DNA of 64,000 nt. It comes from Eledone cirrhosa (taxonomy: Eukaryota). Positions 1 to 64,000 of this stretch are shown piece after piece (position 1 is the stretch's first letter; the number at the start of each line of letters is the position of its first letter). The translations under genes were made by a program, and so were the position numbers. Under the pieces are notes generated by a model, which ran no database searches, had not been told where the DNA came from, and saw only the letters and a program-made list of their open reading frames with translations. The DNA is taken from positions 25,544,001-25,608,000 of the forward strand of contig OZ024758.1 in NCBI GenBank assembly GCA_964016885.1, in the 5' to 3' direction.

Positions 1-244
1 TTCTCACAACTTGCTCATTTACAAAAGCTCTGTTTATAGACATGCAATGTTTTACTATCTATCTTGTAAGTATATGAACCAAAATAAAACCTCCAACAGT
101 TATTAGGTGTTAAAACAAGAGTTAGGTAGTTTTGATCATAACTACTGATGGTCTTGTAAAATAATTCTCTAAAATAATGGAATGTACCACTATAATACCA
201 GCTCTGAGAATCCCCTCTTGTTTAGTATCTTATCTATCCACTGT

Positions 245-800
245 TACAATGTTGTGGGTTTAACCCTTTAGCATTTAAACCAACCATATCCAGCCAGAAA
301 TCTCTCACCTCTTTCTGTTCAAACTAGTCGTAACCGGCCACTCATACTGATATTAAAGTATTGTTCTCAACATAAATGATATCGAAATGTCATAGGTTCA
401 ATATTATGTGAGATATTATGTAAGATAAAGCCTTTACCACAAATATATAATACAATAGTATATATATATATATAGAGTACTGTAAATGCTAAAGGGTTAA
501 TTCCTCAACTGGGTTGTGTGTTGTGTTCTTGAGCAAAACACTTCATTTTACATTACTCCAGTATACTCAGCTGAAAATGAGTACCAGCAATAGCTGGGAG
601 TGTAACCCTGTGATGGACTGACGTCCTGAAAATGAGTAACATCAATAGCTAGAGCTCTAACCCTGTGGTGGACTAGCGTCATGTCCAGGAGGGGTGGGTG
701 GGGTGGGGGTATTGTACTCTTACTCGCTTCTCGCCTCTGAAACTGGGATAAAGCACAGTCCTGATGAGACTCCGGGCCCGAAACAGACTTCAGACATCCA
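245..800 (+). mobile_element. tRNA-derived SINE interrupted by a piggyBac-type MITE
   Basis: Collinear with the intact copy at 36058-36345 once 264-500 is removed. Confidence 0.65.
264..496. mobile_element. piggyBac-type MITE
   Basis: TTAA|CCCTTTAGCATTTA ... TAAATGCTAAAGGG|TTAA; about 9 related copies in window. Confidence 0.85.
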
Positions 801-849
801 CTGTCAACGCAATGCAAAGCCTGCAATAGGAATTACAAACATCTAACAT

Positions 850-1030
850 CGAGGATTCAGTAGAGGGCCGGACGCCATGCTTTTGACGTATAGAGTTACG
901 GCCCTTGCCATTCTGAGTTCAAATCCCGCCGAGGTTAACTTTGCCTTTCATCCTTACGGGGTCGATAAAATAAAGTACCAGTAATACACTGGTTAACTGC
1001 TGGCCTTGTGCTAAACGTAGAAACAATTAT
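850..1030 (+). mobile_element. tRNA-derived SINE family A
   Basis: box B GAGTTCAAATCC followed by GCCTTTCATCCTTACGGGGTCGATAAAATAAAGTACCAGT core; many copies in window. Confidence 0.8.
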
Positions 1031-1416
1031 TATACAACGACGTATTTATTAAATTCCAAGTGCAAGGGAGATAACTCTAATTTCCTTACTGAATGTTTGT
1101 AGCGAAGTTTTGTCGAATCAGGTCCGTTATGCTGTTGTTGCTTTCCCACCTCACCGACATTGCTAATATTGTCTAGGAATTTACATAAATGTTGGAACTC
1201 CAATTTCCCAGAAGTCATCTGTTAATGAATACATCTAATCTACCTGATAAAAGAAATGTCTATTGCTCTAGTGTTTAGAATTAATATTTATCTTTCTGTT
1301 TGTTTTAATTGGCTGAAGATTTTTGCTTGATTTCATCTTCTGTTATTTTAAATATACAACATTTTCAGAAGTCAATTTATTGATTATCTTCAGAAGGATA
1401 CGTTTCCACACACACA

Positions 1417-1745
1417 CATTAGTGATTAGAGCATTGGGCTTGCAATCGAAAGGTTGTGAATTCAATTCTCAGACCGGGTGATGTGTTGTTTCCTTGAGCA
1501 AGACACTTTATTTCACATTGCTCCGGTTTACTCAGCTGTAGAAATGAGATGATAGGGACTGGGGTCCCTATCATTCCACTGCAAAGTGGTCGTGGAGGTG
1601 CCACGGCAAAAAAGCATCCAGCACTCACTGTAAATGAGGTTGGGGTTAGGAAGGGCATCCAGCTGTAGAAATCAAGCGAGAATCAGTTCCCGTCCCACCC
1701 TTGCAAGCAGAGAAAAGCGGACATAAAATTATGATGATAATGATG
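1417..1745 (+). mobile_element. tRNA-derived SINE family B with RTE-like tail
   Basis: Near-identical to 14603-14945; CCTTGAGCAAGACACTT core; ends in (ATG)n. Confidence 0.8.
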
Positions 1746-1867
1746 ACACACTCTCTCTCTCTTTATCTATCTATCTATCTATCTAATCTCTATCTGTCTA
1801 TCTATTTGTTTATCTATTTATCTATCTAATTCTCTCTCTATATATATTCTAATTCCCTTCATTTCAG

Positions 1868-2020
1868 TGTTCCAGTACTTGTGGTTCTGGTTGGCAGCGT
1901 AGAAGAATTGCTTGTAACTTTGAGGATATAAACCAGTGCAATCTTTTGCTGAAGCCTATTGAGAGGAAAGCATGTAACAGTGGCTATTGTCCTGTATGGT
2001 CGTATGGTAACTGGAATGAG
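1868..2020 (+). CDS. ADAMTS9: ADAMTS9/20 (GON-1-like) internal exon, TSP1 repeat; gene continues upstream of window
   Basis: tttcag|TGT...GAG|gtaacg; 153 nt, phase 0-0; CSSTCGSGWQRRRIACNFEDINQCNLLLKPIERKACNSGYCPVWSYGNWNE. Confidence 0.9.
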
Positions 2021-2111
2021 GTAACGTTTTAGGAAGGTTCAAAATAACTCACATTCTAACACTTATGATAAGTTTTCTATAACTGGTCAATAGAAATTAA
2101 ACTTTACATAA

Positions 2112-2246
2112 GGTAAAATTCCATTATAACGAATACCATATAATGAATTTTTCCATCCCCGAGGTAATAACAAACAAACGCTCGATTTTTCGTTACAACA
2201 ATTTTTTTAAATCTCAGTGAATTTCGTTATAACAGAATTTCATTGT
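2112..2246. mobile_element. Degenerate Tc1/mariner(pogo)-like MITE
   Basis: Imperfect TIRs GTAAAATTCCATTATAACGAA / TTCGTTATAACAGAATTTCATTG. Confidence 0.4.
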
Positions 2247-2280
2247 CTCTTATTTTCACAATTTTAACAGTCACGGAATC

Positions 2281-2958
2281 GTAAATTCAACTTTGGTAAA
2301 AGTTTAACTTGCTGTCAATGGTAAATTCTACCTTGCTAAAAGTTTAGCTTGCTGTCAATGGTAAATTCTACCTTGCTAAAAGTTTAGCTTGATGTCAATG
2401 GTAAATTCTACCTTGCTAAAAGTTTAACTTGCTGTCAATGGTAAATTCTACCTTGCTAAAAGTTTAGCTTGATGTCAATGGTAAATTCTACCTTGCTAAA
2501 AGTTTAGCTTGATGTCAATGGTAAATTCTACCTTGCTAAAAGTTTAACTTGCTGTCAATGGTAAATTCTACCTTGCTAAAAGTTTAGCTTGCTGTCAATG
2601 GTAAATTCTACCTTGCTAAAAGTTTAGCTTGCTGTCAATGGTAAATTCTACCTTGCTAAAAGTTTAGCTTGATGTCAATGGTAAATTCTACCTTGCTAAA
2701 AGTTTAGCTTGATGTCAATGGTAAATTCTACCTTGCTAAAAGTTTAACTTGCTGTCAATGGTAAATTCTACCTTGCTAAAAGTTTAGCTTGATGTCAATG
2801 GTAAATTCTACCTTGCTAAAAGTTTAGCTTGCTGTCAATGGTAAATTCTACCTTGGTAAAAGTTTAACTTGCTGTCAATGGTAAATTCTACCTTGCTAAA
2901 AGTTTAGCTTGATGTCAATGGTAAATTCTACCTTGGTAAAAGTTTAACTTGCTGTCAA
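2281..2958. repeat. 40-bp minisatellite, about 17 copies
   Basis: Unit GTAAATTCTACCTTGCTAAAAGTTTAGCTTGCTGTCAATG, very homogeneous. Confidence 0.97.
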
Positions 2959-3057
2959 AAGGGATGGTAATAAATACTAGAAAACTCATTGAGTCAGTTC
3001 ATTTTCTCTGTTAGTCAGGCTTACAAGGGTAGGCTGAATGTCTCATAGGCTGACTAT

Positions 3058-3340
3058 GAAGGAGTGATGCTAGAGCTGTGAAATCTTGCATGCATAAATT
3101 TCAACTCTTCTTATTAATAACTGCATCATTTCTTTCCAGGGATTATGTTGAAAAATAAACCTCATTTGGTCATTTCATGAGAGTATCTTGATCAGTCTTT
3201 GAAGGAGTGATGCTAGAGCTGTGAAATCTTGCATGCATTAATTTCAACTCTTCTTATTAATAACTGCATTGTTTCTTTCCAAGTACTATTTTGGAATATA
3301 AACCTCATTTGGTCATTTCATGAGAGTATCTTAGTCAGTC
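3058..3340. repeat. Tandem duplication of about 143 bp
   Basis: GAAGGAGTGATGCTAGAGCTGTG...GAGAGTATCTT repeated at 3058 and 3201. Confidence 0.9.
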
Positions 3341-3597
3341 TAGGAAATTTTCAGGCAACCCTTGTATTCACTTTGTTTTATATATAAATGTTGGTTTTGT
3401 TTTGACTTGAATTATATTAAGGGTATACGTGTTTGTGGAATGCTCAGCCACTTACATGTTAATGTCATAAGCAGGCTGTTCCATTGATTGAACAAATGGA
3501 ATACTCATCGTTGAAACTGGTGGAGATCCATTGTGTATCGTATAATAAGGAATATTTTGTTGTAGTTCATGTTTTCTCATAATTGTATTGATTGATA

Positions 3598-3668
3598 TGT
3601 GTGTGTAGTTGGCTGTATGTGTATGTCTGTAGTTGTGAGTCAGCATATATATATATATAATGTAAGTA

Positions 3669-3700
<32 letters not shown>

Positions 3701-3986
3701 CACATATATATGATATATGTCTATATGTGTATATGTATGTTTATGTTATGTATGTATGTGTGTGTGTATGTATATATATATATATATATATATATGATAT
3801 ATGTATGTGTGTATGTATATGTATGTGTGTATGTATATATATGTATGTATATATATATATGTATGTGTGTATGTATATATATGTATATATATATATATGT
3901 ATGTATGTATATGTATGTATGTATATATATGTATGTATGTATATATATATATATATGTATGTATATATATATATGATGTATGTATG

Positions 3987-4045
<59 letters not shown>

Positions 4046-4806
4046 GATGTATATATATATGTATATATATATATGATGTATATATGTATGTATATATATA
4101 TATGATGTATGTATGTATGTATATATATATATATATATATATGATGTATGTATGTATATATATATATATATATGTATGTATATATATATATATGATGTAT
4201 GTATGTATGTATATATATATATATATATATGTATGTATATATATATATATGATGTATGTATGTATGTATATATATATATATATATGATGTATGTATATAT
4301 ATATATATATATGATGTATGTATATATATATATATATATGATGTATGTATGTATATATATATATATATGATGTATGTATGTATATATATATATATATATA
4401 TGATGTATGTATGTATATATATATATGATGTATGTATGTATATATATATATATGATGTATGTATGTATGTATATATATATATGATGTATGTATGTATATA
4501 TATATATATATATATATATGATGTATGTATGTATATATATATATATATATATGATGTATGTATGTATATATATATATATATATATGATGTATGTATGTAT
4601 ATATATATATATGATGTATGTATGTATGTATATATATATATATATATATGATGTATGTATATATATATATATATATGATGTATGTATGTATATATATATA
4701 TATATGATGTATGTATGTATATATATATATATATGATGTATGTATGTATATATATATATATATGATGTATGTATGTATATATATATATATGATGTATGTA
4801 TGTATG

Positions 4807-4837
<31 letters not shown>

Positions 4838-5612
4838 ATATATATATATGATATATGTATGTATGTATATATATATATGATATATGTATGTATATATATA
4901 TATGATATATGTATGTATATATATATATGATATATGTATGTATGTATATATATATATGATGTATGTATGTATATATATATATATGTATGTATGTATGTAT
5001 GTATATATATGTATGTATGTATATATATATATGTATGTATGTATATATATATGTATGTATGTATATGTATGTATGTATGTATATATATATATATGTATGT
5101 ATATATATATATATATATATGTGTATGTATGTGTATATATGATATATGTATGTATATATATATATATGATATATGTATGTATATATATATATGATATATG
5201 TATGTATGTATATATGTATGTATGTATATATATACATATATATGATATATGTATGTATGTATATATATATATATAATATATGTATGTATATATATATATA
5301 TGTATGTATATATATATGATATATGTATGTATGTATATATATATATATATATGATATATGTATGTATATATATATATATATATGATATATGTATATATAT
5401 ATATATATATATGATATATGTATGTATATATATATATATATATATATACTTACTGCGGTTACCTCCGATTCAACCCAGAATAACTTGCCTATATATGTGT
5501 ATATGTATATATATATATGTATGTATGTATATATATGTGTATATATATATGTATGTATATATATATATATGTATATATATATATTTATATATATGTGTAT
5601 GTATATATGTAT
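3598..5612. repeat. Compound (TA)n/(TATG)n/(ATG) microsatellite
   Basis: Direct inspection. Confidence 0.97.
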
Positions 5613-5781
5613 CTTCAGTGTACTTCAAAGTATATGACATATGTTTGAATACCTGTATTATGTTCAATATGTTTTACCAAAGTATTTTGACAAAGAAAAC
5701 TGATTTCATACTCAAAAAAAAAAGAAAGAAAGACAAACAAAATAAAAGATTATTTCTTAATATTTTTGCTTAAAATTCCAG

Positions 5782-5961
5782 TGTCCAGAAACTTGTGATC
5801 CTAATGTATATCAGAAAAGAACAGTACTATGTCAACTTCCAAATGGTCAACCGTTGCCAGATCCAAACTGTAACTTATACAAAAAGCCTGCTGAGACCAG
5901 GCCTTGTCTTCTTTCAACTTGCAACGAAGTGTTTATGTGGAATGTTGGAGCATGGGGCCCT
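5782..5961 (+). CDS. ADAMTS9: ADAMTS9/20-like exon, TSP1 repeat
   Basis: ttccag|TGT...CCT|gtgagt; 180 nt, phase 0-0; CPETCDPNVYQKRTVLCQLPNGQPLPDPNCNLYKKPAETRPCLLSTCNEVFMWNVGAWGP. Confidence 0.9.
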
Positions 5962-7275
5962 GTGAGTAATTAAAAAACAAAAAAAGTTTATTTCTAAATT
6001 CTGCTTTTAGTCTTGGTTATTATTTATTTATGTATTTATATATTTCATGTCACGTTTTGTGATCAATAGTGATGTTTGGTTATTTGTTTCTCGTGGATCA
6101 ATCATGGGTTAACTATATTTACAATGGGATAAGGGATAAGGGATTGCTTGTATAATAACTCAGGCAGAACAAATATAAGAAAGAATATATGTAGTATCTA
6201 TCGTAGTTATGTTATATGTATAGCTGGTGCCTTCGGTCAGTTTTCTTGGTGTCACACTTTATAACTGTTGTGTTTACTGTGGACCTAATGTTTTTAACTT
6301 TCGATCTATTGAGTGCTTTGTGATTACCTCAGACAAATTGAATAGTACTTGCTGTACAACAGCTAAACTTTGATTTACAACTATTATATCACTTTTCTGT
6401 TGCTATTTATCACCTGCTCTCTCCTATCATGATGCATCCCTATTGCTATCTTGCTATTTTATGTTCCTCACACTGTCTTCTACTCAAGTCCCTACCAACA
6501 ACCAACATATAGTTGCTACTGTCCTTCTCCTTCCCCTACCATTCTATCTGTTTCTTCCATTCATTCACCTGCTCCTACTCTCTTCTCTATTGTAATCACA
6601 CTCCTGGACATATTTGTCTGAAAGAACAGAGATGACATAAAGTGGAGAGAACCCTTTAGCTTTCCAAATGATAAAGCAATCTATTTTGGTGTGGATGTCA
6701 CTGTAAAAGATACACCTAGTACACCCTGGTAACTGTTTGGGAATCAGAGAAAACATAGGGTAGCAAAAAACCCTTTAGTCATGTTGAGAATTTGACAACA
6801 TCTCTAGAGTTGCCACCATGATAAAATACATTTAGCACACTGTGGAAACTGGTTCTTGTTCGGAAGAGCATCAAGCCATAGAAACCATGCCAAAAAGACA
6901 TCACACAAGTGAGATATAGCTTTACTGGTCCATCTAGGAGGGCAGTAAATCTCAATAAAAGCTGATCTGGTCTACAATGGTCAACTGAACCCATACCAAC
7001 AGAGAAAGCAAAGGCTGATGATGATGATGATGATGATATAAGTTATATATATTTATTTATTTTCTATGTAGAAAAGTGACAGTGACTTTGAACTTTCAGT
7101 TTGACTGCTTCATCTGGCTGCCAGATAAAGCAATCAAGCTGAAACTTTGAAGTAACAAGAATTTTTACAAAATAAATTTCTACACTCTACTTACCAGTAT
7201 TGAGTGCTCCATCAGTTAATATTTGATTGTTTTAAAAACTATGGTATTTTAAACACATATTCTTATATATATATA

Positions 7276-7354
7276 CAGGGTGGCCCAAATAAATGTATAC
7301 AGACTTTGATTAGAATGCTGTTGAAATGTGTATACATTTTTTGGGGTCATCCTG
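7276..7354. mobile_element. Mariner-type mini-MITE (about 80 bp)
   Basis: TA|CAGGGTGGCCCAAATAAATGTATACA ... TGTATACATTTTTTGGGGTCATCCTG inverted termini. Confidence 0.6.
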
Positions 7355-7494
7355 TGTGTGTGTGTGTATATATATATATGTGTGTAATCTGAGTTTTTCG
7401 AATATTAATAATAACATTCGATTCATTTGCAATTATGCAAACAAACCTCAATTTTTTAGCCATGTCAGTATTCAGCCATGTAGAGCGAAATTTT

Positions 7495-7525
<31 letters not shown>

Positions 7526-7526
<1 letters not shown>

Positions 7527-8028
7527 TGGGGAGACCCAAGATGACTTGGGATGAGGTGATAAAAGCCGACCTTACCCAACTACACCTCTCAAAGTCAATG
7601 ACACACGACCGTGACTTCTGGCGTCACGCAGTAATACAGGGTACCCGACCTCCCATGGGTACATGCTGAAGCATATAAACAATATGCCCCCCCCCCCCCC
7701 CCCCCCCACCGCAAGGTGGTCGTGGAGGTGCCACGGCAAAAAAGCACCCAGCCCACACTGTAAAGTGGGCGTGTAGGTGCCACGAAAAAGCACCCAGCCC
7801 ACACTGTAAAGTGGACGTGTAGGCGCCACGAAAAAGCACCCAGCACTCACTGTAAATGAGGTTGGTGTTAGGAAGGGCATCCAGCTGTAGAAATCAAGCC
7901 AGATCAGTTCCTGTATGAGCAAGGCATGGTCAGCCGACCAGACACTGCCCACAACAGGACAACCCGTCTAACCCATGCTAGCGTGGAAGAACGGACGTAA
8001 AACGGTGATGATGATGATGATGATGATG
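7526..8028 (+). mobile_element. 5'-truncated young RTE-clade LINE 3' end in (TA)n
   Basis: Encodes GRPKMTWDEVIKADLTQLHLSKSMTHDRDFWRHAV; 3' UTR and (GAT)n tail; near-identical to 24580-25030 on the opposite strand. Confidence 0.85.
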
Positions 8029-9094
8029 ATATATATATATACCCAAAATGTAAATAAGACCATTATTAGTCTACTCACCCTCAGTAAATGCCCTAAACTG
8101 AGCACCAAGACTCAGCTTATGCAACCTGACCTTAATAGCCACTCAATGAGGAAGAAAGCCATTCCTAGCTGTCATTCATAACTCTCACCATTTCACTTTT
8201 CTATTGTTATCTTTCACCAGCTCTTTCTCTCATCTTCGCCATGACACACTCCTATTGCTCAATCTCCTACACAATAACCAGCATGTAGCAGCTACTGTGC
8301 CTTCTACCCTACCATCCTCTCACTCTAGCTTTCTCTCCTATGAGAGTCATACTTATCATCCAGTACTCTTGCCCTCACGCTTCGCTGTTGCTATCCAGCA
8401 TTAACTGTTACCATGACCCGCCTATATTGCTCAACCTCACCTCCTACCAACAACCAGCATGTAGCTACCATTGTCTCTCTCTCTTTCCCCATACCCTCCT
8501 ACTACTTACTTCCCCACCTTACAGTCATATTCATACTCTCACCTTATTTAATGTTGGTCATTACTCAACTTTAAGTTACACTGTCGGACATGTTGGCTTT
8601 GACAGAATGGAGACAATTTTGAGTGAGCAGGACGTTTTTACCAATCTTTCTAGTGTTAGCATGATGATACAATACACCCAGTACACTCTGTAAACTGGTT
8701 GATGATTGAATAGAGACAACATAGAGTAGAGAGAACATGACAAACTCTCTAGTGTTGCTGCCACAATAAAATACACCCAGTACACTCTGTAAAGTCGTTG
8801 ATGATTGAATAAGGACTATGTAGAGTAGAGAGAACATGACAAACTCCCTAGTGTTGCTGCCACAATACAGTACACCCAGTACACTCTGTAAAATAGTTGG
8901 TCTTATGAAGGGCATCCAGCTGTAGAAACCATGTCAAAATTTGGAATAGACAAGTATGACATAATGTCCTGACCCATCAAGGAGGGCAGTGCTTCCAAAT
9001 AAAAACTGACTTCTAACATGACAATTCATTCAACCCAAGCCAACTTTGTAAGTGGACATTATATGGTAATGATCATAATATTGATGATATATAG

Positions 9095-9312
9095 GAGTCG
9101 ATCGACTTTCGTCAAATCGGACCGAGGGAACAATGTTTCCGTTGGTCTTTCCAATTGCTAATACTATCTATCGGTCGCAACTCCAGGTAGAAGGAGCAAC
9201 GTGAAATAAAGTGTCTTGCCCAAGGACATAACGCATCGCCTGGTCCAGGAATCGAACTCACAACCTTATGATTGTGAATCCAATTCTCTAACCACTCAGC
9301 CACACGCCTTCA
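9095..9312 (-). mobile_element. tRNA-derived SINE family C
   Basis: Minus-strand head GGCTGAGTGGTTAGAG...GAGTTCGATTCC; further copies at 12230-12445 and 34430-34635. Confidence 0.75.
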
Positions 9313-9679
9313 CTTATGATATATAAATGATGATATATAAATATATATAATATGATATATAAATATATATTATAATCATAATCATATATAGGGTCATTTT
9401 TCCATGCTGGCATGCATTGGATAAGACTTTTTGAGGCAAAATTCTACGGTTGGATACCGCTTCCTTGCTTTTTAAGTTAAGTATGGGTCTTAGGATGTCT
9501 AGCTGCTAGACTGTGAGACTTTTATTTATGTGGAACACAAACAAACACCACCACCTACATTAGGGATGTCAAATGCGAAGGTAAGCATTAAGACACAGAG
9601 ACCGACAAACATCCATATATAAGTACATAATGTATAGATAAAGATTTGGTAGATTTTTTTCAAAGGCAGCTCCTTAGTA

Positions 9680-9935
9680 GTAGTCAATAGCTTTTGTTAC
9701 CTGGGAGACCTAATTATCAGTGGAAATGGGTGTTCTGAGAGCGTGATAGCTAGAGTAAGAACTGGTTGGAAAGAGTTTGGAGAGCTATTGCTTCTGCTAA
9801 CAACAAAGAGTTTCTCTCTCAAAATGAAAAATAGATTGTATGATACTGGTGTAGGAAATGCAATACTACATGGTTGCAAAATATGGGCCTTGAATGCAGA
9901 GAATTTGCAGAAACTAGAAAGAAAAGAAGATTTGA
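9680..9935 (+). mobile_element. Decayed RTE LINE fragment
   Basis: IARVRTGWKEFGELLLLLTTKSFSLKMKNRLY...LHGCKIWALNAENLQKLER matches the post-RT region of the other RTE copies. Confidence 0.8.
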
Positions 9936-10461
9936 TCTCACAGCATGGCACCATGAGCAGTTGTCCTGTACTTCAGGTTGAGACCACTGCTATGAGAGTA
10001 ATATCTGAAATCTGGTAAACATGAGCTATGTAGACTTATGTTATATGTATGTGTGTATTAATGTATGTATGTATGTGTGTTTGTCTTGACATGTCTTCAT
10101 ATTGGCACCTCGTGAACAGCCAATTATGTGTGTCTATGTCCTGTTTATGTGAAATAGCTCAGCAGCTTGATCAGGGAAGATCGGTGGATTGAGTACTTCA
10201 CTTGTTTTTAAGTATTGTACTTGAAAACAAGGAAGGTTGGCGTTAGAAGGAACATCTTGAATAAATTCCTCAAAAAAGTCTCAACTAGCCCATGTCAAAA
10301 TGGAAAAGTGGTTGAATAAAATGATGATCATGATTGTGACCTCTTGCCATCACATTGGTTCCTGATCTTGAAAACAATTTGGTGTGTAGCAATAGTGGTA
10401 TAAGAATTGGAATAGAAATAGAAGACTCGCCATAACACTAGCTATATAATCTAATCTAATA

Positions 10462-10648
10462 ATTGTTTCTACTTTTGGCACAAGGCCATCAATTACCCAG
10501 TACATTACTGGTATTTTATTTTATCGACCCCGTAAGGATGAAAGGCAAAGTTAACCTCGGCGGGATTTGAACTCAGACTGTAAAGGGAGGACGTAACTAT
10601 GCTGGAAAGCATGGCGTCCGACTCTCTACCGATACTGCCAATCCACAC
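10462..10648 (-). mobile_element. SINE family A with TSD CTAATCTAATAAT
   Basis: Full-length reverse copy with flanking direct repeat. Confidence 0.85.
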
Positions 10649-12229
10649 CTAATCTAATAATGGGGCATATAAACCCACTGAATGGAAAAAGATAGGTATC
10701 AGTACACATGGGAGTCGACCCCATGCCTCTCATTTGCCGGACAAGTATCCTACCATTATGTAGTATAGATTATCTCTCTCGTTCTTATAACTTTATACTC
10801 ATAATTTAAATTTTCTATAGTAATCTATGGAGACTGGTTATTAGTTCAATCCTTAAAACAACCATGGTGTTGTACTAATTTGCAAATTACATTTACCTGT
10901 TTGCCATTCTTTACATAGATAATTATAGGTACAATTGTAAATTTCAATGTGTTTGCTTGACCTGCTGAAAATAGCAGCCAAATCTCCCCTGTATTATTGT
11001 ATGTATGGACCAATAACTTCCAAAGGAGTTGTAGGGGTGCCATATTAACATACAGTGTCTCTAGAGCCTTTTTTAACCTGGCAGAGCCCATCTCCAGGAC
11101 TGAATATAGCAGATTTTTTCTAGAGAAAGATAGAGAGCGTGGGAGAAAATAAGTGAGCAAGAGATATAGAGGAAGAATCAACCTCAGTACTAGACTGGTA
11201 CTTTTTTATCGACCTTAAATGGATGAAAGGCAAAGTTGACCTTGGCAGGATTTTAACTCAGAGAGCAGAGAGTGAGAACAAATACTGCAAATCATTCTAT
11301 TTGACATTCTAACGACTCACTACCAATTCACTGCCTTCCTATATTGTATAACCATTGAATAATATACATTATTTCTGAATAAGATAGAATTGTCATGGCT
11401 GAAATAACTTTGGGTTACACAAAAATAGGTACAATACATACTGAATTAGTGAGTGATTAGTAGTGACCAGATCTTTAATATAAAAAAAAAAAACAATTGT
11501 CCATGCTTATATGAAATTGTGACAATAAGACAGAGATATAGAATACTAAGTACTATATACCATAATCTCCCATGTAGAACGCACATTCGTGTATTACCAC
11601 TCCAGTTTTTTAGCTGAAAAATGTCTAGAAAAACTTAGTTTTGGTGTATAACATTTAGGTATGGTGTATACCACACACTGCCAAAACAAAGAAAGAAATA
11701 AGTGAAAAAAAAAATGTGGTATTCACAGAAGAATACGGTATTAGCAGTAAGTGCTTAGTGATCACAATTAGGGACCAAGACCAAGTTTTAATGCCCACAT
11801 GAAATTTATATTGCTTCTATCTCCCTTAGATAAGTTGTCAACATCCCAAATTCCATTTCCTCTTCCTTATAACGCATGTCTTCACACTTGCTTGAAACAG
11901 TAACAGAAAACTTCTTGAGTATATTCTTCCCCTAAAGATACAGGGACATTATAGCTACTACATACAGAACCCTGTAGGTAAAAGAATGTTGGTTCAAATT
12001 TGCTTAATTAAAAAAAAAAAATGTTTTCTCTCTTTCTTTCTCTCTCTTTCTTTTTAGATAAAATAGTGCTAAACCATCCACTTATTTTCATTCAACTTTC
12101 TTTAATATTTGGCAAAAGCAGAGAGAGTAATTCTCCAAAATACTTCAATCTTCAAAATATAGAGAGAGGGAGTGCCAAGAGTTTCCAAAGAAATAGATCG
12201 AGAAAAAAAAGTGCTCTATGTAATGTTGA

Positions 12230-12445
12230 CAGTCGATTGACTTTCAACAAATCGGACCAAGGAAACAATGTTTCTATTGATCTTTCCAATTGCTAATACT
12301 ATCAATCAGTTACAACTCCAGGTCGGAGCAACGTGAAATAAAGTGTCTTGCTCAAGAACATAACACATAGCCTGGTAAGGGAATTGAACTCACAACCTCA
12401 CGATTGCGAATCTAATTCTCTAACTACTCAGCCACGTGCCTTCAA
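12230..12445 (-). mobile_element. SINE family C
   Basis: Homologous to 9095-9312. Confidence 0.75.
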
Positions 12446-12544
12446 TGCAATGTAGAGAGCCAAGTTATCTTATATACACGCTACTTAAGGTTACAAACTT
12501 CAACCAACATAAGAAATAGACACTCTATGTCCTCTGTTGGTTGA

Positions 12545-12850
12545 GATCTTAGGGTATTCGGTTCACAATTGTAAGTTTGGGAGTTCAATTCCCAGCAGCA
12601 TATTGTGTCCTTCAGCAAGACACTTTACTTCCTGTTGCTCCAGTCCACTCTACTGGCGAAAATGAGTTGTACCTGTAAATCGAAGGGTCAGCCTTGTCAC
12701 ATTCTGTGTCACGCTGAATCTCCCTGAGAATTATGGTAAGGGTACACATGTCTGTGGAATGCTCAGCCACTTGCACGTTAATTTCACGAGCAGGCTGTTC
12801 CATTGATAAGATCAACTGAAACACTCATTGTCATAACTGATGGAGTGCCA
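12545..12850 (+). mobile_element. tRNA-derived SINE (distinct body; fragment also at 3410-3530)
   Basis: box B GAGTTCAATTCC, GTGTCCTTCAGCAAGACACTT core, GCTCAGCCACTTGCACGTTAA segment shared with 3440-3460. Confidence 0.65.
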
Positions 12851-14567
12851 GTGTTATATATAGAGAGATAAATAAATGTGACTCTCTGTGTTACAGTATT
12901 TTAACTATGGGGTTAAGAAGTTAGTTTCCTAACCACGTAATCTCAGGCTTGACCTTACTACACAACATATTGGGCAAGTTTCTTCTGCCATATACTCATA
13001 ACCTACCCTATGTGTGGAACTCCATTGCTATTCGGTAGTTAACTTAGTCTATCTTCTGGTTTAATACCACCACCAGGCTATTGAGTTCTTTTAATGAGAT
13101 ATAAACTATTACAAGACTAGGCATCTTTCAACCTTGTAATTTATATCTTGGCTCTAATAGGAAGTCATAATAGTTTCTGATTTAGACACAAGTCCAACAA
13201 TGTTTTGAAGGAGGGGAAAGTAGATGAAATTAACCTCAGTGTATTACTGGTACTTTATTTTATCTACCCTGTAAGAATGAAAGACAAAGCTAACCTTGAT
13301 GGGATTTAAACTCAGAACATAAAGGGACATAATTTTATAATTGTTTCTACTTTTGGCACAAGGCCAGCAATTATCCCAGTGTATTACTGGTACTTTATTT
13401 TATCGACCCTATAAGGATGAAAGGCAACTAATTATATAATGCTCTACTAATAGTACCAACCCACTGCCCTTTAGATAATAAATAAAAAGGAAGCATACAA
13501 CTCTGTGGATAAGAAACTGGAACTTATAAGGAAGCTACAGGCTGGTGCTATTATTTTTATTTTTACAGACTTTAATGATAAAAAAAATTGTAAATTATAT
13601 ATATTTGTTTTATATAGTTATATGATGCTTATAGTATTTTTTGTAATTTTATAACTGTGTATTATGTTCATCAGAGGGTGTATCTATTCCAAATATGATA
13701 TGCTCATCATCATCATCATCACCATCATCACCATTTAATGTCCATTTTTCCACACTAGCATGGGTTAGATGAGTTGTCCCATTGTGAGACAAGTCAGGTC
13801 AGATGACCATGTCTTGCTCATCTAGAACTCTTTCTGATTTGGTTTCTATGGCCCTTCTTAAAAGCAACCACATTTACAGTGTGGACTGGTCGTTTTTTAT
13901 CATATCACCAACATATCTCCCTTTACAGTGTGGTTGGGCACTTTTTGTTGTGTCACCTACACGACCACTTTACACTGTGGTCTGGGTGCTTTTTATCGTG
14001 GCACCAAAATGACCACTTTATAGTGTAGACGCAATCACTTTACAGTGTGGACTTGGCGCTATTTGTCGTGTCACCAAAATGACCACTATACAGTGTGGGC
14101 TGGTGGTTAACTCAGACTATCAGCTAAAATAGACCTCCTTCCCTCCTATAGTATATTTTAACAAGGTTGCACATTATCATCATCATCATCAGTTATTTCC
14201 CTCCTAAACAGGTCAGAAGACATGTTGCTCATATGTCCCAATTTCAGCCTGGTTTCTAGTGTAGCATCAGCACTTGAAAGTTTGTCGTGGTAAAATACAC
14301 CCAGTACACTCTGTAAATCAGAAGATCGGTGATGCAAGAGTTTCTAGATTGCAAAGCAGTGTGTAAAGATGTTGAGGAAAAGTGTGTATGGAGTGATAGT
14401 GGCACACCTTCTCTTATGGATGAAATGGAGAAAGAGCCTTGAAAACATAATGATGAAATGTTGCTAAATGTGGTGAGTGTGTAGTAGGAAGTGAGACTGT
14501 TCCAAGTAGACCCAACAAAGGGACCAGCTATTAAGGTTGACAGTTATATGGTTGAAATAGCCATTAA

Positions 14568-15108
14568 CCCTTTAGCATTCACATTACTCTATATATACTG
14601 AATGGAGGCACATGGCTTAGTGGTTAGAGCATTGGCCTTGCAATCGAAAGGTTGTGAGTTCAATTCTCAGACCGGGTGATGTGTTGTTTCCTTGAGCAAG
14701 ACACTTTATTTCACATTGCTCCAGTTTACTCAGCTGTAGAAATGAGATGATAGGGACTGGGGTCCCTATCATTCCACTGCAAAGTGATCGTGGAGGTGCC
14801 ACGGCAAAAAAGCACCCATCACTCACTGTAAATGAGGTTGGTGTGAGGAAGGGCATCCAGCTGTAGAAATCAAGCCAGAATCAGTTCCCGTCCCACCCTT
14901 GCAAGCAGGGAAAAAGCGGACGTAAAATGAAATGATGATGATGATACTATTATATTTTCATGGTAAATGTTTTACCTCACATAATATCGAATCTATGAGA
15001 TTTTGAAAGTATTTATTTTGAGAACTAAACCTTAACATCAGTTTGAGAGACCAGTTACAGCCAGTTTCAACAGAAAGAGGTAGAGAATTCTGGCTGGTTT
15101 TGGCCGGG
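14568..15108. mobile_element. piggyBac-type MITE inside RTE, interrupted by SINE B
   Basis: TTAA CCCTTTAGCATT left end; GGG TTAA right end; RTE reading resumes across the TTAA. Confidence 0.75.
14603..14945 (+). mobile_element. Full-length SINE family B
   Basis: Head GGAGGCACATGGCTTAGTGGTTAGAGC (box A), GAGTTCAATTCT (box B), RTE-like tail, short TSD ATACT. Confidence 0.85.
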
Positions 15109-15632
15109 TTAAAGATATGAAGGCAAGGAAATTGGCCACCCATCAGAAATATTCACTGAAATTCTGAAAATATCTGGTGAAGCAGGGTTCAAGCTAGTCT
15201 CTCACCGTCAATTAGGTAGTTTAGAAGGCTGTCACACCCAATGACTGGTGCAGCAGTAGTATCATTGTCATCATCATCATCAATTGCTACAGGAACAAAG
15301 GAAATACTTGAGAAAGAAGGACCTATAAGGGAAGCAAACTTAAGAATTAACTTATGAAAATAATAGAGAAAGTTTTCTAATAGAGAAACTAATTAGGATG
15401 ATAATTAGCTTAAATAAGATACAGTTTGGATTTGTACCAAGTCAAGTTCCTACTGATACCTCTCTTCTTAGTAATACAACTGCAAGAGAAGTTCCTAGCT
15501 CAAGCCACTATACCCAGCATTCATTGATTTTAAGAAGGCCTTTGATAGAGTACCACATTCTTAAGTCTGGTGCTATTTCTAGAAAATTCAGTATAGATGA
15601 ATGGCTTGTAAGAGGGATGGAACTCAGTGTAG

Positions 15633-18600
15633 GTGAATAGCAGGTGAGAGTGGGGCAAGCCTTGTATAAGAATGGCAGGTCAGAGTGGGGCAAGCCTTGT
15701 ATAGGAATGGCAGGTGAGAGTGGGGCAAGACTTGTATAGGAATGGTAGGTGAGAGTGGGGCAAGCCTTGTATAGGAATGGTAGGTGAGAGTGGGGCAAGC
15801 CTTGTATAGGAATGGCAGGTGAAACTGGGGCAAGACTTGTATAGGAATGGCAGGTGAGAGTGGGGCAAGTCTTGTATAAGGATGGTAGGTGAGAGTGGGG
15901 CAAGCCTTGTATAGGAATGGCAGGTCAGAGTGGGGCAAGACTTGTATAGGAATGGCAGGTAAGAGTGGGGCAAGCCTTGTATAGGAATAGTAGGTAAGAG
16001 TGATGCAAGCCTTGTATAAGAATGGCAGGTGAGAGTGGGCCAAGCCTTGTATAGGAATGGTAGGTGAGAGTGGGGCAAGTTTTGTATAGTAATGGTAGGT
16101 GAAAGTGGGGCAAGCTTTGTATTGGAATGGTAGGTGAGAGTGGGGCAAGCCTTGTATAGGAATGGTAGGTGAGAGTGGGGCAAGACTTGTATAGGAATCG
16201 TAGGTGAGAGTGGGGCAAGTCTTGTATAGGAATGGTAGGTGAGAGTGGGGAAAGTCTTGTATAGGAATGGTAGGTGAGAGTGGGGCAAGTCTTGTATAGG
16301 AATGGTAGGTGAGAGTGGGGCAAGTCTTGTATGGGAATGGTAGGTAAGAGTGATACAAGCCTTGTATAGGAATGGTAGGTGAGAGTGGGGCAAGTCTTGT
16401 ATAGGAATGGTAGGTGAGAGTGGGGCAAGCTTTGTATAGGAATGGTAGGTGAGAGTGGGGCAAGCTTTGTATAGGAATGGCAGGTGAGAGTGGTACAGGC
16501 CTTGTATAGGAATGGTAGGTGAGAGTGGGGCAAGCTTTGTATAGGAATGGTAGGTGAGAGTGGGGCAAGCCTTGTATAGGATAGGTAGGTGAGAGTGGGG
16601 CAAGTCTTGTATAGGATAGGTAGGTGAGAGTGGGGCAAGTCTTGTATAGGATAGGTAGGTGAGAGTGGGGCAAGCCTTGTATAGGAATAGTAGGTAAGAG
16701 TGATGCAAGCCTTGTATAAGAATGGCAGGTGAGAGTGGGCCAAGCCTTGTATAGGAATGGTAGGTGAGAGTGGGGCAAGTTTTGTATAGGAATGGTAGGT
16801 GAGAGTGGGGCAAGCTTTGTATTGGAATGGTGGGTGAGAGTGGGGCAAGCCTTGTATAGGAATGGTAGGTGAGAGTGGGGCAAGACTTGTATAGGAATGG
16901 TAGGTGAGAGTGGGGCAAGTCTTGTATAGGAATGGTAGATGAGAGTGGGGCAAGTCTTGTATGGGAATGGTAGGTAAGAGTGATGCAAGCCTTGTATATG
17001 TATGGGAGGTGAGAGTGGGGCAAGTCTTGTATAGGAATGGTAGGTGAGAGTGGGGCAAGCTTTGTATAGGAATGGCAGGTGAGAGTGGTACAGGCCTTGT
17101 ATAGGAATGGTAGGTGAGAGTGGTACAGGCCTTGTATAGGAATGGTAGGTGAGAGTGGGGCAAGTCGTGTATAGGAATGGTAGGTGAGAGTGGTACAGGA
17201 CTTGTATAGGAATGGTAAGTGAGAGTGGTACAGGACTTGTATAGGAATGGTATGTGAGAGTGGGGCAAGTCTTGTATTGGAATGGTAGGTGAGAGTGGGG
17301 CAAGCTTTCTATAGGAATGGTAGGTGAGTGGTACAGGCCTTGTATAGGAATGGTAGGTGAGAGTGGGGCAAGTCTTGTATTGTAATGGTAGGTGAGAGTG
17401 GGCCAAGCCTTGTATAGGAATGGTAGGTGAGAGTGGGGCAAGCCTTGTATAGGAATGGTAGGTGAGAGTGGGGCAAGCTTTGTATAGGAGTGGTAGGTTA
17501 GAGTGGGGCAAGACTTGTATTGGAATGGTAGGTGAGAGTGGGTTAACCCTTGTATAGGAATGGTAGGTAAGAGTGATGCAAGCCTTGTATAAGAATGGCA
17601 GGTGAGAGTGGGCCAAGCCTTGTATAGGAATGGTAGGTGAGAGTGGGGCAAGCTTTGTATAGGAGTGGTAGGTTAGAGTGGGGCAAGACTTGTATTGGAA
17701 TGGTGGGTGAGAGTGGGGCAAGCTTTGTATAGGAATGGTAGGTGAGAGTGGGGCAAGTCTTGTATAGGATAGGTAGGTGAGAGTGGGGCAAGTCTTGTAT
17801 AGGATAGGTAGGTGAGAGTGGGGCAAGTCTTGTATAGGATAGGTAGGTGAGAGTGGGGCAAGTCTTGTATAGGATAGGTAGGTGAGAGTGGGGCAAGCTT
17901 TGTATAGGAATGGTAGGTGAGAGTGGGGCAAGACTTGTATTGGAATGGTAGGTGAGAGTGGGGCAAGCTTTGTATAGGAATGGTAGGTGAGAGTGGGGCA
18001 AGCCTTGTATAGGAATGGTAGGTGAGAGTGGGGTAAGTCTTGTATAGGAATGGTAGGTGAGAGTGGGGCAAGTCTTGTATAGGAATGGTAGGTGAGAGTG
18101 ATGCAAGCCTTGTATAGGAATGGTAGGTGAGAGTGGGGCAAGTCTTGTATTGGAATGGTAGGTGAGAGTGGTACAGGCCTTGTATAGGAATGGTAGGTGA
18201 GAGTGGGGCAAGTCTTGTATTGGAATGGTAGGTGAGAGTGGGGCAAGCCTTCTATAGGAATGGTAGGTGAGTGGTACAAGCCTTGTATAGGAATGGTAGG
18301 TGAGAGTGGGGCAAGTCTTGTATTGTAATGGTAGGTGAGATTGGGGCAAATCTTGTATTGGAATGGTAGGTGAGAGTGTGGCAAGTCTTGTATAGGAATG
18401 GTAGGTGAGAGTGGTACAGGCCTTGTATAGGAATGGTAGGTGAGAGTGGGGCAAGCCTTGTATAGGAATGGCAGGTGAGAGTGGGGCAAGCCTTGTATAG
18501 GAATGGTAGGTGAGAGTGGGGCAAGCTTTGTATAGGAGTGGTAGGTTAGAGTGCGGCAAGACTTGTATTGGAATGGTAGGTGAGAGTGGGGCAAGCTTTG

Positions 18601-21600
18601 TATAGGAATGGTAGGTGAGAGTGGGGCAAGACTTGTATTGGAATGGTAGGTGAGAGTGGGGCAAGCCTTGTATAGGAATGGTAGGTGAGAGTGGGGTAAG
18701 TCTTGTATAGGAATGGTAGGTGAGAGTGGGGCAAGTCTTGTATAGGAATGGTAGGTGAGAGTGGGGCAAGTCTTGTCTAGGAATGGTAGGTGAGAGTGGG
18801 GCAAGTCTTGTATAGGAATGGTAGGTGAGAGTGATGCAAGCCTTGTATAGGAATGGTAGGTGAGAGTGGGGCCAGTCTTGTATAGGAATGGTAGGTGAGA
18901 GTGGGGCAAGTCTTGTATAAGAATGGTAGGTGAGAGTGGAGCAAGTCTTGTATAGGAATGGTAGCTGAGAGTGGGGCAAGCCTTGTATAGGAACGGCAGG
19001 TGAGAGTGGGTTAACCCTTGTATAGGAATGGTAGGTAAGAGTGATGCAAGCCTTGTATAAGAATGGCAGGTGAGAGTGGGCTAAGCCTTGTATAGGAATG
19101 GTAGGTGAGAGTGGGGCAAGCTTTGTATAGGAATGGTAGGTGAGAGTGGGGCAAGACTTGTATTGGAATGGTAGGTGAGAGTGGGGCAAGCCTTGTATAG
19201 GAATGGTAGGTGAGAGTGGGGCAAGCTTTGTATAGGAATGGTAGGTGAGAGTGGGGCAAGACTTGTATTGGAATGGTAGGTGAGAGTGGGGCAAGCCTTG
19301 TATAGGAATGGTAGGTGAGAGTGGGGTAAGTCTTGTATAGGAATGGTAGGTGAGAGTGGGGCAAGTCTTGTATAGGAATGGTAGGTGAGAGTGATGCAAG
19401 CCTTGTATAGGAATGGTAGGTGAGAGTGGGGCAAGTCTTGTATTGGAATGGTAGGTGAGAGTGGTACAGGCCTTGTATAGGAAAGGTAGGTGAGAGTGGG
19501 GCAAGTCTTGTATTGGAATGGTAGGTGAGAGTGGGGCAAGCCTTGTATAGGAATGGTAGGTGAGAGTGTGGCAAGACTTGTATAGGAATGGTAGGTGAGA
19601 GTGGTACAGGCCTTGTATAGGAATGGTAGGTGAGAGTGGGGCAAGCCTTGTATAGGAATGGTAGGTGAGAGTGGGGCAAGTCTTGTATTGGAATGGTAGG
19701 TGAGAGTGGTACAGGCCTTGTATAGGAATGGTAGGTGAGAGTGGGGCAAGTCTTGTATTGGAATGGTAGGTGAGAGTGGGGCAAGCCTTGTATAGGAATG
19801 GTAGGTGAGAGTGGTACAGGCCTTGTATAGGAATGGTAGGTGAGAGTGGGGCAAGCCTTGTATAGGAATGGTAGGTGAGAGTGGGGCAAGCCTTGTATAG
19901 GATAGGTAGGTGAGAGTGGGGAAAGTCTTGTATAGGATAGGTAGGTGAGAGTGGGGCAAGCTTTGTATAGGAATTGTAGGTGAGAGTGAGGCAAGACTTG
20001 TATTGGAATGGTAGGTGAGAGTGGGGCAAGCCTTGTATAGGAATGGTAGGTGAGAGTGGGGTAAGTCTTGTATAGGAATGGTAGGTGAGAGTGGGGCAAG
20101 TCTTGTATAGGATAGGTAGGTGAGAGTGAGGCAAGCCTTGTATAGGAATGGTAGGTGAGCGTGGGGCAAGACTTGCATAGGAATGGTAGGCGAGAGTGGG
20201 GCAAGTCTTGTATAGCAATGGTAGGTGAGAGTGGGGCAGGTCTTGTATGGGAATGGTAGGTGAGAGTGGGGCAAGTCTTGTATAGGAAATGTAAGTAAGA
20301 GTGATGCAAGCCTTGTATAGGAATGGTAGGTGAGAGTGGGGCAAGTCTTGTATAGGATAGGTAGGTGAGAGTGGGGCAAGACTTGTATTGGAATGGTAGG
20401 TGAGAGTGGTACAGGCCTTGTATAGGAATGGTAGGTGAGAGTGGGGCAAGTCTTGTATTGGAATGGTAGGTGAGAGTGGTACAGGCCTTGTATAGGAATG
20501 GTAGGTGAGAGTGGGGCAAGTCTTGTATAGGATAGGTAGGTGAGAGTGGGGCAAGTCTTGTATTGGAATGGTAGGTGAGAGTGGTACAGGCCTTGTATAG
20601 GAATGGTAGGTGAGAGTGGGGCAAGTCTTGTATTGGAATGGTAGGTGAGAGTGTTACAGGCCTTGTATAGGAATGGTAGGTGAGAGTGGGGCAAGTCTTG
20701 TATTGGAATGGTAGGTGAGAGTGGTACAGGACTTGTATAGGAATGGTAGGTGAGAGTGGTACAGGACTTGTATAGGAATGGTAGGTGAGAGTGGTACAGG
20801 ACTTGTATAGGAATGGTAGGGGAGAGTGGGGCAAGTCTTGTATTGGAATGGTAGGTGAGAGTGGGGCAAGCCTTGTATAGGAATGGTAGGTGAGTGGTAC
20901 AGGCCTTGTATAGGAATGGTAGGTGAGAGTGGTACAGGCCTTGTGTAGGAATGGTAGGTGAGAGTGGGGCAAGCCTTGTATAGGAATGGTAGGTGAGAGT
21001 GGGGCAAGCCTTGTATTGGAATGGTAGGTGAGAGTGGGGCAAGCCCTGTATAAGAATGGCAGGTGAGAGTGGGGCAAGCCTTGTATAGGAATGGCAGGTG
21101 AGAGTGGGGCAAGCCTTGTATAGGAATGGTAGGTGAGAGTGGGGCCAGCCTTGTATAGGAATGGCAGGTGAGAGTGGGGCAAGCCTTGTATAGGAATGGT
21201 AGGTAAGAGTGATGCAAGCCTTGTATAAGAATGGCAGGTGAGAGTGGGCCAAGCTTTGTATAGGAATGGTAGGTGAGAGTGGGGCAAGACTTGTATTGGA
21301 ATGGTAGGTGAGAGTGGGGCATGTCTTGTATAGGAATGGTAGGTGAGAGTGGGGCAAGTCTTGTATAGGAATGGTAGGTGAGAGTGGGGCATGTCTTGTA
21401 TAGGAATGGTAGGTGAGAGTGATGCAAGCCTTGTATAGGAATGGTAGGTGAGAGTGGGGCAAGTCTTGTATTGGAATGGTAGGTGAGAGTGGGGCAACTT
21501 GGTGTATAGGAATGGTAGGTGAGAGTGGGGCAACTTTGTGTATAGGAATTGTAGGTGAGAGTGGGGCAACTTGGTGTATAGGAATGGCAGGTGAGAGTGG

Positions 21601-21905
21601 GGCAACTTGGTGTATAGGAATGGTAGGTGAGAGTGGGGCAACTTGGTGCATAGGAGTGGTAGGTGAGAGTGGGGCAACTTGGTGTTTAGGAATGGTAGGT
21701 GAGAGTGGGGCAACTCGGTGTATAGGAATGGTAGGTGAGAGTGGGGCAACTCGGTGTATAGGAATGGTAGGTGAGAGTGGGGCAACTCGGTGTATATGAA
21801 TGGTAGGTGAGAGTGGGGCAACTCGGTGTATAGGAATGGTAGGTGAGAGTGGGGCAACTCGGTGTATAGGAATGGCAGGTGAGAGTGGGGCAAGTCTCGT
21901 CTAGG
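15633..21905. repeat. 35-bp G-rich minisatellite, about 180 copies, derived from RTE RT coding sequence
   Basis: Unit GAATGGTAGGTGAGAGTGGGGCAAGCCTTGTATAG; flanked on both sides by collinear RT sequence. Confidence 0.97.
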
Positions 21906-23121
21906 GATGGCATCAGTAGAGTGAGAGTTGACAATGAATTCAATGAAGAATTTACTGTGCAGGTAGGTGTTCATCAAGGCTCAGTCCTCAGCCCCCTTCT
22001 AGTTATTACAGTTCTTCAGGCCATGACAAAGGAGTTTTAAACTGGTTGTCAATGGGAGCTCCTATATTCTGATAACCTAGATCTTTTAACTGGATCTATA
22101 GATCTAAGAGAAGAAATTCTAGACATGGAAACAAAATCCACTATCAAAATACTCAAAATAAATATAACAAAGACTAAAGATTATACTGAAGTGAAAACCA
22201 AACCAAAACAGTGAGTGTATCTTACTATTTTTGGCAATATTAGGTCATGACCCTCCCCTACGTAGGAAAAAAGACAAGACCTTTTTGCCACCAATCAAAT
22301 GACTGTGCATGATAAATAAAAAATGAGTAGGTAGGAATTCCATATGATGTACTCAATGTAAACTATGAGTACACAAGAGGTGTAGTGGAATTGCCAGCAA
22401 GTTAACAGAAAAGGTAAACATTGTGTGACAGGTGTACAAGATAATTAGCAATCATAGTACTGGTAAAATAAAAATTTTCCAGTGCTTGGAAGACACCATA
22501 GAAATAGCTGATGACTTCTGTTACTTAGGTAACCTAATTAGCAGTGGAGAAGGGTACTCTGAAAACATAATAGCTTAAATATGAACAGGGTGGAAAAAGT
22601 TCAGAGTTATAACCTTTGTTGGCAACAAAGGGATTCTCTCTCCAGGCTAAAAGTAAATTGTATGCTATTTTTGTATGTAGTGCAATGTTACATGGTAACA
22701 AGATATGAGGGTTGAAATCAGAGGATGTGCCAAGACTAGGGAGAAATAGCATAAACATAATTGTTCTTACACACTGGATATGTAATGTTAGTGTGTAAGA
22801 ATGATGAAAGACAGAGGAGTTGAAGTAAAATCTCGGTATAAATGGAGTTGGGTGGTGTGTAAAAGAGAGAAGACTGCGCTGGTATGGACATGTAGTACAT
22901 ATGGTTGATGGAAGTTGGGTAAAGAAGTGCCAGGAATTCCAAGATAAATGTAGCTGTGGTAGAAGACCAACAAAAACTTGGTGAGAAGGGTTGAAAGCTG
23001 ATCTAAGAGTGTTGAACCTCTCAAAGGAATGCAACAAGTAGTGAGAGAGTGTTTTGGAGAAGACCTTTCCAACCCATGCAAGCAAAGAAAGGCAGACATA
23101 AAAAAATCGATAATGATGATC

Positions 23122-23510
23122 ATCATCATCACTGTTTTACATCGGTTCTTCCACGCTAGCATGGGTTAGACGGGTTGTCCTGTTGTGAGCAGTGTCCAGT
23201 CGGATGACCTTGTCTTGCTCATACAGGAACTGATTCTGGCTTGATCTCTACAGCTGGATGCCCTTCCTAACACCAACCTCATTTACAGTGAGTGTTGGGT
23301 GCTTTTATTGCCGTGGCACCTCCACGACCACTTTGCAGTGGAATGATAGGGACCCCAGTCCTATCATCTCATTTCTACAGCTGAGTAAACTGGAGCAATG
23401 TGAAATAAAGTGTCTTGCTCAAGGAAACAACACATCACCCGGTCCGAGAATTGAACTCACATCCTTTTGATTGCAAGATTGCAAGCCCAATGCTCTAACC
23501 ACTAAGCCAT
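23122..23510 (-). mobile_element. SINE family B, long-tail variant
   Basis: SINE B head and body; 3' part matches the RTE 3' UTR at 7850-8028. Confidence 0.8.
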
Positions 23511-23587
23511 AATGATATATATATATATATACCTGCTCTACTTGATGTATTCAATACTCTACTTTAATTTTAGTTCTCCCATCTAAT

Positions 23588-23597
23588 TATATATATG

Positions 23598-23695
<98 letters not shown>

Positions 23696-23765
23696 TGTAT
23701 ATACATATATATATATATATGTATATATATGTATATACATATATATATATATATGTATATATATG

Positions 23766-23812
<47 letters not shown>

Positions 23813-23857
23813 GTATATATATGTATATACATATATATATATATATGTATATATATG

Positions 23858-23898
<41 letters not shown>

Positions 23899-23923
23899 GT
23901 ATATACATATATGTATATATATG

Positions 23924-23954
<31 letters not shown>

Positions 23955-23965
23955 GTATATATATG
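23588..23965. repeat. (TA)n-rich microsatellite
   Basis: Direct inspection. Confidence 0.95.
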
Positions 23966-24080
23966 TAAAAGTTCTATTTAAATTGTTGGGATACAACAAG
24001 CAAATATTTTTATAACTGATATAAAGCACTCAACAAATAATTGGAGTAAAAATACGATATTAACAAATGGAAACTATATT

Positions 24081-24380
24081 TATAAAACCATATTTATTTC
24101 ATTATACATATTTCAAGGACACCAAGTTAAATTATGGTGTGCTTTCATCAGATAAAATATAATATAAATCAGTTTTATAAATAGATATTGACATACCCTT
24201 AAAGAATGCAACTATTACTGTTGGACTCGGGAGCTTCCAACAGTAATGGTTGCATTCTTTAAGGGTATGTAAATATTTATTTATAAAACTGATCTATATT
24301 ATATTTTATCTGATGAAAGCACACCATAATTTAACTTGGTGTCCTTGAAATATGTATAATGAAATAAATATGGTTTTATA
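24081..24380. repeat. Near-perfect inverted repeat (145-bp arms, 10-nt loop); probable Penelope-like element terminus
   Basis: Arms 24081-24225 / 24236-24380; homologous to 43405-43657 and 60820-60943. Confidence 0.9.
24302..24366 (+). ncRNA. Minimal type-I hammerhead ribozyme motif (mirror copy on - strand 24095-24159)
   Basis: TATTTTAT-CTGATGA-AAGc ACACCA..TGGTGT cCTT-GAAA-TATGTA-TA-ATGAAATA: intact core, stems I and II pair. Confidence 0.7.
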
Positions 24381-24404
24381 TGTGTATAAATATGGTTTTA
24401 TATG

Positions 24405-24570
24405 GACACACTAGAAGAGGAAGACCAAGGTTAACGTATGTTGATGCCCTAAGGACAGACACTGGTCTGTTGGAGGCGCAGGACATGGCAGCGATAATGA
24501 GGGACAGAGACCGCTGGAGAGAACTCATCCATGGATCTCGGGAATTTTACCCGCCTTAGATAGAGAAATA
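24405..24570 (+). mobile_element. 3' end of a second RTE-like LINE family
   Basis: GHTRRGRPRLTYVDALRTDTGLLEAQDMAAIMRDRDRWRELIHGSREFYPP* followed by simple-repeat tail. Confidence 0.7.
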
Positions 24571-24579
24571 GATATATAT

Positions 24580-25348
24580 ATCATCATCATCATCATCATC
24601 ATCACCGTTTTACGTCCGTTCTTCCACGCTAGCATGGGTTAGACGGGTTGTCCTGTTGTGGGCAGTGTCTGGTCGGCTGACCATGCCTTGCTCATACAGG
24701 AACTGATCTGGCTTGATTTCTACAGCTGGATGCCCTTCCTAACACCAACCTCATTTACAGTGAGTGCTGGGTGCTTTTTCGTGGCGCCTACACGTCCACT
24801 TTACAGTGTGGGCTGGGTGCTTTTTTGCCGTGGCACCTCCACGACCACTTTGCGGTGGGGGGGGGGGGCATATTGTTTATATGCTTCAGCATGTACCCAT
24901 GGGAGGTCGGGTACCCTGTATTACTGCGTGACGCCAGAAGTCACGGTCGTGTGTCATTGACTTTGAGAGGTGTAGTTGGGTAAGGTCGGCTTTTATCACC
25001 TCATCCCAAGTCATCTTGGGTCTCCCCACTCCGCGGTTTCCATCAACTTCTAGTGCTCTGCACCTTTTTATGCAGCTGTCATCCTTCATACGCATCACAT
25101 GTCCATACCAGCGTAACCGCCTCTCCTGCACGCAGCATTTGATTCCTCTTATGCTCAGTCTCTCTCTCAATTCATTTATGCTTTGTCGTTCGCGTATATT
25201 ACTGTTACACATCCATCGGAGCATGCAGGCTTCGTTTCTCTCTAATCTACGTAAGTCTTCCACCTTCAGCGCCCAGGTCTCACTACCATGCAACATCGCT
25301 GTTCGGATACACGCATCATACAGTCTGCCTTTCATTCTGAGGGAGAAG

Positions 25349-25350
<2 letters not shown>
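24580..25350 (-). mobile_element. 5'-truncated young RTE LINE in (TA)n
   Basis: Open frame GFSLRMKGRLYDACIRTAMLHGSETWAL...RRLRWYGHVMR...GRPKMTW; 3' UTR; (GAT)n tail; both junctions in TA runs. Confidence 0.9.
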
Positions 25351-25388
<38 letters not shown>

Positions 25389-25699
25389 TACAGGTTGAAC
25401 AGTTGACCCTCTGGTCCAATGCCTGGTATGGCGCCATTGTAGGAACTGGCCTTAAAAAATATATACATAACCGAGCTGTAGAAAATGTTTTCCTATTGCC
25501 TTGCTAACTATATATATATATATATATATTGGAAAAAGTAAGACTGTCAGTCCAGAAATAGCAGTCGAAACGGCTTGAGCTCTGCCGTCGGGGTCTTACT
25601 TTTTCCAATTACCCACTCTACTACCCTAAGTATTGAGTACTCTGGTGCGTTATGGTCCATCTGGTTCCTTACCACAACTCCTTCGTTATATATACATAT

Positions 25700-26441
<742 letters not shown>

Positions 26442-26785
26442 CACATACACACATGTATATGCTTAGTAATGGCGGTTGTGATAACGAGTACTAAATGCCA
26501 GAGTAGGAATTAAAAAATGGTTAAAGCCAAGCTTGAGTTTGATACTCTGGAGTTTCTCATCAGATGATCTTGTGAGTAGACACATGAAACTCCTGAGTAA
26601 CCAGTAAGGAGGAGGGTGAAGAGCTCTCTTGCCAACTGAAGAGCAGATTTTATGATGTTCGTGTATGTACTCAGTGCAAAATTTCACAAAGAAACGTGGC
26701 ATTTGAATATGGAGGATATGAGAAGATTGGAAAGGAAAAGTTAGCATAAGAGTAATTGGCTGCTATCATATGTAAAGAGAAAAGG

Positions 26786-26975
26786 GCGGTAGATTGGCAG
26801 TATCGGTAGAGGGTCGGACGCTATGCTTTGGCGTATAGAGTTATGGCTCTTGCCATTCTGAGTTCAAATCCCGCTGAGGTTAACTTTGCCTTTCATCCTT
26901 ACGGGGTCGATAAAATAAAGTACCAGTAATGTTCTGGGTAATTGCTGGCCTTGTGCCTAAAGTAGAAACAATTAA
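26786..26975 (+). mobile_element. SINE family A with TSD ATGTAAAGAGAAAA
   Basis: Full-length copy; 14-bp direct repeat on both sides. Confidence 0.88.
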
Positions 26976-27503
26976 ATGTAAAGAGAAAATACTCCGCTTT
27001 ATAAGGTAGTAGTTGACTGAAGAAGTGTTAATTGATCTAAATGGGAGGGGTCTATGGGAGTGGAATTCAAAAGAAGACTTCTGAAGAAGTATTTAAGAGG
27101 GGGTTTCAGGATATTGAACCTCACAAAAATGACAAGAGACTGCAACAAATTGGGAAATGTCCTGCAGAAGATTCGTCCAACTTGTACAAGCATGGTGAAA
27201 TGGTCATTAGATTGATAATAGTGTACGTATGTGCGTTTTTGTGTGTTGATATATTGGTAGCTGCTGTGGTCTGGTTATGTATGTCAAGTTTGGGAAAGTG
27301 GGTGGTCCATGTTTGGTTAACCAAATTTGGAGGGTGTGTGAGGTTTGGTTTGGCAGGAGTCATGAGTACAGGTTGGTGTTCGATGTAGGGTGTTTGTTGA
27401 GTGTTTGTGGACTGACTGGAACAATAACAGTCTTATTTACCTAAATATATATCACAAATATACATATATGATAAACTTTACATTGTAAATTTTTTCTTTT
27501 TAG

Positions 27504-27668
27504 TGTCCTGCTAGTTGTGGTAAATCTCGCAAATACCGTAAAGTCCGATGCATCAATAAAGACAATATTGAAGTTGACTTATCAAAATGTCCTGGCAAAC
27601 CACTTCGATCCAGCAAGAAGTGTCGAGTAAAGAAATGTCCTCACTGGTACAAAGGTCCTTGGAGGCCA
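27504..27668 (+). CDS. ADAMTS9: ADAMTS9/20-like exon, TSP1 repeat
   Basis: ttttag|TGT...CCA|gtaagt; 165 nt, phase 0-0; CPASCGKSRKYRKVRCINKDNIEVDLSKCPGKPLRSSKKCRVKKCPHWYKGPWRP. Confidence 0.9.
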
Positions 27669-27739
27669 GTAAGTATCATTGTTAGTTAATGCTTTTGGTG
27701 TTGGTATGATCAACTAAATCAATGTGGTACTCCAGCATG

Positions 27740-27910
27740 CAGTGCTGGATTTAGGATAAATGAGGTCCTGTGCTAGTTAAATTATGAGGCTACTTACTTG
27801 GGCCCTGAAGGAGGTAAAAAAATTTTTTGGCAGGAAGATGGGTCACCCATCCCTGGCCAATGGGGCCCTGTGCTTAAGCACACCTAAGCACAATGGTAAA
27901 TCCAGCACTT
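27740..27910. mobile_element. hAT-type MITE
   Basis: TIR CAGTGCTGGATTTA / TAAATCCAGCACTT; 8-bp TSD CCAGCATG at 27732-27739 and 27911-27918. Confidence 0.8.
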
Positions 27911-28177
27911 CCAGCATGGTTACAGTCTAATGACTGAAGCCAGTAAAAGAACAAAGGAATAAATTGATAACTGTATTCTTAAAATCTCTTAGCCTTGTGA
28001 GCTGGAATCACTCTTCCAGCACGTCTCCCTCTCCATCCTCGAGTGAAATGCCTTCTCTATTCTGTCCACTGGGGTCAGCACGTGGGCCCCCATTTGTCCA
28101 TAATAGTGAGAGATGGGGAGAGTAGGAGAGACGGAGGCAGTGACAGTGGGAGATTGGTTCCTTTGTGTACGGACCTG

Positions 28178-28222
<45 letters not shown>

Positions 28223-28293
28223 TCACAGACACACACTCACACGGAGGCAGAGACAGTGGGAGTTTGGTTCCATTGTGTTCAGGACCTGGTGTG

Positions 28294-28361
<68 letters not shown>

Positions 28362-28552
28362 GTATAGGATTATCCTAGATGTAGTAATGGTTAATTACTA
28401 CACTGGATATGGTTGACGTACGGTGAGAGGTTACTCTACGAGTTATGGAAGAATTGTTGAAGAAACTTAGTTCCTGATCCTTCTGTATTCCGGAGTGTAT
28501 ATAAAGAATGAATAATAACAGGTAGACATCATAAAAAGGTAATTTATTCCGT

Positions 28553-28666
28553 GTGCTTACAAATGTTTCCACGGTGGTACTGCAGCCTAGTTATGCTATG
28601 TGCAAATTTACAACTATTTGCAGAACTCAAATATCCAATGCTGTGACCACTGTATCCTCAGAGCAG
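28553..28666 (-). ncRNA. Degenerate hammerhead-like motif with extended stem II
   Basis: Minus strand TGCT-CTGAGGA-t ACAGTGGT..CAGC...GCTG..ACCACCGT g-GAAA-CATTT-GTAAGCA. Confidence 0.4.
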
Positions 28667-28697
28667 AATGTTGTTGTAAATATGTTGTAAATTTAAT

Positions 28698-28885
28698 GGT
28701 GGATTGGCAGTATCGGTAGAGGGTCGGACGCCATGCTTTGACGCAAAGAGTTACGGCCCTTGCCATTCTGAGTTCAAAACCCGCCGAGGTTAACTTTGCC
28801 TTTCATCCTTACGGGGTCGATAAAATAAAGTACCAGTAATACACTGGGTAATTGCTGGCCTTGTGCCAAAAGTAGAAACAATTAT
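28698..28885 (+). mobile_element. SINE family A
   Basis: Full-length copy. Confidence 0.85.
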
Positions 28886-29051
28886 TCATTCTTTATATAT
28901 ATATATATATATATATGCTCAAGAACTCAACACACAACCCAGTCCAGGAATTGAACCCACAAGATTATGATCGTAAGTCCAACACACTTACCACAAGACC
29001 ACATGCCTCCGCCTCACTACTGTGGTCACAATATTTGTCATTAGTGTAATA

Positions 29052-29240
29052 ATTGTTTCTACTTTAGGCACAAGGCCAGCAACTACCCCAGTGTATTACT
29101 GGTGCTTTATTTTATCGACCCCGTAAGGATGAAAGGCAAAGTTAACCTTGGCGGGATTTGAACTCAGACTGTAAAGGGACGTAACTATGCTAGAAAGCAT
29201 GGTGTCTGACGCTCTGCCGATTCTGCCAATCTACCACCCT
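29052..29240 (-). mobile_element. SINE family A with TSD TAGTGTAATAAT
   Basis: Full-length reverse copy. Confidence 0.85.
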
Positions 29241-29345
29241 AGTGTAATAATAGTAGAAATACTAACAGTAATATTTCTGGAAATGAAGAAGTGAAAGTAA
29301 ATTATTTATAAATGCAATGATTGATATATTTTCTTGAATTCTCAG

Positions 29346-29516
29346 TGTTCTGTTGAATGTGGTAATGGTACAAGAACAAGAGAAGTGTCTTGCAAGCAAT
29401 CAAAATATAAAACAATACCTGATAGATATTGTAATAAGAAAAAGAAACCTATGAGTGTAAAGATTTGCTACCCAGCACCTTGTAAATACATATGGAAAAA
29501 AGAAAGGTGGTCTTTG
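29346..29516 (+). CDS. ADAMTS9: ADAMTS9/20-like exon, TSP1 repeat
   Basis: tctcag|TGT...TTG|gtaagc; 171 nt, phase 0-0; CSVECGNGTRTREVSC...CYPAPCKYIWKKERWSL. Confidence 0.92.
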
Positions 29517-29639
29517 GTAAGCTCTTTTTCTTAATAGGATTTTTTTTTTTTTTTCCAGCATGCTGAAGCGTATGTATATATGTCTATGTATGTGTGTAGC
29601 ATATGTATACATTTATATGTATGAGTGTATATATGTAAA

Positions 29640-30105
29640 TGCACAAACACTGACACACTTATAAAAATACACAGCTCACAGACAGACGTTCACACAAATA
29701 CACACATACGTTCACACAAACACACATACATTCACACAAACATACACATATATTCACACAAACATACACACAAATACACACATACATTCACACAAACAAA
29801 CACATACATTCACACAAATACACATGTACATTCACACAAACACACATACATTCACACATACATTCACACAAACACATACATACATTCACACAAATACACA
29901 CATACATTCACACAAATACACACATACATTCACACAAACATACACACACATTCACACAAACACACACACACATTCACACAAACACACACACACACATACA
30001 CACATACACATTTACACAAACACATACATTTACAAACACAAATACATTCACACACTTACATTCACACAAACACACGCATACATTTACACAAAAGCACACA
30101 TCACT
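29640..30105. repeat. CA-rich degenerate tandem repeat
   Basis: (ATTCACACAAACACACATAC)-like units. Confidence 0.9.
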
Positions 30106-30479
30106 TACTCAGAGAGTAGCAAATGAAACGCCAGCTGCTGCTTTACTATAGTTTTTTTTCTCCATTCCTTTCCTTCCTTTTACACATACATAGTGTGATG
30201 GATGGATGGATGGACAGAAGTCGCTCAAATTTATATATAGATTTTCTTTAGATTTCTTTCATCTAGCTGCCAAAAGTAATTCTAAGCTTAAGTAATGCAA
30301 TTTTGTAGCCTGTAAATTAGATGCTTCTTCTTTGTATAACTTTGTTAACTTACATATTGTGGTTCTTATTTATCGGAATCAGACACACAGACTCTCTCAC
30401 ATTCTATCTCTGTAAAGAATCTGCTGTGTTCAGACATGGAAAGGGATTGGCTCTGCCAGGCTTAAAATGCTCCCAAAAT

Positions 30480-30887
30480 GGGGAAAGTCAATTAAATTGA
30501 ACCCAGTGTGTCACTGATATTAAAGCTAACCTTGGCAGGATTTGAACACAAAATGTAAAGAGCTGTAACTATATGCCATGAAGCATGGCGCCCGACAGCC
30601 TCCCAATACTGCTTATCCACCGCCCTATAATAATTGTTTCTACTTTAAGCACAAGGCCAGCAATTACCCAGTACATTACTGGTACTTTATTTTATCGACC
30701 CCGTAAGGATGAAAGGCAAAGTTAACCTCGGCGGGATTTGAACTCAGATCGTAAAGGGGCGTAACTCTATGCTGCAAAGCATGACGTCTGACGTTCTACC
30801 AATACTGCCAGTCTACCTCCCTAATAATAATTGTTTCTACTTTAGGCACAAGGCCAGCAAATACCCAGTGCATTACTGGTACTTTAA
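30480..30887 (-). mobile_element. Cluster of SINE A copies (old, full-length, tail fragment)
   Basis: Full copy at 30630-30822 plus adjacent partial copies. Confidence 0.8.
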
Positions 30888-30962
30888 TAATTAATTAGAA
30901 GCTGTACCAATCTAATAATTGATTATCTGTAATAACAGTAAATTATTTATCTTTATTTGCAG

Positions 30963-31133
30963 TGTTCGAAAACGTGTGGATTTGGACAGAAGCAGCGAGC
31001 TGTAAATTGCATGGATTATGAAAACAGATTTTTTGTTGAGGATAGTTATTGTTTATTCAAGAAACCTAAAACTCACAGACGCTGTGCTGAGTTTCCTTGT
31101 CCTTTACAATGGACCACAGGCCCTTGGACTGAT
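30963..31133 (+). CDS. ADAMTS9: ADAMTS9/20-like exon, TSP1 repeat
   Basis: ttgcag|TGT...GAT|gtaggt; 171 nt, phase 0-0; CSKTCGFGQKQRAVNC...CAEFPCPLQWTTGPWTD. Confidence 0.92.
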
Positions 31134-31183
31134 GTAGGTTTTACTTACTTTTTATTAACTTTAAAAACTGAAACTTCTTCATT

Positions 31184-31845
31184 TTAACCCTTTAGCATTT
31201 ACATTACTCTATATATACTATTATATTTTTGAGGTAAAGGCTTTACCTCATATAATTATCTTACATAATTATCTCACATAATATCAAATCTATAAGATTT
31301 TGATATTTATTTTGAGAAAACATCAATATGATTGGCCAGTTACAACTAGTTTGAACAGAAAGAGGTGAGAGAATCTGACTGGATACAGTTGGTTTAACCC
31401 TTTAGCATTCACATTACTCTATATATACTATTATATTTTCATGGTAAAGGCTTTACCTCACATAATTATCTCACATAATATCGAATTTATGAGATTTTGA
31501 AAGTATTTATTTTGAGAACAATACCTTAACATCAGTTTGAGCGACCAGTTACAGCCAGTTTCAACAGAAAGAGGTAGAGAATTCTGGCCGGTTTTGGCCG
31601 GTTTGAACATTAAAGGGTTAAGCCTTTAGTATTTAAACTGGCCATATCCGGCCAGAATACTCTCACCTCTTTCTGTTCAAACCAGACGTAACTGGCCACT
31701 CATACTGATGTTAAGGTATTGATCTCAAAATAAATACTTTCAAAATCTCATAGATTCGATATTATGTGAGATAATTATGTAAGATAAAGTCTTTAACACA
31801 AAAATACAATAGTATATATAGAGGGTTAAGGTGCTAAATGGTTAA
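31184..31845. mobile_element. Three abutting piggyBac-type MITEs
   Basis: TTAACCCTTTAGCATT at 31184 and 31395; GGGTTAAGCCTTTAG junction near 31620; third copy inverted. Confidence 0.85.
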
Positions 31846-31995
31846 GGTGTATGCCTATCACTTTTGTAATTTTCATTATAAAATAATTCAATCAGTTCTA
31901 TTGAATGTTTATTTGTTTCGAATGACATCTATATATATATGCCTCATCAATAAGTTTTAATGTTCCTTTTCTTTTTTTCTTCTTTCTCTCCCCAG

Positions 31996-32181
31996 TGTTC
32001 AGTATCTTGTGGTTTAGGCTGGCAATCTCGTTCAGTGGTTTGTAATTCTGTCTCAAAAGAAAACTGGATACTTGGTGAATCTGAATCATGTAAGAGTTCA
32101 GAAAAGCCTCCATTTCAACGTTATTGTAACTATGGTGATTGCGATGGATATTACTACTGGAAAGTTTTTTCTTGGCAACAT
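31996..32181 (+). CDS. ADAMTS9: ADAMTS9/20-like exon, TSP1 repeat
   Basis: ccccag|TGT...CAT|gtaaat; 186 nt, phase 0-0; CSVSCGLGWQSRSVVC...CNYGDCDGYYYWKVFSWQH. Confidence 0.92.
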
Positions 32182-32234
32182 GTAAATATTGAACTTTGAT
32201 ATTTAAACTATAACTATTGATTTATATTATATAT

Positions 32235-32692
32235 GGATTGGCAGTATTGGTAGAGGGTCGGACGCCATGCTTTGAAGCATAGAGTTACGTCCCTTTATGA
32301 TCTGAGTTCAAATCCCGCCGAGGTTAACTTTGCCTTTCATCCTTACGGGGTCGATAAAATAAAATACCAGTAATGTACTGGGGTAATTGCTGGCTTTGTG
32401 CCAAAAATAAAAACAATTATATATAAGGCAGATATAGATAGTAGACGGCAAGAAAGGAAAAAATATATTTAGATATGAAATATACAAAGATCATTTAACC
32501 AGGTGGCTTGGCAGCAGTATCGGTAGAGGGTCGGACGCCATGCTTTGCGGTATAAAGTTACGGCCCTTTACAGTCTGAGTTCAAATCCCGCCAAGGTTAA
32601 CTTTGCCTTTCATCCTTACGGGGTCGATAAAATAAAGTACCAGTAATGCACTGAGATAATTGCTGGCCTTGTGCCAAAAGTAGCAACAATTA
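32235..32692 (+). mobile_element. Two SINE A copies (second with TSD ATTTAACCAGGTGG)
   Basis: 32235-32420 and 32505-32692. Confidence 0.85.
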
Positions 32693-32761
32693 TTTAACCA
32701 GGTGGTGCTATTAAGTTAGACATGGCCTGGGCCAATACTGGCCGAAAGTTATCACAGTAAG

Positions 32762-32973
32762 TAACCTTTTAGCATTTGCATAACTCTATATATACTATTG
32801 TATTTTTGAGATAAAGGCTTTACCTTACATAATATCGAATCTATGAGATTTTGATATTATTTATTTTGAGAACAATACCTTAATGTTGGTATGAGTGGCT
32901 GGTTACAGCCGGTTTGAACAGAAAGGTGAGAGAATTCTGGCTGGATACAGCTGGTGTAAATGCTAAAGGGTTA
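32762..32973. mobile_element. piggyBac-type MITE
   Basis: TAACCTTTTAGCATTT ... AAATGCTAAAGGGTTAA. Confidence 0.8.
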
Positions 32974-33265
32974 AACAACAAAATCAATCACTATGGAGTA
33001 GGCCAGAAATAAAGAGAAGAGATTTACAAAGGATTATAGATCTAACTGGGAATTAGCAAACAGTTTATGTATGTTGAGATTTAAACAGTCAATAATGCTT
33101 TCTTAAATCCTCTACTTTATTTGGAAATTTTTGATATAATTTTAAAATAATTTAATATCTTTATAACAAACGGTCTTTACTATTCTGGCCTGTCCAGTGT
33201 CAACTTTTTTTGTTGTTTTGACTATTCCAGTATTAACTTAGTTTTGTGCTTTTCTCTTTTAACAG

Positions 33266-33398
33266 TGTCCAGATTCTTGTGGAATCCAAGAAGTTAATAG
33301 AAGAGTGACCTGCATTGATAAAGCTGGCCAAGAATATCCTTCCTCCAATTGCAAAGGAGATTCTCCAATAACAAAACGAATATGTCCAAATAAAAGAT
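33266..33398 (+). CDS. ADAMTS9: ADAMTS9/20-like exon, last TSP1 repeat
   Basis: taacag|TGT...AGAT|gtaagt; 133 nt, phase 0-1; CPDSCGIQEVNRRVTCIDKAGQEYPSSNCKGDSPITKRICPNKR. Confidence 0.9.
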
Positions 33399-33409
33399 GT
33401 AAGTTATAA

Positions 33410-33590
33410 TTTTAATGTGGAAAGTGATATAAGACTAAACAATACAAAATGGAAGAGTAAGATGAAGGTAACAAAAAAGTAAGTTACCTGGTAATCTTTG
33501 TTAAAACAACACAAAGATTACTAGATAAGTTACCTTCATCTTACAGTCCATTTTGCATTGTTTAGCCTAATATCTCTTTCAGCACTATAT
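33410..33590. repeat. Imperfect fold-back element
   Basis: GTAAGATGAAGGTAAC / GTTACCTTCATCTTAC and CTAAACAATACAAAATGGA / TCCATTTTGCATTGTTTAG; inner stem GTAATCTTTGT / ACAAAGATTAC. Confidence 0.8.
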
Positions 33591-33784
33591 ATTATATACA
33601 ATGCTTCAAGCAAGCCACAACATTTTATAATTTTAATTTATTTTATTTTAGTTTTTGTTGGTTATAATATAATTAGATTGTAATACCAATAAACAAATGG
33701 TAATAAATATTTAAACTTGCTTTTATGACTGAAAATTTCAGAGTTTATGTTAAATAGTTACCAACAAAGTTTTATATAGATGTG

Positions 33785-33940
33785 GTCGATGATAGTGAGG
33801 GTAACCAGCTGAGGTTGGTAATAGTGAGGATAACCAGCTGAGGTTGGTGATAGTGAGGGTATCAGTTGTGGTTGGTGATTGTGAGGGTGTCAGTTGTGGT
33901 TGGTGATTGTGAGGGTATCCAGCTGAGGTTGGTGATAGGA
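33785..33940. repeat. Degenerate tandem repeat of about 29 bp
   Basis: GATAGTGAGGGTAACCAGCTGAGGTTGGT-like units. Confidence 0.75.
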
Positions 33941-34429
33941 AGGTGTTATAAGGGTGTGACACACCTGTTTAGTATATCTGTACGAAACGAGGGTAAAATC
34001 AAGGTATTCACCAGGTGTAATTCCGAACTACCAAAGAGATACTACAATGAGAGACTACGTACACAGTCTACCTGAGAGTTCACTTCAGTTATTTATAAAC
34101 ATTTAGCCTAGTCCACTTTTAGTTACACAGGGGTGTCCAGGGTTTTTCCCTACAATAGAAGGGCATTCAGTTACTCAGAGAATTTCTCATGATAATACAT
34201 ACTGGGTAAACAAACACTGAAGTCTAATGGTGAAAGGTGTCTATGATAAATTTAGAATAAGGATGATTTGGGAAGGTTGTAGTTTCAGGCTGGTTGGTAT
34301 TAAAACGGTTAAAACTAAAGATGTTTATTTTTAATTAAAACGGTTAAAACTAAAGATGTTTATTTTTTAATTAGCGCTTGCTCTGATTGATCAACAAGAT
34401 CCCAGACCTCATTCACTTGCCGAGTGGGG

Positions 34430-34635
34430 TGGACCTTGTCAAATCAGACCAAGGAAACAATGTTTCCATTGGTCCTTCCATTACTGATACTATCTACCGG
34501 TCGCAACTCCTGGCAGAAGGAGCAACATGAAATAAAGTGTCTTGCTCAAGGACATAACATATCACCTGGTCCAAGAATTGAACTCACAACCTCATGATTG
34601 AAAATCCAACTCTCTAACCACTAAGCCATGTGACT
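34430..34635 (-). mobile_element. SINE family C
   Basis: Homologous to 9095-9312. Confidence 0.7.
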
Positions 34636-34720
34636 TTTTAATTATACTTTACCCTAATGATTTGTTCTCTGTTTTAATTAATTAAAATTGATGTTTTTTT
34701 TTTTATATTTAAATATCTAG

Positions 34721-34812
34721 GTTTTGTGTCTTCCTGCCAAGAATTAAGAGATACAACATCCATTAGACAAGACAGCAGTTATCGCCTACTTGTCAAAGGA
34801 AAACTTATCCCG
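34721..34812 (+). CDS. ADAMTS9: ADAMTS9/20-like exon, start of GON domain
   Basis: atctag|GT...CCG|gtaaat; 92 nt, phase 1-0 matches previous exon; (C)FVSSCQELRDTTSIRQDSSYRLLVKGKLIP resembles the GON-domain N-terminus. Confidence 0.88.
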
Positions 34813-35099
34813 GTAAATTACTTTTAAATATTTCAATTTATATCCCCCCCCCCCCCCGACCACATCCCTACTCACTGCTATTATAGCAAAGTTGGGGTTA
34901 TTCGCAAGTGCAAGCCCCACGAAGTTGGCTGGATATTCCAGTGTGCCTTCCTCACCATCCTATGGGGGGTAATGTCTCCTTCATTCTGTCCATCAGGACC
35001 ATGAGGCAGACTGATACTTAAGTTTCATTTATGGTGGTGGCATGTGGAGTAAATTTACAGGGTAACACAAGACTTGTCATGTAAAATCAAGTATAAATT

Positions 35100-35375
35100 C
35101 ATTTCATTTTCATTTCATTTCATTTTACGTCCGCTTTTCCCTGCTTGCAAGGGTGGGACGGGAACTGATTCTGGCTTGATTTCTACAGCTGGATGCCCTT
35201 CCTAACACCAACCTCATTTACAGTGAGTGCTGGGTGCTTTTTTGCCGTGGCACCTCCACGACCACTTTGCAGTGGAATGATAGCGACCCCAGTCCCTATC
35301 ATCTCATTTCTACAGCTGAGTAAACTGGAGCAATGTGAAATAAAGTGTCTTGCTCAAGGAAACAACACATCACCC
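35100..35375 (-). mobile_element. 5'-truncated SINE family B
   Basis: Matches 25700-25970. Confidence 0.8.
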
Positions 35376-35416
35376 ATATTAGAAGATTTTGGATTTAACA
35401 TATAAGATTTTGGATT

Positions 35417-35640
35417 TAACCCTTTAGCATTTATATTACACTATATTTATTATTGTATTTTCATGGTAAAGGCTTTATCTTACTTAATTATCTCACATAA
35501 TACCGAATTTACAAGATTTTGATGTTGCTTATTTCGAGAACAATACCTTAACATCAGTATGAGTGGTCAATTACAGCCGGTTTGAACAGAGGTGAGAGAA
35601 TTCTGGCCGAATATGGCCAGTTTAAATGCTAAAGGGTTAA
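35417..35640. mobile_element. piggyBac-type MITE
   Basis: TTAACCCTTTAGCATTTA ... TAAATGCTAAAGGGTTAA. Confidence 0.85.
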
Positions 35641-36057
35641 ACAAAATTTTTGTTTTTCTTATATAGAAATTTATTTCTTCCATATAAATTTATCAAAAAA
35701 ATATTTTACCTTTTACAAAATCTCTCTGTAAATAAGTATTTTCAACAACCTATATTTTTCACAATGTTTTGAATATATATAGTAAAATGAAATTTCTTAG
35801 TTATGAAATATTTTTTTTTAAATATTGCTGAGATTTTATTCAGTAAAATGTTGATGGAAATTATCATTTTATTAATCCTATTTAAAAACAGGACTACACC
35901 CCTGTTCTCCTCCATGGGGGTTTTCCTCTCTTAATATATAGACACACAGCAAATATGTATTTTTTTCTAGACTTTTTAATTGTAAGCAAATACAAAACAA
36001 AACAATAAAAATTCAATCAATGGATACTACTGAATTCCATTTTGTATTTAAAAACAT

Positions 36058-36345
36058 GTGGAGGCATGTGACCTAGTGGTAAGGGTGTTGGGCTTACGAT
36101 TATAATGTCATGGGTTCAATTCCTGGACTGGGTTGTGTGTTGTGTTCTTGAGCAAAACACTACATTTCACATTGCTCCAATGTACTCAGCTTAAAATGAG
36201 TACCAGCAATAGCTGGGGGTTTAACCCTGTGATGGACTGGTGTCCCGTCTATGGGGGAGTCTTGTACTCTGTCACTTCACACCACGAAACTGGGATAAGC
36301 ACCGGCCCGATGAACCTCCAGGCATGAGGCAGACTTTAGACTGAG
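36058..36345 (+). mobile_element. tRNA-derived SINE
   Basis: box A/B-like head GACCTAGTGGTAAGG...GGTTCAATTCC; same family as 245-800. Confidence 0.7.
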
Positions 36346-36509
36346 ACTAGACTCCCAGGAAATCCAGAGTCCAAACTCAGCTTTAATTTATTTTATAGGG
36401 AAAAATTAACATTTTGCTGTTTTAATAATTTACATATTTTGATAATTTTATTGTACTTTCATGAATTTTTCATACCTTTACTTAATATTGTTTTTTATTT
36501 TGTATCTAG

Positions 36510-36598
36510 ATATACTGTAATAAAATGAAAAAGAACCCCATTGAATACATTACTCTAGAATCTTCTGAAGAAAACTTTTCAGAAATCTATGAACAACG
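36510..36598 (+). CDS. ADAMTS9: ADAMTS9/20-like exon, GON domain
   Basis: atctag|ATA...CG|gtaagt; 89 nt, phase 0-2; IYCNKMKKNPIEYITLESSEENFSEIYEQ(R), GON motif PxEYxTL...ENFSExY. Confidence 0.92.
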
Positions 36599-36850
36599 GT
36601 AAGTTAACTGTTGAGAGATAAAGAAGGTAAAAAGATCAATCTTTTAAGGTTCCGCAGTAATAGTAAAAGAAAGGCAGTAAACAGTGGGTAGTTATGATAG
36701 TGGCTATATTGAGATTGTGTCTAAAAACAGCCAATGGCAACTTCTTTTTCCATTTTTTAAGGGTCTCACCCTATTTTATAAACTACTTTATAGCATCTCC
36801 ATGCATGAAAACATCATTCTTTATATTCATCTTCTCACTATTTTATAATA

Positions 36851-36854
<4 letters not shown>

Positions 36855-36897
<43 letters not shown>

Positions 36898-37600
36898 AAT
36901 TATTGTGTACAGTGCTCAGGTGCACTGCAATTCGTCAATGGTGCATGTATAGTACATAGAATAATACACAAATGTCAGGGAAGTGAATAGTGTATGAGTC
37001 ATGATATACATGTGTGTATGTGTATGGAGGGGGAACATTAGGTGTAGTGTTGGCGAATCTCGGGAAGCATGGAGTCCTTAAAGGATGCAGTGTCTCGACA
37101 GCTAACAACTGATGCAGGTAGTTTGTTCCATGGAGGTTTTAAAGGATGCAGTGTCTCGAAAGCTAACAACTGATGCAGGTAGTTTGTTCCATGGAGGCCT
37201 TAAAGGATGCAGTGTCTTGACAGCTAACAACTGATGTAGGCAGTTTGTTCCATGGAGGTTTTAAAGGATGCAGTGTGTCGAAAGCTAACAACTGATGCAG
37301 GTAGTTTGTTCCATGGAGGCCTTAAAGGATGCAGTGTCTTGACAGCTAACAACTGATGTAGGCAGTTTGTTCCATGGAGGTTTTAAAGGATGCAGTGTGT
37401 CGACAGCTAACAACTGATACAGGTAGTTTGTTCCATGGAGGTTTTAAAGGATGCAGTGTGTCGACAGCTAACAACCGATGCAGGTAGTTTGTTCCATGCT
37501 TCAGCAACTCTGAGCGTGAAAAAATGTTTCTGAAAGTCATGGGAACTGTACTGTTTTCTGACTTTGTGGGAACTGTACAGTTTTCTGACCTTGTGGACTT
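36855..37600 (-). mobile_element. CR1/L2-like LINE 3' end with internal 60-bp tandem array
   Basis: Minus frame FFTLRVAEAWNKLPASVVSCRHTASFKTSM (CR1/L2-type C-terminus); (ATT)n tail at 36855-36895. Confidence 0.75.
37068..37497. repeat. 60-bp minisatellite, about 7 copies
   Basis: Unit TTAAAGGATGCAGTGTCTCGACAGCTAACAACTGATGCAGGTAGTTTGTTCCATGGAGGT. Confidence 0.95.
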
Positions 37601-38321
37601 CGTAAGAGTCGCCAGCTACGTATTCACAATGATTCTTTATAAATAATGATATTTTAGGAGGAAGTTGTAGTTCACTTGAAGCATTGTGTATGGTATATAA
37701 AATATGAAGTTTGAAGGCCACAACTATGTGAAATGGACAAACAAGAAAATAAGACGAAACAAGATATTATGTGTTACCTTATTTCTTTATCTGTCCTAAA
37801 ATCTCTTCTTTGGAGGGAAATAACAAGGGACAAGTCCGGATTCAGTGAACAAGTTATGCCATGCTACTGGAAGTGGGGGAAATAGGTGAGGGAGGAGGGT
37901 AAGAGGGCATTGAGCTCTATCCCTTTTTTTGTTTTTGAATATATTATAGGTCTTGCAGAAAGAAGTTAAGAGGCTACATAATATTTTAACTTAATTACTT
38001 TTGCTTTAAAGAATGATGTGCTAATGTGTGGAGATGCTATAAAGTAGCTTATAAAATAGGGTTAGGGTTAGACAGAAAAAGAAGTTGTCATTGGCCACTA
38101 TATGCTATAAAGTAGCTTATAAAATAGGGTGAAGACCCTTAAAGGGCAGAAAAAAAAGTTACCATCGGCTGGTAGCAACTTTTTTCCATCTTTTAAGGGT
38201 CTCACCCTATTTTATAACATCTCCACACATGAGTACACCATTCTTTATATTAACTTTATCTTCTCAGCACTTTGTAAAAGTCCAAGAGACCAACTACATG
38301 TACACAATGTTTGTTTATCAA

Positions 38322-38715
38322 TAATTGTTTCTACTTTAGGCACAAGGCCAGCAATTACCCAGTGCATTACTGGTACTTTATTTTATCGACCCCGTAAGGA
38401 TGAAAGGCAAAGTCAACCTCGGCGCAATTTGAACTCAGATCGTAAAGGGACGTAACTATGCTGGAAAGCATGGCGGTCCGACCCTCTACCGGTACTGCCA
38501 ATCCACCGCCTAAATAATATTATATTAATGGATTGGCAGTATTGGTAGAGGGCCGGACGCCATGTTTTGCAGCATAGAGTTACGGCCCTTTATGGTCTGA
38601 GTTCAAATCCCGCCGAGGTTAACTTAGCCTTTCAATCCTTACGGGGTCGATAAAATGAAGTACCAGTAATACACTGGGATAATTGCTGGTCTTGTGCCAA
38701 ATGTTGAAACAATTA
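38322..38715. mobile_element. Head-to-head pair of SINE A copies
   Basis: 38322-38510 (-) and 38529-38715 (+), about 20-nt spacer. Confidence 0.88.
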
Positions 38716-38784
38716 TATTAGTGTAATTACTTTTCCTTTTATTTCTTTTTATTGTTTTATTTTCCTGTTTTATTTTCTATTTAG

Positions 38785-38921
38785 ATTGAAAAAGAAATGG
38801 ACTTGTCCTCAGAATGGAAGTCGCATTGACAATTGCTATTGTCACAAAAAAAACTTTAGTAAAGCAGGGTACACGAAATTTTCAAAAGTAAAAATTAATT
38901 TAAAAACATTAACTGTTGTTT
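38785..38921 (+). CDS. ADAMTS9: ADAMTS9/20-like exon, GON domain
   Basis: atttag|A...GTTT|gtaagt; 137 nt, phase 2-1; LKKKWTCPQNGSRIDNCYCHKKNFSKAGYTKFSKVKINLKTLTVV, GON motif CPxNGSRxxxCxC...AG. Confidence 0.93.
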
Positions 38922-39473
38922 GTAAGTATCATATTTCTATCTCTACCCCCCTTTCTCTGCCCCCCTTTCTACCCCCTCTCCGCCCACCCACTCCTCTTCG
39001 ACCCTCTCTCTCTCTCTCTCTCTCTCTCTACCCCCCCTTTCTTTCCCCATATCTCCCCCTCCCTCACCTCTCCCCATCTCCCTCTTTTGTATATATATAT
39101 ATATACATACATGTATATGTATGTATATATGTATATATATGTATATATGAGCTTAAACTTTGATATACGCGGATTTGCGTCCTTGTATATTATCAGGCAG
39201 TATGCTAACACAGACATACTTTTTTCCTTTCCCTAGCATACTATATATGTATGTATGTATATATATATATATATGTATATCCCACCCTTGCAAGCAGGGA
39301 AAAGCGGACGCAAAATGATGATGATGATGTATGTATGTATGTACATATATGTATATGTATATATATATGTATACATATATGTATACATATATGTACATAC
39401 ATCATCATCATCATCATTTTACGTCCGCTTTTCCCTTCTTGCAAGGGTGGGATATACATATATATATACATAC

Positions 39474-39506
<33 letters not shown>

Positions 39507-39536
39507 TGTATGTATGATGTATATATATATACATTC

Positions 39537-39569
<33 letters not shown>

Positions 39570-39709
39570 TGATGTATATATATATACATTCATATATGTA
39601 TGTATATATGTATGTATGTAGCGCATCGGTAGGGGTTCTCCTACATGGATATAAAGTAGTGGCCGTACTCGAAAACGAGTTGGCAGCCACCATGTATATA
39701 TATATAGAG

Positions 39710-40260
39710 ATAGGTGACCCAATTAGCACCTTCCCTCTTGTATATGTATATGTGACCTAATTAGCAGTGCAGGGGGGGGGGGGTAAACTGAAACCATAGT
39801 AACTAGAATAAGAACAGGATGGAAAAAGTTCCAGGAACTACTACCTCTGCTGATAACCCCCAAAAAAGTTCTTTCTAAGAAAGAAAGACCAGCTGTATGA
39901 TGGCTGCATGCAAAGTGTGATGTATGGAAGTGAAACATCGACAGTTAACCCTTTAGCATTTAAACTGGCCATATCCAGCCCAGCCCAGCCATTCTCTCAC
40001 CTTTTTCTGTTCAAACCGGGTGTAACTGGCCACTCATAGTGATGCTAAGGTATTGTTCTTAAAATAAATAATATCAAAATCTCATAGAATCGATACTATG
40101 TGAGATAATTATGTCGGGTAAGGCCTTTACCATGAAAACACGGTAGTATATATAGAGTAATGTGAATGGTAAAGGGTTAATGAAGAGGGTATGCAAAGTC
40201 TGGAGAGAAATGTAGTGAGCAAGCTTCAGTGGATGTGAAATGAGATTGCGAATGGTTGCT
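39710..40260 (+). mobile_element. Decayed RTE fragment interrupted by a piggyBac-type MITE (39946-40179)
   Basis: RIRTGWKKFQELLPLL...YGSETSTV|N EEGMQSLERN reading resumes across TTAA-flanked MITE. Confidence 0.75.
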
Positions 40261-40514
40261 ACCCCAAAGCACTTAACTCTCATAAGGCTCCATCTTGGTT
40301 AACTCTAGATAAACTGTTGTTGTTGTTTAGCCCAAGATCAGACCTGAGACATGCCAACCTCTCCTATGTGTTCGATAGAACGTCGTGAAACCATATCTAA
40401 GCGAGATGCAGAACCTCTCTCTCTGTCTGGAAGGTCAGTAGAGCAGGCTACAGTACTGACTTGCTCTATGTAGTTCCATCCAACCTTTGCTAGCAGGGAA
40501 AGCGGACGTTAAAC

Positions 40515-40990
40515 GATGATGACAATGATGATGGTGATAGTAGTGGCGGTGATGGTGATGACGATGGTGGTGGTGGTGGTAGTGATAATGGTGGTGATGG
40601 CAATGGTGTTGATTATGATGGGGGTGAGGTGATTGTGGTGGTGGTGGTGGTGATGGCAGTGATTGTGGTAATGGTAGTGATAATGATGGTGATGGTGGTG
40701 ATGGTGTTGATTATGATGGGGGTGGCAGTGATTGTGGTGATGGTGATGGTGATGGTGGTGGTGGTGGTGGTGATGGTGATGGTTGTGGTGGTGGTGATGG
40801 CAGTGATTGTGATGATGGTGGTGGTGGTGGTGATGGCAGTGATTGTGATGATGATGATGGTGATGGTGGTGGTGGTGATGGCAGTGATTGTGATGATGGT
40901 GGTGGTGGTGGTGGCGGCAGTGATTGTGGTGATGATGGTGGTGGTGGTGATTGTGGTGGTGTTTGTGGTAATGTTGGTGGTGGTGATGTC
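40515..40990. repeat. (GGT/GAT)n trinucleotide low-complexity tract
   Basis: Direct inspection. Confidence 0.92.
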
Positions 40991-41109
40991 ATGAATATTT
41001 AAATATTACATCATCTGTGTCTCAGATCATATGCTCTACAGTTTAACAATTAGTCATATTAAATTAAGTCACAGGACAACCATGGTTAAGTATAATAGTT
41101 AAACATCCG

Positions 41110-41520
41110 TGTGGGAGAGTGTGTATGTGTGTGTGTATGTTTGTATGAGTGTGTGTGTGTATGCATATGTATGTATGTATGTATATGTGTGTGTATGTAT
41201 GTTTGTGTGCTTTTGTGTATGTGTGTGTGTGTGTGAACAAAATGACACACTCAGACGTATACACACACGTGTATACACACTCACACGTATACACACACAC
41301 ATGTATACACTCACACGTATACACACACACACACGTATATACATACACACGTATATACACACACACACATATATACACACACGTATATACATACACACGT
41401 ATATACACACACGTATATACACACACACGTATATACACACACACACGTATATACACACACACACATATATACACACACACGTACACACACACATACACAC
41501 ATATACATATGTATACATAT
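41110..41520. repeat. TG/CA compound microsatellite
   Basis: Direct inspection. Confidence 0.9.
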
Positions 41521-41587
41521 AACTAAAAGAAAACATGTAGACATGGCACATATTTTTATGGATGTTTTTGTATGATTTTATTATTTA

Positions 41588-41950
41588 GGGCAGTGGTTTG
41601 GTAATATAGCTTTGTATGGTGCCTGATGGTCTGAGTTCAAATCCCACCAAGGTTAACTTTGCCTTTCATCCTTACGGGGTCGATAAAATAAAGTACCAGT
41701 AATGCACTGGGGTTGATTTAAACAACTTTTCCCTCCCCCCAAATTGTTGACCTTGTGCCTATATTGGATTGGCAATATTGGTAGAGGGTCGGACGCCATG
41801 CTTTCCAGCCTAGTTACATCCTTTTACGATCTGAGTTCAAATCGCGCCGAGGTTGACTTTGCCTTTCATCCTTACGGGGTCGATAAAATAAAGTACCAGT
41901 AATACATTAGGATAATTGCTGGCCTTGTGCCTAAAGTAGAAACAATTATT
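41588..41950 (+). mobile_element. Two tandem SINE A copies
   Basis: 41588-41760 and 41765-41950. Confidence 0.8.
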
Positions 41951-41987
41951 TATGAAAAACTTATTTTGAAGGAAGATATTTAATGTA

Positions 41988-42382
<395 letters not shown>

Positions 42383-42448
42383 TTTTAAACAGTAAATATA
42401 AATATTTCATTAATAAAAATGGTCCAATGCTTTCCTTTTTTTCATCAG

Positions 42449-42540
42449 TAAATGACTTCACTTTTGCAACCACCCGAAATGGAAAAAATGTCCCATTTGG
42501 TACAAGTGGAGATTGTTATAGTTCTTTGAATTGCCCTCAA
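42449..42540 (+). CDS. ADAMTS9: ADAMTS9/20-like exon, GON domain (last visible exon; CDS incomplete)
   Basis: catcag|TA...CAA|gtaagt; 92 nt, phase 1-0; (L)NDFTFATTRNGKNVPFGTSGDCYSSLNCPQ, matches the GON motif VPFxTxGDCYSxxxCPQ. Confidence 0.93.
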
Positions 42541-42859
42541 GTAAGTCCACAAGTTTCTTACAAGGTTTTTCATTTTTGTTTTTGTTTGTTTTCATTTAAG
42601 ATTAGATTTTAAAACAATACTCTAACTTGAATCCTTTTGATACCAACCAGCTCGAAACTACCTCAGTTTCTACAAAACAAGACCACCCATTTTAAAGAAC
42701 TCACGTTTACTGATTATACACGGATATAAGCCCAGGAATATGTGACCAAAATGGGGAGGTAGGGTCGGTTTCTATATACCATCTAAACAATGTGTTGATT
42801 AGCTGCCTCAGCTTATAAACGGGGTTTGGTTCATTGCCCATTTCTCAGACATAAAATAG

Positions 42860-42987
42860 ATTTTGATATTATCTATTTTGAGAACAATACCTTAACATCA
42901 GTATGAGCAGCCAGTTATAGCTGGTTTGAACAAAAAGAGGTGAGAGAATTCTGGCCAGATATGGCCAGATTAAATGCTAAAGGGTTA
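42860..42987. mobile_element. Partial piggyBac-type MITE
   Basis: Right end TAAATGCTAAAGGGTTAA and internal similarity to other copies. Confidence 0.7.
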
Positions 42988-43404
42988 AAAGTTCTTCAGA
43001 ATATAAGGAACTCTCAGAGAAAAATTTCGACGGACAAAAGGGGGCGTTTAGCCTAAATGGGTTGAGAACCTGTGGTTTAGATCATCAGAGAGCATTTTCC
43101 TTTCCTAGGACAAAAATTCCCAGGAACGGCAAAATATATTGCCATCTGCCAGCTAGCACAGGATCGAATGGGGCCGAAAATTTGACCTATGCATGAACCA
43201 GCCCATAGTAGAAGCAGAAGTAAACATAGATACATTGTCTACCTCGCCACTAAAAATAGCAGCTAAATAGAACAACAGATTTGTTCTCTACATAACGGAG
43301 AATATTAAAAGAAGTTAATATCCCCACAGGTACTAAGTACCCCTGGAAATATATATATATATATATAATATCAATGATATTAAATAAATGGAAACTATAT
43401 TTAT

Positions 43405-43657
43405 AAAACCATATTTATTCTATTATATATATTTCAAGGGTACCAAAACTTTGGTACGCTTTCATCAGATAAAATACAAAGTTTGTTTTATAAATTTTGA
43501 CATAACCAAGAAAAAATACCTTAACAGTTCAAGTTTTCCTTGGATAGTTTTTCTTGGTTATGTCAAAATTTATAAAACAAACTTTGTATTTTATCTGATG
43601 AAAGCGTACCAAAGTTTTGGTACCCTTGAAATACATATAATAGAATAAATATGGTTT
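43405..43657. repeat. Near-perfect inverted repeat (about 110-bp arms); probable Penelope-like element terminus
   Basis: Arms 43405-43514 / 43548-43657; homologous to 24081-24380. Confidence 0.9.
43587..43647 (+). ncRNA. Minimal type-I hammerhead ribozyme motif (mirror copy on - strand 43416-43476)
   Basis: TATTTTAT-CTGATGA-AAGc GTACCAAA gt TTTGGTAC cCTT-GAAA-TACATA-TA-ATAGAATA. Confidence 0.72.
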
Positions 43658-43671
43658 CCATTTATTTAATA

Positions 43672-44098
43672 CTAGCAGTAAAGCCCGGCATTGCTCGGGG
43701 TCGCTCAGTAGCTGTGTTAAAGTTACAATGTTAAGTTTCTTTCTTGGCTTAAAAACTGTAGTGTCTACTGTGCAGACTTGCATGTGGTGTTTTTGATTAA
43801 TATTCCCTCAACCAACAATATGCCTTATGAAGTTAAGAAAACATAACGATAACCCGAATGTTATAACAAAAGAGGATGCTGGGGATAGAAACTGCACTGG
43901 TTATTTATTAACAAAGATCGAAAATGTAAACACTGCAACGCAGAGAAAAACATTAACGTAACCAAATTATCAGTTATGTCTGTCTGCACGCCTATATCAC
44001 CTCTCTGCACGACTGTCTGTCTGCACGCCTATATCACCTCTCTGCACGACTGTCTGTCTGCACGCCTATATCACCTCTCTGCACGACTGTCTGTCTGC
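43672..44098 (-). mobile_element. Helitron-like 3' end running into the gap
   Basis: Minus strand CCCGAGCAATGCCGGG hairpin a few nt before terminal CTAG|T; internal 37-bp tandem repeat 43977-44098. Confidence 0.55.
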
Positions 44099-44298
44099 NN
44101 NNNNNNNNNNNNNNNNNNNNNNNNNNNNNNNNNNNNNNNNNNNNNNNNNNNNNNNNNNNNNNNNNNNNNNNNNNNNNNNNNNNNNNNNNNNNNNNNNNNN
44201 NNNNNNNNNNNNNNNNNNNNNNNNNNNNNNNNNNNNNNNNNNNNNNNNNNNNNNNNNNNNNNNNNNNNNNNNNNNNNNNNNNNNNNNNNNNNNNNNNN
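44099..44298. other. Assembly gap (200 N)
   Basis: Run of N. Confidence 1.
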
Positions 44299-44312
44299 AA
44301 TACGGTGAAAGC

Positions 44313-54808
<10,496 letters not shown>

Positions 54809-55152
54809 ACACCTATATCTAGCAGTTCTTTTCTCACTCACACTCGCTGGGATCAGACGTGTCTTTTCGCTCGTCCGCACAATCTAGAACTTATGTTCAG
54901 TAAATGTCGTGGACTTGAATTTTCTCTCTCTTCCAGTTGCTCCACACTCTTCGGTTTGTTGTTTCCCGTTTTTATTCGCTGTTTTTCTCTTTTTTCCCCT
55001 TTCTGTTATCCTATATTTTTTCCCCTCCCTCCTTTGTTTTCCCAATAACCTACATAGTTATTGAAGGCACTTGGGGTAGATATCTTGTCTTTAATGCGCA
55101 GAAATATCCGCGACCCCCAGCAAACAACTGATGAGGAAAACATCAAGGAAAA

Positions 55153-55230
55153 AATTAATTCATTTACCAGTGGTTTCTTGAAGACAGATAAATATCTGTC
55201 TTCAAGAAACCACTGCTAAATGAATTAATT
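55153..55230. repeat. Palindrome with 38-bp arms
   Basis: AATTAATTCATTTACCAGTGGTTTCTTGAAGACAGATA aa TATCTGTCTTCAAGAAACCACTGCTAAATGAATTAATT. Confidence 0.9.
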
Positions 55231-55313
55231 ATCTTATGTTGTTTATTATGTAACTAAAAAGCTCTGTAGCCTACATAGAGCACTCTTTTCCTTTACCTTT
55301 CCTACGGAAATAC

Positions 55314-55354
<41 letters not shown>

Positions 55355-55739
55355 GAATTTATCGTTCTCCTTAATAAAATCCGTAGCATTCAGCATTGCT
55401 ACTGATAGACTGATAAATGCACTGCTGCTGCTGCTTGCTGCTATAAAGATTTTACTTATATTTTGTAGAAAAAAAAATTGTTTTTATCTATTGTGCATAT
55501 TTGGGCGTCACATCTGTAAAATAGATAACGAGAAAAAAACTAAGTTGGTAATTAGCTGAGATTTGTAAGAGTCTCTCTCTCTCTTACGGTGACTGGACTG
55601 ACCCATCTTCAATGTAAGAAAAACATGGGTTGAAGAAAGAAGGACTATCTAAGTATTTTATAAACACAAGTACGCACACACTGTCTCTCCGTCTGTCTCT
55701 TTCTGTCTCTTTCTGGTACTCATAACGCTTGGCCAATTG

Positions 55740-55920
55740 TGGGTTGATGAGGCTATTTAACCCATAGTTGGGTAAATTTATTTCTACGGCTGAGTGAACT
55801 GGAGCAACATGAAATAAAGTATTTTGATCAAGAACATAACGCAAAGCGCGGTCCGAGAATCGAACTCACAAACTCAGGATTGTAAGCCCGGCGCTCTAAC
55901 CACTAAGCCATGCGCCTTCA
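55740..55920 (-). mobile_element. tRNA-derived SINE
   Basis: Minus head GGCGCATGGCTTAGTGGTTAGAGC...GAGTTCGATTCT. Confidence 0.75.
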
Positions 55921-56436
55921 CTCTCAACTTACAAAGAGGCATATACAAAAGACCAGAAACCTAACTAGAAACTTATATTAACAACTGCTGTCACCTGTAG
56001 TCTTTAAAATCCCTAATTAGTAATATTGAACAAAGGGATCTTCAAGCAAGCAGCACCTTATTATATTCTTGAGCAAACAACGAGTTCAAAGATTCAATTA
56101 TTTAACACCTCCAACACATCATTATCTCATAAGAATAGATCACACAACCTTATATAATTGGCGTTCCTTTTTTTCTTTAAACGCCTCAGGTAATATCGCC
56201 AAAATAATTGATAAACACTCCCACCGCCAGTCTCCACTAAAGGAAACTCTGCAGCACGAACTGCTTATAAATGTACTACAACTGTATTTCCAGCACAGAA
56301 TTATGACGTATAAGCCAAAGACATAAAAGGAAGCAAGCTACAGTAACACCAATGAATGCTCCCTTAATCACTCGTGAAATGCGGAAGTGATAATAAATGA
56401 AGCAAACCCTAACTGAACGATAGAACGTAAACTCTC

Positions 56437-57012
56437 TGTGGTGTGTGTGGTGTGGTGTGTGGTGTATGTGTGGTGTGTGGTGTATGTGTGGTGTGTGTGT
56501 GGTGTGTGTGGTGTATGGTGTGTGTGTGGTGTGTGTGGTGTGTGTGTGGTGTGTGGTGTGTGGTGTGTGGTGTGTGGTGTGTGTGTGGTGTGTGTGGTGT
56601 GTGTGTGGTGTGTGGTGTGTGGGGTGTGTGGTGTGTGTGGTGTGTGTGGTGTGTGTGGTGTGTGTGGTGTGTGTGGTGTGTGTGGTGTGTGTGGTGTGTG
56701 GTGTGTGGTGTGTGTGGTGTGTGTGGTGTGTGGTGTGTGTGGTGTGTGGTGTGTGTGGTGTGTGTGGTGTGTGTGGTGTGTGTGGTGTGTGTGGTGTGTG
56801 TGGTGTGTGTGGTGTGTGGTGTGTGGTGTGTGTGGTGTGTGTGGTGTGTGGTGTGTGTGGTGTGTGTGGTGTGTGGTGTGTGTGGTGTGTGGTGTGTGTG
56901 GTGTGTGGTGTGTGGTGTGTGGTGTGTGGTGTGGTGTGTGGTGTGTGGTGTGTGTGGTGTGTGTGTGGTGTGTGGTGTGGTGTGGGGTGTGTGGTGTGTG
57001 TGTGGTGTGTGT
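56437..57012. repeat. (GTGTG/GTGTGTG)n microsatellite
   Basis: Direct inspection. Confidence 0.97.
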
Positions 57013-57187
57013 GTATCAAGATGGATACAGTAAGAAACTGGTTGACCATTACTCACCAGAGTATTCAATACTTGGGGTATTAGAGTGTGATTATATGGCG
57101 TTTTAACAGCTAGTTCCAGGGCTCAGCCGTCGGGGTACAGACAGACAGACACACAGACAGACACACAGACACACAGACACACACACA

Positions 57188-57232
<45 letters not shown>

Positions 57233-57324
57233 CTCAAAATGACAAACCAGCAAACGCAGGAGTCAATGGTACATAGTGTTATTAGCCTCACGCTTGGTGA
57301 GAATGGAGGGGGGGGGGGGGGTAT

Positions 57325-57360
57325 TTACGACGTTTCAGACACACGACCTTCATCAGGAGA
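57325..57360 (-). ncRNA. Minimal hammerhead-like core (stem I degenerate)
   Basis: Minus strand CTGATGA-AGGtcgtgtgTCT-GAAA-CG-TC. Confidence 0.45.
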
Positions 57361-57739
57361 GTGGGGAAAGGAACTCCGAAAGGAGGAGTTAGCAGAAAAA
57401 AACATGAAAGGACGGGAAAATAGAAATAAAAATAAAACATGAAATCAAAATAGAAACAGAATTTAAAAAAAGAAAAAACAGAATATTAACAAATGAGAGG
57501 GGTGTATGGGTCCAGGAAGGCAATATATATATATTGACCCTGGTCTATATGTACAAATAACTAATTCATTCGTCGGTTGGTTTAGCAATCGGATGGTTAT
57601 ATAATTGTCCATGCTGTTCCGTCACATTCTGTGACCTGCTCAATGGCTGAAAACCACTACGTTGTTTTTGTCCTTGTATTTCCTCCTTCTGGCCAATAAA
57701 ATAAATTATTAGTATTAGTAGTAGTAGTAGTAATAGTAT

Positions 57740-57950
57740 TGGCGGGGGATAGGCAAAATAGTTAGAGGATCGGACAAAACGTTTTACGACACTTGGTTAC
57801 GACCCTTTACGTTGAGTTCAAATCCTGCCGAGGTTAGCTTTGCCTTTCATGTTTACGGGGTCGATAAAATAAAGCACCAGTGCCACACTGGGATCAATTT
57901 AATCGACCTCCACCCGTTTCAAGTTGCTGCCATTGTGCCATAAGTAAAAA
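57740..57950 (+). mobile_element. Diverged SINE A
   Basis: GAGTTCAAATCC...GCCTTTCATGTTTACGGGGTCGATAAAATAAAGCACCAGT. Confidence 0.7.
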
Positions 57951-59364
57951 TAAATTATTTGCATTTTGTACTGCACTGTATGGGTAACAGGTCGTCTTTT
58001 TGTTGTTCTACGGGAAAGAGATGCTAGCCCTTCAATTCAACCTTACTGTTTCTAGAGAAAGGGATGCTGCGGGTGGTCAAAACACGACCCTTATCACGGC
58101 GCCGCGTAGTTATGAAGAAAAGGACCCAGTACTTGACTAGTACTATATTTATCGGCCCAAGAAGGATGGAAAGCAACGTTGGGCGTCTTAGCCTAACCAA
58201 CTTAACTTGGCTGAATACGCTTCGCTATGGAGGTCTAATAAGATCAAAACGTACGTTGCTTTCACCACTTCTTTTGCATTGTCTAAAATTTAAAAGAAAA
58301 AACAAAAAAGACTTGGCTCATCTCAGACTAACAGTTCACTTCCTTGCTTCTCATTGCCTGAACACCCCTAAGGGGAATTTGCGACTTTATATTACAAGAA
58401 TAGTCTCAGTTGGTAAAAGTGTTTTCCCCCGCACTGCGAGACCGCATTTGTATATATTAGACATACCACGCAGACTGTCCTCTTCAGAAAGATTTTCGCG
58501 TCTACCTTTTGTTCACACACACACACACACACACACACGCGCGCGCCCTTTTATGTCCTGTGTGTGTATGTATAAGCATGTTTATATATCCATACCATAT
58601 ATGATTTGTCTTTATTTCTACACGCGTATAAGAACTAGGTTTTAGTATCAACATTCATTTAGAAGCCATTACTGCCTCTTCTTTACCATTACTACTGAAT
58701 AACTTTCTCTCGTGAGACACCATTTAAGAAGAAAACAGTTGAACCTTATAATCATATATTTTATAGACTGTTTACATAGCTGCAACAGTCGCCACCAGGA
58801 ACAGGCGACTCACAAATTTATCTTTTGTATTTTTTTACCTCCTATAAAGAAAGCCGTTCCTTTTCTTCTGGTGGTGACTTTAAAAACTTCACAGCTGCTT
58901 AGTTCATGCAATTGCTTCTTCATTGAAAATAGCGAATACAAAGTTTATTTTGCCATCATCCTTCCGTAACGAATCCGACTGGTGAGATATATTCGAATAT
59001 AAGTCTATCATCATCATCATCATCGGCAACAGCCTCGTCGTCATCATCATCATCACCATTTAACGTCTGTTTCCCCTGCAAGCAAGGGTTGAACGGATCG
59101 TTACAGACCGAGTCAATCGGTGCTCAAGTGAAGTTAGTGAGTGACCTCACAGATGAACCGGAGGCCTGCATCTCACGTTCCCACACTCTACCGACTGCTC
59201 AGAATCTCCCTTACGAACATTTCCTCGCTCTCCCGAATGCATTTTATCGTGGCATCAGTTCAGCACTAGGGAGGTTTGTCACGTCTTTAACGAATACAGT
59301 TTCATCGTTCTATGTTCTCAGTACAAATCTCACTGGAGTTTACTTTGCTTTTTGTGTGTAGCGA

Positions 59365-59860
59365 GATAGTAGAATCTGTAGAAAGTCGGACAAAAATCTT
59401 TACGGATTTCTTTATGACCATTTATAGTCTAAGTTCAAATCCCGGTGATGACGTCTTTTCTTTTCAGTAATCCGGGGTCAATAAAATAACAGTAAAATCT
59501 GCGAGTCGGTCTAGTCCGTATCTCGTCCACCATTGTAGAGTATCGGACAAAAAACGTTATGCCATTTAGAAACATTTACATTATGAGTTCAAATCCTACC
59601 AAAGAGCTTTTAAGTCTTCTGTGGTCGATAAACATCGCACAAATTCTGTCGTCTTCAGCCTAAGTCAGAAACTATAATCATGCAGACGATAAACTCGGTA
59701 GAGCGTTGATTAAAATAATTTCTAGTGTTGAGTTACACCCTCTACGATCTGAGTTCAATTCATGGTTCGATTGACTTTACCTTTCTACTTTGTGGGGTAC
59801 ATGAAATATATAATCATTCTTTCTAGAGGTCAGCAATTTCGGGAAGAGGGAATCGACCTC
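59365..59860 (+). mobile_element. Three old SINE A-like fragments
   Basis: Repeated GTAGA...TCGGAC...GTTCAAATCC pattern. Confidence 0.5.
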
Positions 59861-59904
59861 AGAGTGTGTGTGTGTATATATATATATATAAATATATATA
59901 TATA

Positions 59905-60425
59905 TAAAAATACGTATTTAAGAAAGCCACAACAATGCAAAGGGAAATCTCGAGGTAGGAAGTGAAATATAGATAGGAAAAACAGGTGAAAGTGAAAATT
60001 GAGAGAGACAAAGATGAAAACAAAACAAAGGTAGAAGGGTTACCGTAGTAGAGATTTAATCCCAATATTTCGGGCTCACGCCCATCAACGGGGGAAAAGT
60101 TCCAAAAGGGGGGAAACAGGCCAAGCGGAGAAAGTTGTGATGTCGTTAAGACAGGAATGCCGTCTTAACGAATTCCTGTCTTAACGACATCACAACTTTC
60201 TCCGCTTGGCCTGTTTCCCCCCTTTTGGAACTTTTCCCCCGTTGATGGGCGTGAGCCCGAAATATTGGGATTAAATATCCACTACGGTAACCCTTCTACC
60301 TTTGTTTTGTTTTCATCTTTGTCTCTCTCAATTTTCACTTTCACCTGTTTTTCCTATCTATATTTCACTTCCTACCTCGAGATTTCCCTTTGCATTGTTG
60401 TGGCTTTCTTAAATACGTATTTTTA
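59905..60425. repeat. Near-perfect inverted repeat, 254-bp arms, 13-nt loop
   Basis: Arms 59905-60158 / 60172-60425; mirror ORFs 59859- and 60265+ confirm the symmetry. Confidence 0.95.
60235..60270 (+). ncRNA. Variant minimal hammerhead-like motif (mirror copy 60060-60095)
   Basis: TCCC-CCGTTGA-t-GGGC gtga GCCC-GAAA-TA-TT-GGGA; topology intact, two core substitutions. Confidence 0.4.
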
Positions 60426-60462
60426 CACATTTCACAATGCTTCAAGCAAACTTTAACACCCT

Positions 60463-60526
<64 letters not shown>

Positions 60527-60529
<3 letters not shown>

Positions 60530-60708
60530 AAAGAAAGTATGGTAAGAAACCAGGTGGACCATAACGCACCAGAGTACTCGATACTTAGGGTAGTAGAGTG
60601 GGTAATAGGAAAATAGTCAGGACCCCGACGGCTGAGCTCCGACCGTTTCGACAGCTAGATGTAGCTGTTGAAACGGCCAGAGCTCAGCCGTCGGGGTCCT
60701 AACTATTT

Positions 60709-60712
<4 letters not shown>
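60527..60712. mobile_element. (TA)n-embedded element with terminal 48-bp fold-back; related copies at 25530-25690 and 57045-57140
   Basis: Shared GACCATAACGCACCAGAGTACTCGATACTTAGGGTAGTAGAGTG and GCTCAGCCGTCGGGGT segments. Confidence 0.7.
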
Positions 60713-60786
<74 letters not shown>

Positions 60787-60855
60787 GTTCCAGACGGAAG
60801 TTGAACCGTTGAGGTCTGATTCCTGGATATGTCACTATTTATAAAACAAACTTTG

Positions 60856-60916
60856 TATTTTATCTGATGAGAGCGTACCAAAGATTTGGTACCCTTGAAA
60901 TATATGTAATAGAAGA
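60856..60916 (+). ncRNA. Minimal type-I hammerhead ribozyme motif, unpaired copy
   Basis: TATTTTAT-CTGATGA-GAGc GTACCAAA ga TTTGGTAC cCTT-GAAA-TATATG-TA-ATAGAAGA. Confidence 0.68.
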
Positions 60917-60943
60917 AATATGGTTTTATAAATATAGTTTCCA

Positions 60944-61118
60944 TGGCAGTATCGGTAGAGGGTCGGACGCCATGCTTTCCAGCATAGTTACGTCCCTTTA
61001 CGATCTGAGTTCAAATCCCGCCGAGGTTGACTTTGCCTTTCATCCTTACGGGGTCGATAAAATAAAGTACCAGTAATGCACTGGGTAATTTCTGGCCTTG
61101 TGCCTAAAGTAGAAACAA

Positions 61119-61120
<2 letters not shown>
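60944..61120 (+). mobile_element. SINE family A
   Basis: Near full-length copy abutting the hammerhead element. Confidence 0.85.
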
Positions 61121-61156
<36 letters not shown>

Positions 61157-61433
61157 ACAAATTTATGTAATGCCTGAATGCACGCAATTCTAGCGTGTAT
61201 CTTACACTTTGAAAGTAGTATATGACTGTAGACTCCACACCTCCCGGGTTATTTGGGGGGGTAAGTCGTGGCTGAGATATCCTAAGTTGTTACTTTTATT
61301 GGGCACGACATTTCTCAAAGATTCCCTGAAGATTTTCTTTGAGAGCTTCAGCACCACCCAAAAATATACAAGACACATTCTTGTTTTTATGTTATCTCAG
61401 TTGTTATTGCTGTCATTATGTGATAAACGGATA

Positions 61434-61528
61434 AAGGTTAACTTTGCCTTTCATCCTTACGGGGTCGATAAAATAAAGTACCAGTAATGCACTGGTTAAT
61501 TGCTGGCCTTGTGCCTAAAGTAGAAACT
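61434..61528 (+). mobile_element. 5'-truncated SINE A with TSD ATTATGTGATAAACGGAT
   Basis: 18-bp direct repeat on both sides. Confidence 0.8.
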
Positions 61529-61639
61529 ATTATGTGATAAACGGATGGCTAAAACAACAACAAAAGGAACAAACGGATAATTAATATCAAAGTGATTTAG
61601 AATCAAAATTGAGATTAAGCGCGTCTGTTTTGGCAATGG

Positions 61640-62044
61640 GATTTAATAAATAATGACAAATATCTAATTAAAACTCTAATACAATGAAATGAGATGAAGA
61701 AATAAAATGACTAAAAGACAAAACACAGGATAAACATCTGAATCATTCGCCTTTTTATCTTCTACTCCTAACTTTTCTTTATTTTACAATAATTCAAATA
61801 AAAATGTTTCTACTTTTGGCACAAGGCTAGCAATTTCCCAGTGTATTACTGGTACTTTATTTTATAAATAATGATTTAATGGATTTAATAAATAATGACA
61901 AATATCTAATTAAAACTCTAATACAATGAAATGAGATGAAGAAATAAAATGACTAAAAGACAAAACACAGGATAAACATCTGAATCATTCGCCTTTTTAT
62001 CTTCTACTCCTAACTTTTCTTTATTTTACAATAATTCAAATAAA
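61640..62044. repeat. Direct duplication of about 165 bp separated by a SINE tail fragment
   Basis: GGATTTAATAAATAATGAC...AATTCAAATAAA at 61640-61803 and 61881-62044. Confidence 0.9.
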
Positions 62045-62069
62045 GAAGATGGCAAGTTGGTAAAAAAAA

Positions 62070-62255
62070 AAATGTTTCTTCTTTTTGGCACAAGGCCAGC
62101 AATTACCCAGTGCATTACTGGTACTTTATTTTATCGACCCCGTAAGGATGAAAGGCAAAGTTAACCTCGGCGGGATTTGAACTCAGAATGGCAAGGGCCG
62201 TAACTCTATGCGTCAAAGCATGGCGTCCGACCCTCTACTGATTCTGCCAATCCAC
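62070..62255 (-). mobile_element. SINE family A
   Basis: Full-length reverse copy. Confidence 0.85.
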
Positions 62256-62291
62256 AAAATAATAAAGCGATCAACTAAATGTTTTACATTA

Positions 62292-63745
62292 AGGTAGAGC
62301 GCCGGACAACATGCTTTGTGCGGTATATAGAGCAAAGTAAATGTTGGATTAGCATCATCATCATCATTCGTCGACTACTGTCGAGATGATGGATCTCACT
62401 CTCATGCCCCAGAAATCCCTGTTCCCCATCGCTGCCCCAGGTCCTGTCTACTGATTCCCGTATCACTAGAGATAACGTCAGGGAATGACAGCTTCCTACT
62501 CCTAGTCAGGCTGGAGTCAGGGTTCCAGAGCAAGAGAGCGGATATGATTTCATTGCTGGCACGGTGACAGTGGCCAGCAAATTGAGCTCTCCGGGATTTT
62601 AGAAGGGCAGAGGCTCGAGGGAGTTTGCCATAGATTAGCAGTATCGGTAGAGCGCCGGACACCATGCTTTGTGCGGTCTATAGAGCAAAGTAAATGATAG
62701 ATTAGCAGTATCGGTAGAGCGTAAGACACCATGCTTTGTGCGGTATATAGAGCAAAGTAAATGTTGGATTAGCAGTATCGGTAGAGCGTCAGACACCATG
62801 CTTTGTGCGGTATATAGAGCAAAGTAAATGTTGGATTAGCAGTATCGGTAGAGCGTCGGACAACATGCCTTGTGCAGTATATAGAGCAAAGTAAATGTTG
62901 GATTAGCAGTATCGGTAGAGCGTCAGACACCATGCTTTGTGCGGTATATAGAGCAAAGTAAATGTTGGATTAGCAGTATCGGTAGAGCGTCAGACAACAT
63001 ACCTTGTGCGGTATATAGAGCAAAATAAATGATAGATTAGCAGTATCGGTAGAGCGTCAGACAACATGCCTTGTGCGGTATATAGAGCAAAGTAAATGTT
63101 GGATTAGCAGTATCGGTAGAGCGTCAGACACCATGCTTTGTGCGGTATATAGAGCAAAGTAAATGTTGGATTAGCAGTATCGGTAGAGCGTCAGACACCA
63201 TGCCTTGTGCGGTATATAGAGCAAAGTAAATGATAGATTAGCAGTATCGGTAGAGCGTCGGGCACCATGCTTTGTGCGGTATATAGAGCAAAGTAAATGA
63301 TAGATTAGCAGTATCGGTAGAGCGTCAGACAACATGCTTTGTGCGGTATATAGAGCAAAGTAAATGATAGATTAGCAGTATCGGTAGAGCGTCAGACAAC
63401 ATGCTTTGTGCGGTATATAGAGCAAAGTAAATGATAGATTAGCAGTATCGGTAGAGCGTCAGACAACATGCCTTGTGCGGTATATAGAGCAAAGTAAATG
63501 TTGGATTAGTAGTATCGGTAGAGCGTCAGACAACATACCTTGTGCGGTATATAGAGCAAAGTAAATGATAGATTAGCAGTATCGGTAGAGCGTCAGACAA
63601 CATGCCTTGTGCGGTATATAGAACAAAGTAAATGTTGGATTAGCAGTATCGGTAGAGCGTCAGACAACATGCCTTGTGCGGTATATAAAGCAAAGTAAAT
63701 GTTGGATTGGTAGTATCGGTAGAGCGTCAGACAACATGCTTTGCA
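62292..63745 (+). repeat. 67-bp minisatellite (about 17 units) derived from the SINE A head
   Basis: Unit GATTAGCAGTATCGGTAGAGCGTCAGACAACATGCTTTGTGCGGTATATAGAGCAAAGTAAATGTTG; last unit continues into a full SINE. Confidence 0.95.
62355..62631 (-). mobile_element. RTE-like LINE 3' fragment inserted in the 67-bp array
   Basis: YGKLPRASALLKSRRAQFAGHCHRASNEIISALLLWNP...SFPDVISSDTGI; (ATG)n tail; TSD GATTAGCA. Confidence 0.75.
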
Positions 63746-64000
63746 GCATAGAGTTATAGCCCTTTACGTTCTGAGTTCAAATCCCGTTGAGGTTAACTTT
63801 GCCTTTCATCCTAACGGGATCGATAAAATAAAGTACCAGTAATACACTGGGGTAATTGTTGGCCTTGTACCAAAAATAGAAGCAATTATTTACGTGGATT
63901 GTCAGTAATAGGTAGAGCGTCGAACAATATGCTTTACGCGGCATATAGTTACGTCCCTTTACGTCCCGAATTCAAATCCTACCGAAGTTAGCTTTGCCTT
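63703..64000 (+). mobile_element. SINE A (63703-63888) followed by a second copy cut by the window end
   Basis: box B and core present. Confidence 0.8.

Follow-up and report, generated by a model that had tools for sequence, protein, structure and literature searches.

The intronic hairpin that we have analysed here is very probably a stump of a Hydra-clade Penelope-like retroelement (PLE), consisting of two 5'-truncated pLTRs that sit in a (TA)n tract in head-to-head orientation; the pairing of its arms is likely a by-product of the insertion, and its hammerhead ribozyme would be idle with or without the antisense arm. The hairpin is located in the window (the 64-kb stretch of DNA that was analysed, to which all coordinates without a locus handle refer), and in itself it is one of many truncated retroelement copies, in an arrangement that has already been published.

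The hairpin and its host gene

The two arms (24081-24225 and 24236-24380) form Watson-Crick pairs at 141 of 145 positions, and the hairpin is predicted to fold at -221.7 kcal/mol (z -34.8), a value that none of 100 shuffles equalled. The pairing, the fold and the flanking exons bear out the description of a 145-bp intronic hairpin with sense and antisense hammerhead arms that was given in the initial annotation, while the extent given there was too small: the left arm reaches 23967 and is 259 nt long. The exact complementarity that was also claimed applies to the ribozyme segment (24302-24366 against 24095-24159), but not to the whole arms, where four positions depart from Watson-Crick pairing, i.e. 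24167/24294 (A.C), 24190/24271 (G.A) and the wobbles 24184/24277 (G.U) and 24213/24248 (U.G). The features of the hairpin, its flanks and one full-length element are listed in Table 1.

Table 1. Positions of the hairpin features, of the adjoining sequences and of a full-length element of the same family.
Feature	Position	Strand	Description
(TA)n-type microsatellite	23581..23966	.	target site of the left arm; read directly from the sequence
Left arm	23967..24225	-	inverted 5'-truncated pLTR with complete hammerhead and long 3' tail; ends in (TA)n-type tract
Antisense hammerhead copy	24095..24159	-	exact reverse complement of 24302-24366; antisense on the pre-mRNA
Hairpin turn	24226..24235	+	mostly the element's own near-palindromic sequence; compared with natural copy L058
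Right arm	24236..24380	+	5'-truncated pLTR without its tail; stops 22 nt beyond the cleavage site
Type I hammerhead motif	24302..24366	+	motif scan, fold, covariation across sister families; predicted cleavage 3' of 24358
Stem I	24302-24309/24359-24366	+	8 bp
CUGAUGA core	24310-24316	+	motif scan
Stem II	24317-24346	+	9 bp with one C.C mismatch; GAAA next
Helix III		+	minimal, nearly palindromic: 2 bp, 4-nt loop
AUA cleavage triplet	24356-24358	+	
Short local duplication of the right-arm end	24381..24401	+	joins the arm to the next repeat; read directly
3' fragment of an unrelated abundant repeat	24402..24560	+	short open frame; contigs of the repeat extend upstream from 24402 into other sequence
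Full-length element L051	pLTR 3375-3633, ORF 3681-5909, pLTR 7672-7845		

Each of the four differences between the arms is a minority allele among 43 family copies, three of them occurring in the left arm and one in the right; each is of a different substitution type, none is compensatory, and a single one is A>G. An editing scar has been rejected on this last count, just one difference in four being A>G. An apparent A-versus-C rule between the arms at 24271/24190 across hairpins has been recognised as an artefact of using the rare A allele as the query; C occurs in 36 of the 38 copies that cover the site, and C/C or A/A pairs exist.

The same differences bear on two other explanations of the hairpin. 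A fold-back artefact of sequencing or assembly is extremely improbable: chimeric long reads can yield perfect palindromes, and none of the contigs listed covers the stretch from end to end (an observation that favours neither view), but the arms differ at four places and end unequally, and many other loci have the same geometry with different junctions. Co-option, where the hairpin would serve as a host regulatory element, siRNA source or editing substrate for the ADAMTS gene or for the silencing of the family, could draw on the length of the duplex, as near-perfect dsRNA of 145 bp is a good Dicer/ADAR substrate. Antisense small RNAs from Penelope copies are moreover described for a rotifer in the relevant part of PMC3846280. 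The insertion, however, is young and one of hundreds alike (an extrapolation from the core count and the 30-site sample given below), and its uncompensated differences are family alleles with a single A>G among them; we consider co-option very unlikely.

The hairpin lies in an intron and its right-arm ribozyme is on the pre-mRNA strand, as had been stated, with + strand ADAMTS/GON exons on both sides. TSP1_ADAMTS exons are scored on the + strand at 5761-5970, 30942-31184 and 31954-32196, GON exons at 38771-38920 and 42448-42546, and a further TSP1-type exon has been read at 29325-29531; the hairpin is situated between the exons that carry the donor seen at ~5960 and the acceptor seen at ~29346. 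A spacer exon of the same gene is located upstream, at a distance of 22 kb from the window. Neither the window nor the next 50 kb yielded the last GON exon, and a reprolysin search gave no match at the ADAMTS/GON gene, so that the mapping stops short of both gene ends. The same intron contains a G-skewed tandem repeat of ~6.4 kb (15500-22000), the minus strand of which has long open frames.

At the insertion, where the flanks were read directly and the microsatellite lies on the left, no target-site duplication is visible. The unrelated repeat on the right (24402..24560) we take to be the end of an RTE-type LINE, probably.

The arms belong to an abundant PLE family with head-to-head copies, a preferred target and two preferred 3' ends

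Both arms match a dispersed repeat, the longer copies of which, traced upstream, lead to the end of an ORF with a cysteine linker; the search for this ORF end listed 155 places, with 150 scored of 72,165 first-look candidates, and these figures are not copy numbers. All 259 query positions of the left arm are matched in 40 scored copies at 98-100% identity, and the arm matches the pLTR and tail of full-length elements at 87-96%; the right arm has 52 matches in the genome search. Ten loci with long ORFs were fetched, several of which consist of a pLTR, an ORF of 743-746 aa, a 3' region and a second pLTR, in many cases preceded by an inverted pLTR. Near full-length Hydra-type elements with open frames of this length are seen at L049:3672-5900, at L051:3681-5909 and, on the minus strand, at L052.

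The 743-aa protein of L051 contains RT-like motifs, NVVY/YVG, RWR (at residue 38), DKT, CxCX5C, CxxC ahead of E and CxH behind N, the last four of these being located at residues 119, 602, 700 and 718. As in EN+ PLEs, the pLTRs surround one ORF with RT plus an endonuclease of the GIY-YIG type at its C-terminus, and 5' truncation, an inverted upstream copy and an optional 3' tail are found as well. The traits that the family shares with the Hydra clade, as it is described in the portion of PMC8557442 that concerns it, are the single ORF with its C-terminal GIY-YIG-like domain, DKT in place of DKG, the CxCX5C linker without CX2-5CxxC (which is absent from the L051 ORF), CxxC/CxH around E and N, the pLTR hammerhead, insertion into (TA)n and an inverted 5'-truncated copy beside the pLTR. 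In contrast to the same description, the family has RWR instead of RWK, 3' ends ~85 nt apart as against a tail of 30-40 bp, and copies in the thousands; its units, measured from pLTR start to pLTR start in L051, L052 and L058, are 3.7-4.3 kb long, above the "generally <3 kb" of the clade, which is a tendency and not a rule. The supplement of PMC8557442 may already list this family.

The atlas clusters nearest to the ORF (0.96-0.98) have members part of which carry GIY-YIG, RVT_1 or HTH_animal, while sequence searches of the ORF in Pfam, NCBIfam and PDB gave no meaningful match; judged by motifs, anatomy and atlas, the element would be placed in the Hydra clade. A non-LTR retrozyme, i.e. tandem direct repeats with a hammerhead each and no ORF, has been rejected as a candidate: the copies here are inverted and the element bears an ORF. 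A broken ORF with RT and GIY-YIG-like motifs (L034:125-1733) apparently belongs to a different element, which we take to be a canonical Penelope-type one.

Copies of the family are very numerous, with 2,943 exact occurrences of the 57-nt ribozyme core in the genome, as against 0 for the reversed-pattern control. Among the first 30 sites by position, an inverted upstream partner that covers the core is present within 1.5 kb at 10 (9 of 29 insertions, two of the paired sites being one insertion), only a partial inverted piece that omits all or part of the ribozyme at six, and neither kind at 14; a diverged inverted copy occurs downstream at three of the 30. Neighbours less than 5 kb apart among the first 100 listed sites form 11 head-to-head, 0 tail-to-tail and 5 direct pairs, and the 314 kb around the window contain five head-to-head pairs (the hairpin studied and four more, among them the one at 43376-43657 in the window), each of a different hammerhead variant.

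The insertions have a common surrounding, with (TA)4 just downstream in 28 of the 29 sampled, and they end at two sharp 3' positions ~85 nt apart (24060-23967 on the minus strand of the window; L089-L118), which are located ~50 and 136 nt beyond the ribozyme site; in L051, both lie upstream of the long ORF's first Met. The short end is used by 15 of the 29 insertions, the long one by 13 and another by one; the left arm has the long end, 136 nt beyond the cleavage site, whereas the right arm, unlike 28 of the 29, reaches neither. At the opposite side, the hairpin turn coincides with the commonest 5' truncation point of the family: 11 of the 29 insertions start 73-86 nt ahead of the core, as both arms do here, i.e. 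at the short palindrome of the turn.

The value of the hairpin lies in this family, an abundant Hydra-type PLE with long open ORFs, identical ribozyme cores in such numbers and two sharp 3' ends, of which there are enough copies to test both the cost of a pLTR hammerhead to its host gene and the origin of the inverted arm.

The hammerhead motif and its predicted folding

The motif scan and the fold agree with the initial annotation on the intact CTGATGA/GAAA core, stems I and II, the minimal helix III and the AUA triplet, and an intact motif is present on the minus strand too (24095-24159). The structural characteristics of a type I hammerhead are present, i.e. the CUGANGA, GAAA and NUH core, three stems and covariation. 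In the covariation alignment, both partners change in 12 of 20 pairs, and pairing is kept in 96.6% of cells, as against 39-52% in slid controls; the alignment comprises 28 of 62 variants from sister families, hand-chosen, with one or a few per family. The pattern by which the variants were collected required the core together with 5 bp of stem I and 2 bp of stem II; the invariance of the core and those pairs are thus built in, and only the changes in outer stem II provide independent support. Rfam returned no hammerhead at gathering score in the 64-kb window, and none among the six matches with E<=10 in 24240-24420.

Metazoan PLE hammerheads, in the sections of PMC4209133 and PMC6765202 devoted to them, have the same type I topology, long helix II, opposite-strand pairs and short palindromic helix III suited to dimers; compared with these, stem I is longer here (8 bp and, in addition, an extension), and stem II opens with an A-U pair, where G-C is usual.

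In the folding model, all six hammerhead pairs tested have a probability of 0.0 when the upstream arm is included. When it is removed, stems I and II form (0.64-0.95) and helix III does not (0.0007; 0.0008 for the motif alone), while the 8-nt helix III segment is predicted to pair with itself as a dimer at -2.2 kcal/mol. Of the self-silencing that had been proposed, the burial of the ribozyme in dsRNA is reproduced by these predictions, and the silencing device is not: no helix III is predicted for the lone ribozyme even in the absence of the arm, which probably leaves little to be silenced. The sequestered ribozyme would probably be inactive alone anyway, and a blocked mini-ribozyme of this kind is most likely an ordinary by-product. 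Some self-cleavage by a lone monomer is possible, as folding models ignore tertiary contacts; the helix III found here (2-3 bp) is also larger than that of the minimal motifs shown to be inactive, which possibly leaves room for monomer activity.

Proposed origin of the paired arms and their possible tolerance in introns

Parts of PMC3846280 and PMC8557442 describe adjacent head-to-head inverted pLTRs that have a palindrome at their junction and a tail on one side, and interpret them as self-priming; minimal PLE hammerheads in opposite-strand pairs 100-700 bp apart appear already in the first description of PLE hammerheads, in part of PMC4209133. The Penelope of Adineta vaga (PMC3846280, in the part that treats it) resembles the hairpin in its adjacent inverted pLTR, head-to-head orientation, one-arm tail and junction palindrome, while the hairpin differs in having neither the element body nor, in its microsatellite, a visible target-site duplication. 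For a purified PLE system, the account that we draw on in PMC11167929 has reverse transcription starting at two internal sites by which the tail is delimited, the ribozyme cutting only with the element's protein, and insertion taking place without a need for cleavage.

We propose that the endonuclease of the element would nick an AT-rich target, that reverse transcription would begin inside the RNA, ~50 or 136 nt past the ribozyme site, and that the inverted copy would arise where the short palindrome close to the usual 5' end folds back or primes a second time; four point mutations and the loss of the right tail beside another repeat would have come later. In the host pre-mRNA, the arms are predicted to zip into 145 bp of dsRNA and then to be spliced out, while the hammerhead is expected to need either a second sense copy (through the 8-nt helix III dimer) or the protein of the element, neither of which is predicted nearby.

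The antisense copy (24095-24159) is indeed transcribed before the ribozyme, as had been noted; a head-to-head pair, however, has its antisense copy first on either strand, by geometry, and the order of transcription is therefore uninformative on selection. A selection filter would nevertheless be conceivable, where hairpins arise mechanically, unpaired sense hammerheads cut the pre-mRNA and are purged, and the paired, self-blocked ones become over-represented in introns. Sequestration by the upstream arm is predicted to be complete; the two sense hammerheads that are located within the mapped gene span or shortly after it (24310, 43595) are both paired, and the pattern scan found no solo sense hammerhead inside that span. 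Against a background of about one third paired, these two cases lean weakly toward the idea of the initial annotation that such an arrangement may let insertions be tolerated. Xenopus introns are also reported, in the accessible part of a preprint (10.64898/2026.07.22.740005), to be depleted of tandem retrozymes, yet 42-44% of them are still intronic, and given this depletion, selection on intronic hammerheads is plausible. On the other side, helix III is predicted to be missing from the monomer, single minimal motifs without cleavage have been published (PMC4209133, in the part concerned with them), and head-to-head pairs also occur 50-155 kb upstream of the first mappable exon, a stretch that may still include part of the gene. 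We regard such a filter as unlikely, and it is similarly doubtful that filtering lets head-to-head copies survive in introns and thereby seeds hundreds of perfect dsRNA hairpins that feed editing and the small-RNA silencing of the family. The thousands of near-identical copies in the genome permit a direct count. A literature search at the level of titles and beginnings of abstracts, weak as a negative, gave nothing on intronic PLE hammerheads being sequestered by an antisense copy.

Several other features of the window and its surroundings have been recorded in addition to the hairpin, which we continue to read as an insertion by-product. A second head-to-head pair (43376-43657) belongs to a sister family, ~75-80% like the first, and is complementary at 111 of 113 positions; it follows the last GON exon found and is probably in an intron of the same gene. 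A solo sense hammerhead of the sister family occurs at 60820-60945 (core 60864), without an inverted partner; it may lie either inside the gene or beyond it. Upstream of the window, further types of hammerhead that differ in stems I and II are likewise arranged head to head (L134:9124 and L133:993; L144:5574-5821). A short motif 25-45 nt before the core (24265-24272) is kept in three otherwise diverged families (L142-L144), and it may represent a splice donor, start codon or promoter element. A 200-base N gap (44099-44298) is followed by ~10 kb almost without G and C (44099-54700). The sole Rfam match at gathering score in the window, just above that score, is a tRNA-like match on the minus strand (55845-55915), which is probably the head of a SINE.

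Follow-up and report, generated by a model that had tools for sequence, protein, structure and literature searches.

A head-to-head pair of 5'-truncated Hydra-clade Penelope-like repeats with predicted hammerhead ribozymes in Eledone cirrhosa, probably inserted by synthesis from either side of a (TA)n break

Hammerhead ribozymes in Penelope elements, opposed pairs of such motifs and tails at one end only are already known. Cervera and de la Pena (2014, PMC4209133) described minimal hammerheads in the repeats of Penelope-like elements (PLEs), including families with compensatory changes inside one genome, and attributed dual motifs lying 100-700 bp apart on opposite strands to truncated PLEs, an arrangement that is found here as well. 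Inverted 5'-truncated copies and a tail that is often present at one end only were reported by Craig et al. (2021, PMC8557442), whose supplement contains one octopus family of the Hydra clade with a different hammerhead. In vitro, a PLE protein cuts and extends both strands, two internal start sites define the tail and the RNA stays uncut (Frangieh et al. 2024, PMC11167929). For the Penelope repeat, a promoter that lies internally and has an initiator was mapped (PMC2377424). In the open-access literature, neither a published octopus family matching the one described below nor a two-ended insertion model was found, and the same literature yielded no statement of a rule of one start site per end.

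The window analyzed here is a stretch of 64,000 nucleotides of the E. cirrhosa genome, and its positions 43372-43672 hold two copies of a terminal repeat (pLTR) in head-to-head orientation. With a probability of roughly 85%, we read this stretch as 5'-truncated repeats of a Hydra-clade PLE that carry predicted hammerheads and probably entered a (TA)n break in a single retrotransposition event, by synthesis from both of its sides. Positions within pLTR copies are counted from the C of the CUGAUGA core (C3) as origin, and the predicted ribozyme cut follows +44. The inverted hairpin noticed in an earlier sequence-only reading of this DNA is real, with an inverted repeat (43406-43518 and 43545-43657) that is 98.2% complementary across 113 nt, but its extent had been given too narrowly. 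The left arm occupies 43372-43547 on the reverse strand, from a 5' hot spot (-79, CTATCC) to a short 3' end (+96), and the right arm occupies 43548-43672 on the forward strand, starting at -47. When aligned over their full length, the arms differ by one T/C in stem III, and the tail of the right arm has a 14-nt deletion. A (TA)n target repeat (43350-43371) adjoins the 3' end of the left arm in the sequence, and the same junction is present in many copies. The left arm contains a type I minimal hammerhead (43416-43476, reverse strand; core C3 at 43468, predicted cut between 43424 and 43423) and a predicted 5' stem-loop of the pLTR RNA (43502-43546, reverse strand; -10.6 kcal/mol) that starts at the 5'-end hot spot. 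The right-arm hammerhead (43587-43647, forward strand) has its core C3 at 43595, GAAA at 43628-43631 and a predicted cut after 43639, and its stem III palindrome is spoiled by one T>C change.

Sequence comparison placed a second head-to-head pair at 24.1 kb (23959-24380; locus L064) in a sister subfamily. Its left arm (23959-24225) has a long 3' end and its right arm (24228-24380) breaks off at +70. A solo copy of the same subfamily as the 43-kb pair lies at about 60798-60944 on the forward strand behind (TA)n, with its tail cut off by another repeat. Both arms of the 43-kb pair have CTGATGA, AAG/CTT, GAAA and ATAGAATA in common, and the 24.1-kb arms carry ACACCA/TGGTGT and ATGAAATA. The two pairs share one frame with different stem II letters and a stem I G shifted by one place, and the earlier description of shared core elements with a differing stem II and stem I wobble was confirmed. 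The proposal that the 43-kb inversion arose independently likewise held, as the pairs belong to different subfamilies and fold back at -79/-47 at 43 kb and at -74/-82 at 24.1 kb.

The right arm is interrupted at 43672 by a later insertion that hides its 3' end, which is predicted to be of the long type; four tail motifs of the missing remainder were searched within the window and none was found. Helitrons have a 5' TC end, a 3' CTAG end with a subterminal hairpin, and insert between A and T. The insertion (43673-44098, reverse strand) is a non-autonomous element of Helitron type with these end features: its 3' CTAG end with subterminal hairpin lies at 43673, it sits between the A and the T of the right arm, and it meets an assembly gap at 44099, so that only the 3' end is visible at this locus. 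This 3' end has 3,090 matches in the genome, and Helitron-type elements are found at the same letter of the PLE tail in 20 places. In 5 of 15 like loci that were fetched, the PLE tail resumes behind the insertion and the far end is visible. At least two Helitron-type families (L292-L306 and window position 43672) hit this same A/T step, and the targets of Helitron-type elements in general are preceded by AT-rich runs.

Several other features of the window were recorded. Positions 55138-55244 contain a fold-back cut inside the hammerhead of a different family, with a stem III like that of Hydra-1_Obim, and whole forms of this motif are present in L074 and L122. A 259-nt inverted repeat at 59900-60430 (98% complementary, arms 13 nt apart) begins at (TA)n and looks like a head-to-head insertion of an unrelated family. 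Hammerhead-like cores with a short stem II, unrelated to the 43-kb family, occur at 761-783 (forward strand) and 57356-57333 (reverse strand). About 10 kb of almost pure A/T repeat (44299-54790) lies behind a 200-N gap, and 6 kb at 16000-22000 with a GC skew near +0.7 consists of a strongly purine-biased repeat.

Each arm, read outward from the centre, is a type I hammerhead in which an 8-bp stem I, CUGAUGA, stem II, GAAA, a six-letter palindrome and an AUA triplet follow each other. Stem II comprises 3 + 7 bp around a C/C mismatch; its inner part had been drawn as 8 bp with a 2-nt loop, and folding instead gives 7 bp (GTACCAA/TTGGTAC) and a 4-nt loop. Stem III of the left arm is the palindrome TATATA. 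The folds of the single arms have z-scores of -3.3 and -2.4. A search of the genome (3.0 Gb in 1,796 contigs) returned 20,230 exact matches to the hammerhead pattern and 0 to a reversed control, and the motif is beyond chance. As an Rfam scan gave no hammerhead family among 122 matches at E<=1, the motif is recognized through its anatomy and not through a curated model.

A descriptor search across the retrieved loci yielded 196 hits in 119 forms, from which 18 were chosen to span the subfamilies and related families, with two bulged subfamily forms retained despite misalignment. The core of CUGAnGA, GAAA and UH in type I order was invariant in 18 of 18 representatives, all of them selected by a descriptor that demands this core. 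The hammerhead structure left 95.5% of the cells paired, compared with 34-56% for slid partners, both-sided changes were present in 14 of 21 pairs (4 of 8 in stem I, 8 of 9 in stem II) and 0 of 500 shuffles reached any of five measures, numbers that lean high because the descriptor demanded pairing and the shuffle ignores relatedness. RNAalifold recovered stems I and II unaided with the same 17 pairs. The covariation sought for the motif thus survives in a larger alignment; as evidence for selection, the two-copy comparison of the sequence-only reading had amounted to no more than two pairs changed on both sides and two positions where A and G interchange opposite U. The closing pair of stem II is A-U in 12, G-U in 4 and G-C in 2 of the 18 representatives, always in purine-pyrimidine order, and the 43-kb subfamily has A-U or G-U in place of the usual G10.1-C11.1 closure. 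In a distant family (2 of 18 rows) the stem III palindrome TATATA becomes TGCGCA. A pyrimidine mismatch, mostly C/C, is kept past the third stem II pair in 18 of 18 forms (alignment A2, columns 23 and 52) while neighbouring pairs turn over, and it possibly reflects a tertiary or protein contact.

An unrooted tree of ORF DNA served as an independent check, for which 60 loci were fetched and the 22 with an upstream motif match were used, one of these (L359) being an unrelated chance match. Both hammerhead variants lie about 600 nt upstream of homologous ORF stretches, which supports the earlier assignment of the 43-kb and 24.1-kb copies to one family, and the ORF pieces of the two groups share 72-76% protein identity. 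The first inner pair of stem II is G-C in the 43-kb group, A-U in the 24.1-kb group and G-U in L363, which is sister to the latter with a support of 100/100. The second inner pair is U-A in the 43-kb group, U-G in L318 and L327 and C-G in the next groups; U-A returns in L355, and this form is also present in L092. On this tree, both stem II swaps between the 43-kb and 24.1-kb copies have G-U intermediates, with the direction left free by the unrooted tree. Ribozyme evolution can be followed in this family as a clean natural series, since pairs of stem II are exchanged via G-U along an independently obtained ORF tree, and the G-U-stepped swaps argue that Hydra-clade hammerheads are kept for their structure. 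Judged from these sequences, the 43-kb motif is a real, well-covarying predicted hammerhead that belongs to a new family of a known clade.

Longer copies extend in the 5' direction across approximately 1.1 kb of non-coding DNA into the end of an ORF, and the layout of the parent element is pLTR, 5' leader, ORF (RT, CxCx5C linker, GIY-YIG), an approximately 1.1-kb 3' UTR and pLTR. In copies that hold the ORF start, the hammerhead repeat runs via the leader into an ATG about 250 nt behind the core. The pLTR tail sequence precedes the pre-ATG leader in 24 of 25 loci, with a whole hammerhead in many of them by our reading. This pLTR-ORF tandem is the order typical of PLEs. The ORF contains the motifs RWR, DKT, YRDD, CxCx5C, VIY..YIG, CxxC and CxH, and matching marks are listed in the diagnosis of the Hydra clade (section 11 of PMC8557442). 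A single ORF with RT plus a C-terminal GIY-YIG endonuclease was identified by motif alone in open frames of 689-743 codons, DKT replaces DKG in L259, L260 and L261, and the CxCx5C linker is accompanied by CxxC and CxH around a conserved E and N. The N-terminal motif is RWR where Hydra-1_Obim has RWK. Insertion into (TA)n and a hammerhead in the pLTR are of the Hydra type as well. In L062 the distance from ATG to 3' end is about 3.5 kb and exceeds the size of generally under 3 kb for this clade, a length that is given as a tendency and not as a criterion in the relevant part of PMC8557442. The proposed Hydra-clade assignment rests on the motifs and on a by-eye comparison with the alignment rows of the published supplement. 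Pfam reported nothing significant for any of four ORF pieces and four homologues, so that RT and GIY-YIG are called from motifs; precomputed PF26215 or PF28514 entries are attached to many of 103 homologues. Of 150 ORF matches that were scored, the one with the longest open frame (743 codons) belongs to a sister subfamily, and an intact source copy of the 43-kb subfamily was not seen among these 150 matches. A Penelope-like intron was considered and is not claimed, the splice donor at about -37 in the 24.1-kb subfamily being variable in the 43-kb subfamily. In the leader of L155-L178, two short tail stretches are by eye complementary to two leader stretches in crossed order, and a pseudoknot around the RT start sites is possible.

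The ends of insertions were analyzed in a sample of 100 listed out of 5,858 matches to a pattern 3' of the cut, which gave 86 events with 4 duplicate loci dropped. Among the matches listed, an inverted partner was present at the 5' end in 39 of the 86 events and a 3'-end neighbour in 0 of 86, so that independent inversion is routine in this PLE family. The insertions have two fixed 3' ends, a short one at +96 and a long one at about +192, and the template continues with TA-like letters after both. The 39 pairs among the matches listed comprise 30 long+short combinations, one long+long, one short+short and seven outside the class limits (two short ends by eye, five interrupted), and the 47 solo copies include 27 short and 19 long 3' ends. 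Tested against an independent choice of ends, the excess of long+short pairs gives p=5e-8 (30/32) or p=3e-4 (30/39). In the 24.1-kb subfamily (37 loci, our count), the long+short combination is present in 15 of 18 pairs, and the other 3 pairs are interrupted. Because the left arm at 43 kb ends at the short site, its right arm is expected to carry a long tail. Long copies bearing ORF sequence have an inverted 5' partner of the other tail type in 5 of 8 loci (L057, L059, L060, L061, L063).

At 17 subfamily-diagnostic sites, the arms of a pair disagree in 21 of 205 comparisons. Eighteen of the 21 fall at +97, the first base past the short end, and elsewhere there are 3 disagreements in at most 187 comparisons; between events, the disagreement at these sites is 44%. 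The two arms of a pair nearly always share one source, and the idea that separate source elements usually supply them was rejected on these counts. Part of the concordance could be due to gene conversion within the hairpin. One of 39 pairs with two cores (L179; G000:C1:17021100-17022400) clearly has head-to-head arms from two subfamilies and still obeys the long+short rule; another is borderline (L024) and a third flag was caused by the 14-nt indel.

The 5' ends of 125 arms cluster at -83 to -74 (30 arms), with none at -141 to -84. Ribozyme-cut RNA was considered as the template and is not supported, as only 4 of the 125 arms have 5' ends at +40 to +50, around the predicted cut. The cluster is marked by the motif CACTATCC in the 43-kb subfamily and in the sister subfamily of the 24.1-kb pair, it coincides with the 5' foot of the stem-loop, and the position near -80 is a probable start of transcription. 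Apparent clusters at -144 and -171 in the 24.1-kb subfamily were discounted, as they likely reflect where the reference copy ends. The junctions between arms are blunt, overlap by a few letters or contain short templated inserts, forms that match what end-joining would leave.

These observations are compatible with the following course of insertion. The element protein would cut both strands of (TA)n, and each free end would serve as primer for copying uncut pLTR RNA into cDNA from one or the other of two internal start sites, assisted by the TA-like letters just 3' of both. The cDNAs would stop early or at the 5' end of the RNA near -80, and their ends would then be joined by end-joining repair. 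A more specific version, which we consider evenly poised between right and wrong, is that PLE insertion is a coupled two-ended reaction, in which a protein dimer uses the long start from one side of the break and the short start from the other; two RNAs would be copied, usually from one source and sometimes from two subfamilies, and a short pLTR transcript starting near -80 would be the main template, with its hammerhead uncut. Two of the 32 classifiable pairs break the long+short rule. If true, the coupled rule would account both for inverted copies at the 5' end and for a PLE tail at one end only, and it would be readable from thousands of insertions in this genome. For an in vitro reaction already established with another PLE, the one-long-one-short rule predicts what products should form, and the family supplies numbers on how PLEs make inverted ends.

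An improbable but not negligible competitor is a fold-back, in which one cDNA snaps back on its 5' hairpin or a short palindrome, or the enzyme switches template, and the cDNA then copies itself outward. Such an origin would suit the diagnostic letters common to both arms, the stem-loop at the 5' hot spot and the many junctions where the arms overlap by 2-12 nt or where inserts are templated by the region of the hairpin. However, copying a short-ended cDNA cannot yield a long-tailed arm, and the copying of a long cDNA must halt exactly at +96, a site that is also used by solo copies. Some arms barely overlap (for example +89 to +192 and -78 to +101), one pair has arms from two subfamilies, and the 96 extra letters that are always found on one arm are left unexplained. 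Writing from both sides of one (TA)n break is the preferred reading.

The fate of the ribozyme within the palindrome bears on a further reading, according to which the palindrome itself is a selected or mobile unit, be it as a gene for a hairpin RNA, as a DNA transposon of the fold-back type or as a retrozyme that is replicated in this form. RNA reading through the palindrome folds into one long hairpin in either direction (-178 and -185 kcal/mol), and this great stability, together with the approximately 45% of events that are palindromic among the matches listed, is what speaks for such a unit. Forcing the ribozyme fold on this RNA costs about 74-76 kcal/mol; the long hairpin outcompetes the ribozyme by about 74 kcal/mol, the "hammerhead hairpin" of the sequence-only reading is not a functional unit, and the ribozyme is predicted to be silent in the 43-kb palindrome. 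As each strand carries one sense ribozyme, the dimer proposed in the cited part of PMC4209133 is impossible within the palindrome. The stem III duplex is calculated at +1.0 kcal/mol with the spoiled right-arm palindrome, against -3.2. Among inserted copies that were chosen with a pattern lying outside the core, changes affect 19 of 913 core letters and 150 of 5,859 flank letters (p=0.43). Since the core is no better kept than the flanks, the structure is maintained in lineages that are still transposing and not in dead insertions. The claim of the sequence-only reading that the RNA structure is selected stands for the source elements and fails for the 43-kb copy, whose core belongs to a class decaying like its flanks. 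The ribozyme would be selected in source elements, where it may act as a dimer, or with the help of protein, to trim RNA that is tandem or read through. Against a selected palindrome there are also junction positions that vary by locus, unequal outer ends and a 43-kb locus that has no head-to-tail array, took a Helitron insertion and lost the stem III palindrome in one arm. An ADAR footprint was not detected in the arms, their private changes (12 A>G, 19 T>C, 12 C>T, 14 G>A) being without A>G polarity. A selected or mobile palindrome is thus largely refuted and very unlikely, and the 43-kb hairpin is most likely a routine and inert insertion product, an ordinary locus representing one dead insertion among thousands.

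Least credible of all is that two unrelated insertions lie back to back or that the assembly folded one copy, a reading to which the one mixed-subfamily pair, the assembly gap 430 nt from the 43-kb pair and the contigs of four public runs, none of which covers the whole stretch and independently confirms the 43547/43548 junction, lend some room, but which is countered by the 0 of 86 neighbours on the 3' side against 39 inverted ones on the 5' side among the matches listed, by the common source of the arms, and by 43-kb arms that differ by indel, substitution and insertion, unlike a folding product.

Compared with known systems, the family resembles the metazoan non-LTR retrozymes (Li, Clavereau and Pollet 2026, 10.64898/2026.07.22.740005) in having non-coding pLTR-derived pieces with a type I hammerhead. 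The retrozymes in the cited part of that work form head-to-tail arrays with a ribozyme in each unit, whereas the 43-kb locus consists of two truncated ends, facing in opposite directions, that derive from a coding element; head-to-tail tandem units are absent, with two opposed arms only and 0 of 86 3'-side neighbours among the matches listed. With the minimal hammerheads of metazoan PLEs (PMC4209133), the motif shares the type I fold, a long stem II and a palindromic stem III fit for dimers. It differs from those described there in its 8-bp stem I, the internal C/C (or C/U) mismatch kept after three stem II pairs, the A-U or G-U closure and, by our pairing, no unpaired base between 9 and 10.1. 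The Poseidon element PAc of Anolis (PMC11167929) has in common with this family two internal RT starts that define the tail, the cutting and extension of both strands and an uncut RNA template, and no reads end at the ribozyme cut in that study. In this family, the start sites are both located within the 5' leader at a distance of 96 nt, and TA-like letters come after each of them. The in vitro start sites of PAc are the same for top and bottom strands, which does not on its own produce the coupling found here, whereas in this family the ends within a pair are as a rule different; each end of its genomic pairs uses one site, and such a coupling is not reported in the accessible text of that study.

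The closest relatives are the Hydra-clade PLEs, namely Hydra-1_Obim of Octopus bimaculoides and Penelope-13_HM, as far as they are described in the accessible parts of PMC8557442. As the hammerhead of Hydra-1_Obim has other stems, the 43-kb element represents another family. It has RWR in place of RWK, a length of about 3.5 kb with a 1.1-kb 3' UTR in place of under 3 kb, and a tail of 96 nt in place of 30-40; it is also arranged as a pLTR-ORF tandem, in contrast to Hydra-1_Obim, which is listed without a pLTR. Common to both are the C-terminal GIY-YIG, DKT, CxCx5C, CxxC and CxH, the (TA)n targets, a hammerhead that lies close to the 3' end and has a short stem III, a tail confined to one end, and the inverted 5'-truncated copy at the 5' end that is listed for Penelope-13_HM.
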